DNA of 21,368 nucleotides from Centroscyllium fabricii (lineage: Eukaryota), in NCBI GenBank assembly GCA_051313645.2. It is one part of the record JBNRSN020000027.1 of this genome. One strand, given 5' to 3'. Under the pieces are notes generated by a model that worked only from the letters and a program-made list of their open reading frames with translations, had not been told where the DNA came from and searched no databases. Positions 1-21,368 of the stretch are shown piece by piece. Within the stretch, counting starts at the first letter, position 1. Each line of letters opens with the position of its first letter. A program made the position numbers and the translations under genes.

Positions 1-1298
1 CCCAATCTACTTTTGGACTCCCCAATGTAGAGGAGACCGCATCGTGAGCAGTGAATACAGTAAACTAAAGCGCTGTTTCACCTGGAAGGGGTGTTTGCGG
101 CCCTGGAGAGTGGGAAGGGGGGAGGTGAAAGGGCAGGTGTTGCATCTCCTGTGCTTGCATGGGAAGGTGCCAGGCAAAAGGGAAGGGCTGATTGAGGAGT
201 GGACCAGGGTGTCGCGGAGGGAGCGGTCCCTTCAGAATGCTGAAAGGGGAGGGGAAGATGCATTTGGTGGTGGGATCACGTTGGAGGTGGTGGAAATGGC
301 GCAGGATGATCCGTTGAATATGTAGGCTGGTGGGGTGAAAGTTGAGGCAAGGGGAACTCTGTCGTGGTTCTGGGAGGGAGGAAAAGGGGTGAGAGCAGAA
401 GTGCGGGAAATGGAACGGACCTGGTCGAGGGCCATGTCAACCACAGTAGAGGGGAATCCTCGGTTGAGGAAAAAGGAAGGCATGTCGGAAGCACTGGTGT
501 GGAAGGTGGCATCGTCAGAACAGATGCGGAGGAGATTGAGAAACTGGGAGAATGGAATAGAGTCCTTACAGGAAGCGGGGTGGGAGGAAGTGTAGTCCAG
601 GTAGCTGTGGGAGTCGGTGGGCTTGTAATGAATGTTTGTCAATAACCTATCCCCAGAGATGGAGGCAGAGAAATCAAGGAAGGGAAGGGAAGTGTCGGAG
701 ATGGACCATGTGAAGGTGAGGGAAGGGTGGACATTGGAAGTAAAGTGAATGAACTTATCTACTTCAGGGCGAGAGCAGGAAATGGCACTGATACAATCAT
801 CAATGTACCGGAAAGCAGAGATGAGGGAGGGGACCAGAGTAGGACTGGAACAAAGAATGTTCCACATATCCCATGAAATGGCAGGCATAGCTAGGGCCCA
901 TGCAGGTTCCCATAGCAACACCTTTAATTTGGAGGTAGTGAGTGGAGTCAGAGGTGATGTTGTACAATGTGAGAACAAGTTCAGTCAGGTGTAGGAGAGT
1001 GGTGGTGGTTGGGAACTGGTTGGGCTTCTGTTCAAGGAAGAAGCAAAACACCCTCAGACCATCCTGGTGGGGGATGGAGGTGTAGAGGGATTGGCTGTCC
1101 ATAGTGAAAAGGAGATGGTTTGGTCCAGGAAACTGGAAACTGTTAAAGTGACAGAGGGCATCAGAAGAGCCACAAATGTAGGTGGGAATAGACTGGACAA
1201 GGGGAGAACAAATAGAGTCGAGATAGGAAGAGATAAGTTCTGTGGGGCAAGAACAGACTAAAACAATGAGCCTACCAGAGCAGTCCTGTTTGTGGATC
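1..1298 (-). mobile_element. Penelope-like retroelement (PLE), degraded RT + GIY-YIG endonuclease, 5'-truncated; continues beyond the left edge
   Basis: Minus-strand frames give PLE RT motifs: MDSQSLYTSIPH and YLQIKGVAMGTCMGPSYA (ORF 800-1102), FRYIDD, LPFLD and IHYKPTDSHSYLDYTSSHP (ORF 232-978). The reverse complement of 1-67 reads LVYCIHCSRCGLLYIGESKSRLG, the GIY-YIG motif. Frameshifts separate the segments. Confidence 0.93.
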
Positions 1299-1325
1299 CC
1301 ACCACCAAATGCATCTTCCCCTCAC

Positions 1326-1567
1326 ATAGAAACATAGAAACTAGGAGCAGGAGTAGGCCATTCGGCCCTTCGAGCCTGCTCCGCCATTCAATGAGATCAT
1401 GGCTGATCATCCAAACCCAGCACCCTATCGCTGCCTTGTCCCCATATCCCTCGATCCCTATCAAGCCTGCACCGACACATATCCCAACCTAACCCCGTAA
1501 CCCCACATATTCAATCTCACTAACACTAAGGGTCAATTTATCCTGGCCAATCAACCTAACCCGCACA
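1326..1567 (-). mobile_element. 5'-truncated V-SINE (HE1-like) inserted in the Penelope arm
   Basis: Reverse complement of the 3' half of the SINEs at 6807/9631, including the (TTTCTATG)n tail. Flanked by TCAC at 1322-1325 and 1568-1571 (candidate 4-bp TSD); removal restores PLE continuity. Confidence 0.92.
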
Positions 1568-2190
1568 TCACCTCCCCTTTCAGCATTCCGAAGGGACTGC
1601 TCCCTCCGTGACACCCTGGTTCACTCCTCAATCACCCCTAAAAGCCCTTCCTGTTCACCCGGCAACTTCCCGTGCAAGCGCAAGAGATGCAACACCTGCC
1701 TTCCCACTCTCCAGGGCCCCAAACACTCCTTCCAGGTGAAACAGCGATTTACTTGTACTTCTTGCAATTTAGTATACTATATTCGCTGCTCACAATGCAT
1801 TCTCCTGTACTTTGTGGAACACCTCCGTTCAGTCCGTAAGGGTAACCCTGAGCTTCCGGTCGTCTGTTACTTTAATTCTCTGCTTCACTCCCACTCTGAT
1901 CTCTCTGTCCTCAGCTCTTACATTGTTCCAATGAAGCTCAACATAAGCTCGAGGAATAGCACCTCATCTTTCGATTAGACACTTTACAGCCTTCCGGGCT
2001 CAACATTAAGTTCAACAATTTCAGACTATAATCCCTGCCCCCATTTTTCATGCTGTATGATTTTGCCATTCCCATTTGCAACATTTTATCTTTCTTGCCT
2101 CTTACCTAAGCACAGTGTGTTCCTTGAATTCCTTCCTCCCCTCCCTGTCTCTGCACCTGCTTAATATCTGTTACATCTCCAGCTTTTTCC

Positions 2191-2227
2191 AGTTCTGATG
2201 AAGGATCCCAGACCTGAAACGTTAACT
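2191..2227 (+). ncRNA. Minimal (type I, dimer-type) hammerhead ribozyme motif in the Penelope 3' repeat
   Basis: AGTT-CTGATGA-AGG(ATCCCAGA)CCT-GAAA-CG-T-T-AACT. It has the core CUGAUGA and GAAA, stem II AGG/CCT, stem I AGTT/AACT and a palindromic ACGT stem III. Minimal hammerheads are an established feature of PLE pLTRs. Confidence 0.7.
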
Positions 2228-2330
2228 CTGTTTCTCTCTCCACTGATGCTGCCGGGCCTGCTGAGTATTTCCAGAGTTTCCTGTTGTTATTTCAGATTTC
2301 CAGCATCCGCAGCATTTTGTGTTTGTATTA

Positions 2331-2470
2331 GATTTTTATTAGGCTTGTACATCAAGGGATATGGATCAAAGGGGGGTAAATAAAGTGCTGTTACAAATCA
2401 GCCATGATCTAATTGACTGGAGGAACAGGCTTGTGGGGCTGAATGTCCTATTCCTGTTCCTACATTTCTA
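2331..2470 (+). mobile_element. Old, diverged CR1-type LINE 3'-end remnant
   Basis: ATCAAGGGATATGG...ATCAGCCATGATCTAATTGA...GGCTGAATGTCCTATTCCTGTTCCTA resembles the CR1 ends at 5570-5890 and 8955-9085. Confidence 0.75.
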
Positions 2471-2569
2471 AGTGCTAGAAATTTATATTCCCCCCCCCCA
2501 CCCCGCCATACAGCTTATAATCCTGAGCAATTTCTCTTTATACTTTATCTTAGTTCACGGGATGTTTTT

Positions 2570-5500
2570 TTGGAACAATATGTCGAGGAACCAACCAGAG
2601 ACCAGGCCATCCTTGACTGGGTATTATGTAACGAGAAAGGAGTAATTACCAATCTTGTGGTAAGGGGCCCCTTGGGTCTGAGTGATCATAACATGATAGA
2701 ATTCTTCATTAGGATGGAGAGTGAGGTAGTGGAATCTGAGACTAGGGTCCTGAATCTAAACAAGGGAAACTATGATGGTATGAGGTGCGAACTAGGTAGG
2801 ATTGACTGGGGGATGTCACTCAAAGGGTTGACGGTGGATCGGCAATGGCAAATATTCAAAGGCTACATGGATGAGCTACAGAGGTTGTTCATCCCAGTGT
2901 GGCACAAGAATAAAACAAAAAGGGTAACGCAACCGAGGCTGACGAGAGAAATTAGGGATAGCATAAGATTAAAGGAAAGGGCATATAAACTGGCCAAAAA
3001 AAGCGGTAACCCTGATGATTGGGAACAGTTTAGGATTCAACAAAGGAGGACAAAAGGATTAGTTAAGAAGGGGAAAATAGAATATGAAAGTAAGCTTACA
3101 AGGAATATAAAAACTGACTGTAAGAACTTTTATAGATATGTAAAGAGGAAAAGATTGATGAAATCAAGTGTAGGTCCCTTATGCCCTAGTTTCACTGGAG
3201 GCTAAGTATGCCAAGTATCCCAAGAATCGTCAAGAATCGAAATCTTGGCGATTCTTGGTGATTCTGCATGAAATGCGAAAAATACTTGGTTGAATCTTGG
3301 CGATTCTTGGTGAATTCTTGGCGATTCTGGACAAGGTTACGAATCTATCACGAATTATTTTACGAATGAGGTACGAATCACTCACGAATCCACCACGAAT
3401 TGCAAGAATTAATTAAGAATCCACTACGAACTCCACGAATTAGTTACGAATTCTACGAATTAGCTACGAATTATCTACGAATTGCATTCGTAGTGCATTC
3501 GTAGACATTCGTGGACAATCGTGGTGCATTCGTGGTGCATTCGTGGTGCATTCTTGATTTTGAAAAAATCAAGAATGCCCAAGAATAGTCAAGAATGCAC
3601 CACGAATCCACTACGAATCAGTTACGAACGGTAAGAAAGGGTCACGAACGGTAAGAATGGGTCACGAATTGTTTACGAATCTATCACGAATTGGAAAATC
3701 GGGAACCCTCCTACGAAATTTTTTGACAAACAAAAACTTTCTTTAAAACTAAAAGAACTCCCGCGAACTACCGCGAACTCTACGATTCCGCTACGAATCC
3801 ACTACGAATCCACTACGAATCTACTACGAATTGCAAGAATGACCCACGAATCGGCCAAATTTCAAAATCGGCACGATTCGGGAATTCGTAGCCTCCAGTG
3901 AAACTAGGGCATTACAGTCAGAAGCAGGGGAAGTGATAATGGGGAACAAAGAAATGGTTGATCAATTAAATGCATATTTTGGCTCTGTCTTTACAAAGGA
4001 GGACACTAGTAACCTCCCAGAGATATTGGGGAACATAAGGTTTGATGAAGGGGAGGAACTGAAGGATATCCGTATTTGCAGGGAAATGGTGTTAGGGAAA
4101 TTGAAGGGATTGAGGGCCGATAAATCCCCGGGGCCTGATGGTCTGCATCCTAGGGTACTTAGGGAGGTGGCCCTGGAAATAGTAGATGCATTACTGATTA
4201 TCTTCCAGCAATCGATGGAATCTGGAACTGTACCCATGGATTGGAGGGTGGCTAATGTTACCCCACTATTCAAGAAGGGTGGTAGGGAGAAAGCAGGAAA
4301 TTACAGACCAGTAAGCCTGACATCAGTAGTGGGAAAATGCTGGAGTCCATAATAAAGGATGTAATCACTGAGCACTTGAAAATCAACGACAGGATTGGAC
4401 AAAGTCAACATGGATTTACAAAAGGTAAATCGTGCTTGACTAATCTGCTGGAATTTTTTGAGGATGTAACTGGGAAAATTGATCAGGGAGAACCAGTAGA
4501 TGTGGTATACTTGGACTTTCAGAAGGCGTTCGACAAGGTCCCGCACAAGAGACTAGCATATAAAGTTAAGGCACATGGGATTGGGGGCAAGGTATTGACT
4601 TGGATTGAGAATTGGTTGGCAGACAGAAAGCAGAGAGTGGGAGTAAATGGGTCTTTTTCTGGGTGGCGGGCAGTGACTAGTGGGGTACCGCAGGGCTCAG
4701 TCCTGGGACACCAGCTATTCACAATATACATTAATGATTTAGAAAAGGGAACTAAATGTAATGTCTCCAAGTTTGCAGATGACACAAAGCTGGGAGGGCG
4801 TGTGTGCTGCGAGAAGGATACCAGGATGCTCCAGGATGATTTGGACAGGTTGGGCGAGTGGGCCGAGACATGGCAGATGCAGTATAATGTGGATAAATGC
4901 AAGGTTATCCACTTTGGGGGAAAAAATAGAAATGCCGACTATTATCTGAATGGCAATAGATTGGGAGAAAGGGAAGTACAACGAGACCTGGGTGTCCTGG
5001 TGCACCGGTCGCTAAGGGTGAGCATGCAGGTGCAGCTGGCGGTTAAGAAGGCAAATGGTATGTTGGCCTTCATAGAGAGAGGTTTTGAGTACAGGAATAG
5101 AGAGGTCTTGCTGCAGTTGTACAGGGCCTTGGTGAGACCAAACCTTGAGTACTGTGTGCAGTTTTGGTCTCCTTATCTAAGGAAGGATGTTCTTGCCATG
5201 GAGGGAGTGCAGAGGAGATTCACCAGGCTGATACCTGGGATGGCAGGATTGATGTATGAGGAGAGACTGGGTAGACTGGGTTTGTACTCTCTGGAGTTTA
5301 GAAGATTGAGAGGGGATCTCATCGAAACGTATAAAATTCTAACTGGTCTGGACAGACTTGATGCAGGAAGAATGTTCCCGATGGTAGGAGAGTCCAGAAC
5401 CAGGGGCCATAGTCTAAGGATAAGGGGTGACTCATTTAGGACAGAGATGAGGAGGAATTTCTTCACCCAGAGGGTGGTGGGGCTGTGGAATTTGCTGCCC

Positions 5501-5611
5501 CAGAGAGCTGTGGAAGCTACTACTTTGAATAATTTTAAAACAGAGATAGACAGTTTCCTGGAAGTAAAGGGAATTAGGGGTTATGGTGAGCCGGCAGGTA
5601 AGTGGACGTGA
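2570..5611 (+). pseudogene. CR1 ORF2 (endonuclease C-terminus + reverse transcriptase), broken by one insertion and one frameshift
   Basis: Motifs: EPTRDQAILDWVL and SDHNMIEF (endonuclease); KSPGPDGLHPRVL, NYRPVSLTS, YLDFQKAFDKVPH, SGVPQGSVLG and KFADDTKL (RT). The TTA codons at 3179 and 3912 are in frame with ORFs 2570 and 3933, so excising the insert gives VGPLQSEAGE. There is an apparent 1-nt loss near 4332-4337. Confidence 0.93.
3182..3911. mobile_element. Non-autonomous DNA transposon (MITE-like), probable PIF/Harbinger superfamily, 730 bp
   Basis: Perfect 23-bp TIRs TGCCCTAGTTTCACTGGAGGCTA (3182-3204; inverse at 3889-3911). TTA is duplicated at 3179-3181 and 3912-3914, and 3-bp TWA TSDs typify PIF/Harbinger. 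No ORF is listed inside it; the interior is arrays of A(C/A)GAA(T/C). Confidence 0.92.
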
Positions 5612-5628
5612 GGCTAGGTTCAGATCGG

Positions 5629-5756
5629 CCATGTGATCTCCTGGACCAGTTTTCGATTGCCTAGATGGGTCAGAGAGGAATTTCCCAGATTTATTATCCC
5701 AAATTGGCTACTGGGTTTTTTATCTGGTTTTTCGCCTCTCCCAGGTGATCACATGG
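5629..5756 (+). other. Long stem-loop module in the CR1 3' UTR
   Basis: CCATGTGATCTCCTGG (5629-5644) pairs 15/16 with CCAGGTGATCACATGG (5741-5756). Nested complementary pairs GAGAGG/CCTCTC and CCAGAT/ATCTGG lie inside. Confidence 0.7.
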
Positions 5757-6102
5757 GTTTGGGTGGGGTGGAGAGTTAAAATAAAAATGAGGTTTGGATC
5801 AGATCAGCCATGATTTTGTTGAATGGCGGAGCAGGCTCGAGGGGCCGATTGGCCTACTCCTGCTCCTATTTCTTATGTTCTTATGTTCTTCTGTTCACTC
5901 ATCTTTCTAAAATCTGCCCCAGAATGGAATAAATGTGGGGGCCCTTGATTTTGTGCTAAATTTTTCCCTTCCTATGTGTCCCTTAAACCCTAACATGCTA
6001 TGGTGGCTACCCCCGAGGTGCTCACCCACATTTAACTCATCTACCTGACATAAAACCTTAACCATAACTAGGTGCAGAATCTCTTCTCCCCTTTAACATA
6101 TT

Positions 6103-6448
6103 CAGGTTGAACACCGTTAATCCGGACACCGGTAATCCGCTAACTTCAGTCGTCCGGAACGAATCCGGCCGACTGGTCTGCACATGTGCAAAATGGCCGC
6201 CGCTCTTGCGGGCCTCTCCCTGACTGCCAGACTGGTCTGCGCATGCGCGGAATGGCCGCCGTGCTTGGCTGCGCATGCCCGGGCCTCCCCAAACGATTGC
6301 TGCTATGGCGAGCGCATGCGCAGACCACTCAAAACGGCCATTTTAGATGGTCCGCACATGCGCTCGCCAAAGCTTCACTCGTTTGGCTTTTTCAATAATC
6401 CGGCACGGGCCTGGTCCCGACCGTGCCGGATTAACGGTGCTGAACCTG
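6103..6448. mobile_element. Tigger/pogo-like (Tc1-mariner) MITE, 346 bp, CpG-rich
   Basis: TIRs CAGGTTGAACACCGTTAATCCGG (6103-6125) and CCGGATTAACGGTGCTGAACCTG (6426-6448) match 21/23. A TA follows the right end; the left flank is TT. CAGGTTGA termini resemble Tigger-family ends. There is a subterminal 13-bp hairpin TAATCCGGCACGG/CCGTGCCGGATTA. Confidence 0.82.
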
Positions 6449-6806
6449 TACAAACATATGACTTGAGAAGGGAGTCCTGCAAGATCAGGGTCTTCTGGCA
6501 AGAACATTCCAATCATCTGCAAATTTCTGTGGGGGAGGTTCTTTGGTTTGCTTCCAGGTCCCTCGCTGACTGTCCAGTTGGAGGAAGACCATAGCACCAT
6601 GTTTCACTGGGTGTCCCTGTTCTAGGTTGCCCAGTGAACGCTCTCCCAGGCAAATGAGGTGAAAGGCCAGGAGTGATTCCTCTCATCTGATCAGCATACC
6701 TGCGATGGACTTGCATCCACTGCAGCTCCATGCCCAGCTCTGCTCTGCTCCTCCAACACGGGAATCGCTGGAAATTGCGAGGCAATGTAAAAGGTTACAG
6801 AGAACT

Positions 6807-7218
6807 GGCAAAACAGGTGGCACAGTGGTTAGCACTGTTGCCTTACAGCACTGGAGACCCGGGTTCAAATCCAACCTCGGGTACTATCTGTGTGGAGTAT
6901 GCACATTCTCCCCGTGTCTGCGTAGGTTTCCTCCGGGTGCTCCGGTTTCCTCCCACAGTCCAAAGATGTGCGGGTTAGGTTGATTGGACAGGATAAATTG
7001 ACCCTTAGTGTTAGGGGGATTAAATATGTGGAATTATGGGGATAGCATGGGATATGTGTCAGTGCAGGTTCGATCGGGATCGAGTTATATGGGGACAAGG
7101 CAGGGAAAGGGTACTGGGTTTGGATGATCAGCCATGATCTCATTGAATGGCAGAGCAGGTTCGAAGGGCCGAATGGCCTACTCCTGCTCCTATCTTCTAT
7201 GTTTCTATGTTTCTATGT
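6807..7218 (+). mobile_element. Full-length tRNA-derived V-SINE (HE1-like)
   Basis: Pol III A box TGGCACAGTGG (6818-6828) and B box GGTTCAAATCC (6862-6872). V-domain CACATTCTCCCCGTGTCTGCGT...CCGGGTGCTCCGGTTTCCTCCCAC, followed by a CR1-like 3' end and a (TTTCTATG)n tail. Confidence 0.94.
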
Positions 7219-7699
7219 CTTGCAATCCTTTTTCCTGACCTTCGTGACTGTGAAAATTGTTGCCCTCCAGGGGGCAAGGGTGATGAAAAGGAAGGCAATG
7301 TATCATTTAAAAACACGAACAAAATCTGTCAATTAGGAATCAACAATAACAAAGTAGTTAACAATGAAACAAGTAGCAAGGAAAACTGAAATGAATTAAA
7401 TCACTTAAAATATATTTTAATAATATTTTCAGTTGTCCTATTTCATCAGTAACCTTTGGAAACAAGTACAAAGTAAAGTGTAAAACTTAATAAAATGGGT
7501 GCGATGCCTATGGAAATGTGATATGAACCGGCAGCTCACCCAAATAATATTAGTGAGGCTTGAGGCCCAATTTCAAGCTGGCCATGGCCTCCTGGTTGGG
7601 GCATTCGCTCCTTGTGCAGTGCTCATTTTGGACTTGAAAATAAACTTATTGGAATTTCCACCACTTAACTGTCAGAATGTCCCAGTGCCATTCTGTGCA

Positions 7700-7771
7700 A
7701 GATAGGCTAAACGAGTTGGGACTCTAAACTTTAGAGAAGCGTAGACTTGGGGTGATCTGATTGAGGTTTAT
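7700..7771 (+). mobile_element. Old CR1 ORF2 remnant hosting the Rex insertion (resumes ~8386-8401; duplicated at ~10524-10595)
   Basis: Reads approximately RLNELGL*TLEKRRL/GDLIEVY, then MKAID after the Rex fragment; compare RLGRLGLYSLEFRRLRGDLIETYKILTGLD in the intact CR1. Confidence 0.6.
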
Positions 7772-8383
7772 AATTCAATTCAATTCAATTCAATTCAATT
7801 CAAGTTTTATTGTCATTGCAGAGTACTAGTACAATACAACGAGACGAAGACTCGACTCTCCCGAGAGTAGTGCAAATAAAATAAATAAATTACATGCAAA
7901 ATTGCATACAGTAAAGTACATTATCAGGCATGCAGGTACCGGAGTTTCTTTTTAGAGTTCAGGAGGCTGACAGCCCTGGGGAAGACGCTGTTCTGAAATC
8001 TAGTTGTGCGGGTGCAAATTGCTCTGTAGCGTCTCCCGGAGGGCAGGGGGGCGAACAGACTGTGGCTGGGTTGTGTGGGGTCTTTAATAATGTTCATAGA
8101 CCTCCGTAAGCAGCGTTTGAGGTAGATGCTTTCCATTGACGGTAGCTGTGTACCGCTAATTCGTTGGGCAGTTTTTACTACCCGCTGCAGCGTTTTCCGG
8201 TCCGAGATAGTGCAATTACCATAACAGACAGTGATGCAGCTTGTCAGTATGCTTTCTATTGTGCAGCGGTAGAAGTTGGAGAGGATGCCGGATGACAGCC
8301 TGGCTTTCTTCAGCTTCCTTAGGAAGTACAGGCGCTGTTGGGCCTTCTTAACCAGAGAGGAGGTGTTTAGTGACCAGGAGAGA
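7772..8383 (-). mobile_element. Rex1/Babar-clade LINE, 3' fragment with (GAATT)6 tail
   Basis: Minus strand reads LSWSLNTSSLVKKAQQRLYFLRKLKK...FYRCTIESILTSCITV...LQRVVKTAQRI...IIKDPTQPSHSLFAPLPSGRRYRAI...RFQNS, a typical Rex1/Babar C-terminus. The pentanucleotide tail is at 7772-7801. Confidence 0.9.
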
Positions 8384-8414
8384 CGATGAAGGCAATAGAT
8401 TGTGCTCCAGTTGA

Positions 8415-9089
8415 CAGCAATTAATCAAAAAGGCAAATGGAATGTTGGCCTTAATCGCAAGGGGTCGGAGTAGAAAAGCAGGGAAGTCCTGCTACAACTG
8501 TACAGGGTATTGGTGAGACCACACCTTGAGTACTGCGTACAGTTTTGGTCTCCTTATTTGAGGAAGGATATACTTGCATTGGAGGCAGTTCAGAGACGAT
8601 TCACTCGGTTAATTCCAGAGATGAGGGGTTTGACTTATGAAGAAAGGCTGAGCAGGTTGGATCTATACTCATTGGAATTTAGAAGAATGAGAGGGGATCT
8701 TATTAAAACATGTAAGATACTGAGGGGGCTCGACAAGGTAGATGCTGAGAGTATGCTTCCCCTTGTGGGGAAATCTAGAACTCGGGGGCATAGTTTCAGA
8801 ATAAAGGATCGCCCTTTTAGAACTGAGATGAGTAAAAAAAAATCTTCTCTCGGAGGTTCTTGAATCTGTGGAATTCTCTGCCCCAGAGAGCCGTGGAGGC
8901 TGGGTCATTAAATACATTTAAGGTGGAGATAGACAGATTTTTGCAAGATAAGGGAGTGAAGGGTTATGGGGAGCGGGCAGCGAAGTGGCTTTGAAACCAA
9001 GACCAGCCATGATCTTATTGAATGTCAGAGCAGGCTCGAGGGGCCAAGTGTTCTATTCCTGCTCCTATTTCTTATGGTCTTGTGATCTT
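8415..9089 (+). mobile_element. CR1 LINE 3' fragment
   Basis: KKANGMLA...VRPHLEYCVQFWSPYLRKDILALEAVQRRFTRLIP...SRTRGHS, followed by a CR1 3' UTR and a degenerate TTCTTATG tail; contains stops and a frameshift. Confidence 0.93.
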
Positions 9090-9213
9090 ATCACATGGTT
9101 CTGAATGGGTTGGAGAGTGTATATTGTGATACACAAGGTATCACAATTGTGTGGCACAGGCTGAATGGACCAAAGGGTCTTTAGCTGTCCATTATTGTCC
9201 GTATGTTGGTAAC
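9090..9213 (+). mobile_element. Probable 3' terminus of an older CR1 subfamily (duplicated at ~11913-12036)
   Basis: Begins ATCACATGGTTCTGAATGGGTTGGAGAGT, resembling ATCACATGGGTTTGGGTGGGGTGGAGAGT at 5748-5776, then continues into a different LINE-like end (GGCTGAATGGACCAAAGGGTCTTTAGCTGTCC). Confidence 0.5.
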
Positions 9214-9630
9214 TACTGTATGGTCAATAATCCAAGCATGCATTAATGACTACCACACTTGAGTCTAATGAATATCTTGGAGCTGGGGATGCATTACACA
9301 TGAAGATTTTTTGTGTGAATGACAACAAGAGTAGCCATTCATAGAATGTGCCAGGTTTTGCTGCTTATAAACCCAGCCCCTCCTCGCTCTCACCCCTCCC
9401 ACACTGAAGATGCTTGAGAACTTACAAGCACCAAGAGTCAGAGAAACCATTATTAAGTACTAGTGCATCTCCTTTGAAGGTAGCTGTGATTTATTTTGCA
9501 TTAAAACATCAAAACAAAGTAAAGTATGAACCTTTCAACTCTATCTGAGATAACTTTGATAATAAAAACAATGTCATTAACACGGGAATCGCTGGAAATT
9601 GCGAGGCAATGTAAAAGGTTACAGAGAACT

Positions 9631-10042
9631 GGCAAAACAGGTGGCACAGTGGTTAGCACTGTTGCCTTACAGCACTGGAGACCCAGGTTCAAATCCAACC
9701 TCGGGTACTATCTGTGTGGAGTTTGCACATTCTCCCCGTGTCTGCGTGGGTTTCCTCCGGGTGCTCCGGTTTCCTCCCACAGTCCAAAGATGTGCGGGTT
9801 AGGTTGATTGGCCAGGATAAATTGACCCTTAGTGTTAGGGGGATTAAATATGTGGAATTATGGGGATAGCGTGGGATATGTGTCAGTGCAGGCTCGATCG
9901 GGATCGAGTTATATGGGGACAAGGCAGGGACAGGGTACTGGGTTTGGATGATCAGCCATGATCTCATTGAATGGCGGAGCAGGCTCGAAGGGCCGAATGG
10001 CCTACTCCTGCTCCTATCTTCTATGTTTCTATGTTTCTATGT
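9631..10042 (+). mobile_element. Full-length V-SINE (HE1-like), duplicate copy
   Basis: Same structure as 6807-7218, with 9 substitutions by manual count. Confidence 0.94.
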
Positions 10043-10595
10043 CTTGCAATCCTTTTTCCTGACCTTCGTGACTGTGAAAATTGTTGCCCTCCAGGGGGCA
10101 AGGGTGATGAAAAGGAAGGCAATGTATCATTTAAAAACACGAACAAAATCTGTCAATTAGGAATCAACAATAACAAAGTAGTTAACAATGAAACAAGTAG
10201 CAAGGAAAACAGAAATGAATTAAATCACTTAAAATATATTTTAATAATATTTTCAGTTGTCCTATTTCATCAGTAACCTTTGGAAACCAGTACAAAGTAA
10301 AGTGTAAAACTTAATAAAATGGGTGCGATGCCTATGGAAATGTGATATGAACCGGCAGCTCACCCAAATAATATTAGTGAGGCTTGAGGCCCAATTTCAA
10401 GCTGGCCATGGCCTCCTGGTTGGGGCATTCGCTCCTTGTGCAGTGCTCATTTTGGGCTTGAAAATAAACTTATTGGAATTTCCACCACTTAACTGTCAGA
10501 ATGTCCCAGTGCCATTCTGTGCAAGATAGGCTAAACGAGTTGGGACTCTAAACTTTAGAGAAGCGTAGACTTGGGGTGATCTGATTGAGGTTTAT

Positions 10596-11206
10596 AATTC
10601 AATTCAATTCAATTCAATTCAATTCAAGTTTTATTGTCATTGCAGAGTACTAGTACAATACAACGAGACGAAGACTCGACTCTCCCGAGAGTAGTGCAAA
10701 TAAAATAAATAAATTACATGCAAATTGCATACAGTAAAGTACATTATCAGGCATGCAGGTACCGGAGTTTCTTTTTAGAGTTCAGGAGGCTGACAGCCCT
10801 GGGGAAGACGCTGTTCTGAAATCTAGTCGTGCGGGTGCAAATTGCTCTGTAGTGTCTCCCGGAGGGCAGGGGGGCGAACAGACTGTGGCTGGGTTGTGTG
10901 GGGTCTTTAATAATGTTCATAGACCTCCGTAAGCAGCGTTTGAGGTAGATGCTTTCCATTGACGGTAGCTGTGTACCGCTAATTCGTTGGGCAGTTTTGA
11001 CTACCCGCTGCAGGGTTTTCCGGTCCGAGATAGTGCAATTACCATAACAGACAGTGATGCAGCTTGTCAGTATGCTTTCTATTGTGCAGCGGTAGAAGTT
11101 GGAGAGGATGCCGGATGACAGCCTGGCTTTCTTCAGCTTCCTTAGGAAGTACAGGCGCTGTTGGGCCTTCTTAACCAGAGAGGAGGTGTTTAGTGACCAG
11201 GAGAGA
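10596..11206 (-). mobile_element. Rex1/Babar-clade LINE 3' fragment, duplicate copy
   Basis: Near-identical to 7772-8383 (ORF 10747-10959); (AATTC)6 at 10596-10625. Confidence 0.9.
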
Positions 11207-11237
11207 CGATGAAGGCAATAGATTGTGCTCCAGTTGA

Positions 11238-11912
11238 CAGCAATTAATCAAAAAGGCAAATGGAATGTTGGCCTTAATCGCAAGGGGTCGGAGTAGAAAA
11301 GCAGGGAAGTCCTGCTACAACTGTACAGGGTATTGTTGAGACCACACCTTGAGTACTGCATACAGTTTTGGTCTCCTTATTTAAGGAAGGATATACTTGC
11401 ATTGGAGGCAGTTCAGAGACGATTCACTCGGTTAATTCCAGAGATGAGGGGTTTGACTTATGAAGAAAGGCTGAGCAGGTTGGATCTATACTCATTGGAA
11501 TTGAGGAGAATGAGAGGGGATCTTATTAAAACATGTAAGATACTGAGGGGGCTCGACAAGGTAGATGCTGAGAGTATGCTTCCCCTTGTGGGGAAATCTA
11601 GAACTCGGGGGCATAGTTTCAGAATAAAGGGTTGCCCTTTTAGAACTGAGATGAGTAAAAAAAAATCTTCTCTCGGAGGGTCTTGAATCTGTGGAATTCT
11701 CTGCCCCAGAGAGCCGTGGAGGCTGGGTCATTAAATACATTTAAGGTGGAGATAGACAGATTTTTGCAAGATAAGGGAGTGAAGGGTTATGGGGAGCGGG
11801 CAGCGAAGTGGCTTTGAAACCAAGACCAGCCATGATCTTATTGAATGTCAGAGCAGGCTCGAGGGGCCAAGTGTTCTATTCCTGCTCCTATTTCTTATGG
11901 TCTTGTGATCTT
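11238..11912 (+). mobile_element. CR1 LINE 3' fragment, duplicate copy
   Basis: Near-identical to 8415-9089 (ORF 11333-11686). Confidence 0.93.
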
Positions 11913-13448
11913 ATCACATGGTTCTGAATGGGTTGGAGAGTGTATATTGTGATACACAAGGTATCACAATTGTGTGGCACAGGCTGAATGGACCAAAGGG
12001 CCTTTAGCTGTCCATTATTGTCCGTATGTTGGTAACTACTGTATGGTCAATAATCCAAGCATTAATGACTACCTCACTTGAGTCTAATGAATATCTTGGA
12101 GCTGGAGATGCATTACACATGAAGATTTTTTGTATGAATGACAGCAAGAGTAGCCATTCATAGAATGTGCCAGGTCTTGCTGCTTATAAACCCAGCCCCT
12201 CCTCGCTCTCACCCCTCCCACACTGAAGATTCTTGAGAACTTACAAGCACCAAGAGTCAGAGAAACCATTATTAAGTACTAGTGCATCTCCTTTGAAGGT
12301 AGCTGTAATTTATTTTGCATTAAAACATCAAAACAAAGTAAAGTATGAACCTTTGAACTCTATCTGAGATAACTTTGATAATAGAAACAATGCCATTAAC
12401 TATATGCAATGGTTTGCTATTGCTGCAGCTATAGTACATCACCTGCACTGACTTAACTATTGAAATAACGTTAGTATATCAGGGCAACTGGTTTATCTGA
12501 CTGCAGTGTGTGAGGAAAATACGATTCATTTAGGTATTCATTTTTATTTCTGATTAGTATGTTAAATAAACTATCAGACCTATGTAGGATTAATTGCAAT
12601 ATACTGAATAGGCTAATTTTTGTGTTTATTTGCCAAATAGTTATTTACTTCAAACAGAATGTTTAATAAGTATGCTGAGAAATGTGTGCAATAGAATCGT
12701 CTCATAAATACTATCAGCAAAGCAGACATTCCTTTGAAAGTAAGTTTGACAGCGGTCTGCCACAGTCAGAATCAAAGGTTTATGACATTTGTAGAAAACC
12801 CTGTAGATTCCAGCTCACTTTCTGTCTCTGTCTCTTTGCTTATGTTATCCTTCTCCACATTTCCTGGAGCTCATTTGGTGGTCTTGTTTACTGACAAATC
12901 TGGCCTTATGATACATTTTCTTTGAGATATGTCTTCCTAAATCTTAAGTGAACTTTGCCTTTGAGGGAGGTTTTAATGTCTTCCTTTGGCAATCAGTAGA
13001 TAAGTAACTCAGTGCTTGGGATACTTTTAACCACTTACATTAATCTGCAGTGGCAGTTTTGGGTCTCTTGGCAGGGGGCCTTTCAAGACGAAGTTAAGTT
13101 TTGGAAGCTGCCCATCAGATCTTATTAGAAAATCATGTTCTCCATAGCTGATGCTTGTGGAGCAGATGTAACTCTTGCAAGCAGACATGGGTGAACAAAT
13201 GGTGAGGGCACATAACCACTTTACTGGTTAAATCTCAAATTTCCTTTATGCATCATGTAACAAATACATACCTTTTGCCTTTTGCGCTTTCCATTGTCAT
13301 AAATAATATTCTGTCAACGACACCTGTATTGCCAGCGATTGCCAACATTGCTGTACTATTGTTCACAGGTGTCATCAGCAGTAACACTATACACAACATG
13401 AAAGGTAAACTATCCAACTACATCTTTGGTTCAACTGGCCTATTCATA

Positions 13449-13749
13449 ATGTGGAGATGCCGGTGTTGGACTGGGGTGGACAAATGTAAGAAGTCATACG
13501 ACACTAGGTAAGAGTCCAACAGTTTTATTAGAAAGCACAAGCGTTCAGAGCGCTGCTGCTTCATCAGGTGAAGTGAAGAGATGCATATAGGCACGGCTTA
13601 TATAGTCATCTAGCATTGTTCTCTGACTATATATGCTGTGCCTATGTGCATCTCTTCACTTCACCTGACGAAGGAGCAGCGCTCCAAAAGCTTGTGATTT
13701 CAAATAAAACTGTTGGACTATAACCTGGTGTTGTGTGACTTCTTACATT
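13449..13749. mobile_element. Penelope-derived palindromic mini-element (two inverted pLTR fragments) with a 13-bp TSD
   Basis: Imperfect inverted arms ~13481-13608 and ~13624-13751 with a 15-nt spacer. The direct repeat TGGCCTATTCATA is at 13436-13448 and 13750-13762. Each arm has a decayed hammerhead-like core (13661-13697 on +, ~13535-13571 on -). The left arm has an unpaired 32-nt extension (13449-13480). Confidence 0.85.
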
Positions 13750-13806
13750 TGGCCTATTCATAGGATGTGTGATTTACAGTTATGCATTTGTATGTACGTA
13801 TGTTTG

Positions 13807-14072
13807 TGATGAAATAACTGTGTTCTGGCCTTTGTATTGCTTGTTTGTACTTGTTAATGTTCTGGAATAGTCTGCAGGTGTAACCACTGATGCCCTAGCC
13901 CCGCCCTTCTGGATTGCCCGGATGGGTGTGAGTCTTGCTCATAAGGGCTGGGTCGGTGATAAATGAAGGTTGCTCTGTGTTAACTCAATGCCATGTTCTA
14001 ACTTAATAAAAGCCTTTAGTTTTAAGTTTTAAGTTTAAACCTCTCAAATCTGGGTAGTCATTTGGCACATCA
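13807..14072 (+). mobile_element. Possible solo LTR (~266 bp)
   Basis: Inverted termini TGATG...CATCA, an internal GC box (CCCCGCCC) and AATAAA ~65 bp before the end. No clean TSD; the 5' boundary is uncertain (alternative TGTAAC at 13879). Confidence 0.4.
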
Positions 14073-14081
14073 ATGTGTATG

Positions 14082-14099
14082 TATATATATATATATATA
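14082..14099. repeat. (TA)n microsatellite
   Basis: TATATATATATATATATA followed by an A-run. Confidence 0.9.
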
Positions 14100-17000
14100 A
14101 AAAAACTCAATTGTATTCAAAAGACAGTTAAACTATTATGTTATTAAACCCTGCAGAATGATTTTACCTAAAGAAGACTTCTATTTCTTTCATGCTATGT
14201 TTCTGTGCCGCTTTAACTAACAGATAACCATGCCCATGCCCTTGCCCTCACATACCCTCGCTGACCTTGTTTGTTTTTAACAGTCTATGTTATCGACCAA
14301 ATACAGTACCTTGATTCATATTGTGCAAAGGTAAACACAAAGCCAGCCAGCAAATAGGGCCAGAACCTCATTAGAATTGTTCCTACCTTTCTTACGGTGG
14401 ATAAAGTGCTGATTAGGTTTGTTGTTCCTTCTCTTTATCTCTTAATTATTATCAAAAATATTAATAGCCAATGTTATCATTGTATCTATCAACATGTTTT
14501 GACCTATTTGTCTGTGTCAGATCTATACCTGCCCCTTTGTTCACCTTGGTGCGACTTTGCACCCTGTCTACACTGAGTCATGCGTCAATATTATATATGC
14601 CTCTGAGCTTTGTGTACTTATGCTGATAGATACGTTTTCCCAGTGAACTGATGGACCTCCTGGAGCCTTTCAAACATTTTTTTGTCATTAAAAACATCGA
14701 AAGACAAACATCAGATCTGTGTGTGAATTGCTGTACCTAGATGGCTGTACATAGTGTTATCAGCCAGAGGACATGTCACAGTGAGTACCGAGAATGCAAG
14801 AGGTGCATTGGCTTCTGATAACAGCTGACCTATCGGACAAGGTGGCGAGAGAGAAAAAACATCCATCAGTAAAATGCAACACTTACTGATTATTATTGTT
14901 TAGAGTGCATTGACTATTACTCATTGTGTCATGAAGTTTCCTGCGGCCTTCTTATTTTGCTTAGGGGTGGGGTTCAGAACACCACCCACTTCGATCAAGT
15001 GACTCCAATCGAAGTGAGCTGAGGATCGATGGACACAGCTGATCTTATTCGCTTTTAGCCGGGTTCTGGAAGGAAGATGAGGGGCTGTTAACGTGCCTTA
15101 CGTGCAGTTCATCCATCAGCCCTGCAGCAATGAATGTGACTCATAGAAAATGCATTTTGTCTCAGTAATCACTGAGGCAGCTCCATATATATGTGTATAT
15201 ATTTAGAAAATGGGCCGGGATCATGTAACTTATCTGAGAGGAATAGTTAAGTGACGTGGGAGTAAATGTGTTATCCTCTGATGTTTTGCCCTTTGACTTT
15301 TAGCAAGCAAGGTTGGACAGAATCAGTTCCATACCGATTCAAGACTGGAATGGGCAACACAATTAATTGTAATCGCGGAAGGAGTGTTCAATTGTTTACC
15401 AATTGTTTACACCACAGTCCGCATTGTAGCAATTCATTCCGCCTTTCGCTTTTATAAGTCTAACCGACTTTAGGCCACCATAATTATCACCAGGGCAGAG
15501 TTTTAGAAGTAATCACCTCCACAGTAGTTACACTTTGTATTAACCGGCAATCTGACTGGAATATAATTTAACTGTACTTAAGTTCTGTCATTAATATAAA
15601 ACCATAAAATGGTGTGTGGTGCTTAGCCCTGTCTTTACTCAATGAAGTCATGACATCAGTTTGATGTATGCTCCCATTCCAGATCTAAATCAACAATGAC
15701 ACGGGTTATATTGTTTCAACCTTAGGAGATTGTCTTATTTCTTTATTAATATTTAATTCATGCTCTATGCGTTTTACTGTTACAGTTAAATATATGAATG
15801 AAATATTTTGCTACGAAATCAATAGATATACATTAAAATTCTATCCTTGTGATGAATATATTAATTACAGAAGGGGAAGAGTATTTTGGCACGGATCAGT
15901 GCACATTACTTGCCTGGCCTCACAACGATTCTCTATCCAGTACCCCAAATGCATTAGCATTTTTATACGTTTGCTGTTAAAAAAAAGTGTTTTAATTGTG
16001 CAATAATAAAGGAAGAAATCTAGAACTATACAAAAAGGCGTGGAATATTAACTTCACCCCACCGTTGCAAACGTTTCATCAGGCCGACCCCAGCCTTAAT
16101 GGAGATGGAAAGGGCTGTTGCATTATTCTATAGATGGATGGTCTTGGACACTGTGCTGGTGAGACAACCTGAGAATGATTTTACTGCGTGAGGTCTCTGC
16201 TCTGACGGAATCAGGGCTGGCGATGGCGTGTTGCAGGTAGAGGTAAACCCAATCAACGGTGGTGCATTATTCCCTGGAGCCTTCGTATGGGACGCGAGGT
16301 TGTTGATGGGCTATTGCGCCACATTTACATTTGAAATGTAGTTAATAACAGTTCAATCAGCGAGTCTATGAAACAGACAATCATATCTGTATCCGTCTTT
16401 AAACTCGTGATTATGCGGCAATGCTCTATTTTGTTGGTCTCGATAAGAAGTGGCGCCCTGTAAAATATAATTACAGCAGCCTCAATGCATTATGCAAACT
16501 AACTGCAAAAAGCAATTCGAGTGCACACTGTTGAGAAGGATTTCCATTTGGTCCCTTCTGCCCTATTGCCATCTAAGTAGTGCACAATCTATTCGTTTGG
16601 TTTAACGAACACTGGCGAAGTCTTCAATTTTCCCGACACGGTTCGAAAAAGGAGCTTATCTGTGTGCATTTAACAATAAGACATCTTGGAGAGAAAGGGG
16701 AGCTGACGGCGAAAAAAATTATATATTTCTCTATTCTAAATAGATGGAATCTGGCTCTGAATAAAACAGATTGTACCATTTTTGCAAGCATTTGTCTTGT
16801 GTGTAAAAAAAATGCATTATGCTGCGCGGATCCATATTTGGGTTCGGAGATTCTCGAATACTGTTGGGTTGATTTTGAATTGGTAACATTGACCTTAAAT
16901 TGACAGGCAGTTAGTTAAGAAAAATGTACCTTTCAAGTTATTGCTAGGTTCCATGCTGTTAGGGACAACTTTAACCGTAGGAAGCTCCGGTTATTATGAC

Positions 17001-17280
17001 CTAGGGTTAGCCTCCAAAAACCCCTTGCTGCGTTCAATTATGGGGCAAACTCTCCCGGTGGAATCAATGGATGTGCAATCCTGGGTTCAGCGGTAATCTG
17101 ACTTCGGTAGTCACTGCCCCTGACCACAGTCACCCAGCAGGTTAAATACATATGGCAGTGGAGGGGACCGGCAAACATATTTGGTTCCATGGTTAGTGTT
17201 TGGGAGTCTTTCAATGAAGTCTCCCTGTAAATGAGACCCTAACGGACTGGGAGGGGGTGGGGGGTGGGGTTGCGGCTGGT

Positions 17281-17788
17281 CTATAGGAAGGATGTGATTG
17301 CCTTGGAGAGGGTGCAGAGGAGATTCACCAGGATGCTGCCTGGGCTGGGGAGCTTCAGCTATGAAGAAAGACTGGACAGGCTGGGGTTGTTTTCCTTGGA
17401 GCCGAGAAGGCTGAGGGGGGACCTGATTGAAGTGTACACAATTATGAGGGGCATAGATAGGGTAGATAGAAAGGAACTTTTTCCCTTAGTAGAGGGGTCA
17501 ATAACCAGGGGTCATCGTTTCAAGGTTTAGAGGCGATTTGAGGAAAAACTTTTGCACCCAGAGAGTGGTTGGAATCTGGAACTCACTGTCTGAAAGGGTG
17601 GTAGAGGCAGGAACCCCCAACATTCAAGAAGCATTTAGATGAGCACTTGAAACGCCATAGCATACAAGGCTACGGACCAAATGCAGGAAAATGGGATTCA
17701 AATAGACAGGGCTTGATGGCCGGCACGGACACGATGGGCCGAAGGACCTCTTTCTGTGCTGTATTACTCTGTGACTCTGACTCTATGA
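17281..17788 (+). mobile_element. CR1 LINE 3' fragment (different subfamily)
   Basis: YRKDVIALERVQRRFTRMLPGL...RRLRGDLIEVYTIMRGIDRV...TRGHRFKV, then a 3' end GATGGGCCGAAGGACCTCTTTCTGTGCTGTA and an ACTCT(A/G)TG-type tail. Confidence 0.93.
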
Positions 17789-20139
17789 ACATATATAATG
17801 GTGGGGCCATGGGTGGGTCTTGTTTGGCCAGACACGGGGACATTTGGCACGGCTGACCCGTGAACTTTATTTCCTGAACTAAATTGCACTGAAGTACTTG
17901 GAATCATGTAATGAAGTGGGAAAAACAAGAGCACGGTCCATCCTGCCCCAGGGCCGCCACATGTTCCGTGTGTATTACTGTCAGCTGTTACATGCGCGAC
18001 TATCAGAAACCGAGTCATTTCAAATCCCATTAATATTTACAGCATCTATTGAATTTCCCATTAAAACCCTTACTGAACATACGCAGTGGTTGCTTAAATA
18101 TCCATCTTATTATACACGTTATGAAAATCGGTTGCTATTTGCAAATCTCGCCACCATTTCAGTTGCAATTTCAAGGTAATTTAAGTGCTGGTCTGCCATA
18201 GTATTGTAAAACTAGGGCAATTCCTATTTTATTCTCCGCGTATTTTGCAATATTGGAAATATAATGGTTCCCCTTTTACCCCTAGATAACTTCTACAGTA
18301 CAATTTCCACTTGCTATTTATCCAGATCGTGTACCTGATTTAACTTTTACAATCACCGCCGGGCAGAATAGTTTATTTGGGGGATTTGGATAGTTTCACG
18401 CGGTCAGAGATAAATAACTTCGTTTCCCCTCACCCCCTGCCCCAAACTCTAAGCACACGAAGCCCAAATATCTTTTACAAAGCCATGCAAACATTTCTGT
18501 TTCAAATCTAGATGCAGGGGGGAGGTGCTGGAAATGTGGAAGTCGTTTTCTTTGCATGTTTCAATATACGATCGTTCGAAAATAACAAGCACAAACAAAC
18601 TTGTGGACCCTTCTGGAGTCGATTGATGTAAAATAGAATTTAAAAAAATGACCCATTGCAAATTCTAAAACCAATAGCATTCCCTTTAATCAAAAATATA
18701 TCATATTGGTTATTATTACTGGGGCAGAAAGCGGTACCGCAGTCGCTGATAGCTGCAGGAACACTCAAGTTTTCAATTGTTTAAACAATTTGATCGGATT
18801 ATTTGAACATTTATTCCGATGTATTAATGCACGTGCACTTTCCCCTGATGTCTTATTTTGGTCCTATGAAGTTGAGTCCACTGAACAACTTAGTTCTTAA
18901 CGGGTTCAATCTAGAATAACAACAGGGCCTGCAGCGATGCAATCTTTAACGGTTTCATTTTTTTTACAGTTTGTTCATTGTGCGAAAACACATTTCTTGG
19001 GGGCGGGGGCGGGGGGGGGTGGTGGACAGTCATTTATTTTCTTTGAAAGCGCGTCTATTGGGAGAAGATTGTGCGCTAAATCGGAAAAATGCGGTTTAAG
19101 GATACTAATTTGATTAACTTGATAAAATGTTCTCAACGAACATATTTATTGGACGTGACATGGAGTAAATCTTCAAGTAGTTTCATTCCCTTCATTATTT
19201 CTTTTGACTATCTGGATACCATGGAAATGTAACTAAATACGAATGCAACACACTGACCGCTCGTTACAAACCTTCCAAGATATATGGTTGCATATCTCTC
19301 TTGTGCACTCAAAATTAAATGTTTAACTTTTAAAAGAGAATGAAAACTCATTTTTTTTCTATTTCTTTGTCTATGTGTGGGGAGCCTTTTCGGCACTTCT
19401 AACATGTATACAAAACATCAGTTTCAATATTTCATCTTTATGGAATCATGTTACATTTTAATAAAATATTTGGGTAAATTATCTGACGGGTAAAGAGTTG
19501 CTGTGATATTCTAGCCTATATATATATATATTTGAAAAATCTTGGCCTGTGTGTATAATTTGCAATTAAATGTAGATGTTGCTTTTTCACAGTATTAAAC
19601 TATGTAGAGCCTCTTTTTTTAAAAAAAACAAATAATATCCCCCCAAAAATTATGTATGCAGTCACTAACCGCCAGATCTTATAAAATGAATCAGTTGTTA
19701 GTGTACTGTTTCTTGAGAGAATGAAATGCTCAATGATATCTGTTATTTATATGAATGAATAGACAAACAATATCCGTTAATTTATTATTATTATTTAATC
19801 CCGGCACATCTTTAAATAGATGACATTTCTGAACTCCATTTGCTTGCAATTTCAACTGTAGCAATACTCCATCTCTTAATGGTGTATAACCTCCTTAACT
19901 TGTATATTTCTACTTCATTTACGTTACTGAGGTTACTTAGATTTATTTTTTTTCTGTCTAGATAATTTTAGGAGCACATTGGAGTGATATGATCTAACCA
20001 TTCCTCAGATTCCTACCCCCATTGCCTTAGTGTGCATTGCTGGTAGATTGTTCAGCTACATTAATGTGCCTTAATAGTCCTTTCAGAAATGTAAAGAGGA
20101 GCACTTTAGTATTTTGGACCAATCTTCTCTGAGGCTGAA

Positions 20140-20212
20140 GGGGGGGGGGGGGGGGGGTGACAGCTCCGAAGGTTGGATTAATGGCATTTCGGATGGTGAG
20201 TTTTTCCCCTCT

Positions 20213-20244
<32 letters not shown>

Positions 20245-20245
20245 C
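20140..20245. repeat. Poly-G tract (~20140-20158) and (CT)n microsatellite (~20209-20244)
   Basis: Directly visible simple repeats; they explain the low-complexity ORFs 20083-20358 and 20114-20302. Confidence 0.9.
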
Positions 20246-21368
20246 ACAGTGCTGAATGTGTCATGCTTTGTCACATCTTGTGTGTTTTTACTGAACATTT
20301 GAATAAAAGCCTCTGCCAGGTATTCCTGACATAGTGGGTGGAATTCACTGCCATCCACAAAGAGTTTGCAGCCCTATTTGCATAAGGTCGGAGCAAAGCT
20401 TCTGATGGAAGTTCAGCGGCATCCCTGTCTCTTAGCAACAATATGCACTTTTGGTCCTTGCATTAAATTGACGGGTCCCTTTTTATTTCTTTCACATGGC
20501 GCTACACAATGAAATGTCACCCTCAAACCTGTGTCTGTCACTAGTAGGTCAACGTTTCTCTTCCTTTAAGTCCAATTAGAAGATGAAGCTATTCACTGAG
20601 CCCCAAAATGCTTCGTTTTATTTGTTAATATTAATAACATTTCCAGTATTAGTGGTCGGAGCTGCATAAACATTTTAGAGATAAGGACCAAATTACAGGC
20701 ACCTGCACAACAATGCATTTTGGAGACGGTAATAGGCTGCTCAGATTGGGGAGCAGTTTTGGGTCATATTCTCCACCCATTTAGTTGAGATAGGATTGAG
20801 CGCTGCACCGAGAACTGAATGTGCTGAGAAAATTAGTGACAACCTCTGTATGTCGATGGGAATTTCTGACATAATACAGCTGCTGAGAACTGGTGTTAAT
20901 GGAGGGTCAAATTAGGACAATAGTATCCATCACTTGCCTCATAGCGCCCCTGTCACCGCGGCCACTGTTGACTGCTCTATCACCCAGATTTTGGTTTATT
21001 CAATTACTCGGGATTTTCCCCTCTGTTGAGCGCCTAGTCGCTAATTTTGTCTTTTCGCATCAATAACACAGTTAAACTGTCTCTGCTTTTTTTTTATTGT
21101 TATTAATATTACGGAAGAATTTATCTCGCTCGCGTATTCGGGATAAATAAGAATAACGTTAATCAGGTTCAGAATGCAGAGATCCTGATGACTGGGGCAC
21201 CTGTCCAACAAGTAGCTGATGTGTTGTTTTTTGCAGACAACAGTATTTAAATCAAACTGTTGGGTAACAAGTGTTCCTAGAGGTGAATTGAGACAGAAAT
21301 ATTACAATACAAGTAAATAATAGGTGACTGTAGTTTGGGAAACTTATTTTGAGAATATACCTGTGTAG

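What the first reader, a model, noticed from the sequence alone, without database searches (positions are those of the whole stretch)
3182..3911. Harbinger-type MITE whose interior is a helically phased array of ACGAAT motifs
Seen: between perfect 23-bp TIRs and a TTA TSD lie roughly 50-60 copies (by eye) of A(C/A)GAA(T/C). They are spaced 9-11 bp apart, mostly 11, with variable linkers (e.g. CCACTACGAAT CCACTACGAAT CTACTACGAAT). Blocks switch orientation: ~14 forward at 3336-3482, 7 reverse at 3486-3556, then forward again. The motif is conserved while linkers vary, unlike slippage-generated minisatellites, and CpGs are largely retained. Known: Harbinger transposition uses a separate Myb/SANT-like protein that binds subterminal repeats. 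Inference: this element is a near-continuous binding scaffold with about one site per helical turn. It could out-compete autonomous elements for transposition proteins or act as a portable methylation-sensitive array, and it may be an uncatalogued young family.
Basis: partly seen in the sequence, partly recalled or inferred. Interest (0 to 1): 0.7.

Follow-up and report, generated by a model that had tools for sequence, protein, structure and literature searches.

The report
Harbinger transposon burst with mismatched flanks
This is a very young, gutted copy of a still-intact Harbinger DNA transposon family whose repeat arrays are simply the parent's end regions, and about a third of the copies sampled carry different three-letter flanks on their two sides, likely because the element brings the flanking letters of its old site along when it jumps.

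Summary
The element is real: 730 bp, perfect 23-bp TIRs, TTA flanks, 44 strict A(C/A)GAA(T/C) motifs (shuffles: 3.3), period 10.5-10.6 bp. It is an internal-deletion derivative of a 4.2-kb autonomous PIF/Harbinger (DDE_Tnp_4 transposase plus MADF protein; both ORFs open in 22 of 22 full-length copies read). The genome holds about 9,100 elements, about 750 full-length; 40 of 40 scored hits are 100% identical. The arrays are the parent's two subterminal regions joined, with the same motif count (45 vs 45), so a MITE-specific super-scaffold is not supported. The surprise lies in the flanks: 32 of 98 unselected elements, and 9 of 40 identical copies, have non-matching 3-bp 'TSDs' (mostly TTA|TAA or TAA|TTA). 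Flanks are collinear with empty-site paralogs; either side, or both, can carry a triplet foreign to the target (TAT|TCA at a TAT site; TGA|TGA at a TTA site), and the foreign sequence stops within the triplet. Best reading: the excised element keeps 3-nt donor overhangs that are ligated at integration and fixed by repair or replication, as proposed for piggyBac. The overhang is known for mPing; its routine fixation in natural insertions was not found in my searches.

The parts
3182..3911 (+). 730-bp non-autonomous PIF/Harbinger element (Tourist-like MITE)
   Evidence: 40 of 40 scored genome hits 100% identical over 730 bp
3179..3181 (+). left target triplet TTA
3912..3914 (+). right target triplet TTA (this copy has matching flanks)
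3182..3204 (+). left 23-bp TIR
   Evidence: 9104 forward and 9107 reverse exact matches in the genome
3889..3911 (-). right 23-bp TIR
3182..3472 (+). left arm = bases 1-291 of the autonomous element L039:3187-7405(-), 97.9% identical
3483..3911 (+). right arm = bases 3779-4219 of the autonomous element, 94.3% identical; the deletion junction lies at about 3473-3482
3339..3482 (+). forward run of 14 motifs, mean spacing 10.6 bp
3486..3555 (-). reverse run of 6 strict motifs (inner block of the parent's right subterminal region)
3571..3851 (+). forward runs of 11 and 6 motifs with one isolated motif between
2417..5611 (+). host LINE (reverse-transcriptase ORF2 pieces; CR1-type by recalled resemblance) interrupted by the MITE
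   Evidence: ORFs either side; RVT_1 E=6e-27 for 4286-5611

Best explanation
The element is a deletion derivative of an intact two-gene PIF/Harbinger transposon, its motif arrays are the parent's subterminal regions and likely bind the parent's MADF protein, and the mismatched flanks of a third of sampled family members likely arise because the excised element keeps 3-nt overhangs from its donor site that are ligated into the new site. Steps. [quoted passage not shown] (2) Inferred from PIF/Harbinger biology: MADF protein coats the 10.5-bp-spaced sites and recruits the transposase. (3) Inferred, with mPing precedent: excision cuts the flanking triplets in a staggered way, leaving a 3-nt 5' overhang of donor sequence on each element end. 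(4) Inferred: after strand transfer into a TWA (rarely other) target, each overhang either is removed and the gap filled from the target, or anneals into the 3-nt gap with a mismatch and is ligated. (5) Inferred: repair or replication fixes donor or target letters at each end separately. Shown outcome: target/target, donor-type/target, target/donor-type and donor-type/donor-type flanks all occur.
For: Family. Mismatch rate: 32 of 98 two-ended elements in the first 96.3 Mb of contig C1 (15 TTA|TAA, 13 TAA|TTA, 4 other; 95% CI 24-43%; 12 unpaired ends left out); 9 of 40 copies identical to the window element, so not age-related mutation; 5 of 22 full-length copies. Genome-wide end triplets read from outside: TAA 9008, TTA 8177, TSA 691, VWA 176, TWB 78, other 81 of 18211: the middle base swaps by thousands while single changes at the outer positions are about 1%. 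Empty-site paralogs with an exact 3-nt gap: of 30 elements with 3 or more paralogs, 25 had a clear middle base; 14 target/target, 5 foreign-left, 3 foreign-right, 3 both foreign; 5 ambiguous. Examples: L151 TAT|TCA at TAT (7 of 7), L073 TGA|TTA at TTA (11 of 11), L091 TAA|TGA at TAA (10 of 10), L090 TGA|TGA at TTA (10 of 10), L070 TTA|TAA at middle A (29 of 29). At the 14 foreign ends, positions 4-9 agree with the paralogs (0.80-0.97), position 2 never does. Among elements picked for an odd outer base, the other flank is a canonical TWA in 12 of 16 and 17 of 22, differing by two letters in 7 and 7, including L158 TAT|TTA and L104 TTA|TAC, both identical to the window element. Literature: 3-nt 5' overhang model (PMC4561436); donor TTA/TAA carried to Cas9 cuts (PMC11254759); ligation route proposed for piggyBat (10.1101/015289).
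Against: No donor-daughter pair was traced, so 'foreign = donor' is inferred. Left ends of the young AGT clade are 1650 TAA to 1530 TTA, the same 52% as all ends, so no clade-wide inheritance of a flank is seen (expected to average out over many jumps, but it is a failed positive prediction); the opposite biases in 40 identical MITEs (20 TAA|TAA, 11 TTA|TTA) and 22 full-length copies (4 and 12) are small samples. In yeast, mPing with TCA/TCA flanks gave 45 of 46 insertions read as TTA/TAA (PMC4561436), so carry-over seems rare there. Empty sites are paralogous repeats, not the true pre-insertion alleles, and the set of 25 is enriched for odd flanks, so 14 of 50 is not a rate. MADF binding to the motif is untested; the Pfam MADF score (22.1 bits) only just reaches the cut-off (22). 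Three TWB-picked elements have two different non-canonical flanks.
Confidence: 0.76

Rival explanations
1. Mismatched flanks come from ectopic recombination or gene conversion between near-identical copies after ordinary insertion with perfect TSDs.
For: About 9,100 similar copies, many identical, are good recombination substrates; a conversion tract could end at the T-W-A microhomology.
Against: Left and right flanks of mismatched elements are collinear in empty-site paralogs with an exact 3-nt gap, which excludes crossovers there; foreign sequence does not extend beyond the triplet; both-foreign cases would need two tracts each ending exactly at base 3; the rate is similar in short (21 of 64) and long (11 of 34) elements.
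Confidence: 0.08
2. The element travels as a circle or heteroduplex-joined intermediate with one 3-nt coupling sequence (as recalled for Tn916-type elements), so each insertion gets one target and one donor triplet.
For: Gives the same one-sided outcomes (8 of 25).
Against: Matched non-canonical pairs that equal the target (L092 TCA|TCA, L128 TAT|TAT, L120 ATA|ATA) and both-foreign pairs (L016, L090, L180) are common (27 complementary TSA pairs among the first 100 listed TSA ends); the enzyme is a DDE_Tnp_4 transposase. It survives only with extra repair steps.
Confidence: 0.07
3. Mismatches are post-insertion point mutations, error-prone gap filling, or assembly errors.
For: Some odd flanks (ATA, small shifts) may be local indels; older copies have mutated.
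Against: 9 of 40 copies with zero changes over 730 bp are mismatched; outer positions change in about 1% of ends while the middle swaps in about 30% of elements; two-letter changes convert non-canonical targets to TWA or TCA.
Confidence: 0.04
4. One reading: the MITE evolved a dense, methylation-sensitive, helically phased scaffold that out-competes autonomous elements.
For: Period 10.5-10.6 bp in every arm examined, also in diverged copies; motif positions vary less than linkers across copies (44 of 264 vs 45 of 152 sites, p=0.003); CpG o/e 1.62 against 0.42 in the parent's interior; CpG transitions are 22 of 106 singleton but 4 of 76 shared substitutions.
Against: Autonomous copies carry the same arrays and motif count; the linker excess is as strong in singleton as in shared substitutions, which fits unit slippage or conversion as well as selection; gap-order permutation not significant; 14 of 44 motifs lack the CpG; full-length copies are themselves numerous (about 756). 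Small size alone raises mobility in this superfamily (PMC10288884 abstract passage).
Confidence: 0.1

Closest known systems
PIF/Harbinger superfamily and Tourist-like MITEs (mPing from Ping; Harbinger3_DR; C. inopinata Harbinger-1M_cIno)
   Same: Two genes (DDE_Tnp_4 and MADF), TIRs, TWA target, MITE as deletion derivative of the autonomous element (mPing: PMC9921582 passage; C. inopinata preprint passages), extended target preference (C at -1 and -3).
   Different: About 45 motifs at 10.5-bp spacing over some 700 bp of ends; no shared internal motif was found between mPing and mPong. A third of copies lack a true duplication; none of the passages read reports this for natural insertions.
mPing excision and TATSI integration (Gilbert 2015 PMC4561436; Liu 2024 PMC11254759)
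   Same: Staggered cleavage of the TSD giving 3-nt overhangs; donor TTA/TAA delivered to a new site.
   Different: There the donor triplet was seen at blunt Cas9 cuts joined by NHEJ, and free yeast insertions from TCA donors read 45 of 46 TWA; here donor-type triplets replace target letters in natural insertions at scale.
piggyBac / piggyBat (TTAA overhang, integration by ligation)
   Same: Donor-derived 5' overhangs that can anneal to the target gap (PMC7351741; 10.1101/015289). Mutations at non-canonical sites are named in the title of Li et al. 2013 (title only).
   Different: Different transposase family, 4-nt invariant palindromic target that hides the route; the degenerate middle base of TWA makes it visible here. 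No hairpin step is shown for this element.

Membership tests
PIF/Harbinger | Autonomous partner encodes a DDE_Tnp_4 transposase | tested here: met
   L039:5738-7039(-), 433 aa, E=4.2e-28, 98.4 bits; 433/437-aa frame open in 22 of 22 full-length copies (L039; 21 more)
PIF/Harbinger | Second ORF with Myb/SANT-like (MADF) domain | tested here: met
   L039:4119-5171(+), MADF_DNA_bdg E=2e-4, 22.1 bits at cut-off 22; opposite strand to the transposase; 347-350-aa frame open in the same 22 copies
PIF/Harbinger | Terminal inverted repeats shared by autonomous and non-autonomous copies | tested here: met
   same 23-bp TIR
PIF/Harbinger | 3-bp TWA target, one triplet at the empty site | tested here: met
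   17185 of 18211 ends are TTA or TAA; empty-site paralogs show a 3-nt gap
PIF/Harbinger | Identical 3-bp duplication on both sides | tested here: inconclusive
   Met for the window copy and 66 of 98 unselected elements; not met for 32 of 98. Read as a variant of end repair, not as non-membership
Tourist-like MITE | Short, non-coding, high-copy, homogeneous in length | tested here: met
   730 bp; 64 of 98 elements under 800 bp; 40 of 40 scored hits identical
PIF/Harbinger | Myb-like protein binds subterminal motifs | not testable with these tools
   needs EMSA or SELEX
piggyBac-like ligation route (works like, not a member) | Donor-derived overhang fixed at the new site | tested here: inconclusive
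   Outcome pattern fits; no donor-daughter pair or intermediate observed
Already curated Dfam/Repbase family | Match to a named consensus | not testable with these tools

The most novel reading that the evidence does not exclude
In this vertebrate germline, PIF/Harbinger integration routinely finishes by ligating donor-carried 3-nt overhangs instead of copying the target, so the 'target site duplication' is often not a duplication: perhaps half of all ends are donor-derived, each jump can rewrite up to three target bases, and rare flank triplets (TGA, TCA) act as heritable tags from parent to daughter copy. The family, with hundreds of intact autonomous copies, would be a natural active vertebrate Harbinger in which this can be measured.
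Probability: 0.6. Interest if true: 0.74.

Novelty: new variant of a known kind. Interest (0 to 1): 0.62.

Why it matters
Whether gaps at a transposon's new site are closed by fill-in or by ligation of donor overhangs is hidden in piggyBac (invariant TTAA) and was left open there (10.1101/015289, passages); the degenerate TWA target exposes it across thousands of natural events. It bears on Harbinger/mPing genome-engineering tools (junction fidelity; mismatched flanks impair precise re-excision in yeast, PMC4561436), on annotation and dating methods that demand identical TSDs (they would drop or misdate about a third of these copies), and it points to an apparently active vertebrate Harbinger with about 750 full-length copies. 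The motif array itself is an ordinary-kind subterminal repeat region, unusually long and regular, and a good substrate for MADF binding tests.

Tried and rejected
A genome-wide joint count of both flanks in one pattern could not be run, so the joint rate rests on 98 elements of one contig region. A size effect seen in the first 43 elements vanished in 98 (Fisher p=1.0). Clade-wide flank inheritance was not seen. Phase compensation beyond the spacing distribution was not significant. No RNA holder listed among public runs, which says nothing on expression. Contigs of four coded runs cover the family; X1 and X7 share deletion joints with each other; contigs cannot rank or date anything and I draw no transfer or host claim. 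A true empty allele for a mismatched copy was not obtained (one search gave nothing). No solved structure matches the transposase at E 0.01. Earlier scan findings: none by words or sequence; one unrelated. Literature searches that found no report of mismatched TSDs in natural Harbinger insertions; none on helical periodicity in MITE subterminal repeats. The library lacks most subscription papers; Sinzelle 2008, Li 2013 and Mitra 2008 were not held, so what I say of them is from titles or citing passages. Supplements of PMC4561436 and PMC11254759 were not opened and may hold two-sided insertion data.

Full report
Observation. There are 44 strict motifs (34 forward, 10 reverse), against 3.3 in shuffles (maximum 10 of 1000); 66 with one mismatch. 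Spacing is mostly 11, with 9 and 10 mixed in; the best-fitting period is 10.54 bp for forward motifs and 10.4-10.7 in both arms of eleven other copies, including the most diverged.

The family. A DNA search of the own genome (7.2 Gb) returned 919 candidates, 40 scored, all 40 identical over 730 bp. The exact TIR occurs 9104 times forward and 9107 reverse, so about 9,100 elements. Size classes are about 0.73, 1.4-1.5, 1.75-1.9, 2.55 and 4.2-4.8 kb. L039:3187-7405(-), 4219 bp, encodes a 433-aa DDE_Tnp_4 transposase (E=4e-28) and, on the other strand, a MADF-domain frame (E=2e-4). A 26-base probe from the MADF gene, a part missing from all 23 mid-size derivatives mapped, matches 756 times. Both frames are open in L039 and in all 21 further full-length copies fetched. 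The window MITE is the parent's bases 1-291 joined to about 3779-4219.

The array. Because the MITE is two parent ends joined, its 'interior array' is the parent's subterminal repeat regions, and the forward-to-reverse switch at 3483-3486 is the deletion junction. Motif counts are the same in short (mean 44.8, n=125) and full-length elements (45.3, n=22). Across copies, motif positions vary less than linkers (44 of 264 vs 45 of 152 sites, p=0.003), but the excess is no smaller among singleton substitutions than among shared ones, and length variants step by 10-11 bp, so unit slippage or conversion contributes. Shuffling gap order does not lower the phase coherence significantly (p 0.12-0.79). 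CpG is enriched in the array (1.62) but not in the parent's interior (0.42), and CpG transitions are 22 of 106 singleton against 4 of 76 shared substitutions: a hint that CpG-bearing motifs matter to copies that spread, offset by 14 of 44 motifs lacking CpG. That Myb-like ORF1 proteins bind element ends is from passages of PMC2836001 and the C. inopinata preprint; binding here is inferred.

The unexpected result. Testing the TSDs showed that many copies have different triplets on the two sides. Among 40 copies identical to the window element: 20 TAA|TAA, 11 TTA|TTA, 4 TTA|TAA, 4 TAA|TTA, 1 TGA|TAA. Among all 98 two-ended elements in the first 96.3 Mb of C1, paired from listed coordinates with 12 unpaired ends left out: 66 match, 32 do not, with no size effect. 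Genome-wide, ends read TAA 9008, TTA 8177, TSA 691, VWA 176, TWB 78, other 81. In the first 100 listed TSA ends I counted by hand 27 complementary pairs and 46 singles; in the 18 such elements resolved in loci, 8 match and 10 have a TWA on the other side.

Which side is the target? For elements inside repeats, left and right flanks were searched separately against all fetched DNA. Thirty elements had 3 or more empty-site paralogs with a 3-nt gap; 25 had a clear middle base: 14 target on both sides, 5 foreign left, 3 foreign right, 3 foreign on both. L151 reads TAT|TCA where 7 of 7 paralogs read TAT; L073 TGA|TTA at TTA (11 of 11); L091 TAA|TGA at TAA (10 of 10); L090 TGA|TGA at TTA (10 of 10); L067 and L070 sit in the same position of one repeat, TAA|TAA and TTA|TAA. 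At the 14 foreign ends, bases 4-9 from the TIR agree with paralogs at 0.80-0.97, so the foreign part ends within the triplet. When one flank has an odd first or third base, the other is usually a canonical TWA, often two letters away (12 of 16 and 17 of 22), which implies all three positions can be replaced. This set was enriched for odd flanks and uses paralogs, not true alleles.

Mechanism. Gilbert et al. 2015 (PMC4561436; passages and part 3 of 5 of the text read) propose that mPing is excised by staggered cleavage of its TSDs with 3-nt 5' overhangs, and report that TCA-flanked donors gave 45 of 46 insertions read as TTA/TAA. Liu et al. 2024 (PMC11254759; passages) see donor TTA/TAA delivered to Cas9 cuts and attribute it to three-nucleotide overhangs. 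For piggyBac and piggyBat the donor overhang is established and ligation at the new site is proposed, with fill-in not excluded (PMC7351741, 10.1101/015289; passages). Putting these together: each element end arrives with a donor triplet; after strand transfer it either is trimmed and replaced from the target, or anneals with a mismatch, is ligated, and is fixed one way or the other. Since donor and target differ only about half the time, a 33% mismatch rate implies (inference) that donor letters are fixed at roughly four to five ends in ten. Against: no donor-daughter pair was traced, no clade-wide flank bias, and the yeast result points to rare carry-over in that system.

Novelty and verdict. 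The element is a member of PIF/Harbinger by transposase, MADF partner, TIR and TWA target; whether the family is already named could not be checked. The mismatched flanks are shown; their origin from donor overhangs is inferred at about 0.75. I found no report of this for natural Harbinger insertions, within a library that lacks most subscription papers and with supplements unread. PMC9921582, PMC10288884, PMC4786924 and PMC8151067 were seen as passages only. Rated a new variant of a known kind, interest 0.62.

Noticed in passing
L013:1501-2963, L015:768-2230, L039:2453-7405, L102:793-2256, L023:1339-2808: Elements often land in a sibling's flanking triplet (head-to-tail neighbours sharing one TWA) or inside a sibling; 3 of the first 30 identical copies.
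   Followed up: partly
L181, L182, L183 (C1 45.38, 64.56, 79.52 Mb): A 4.74-4.78-kb class of full-length copies carries about 540 extra bases at parent position 3345, with both long frames still open.
   Followed up: no
genome-wide: Ends read TAA more often than TTA (9008 vs 8177), although matched TSDs give one of each; this would fit unequal fixation of A:A and T:T mismatches. The 98-element sample (13 TAA|TTA, 15 TTA|TAA) does not show it.
   Followed up: partly
L037:3293-4022, L044:991-1710, L107:1571-2291: Older subfamily, 84-88% identical, with variant TIR bases in L037 and L044; two of these three also have mismatched flanks.
   Followed up: partly
window ~6865-9091 and ~9689-11914: Apparent 2.82-kb tandem duplication of mixed repeat fragments (same microsatellites and near-identical frames 2823-2824 bp apart).
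   Followed up: no
window 232-1978: Frames resembling reverse transcriptase and GIY-YIG pieces of Penelope-like retroelements (recalled resemblance, not scanned).
   Followed up: no
L039:2200-8400 laid on coded runs X1, X7, X10, X11: Near-identical pieces of the family occur in runs labelled as several organisms; X1 and X7 share deletion joints. Relationship to this genome unknown.
   Followed up: no
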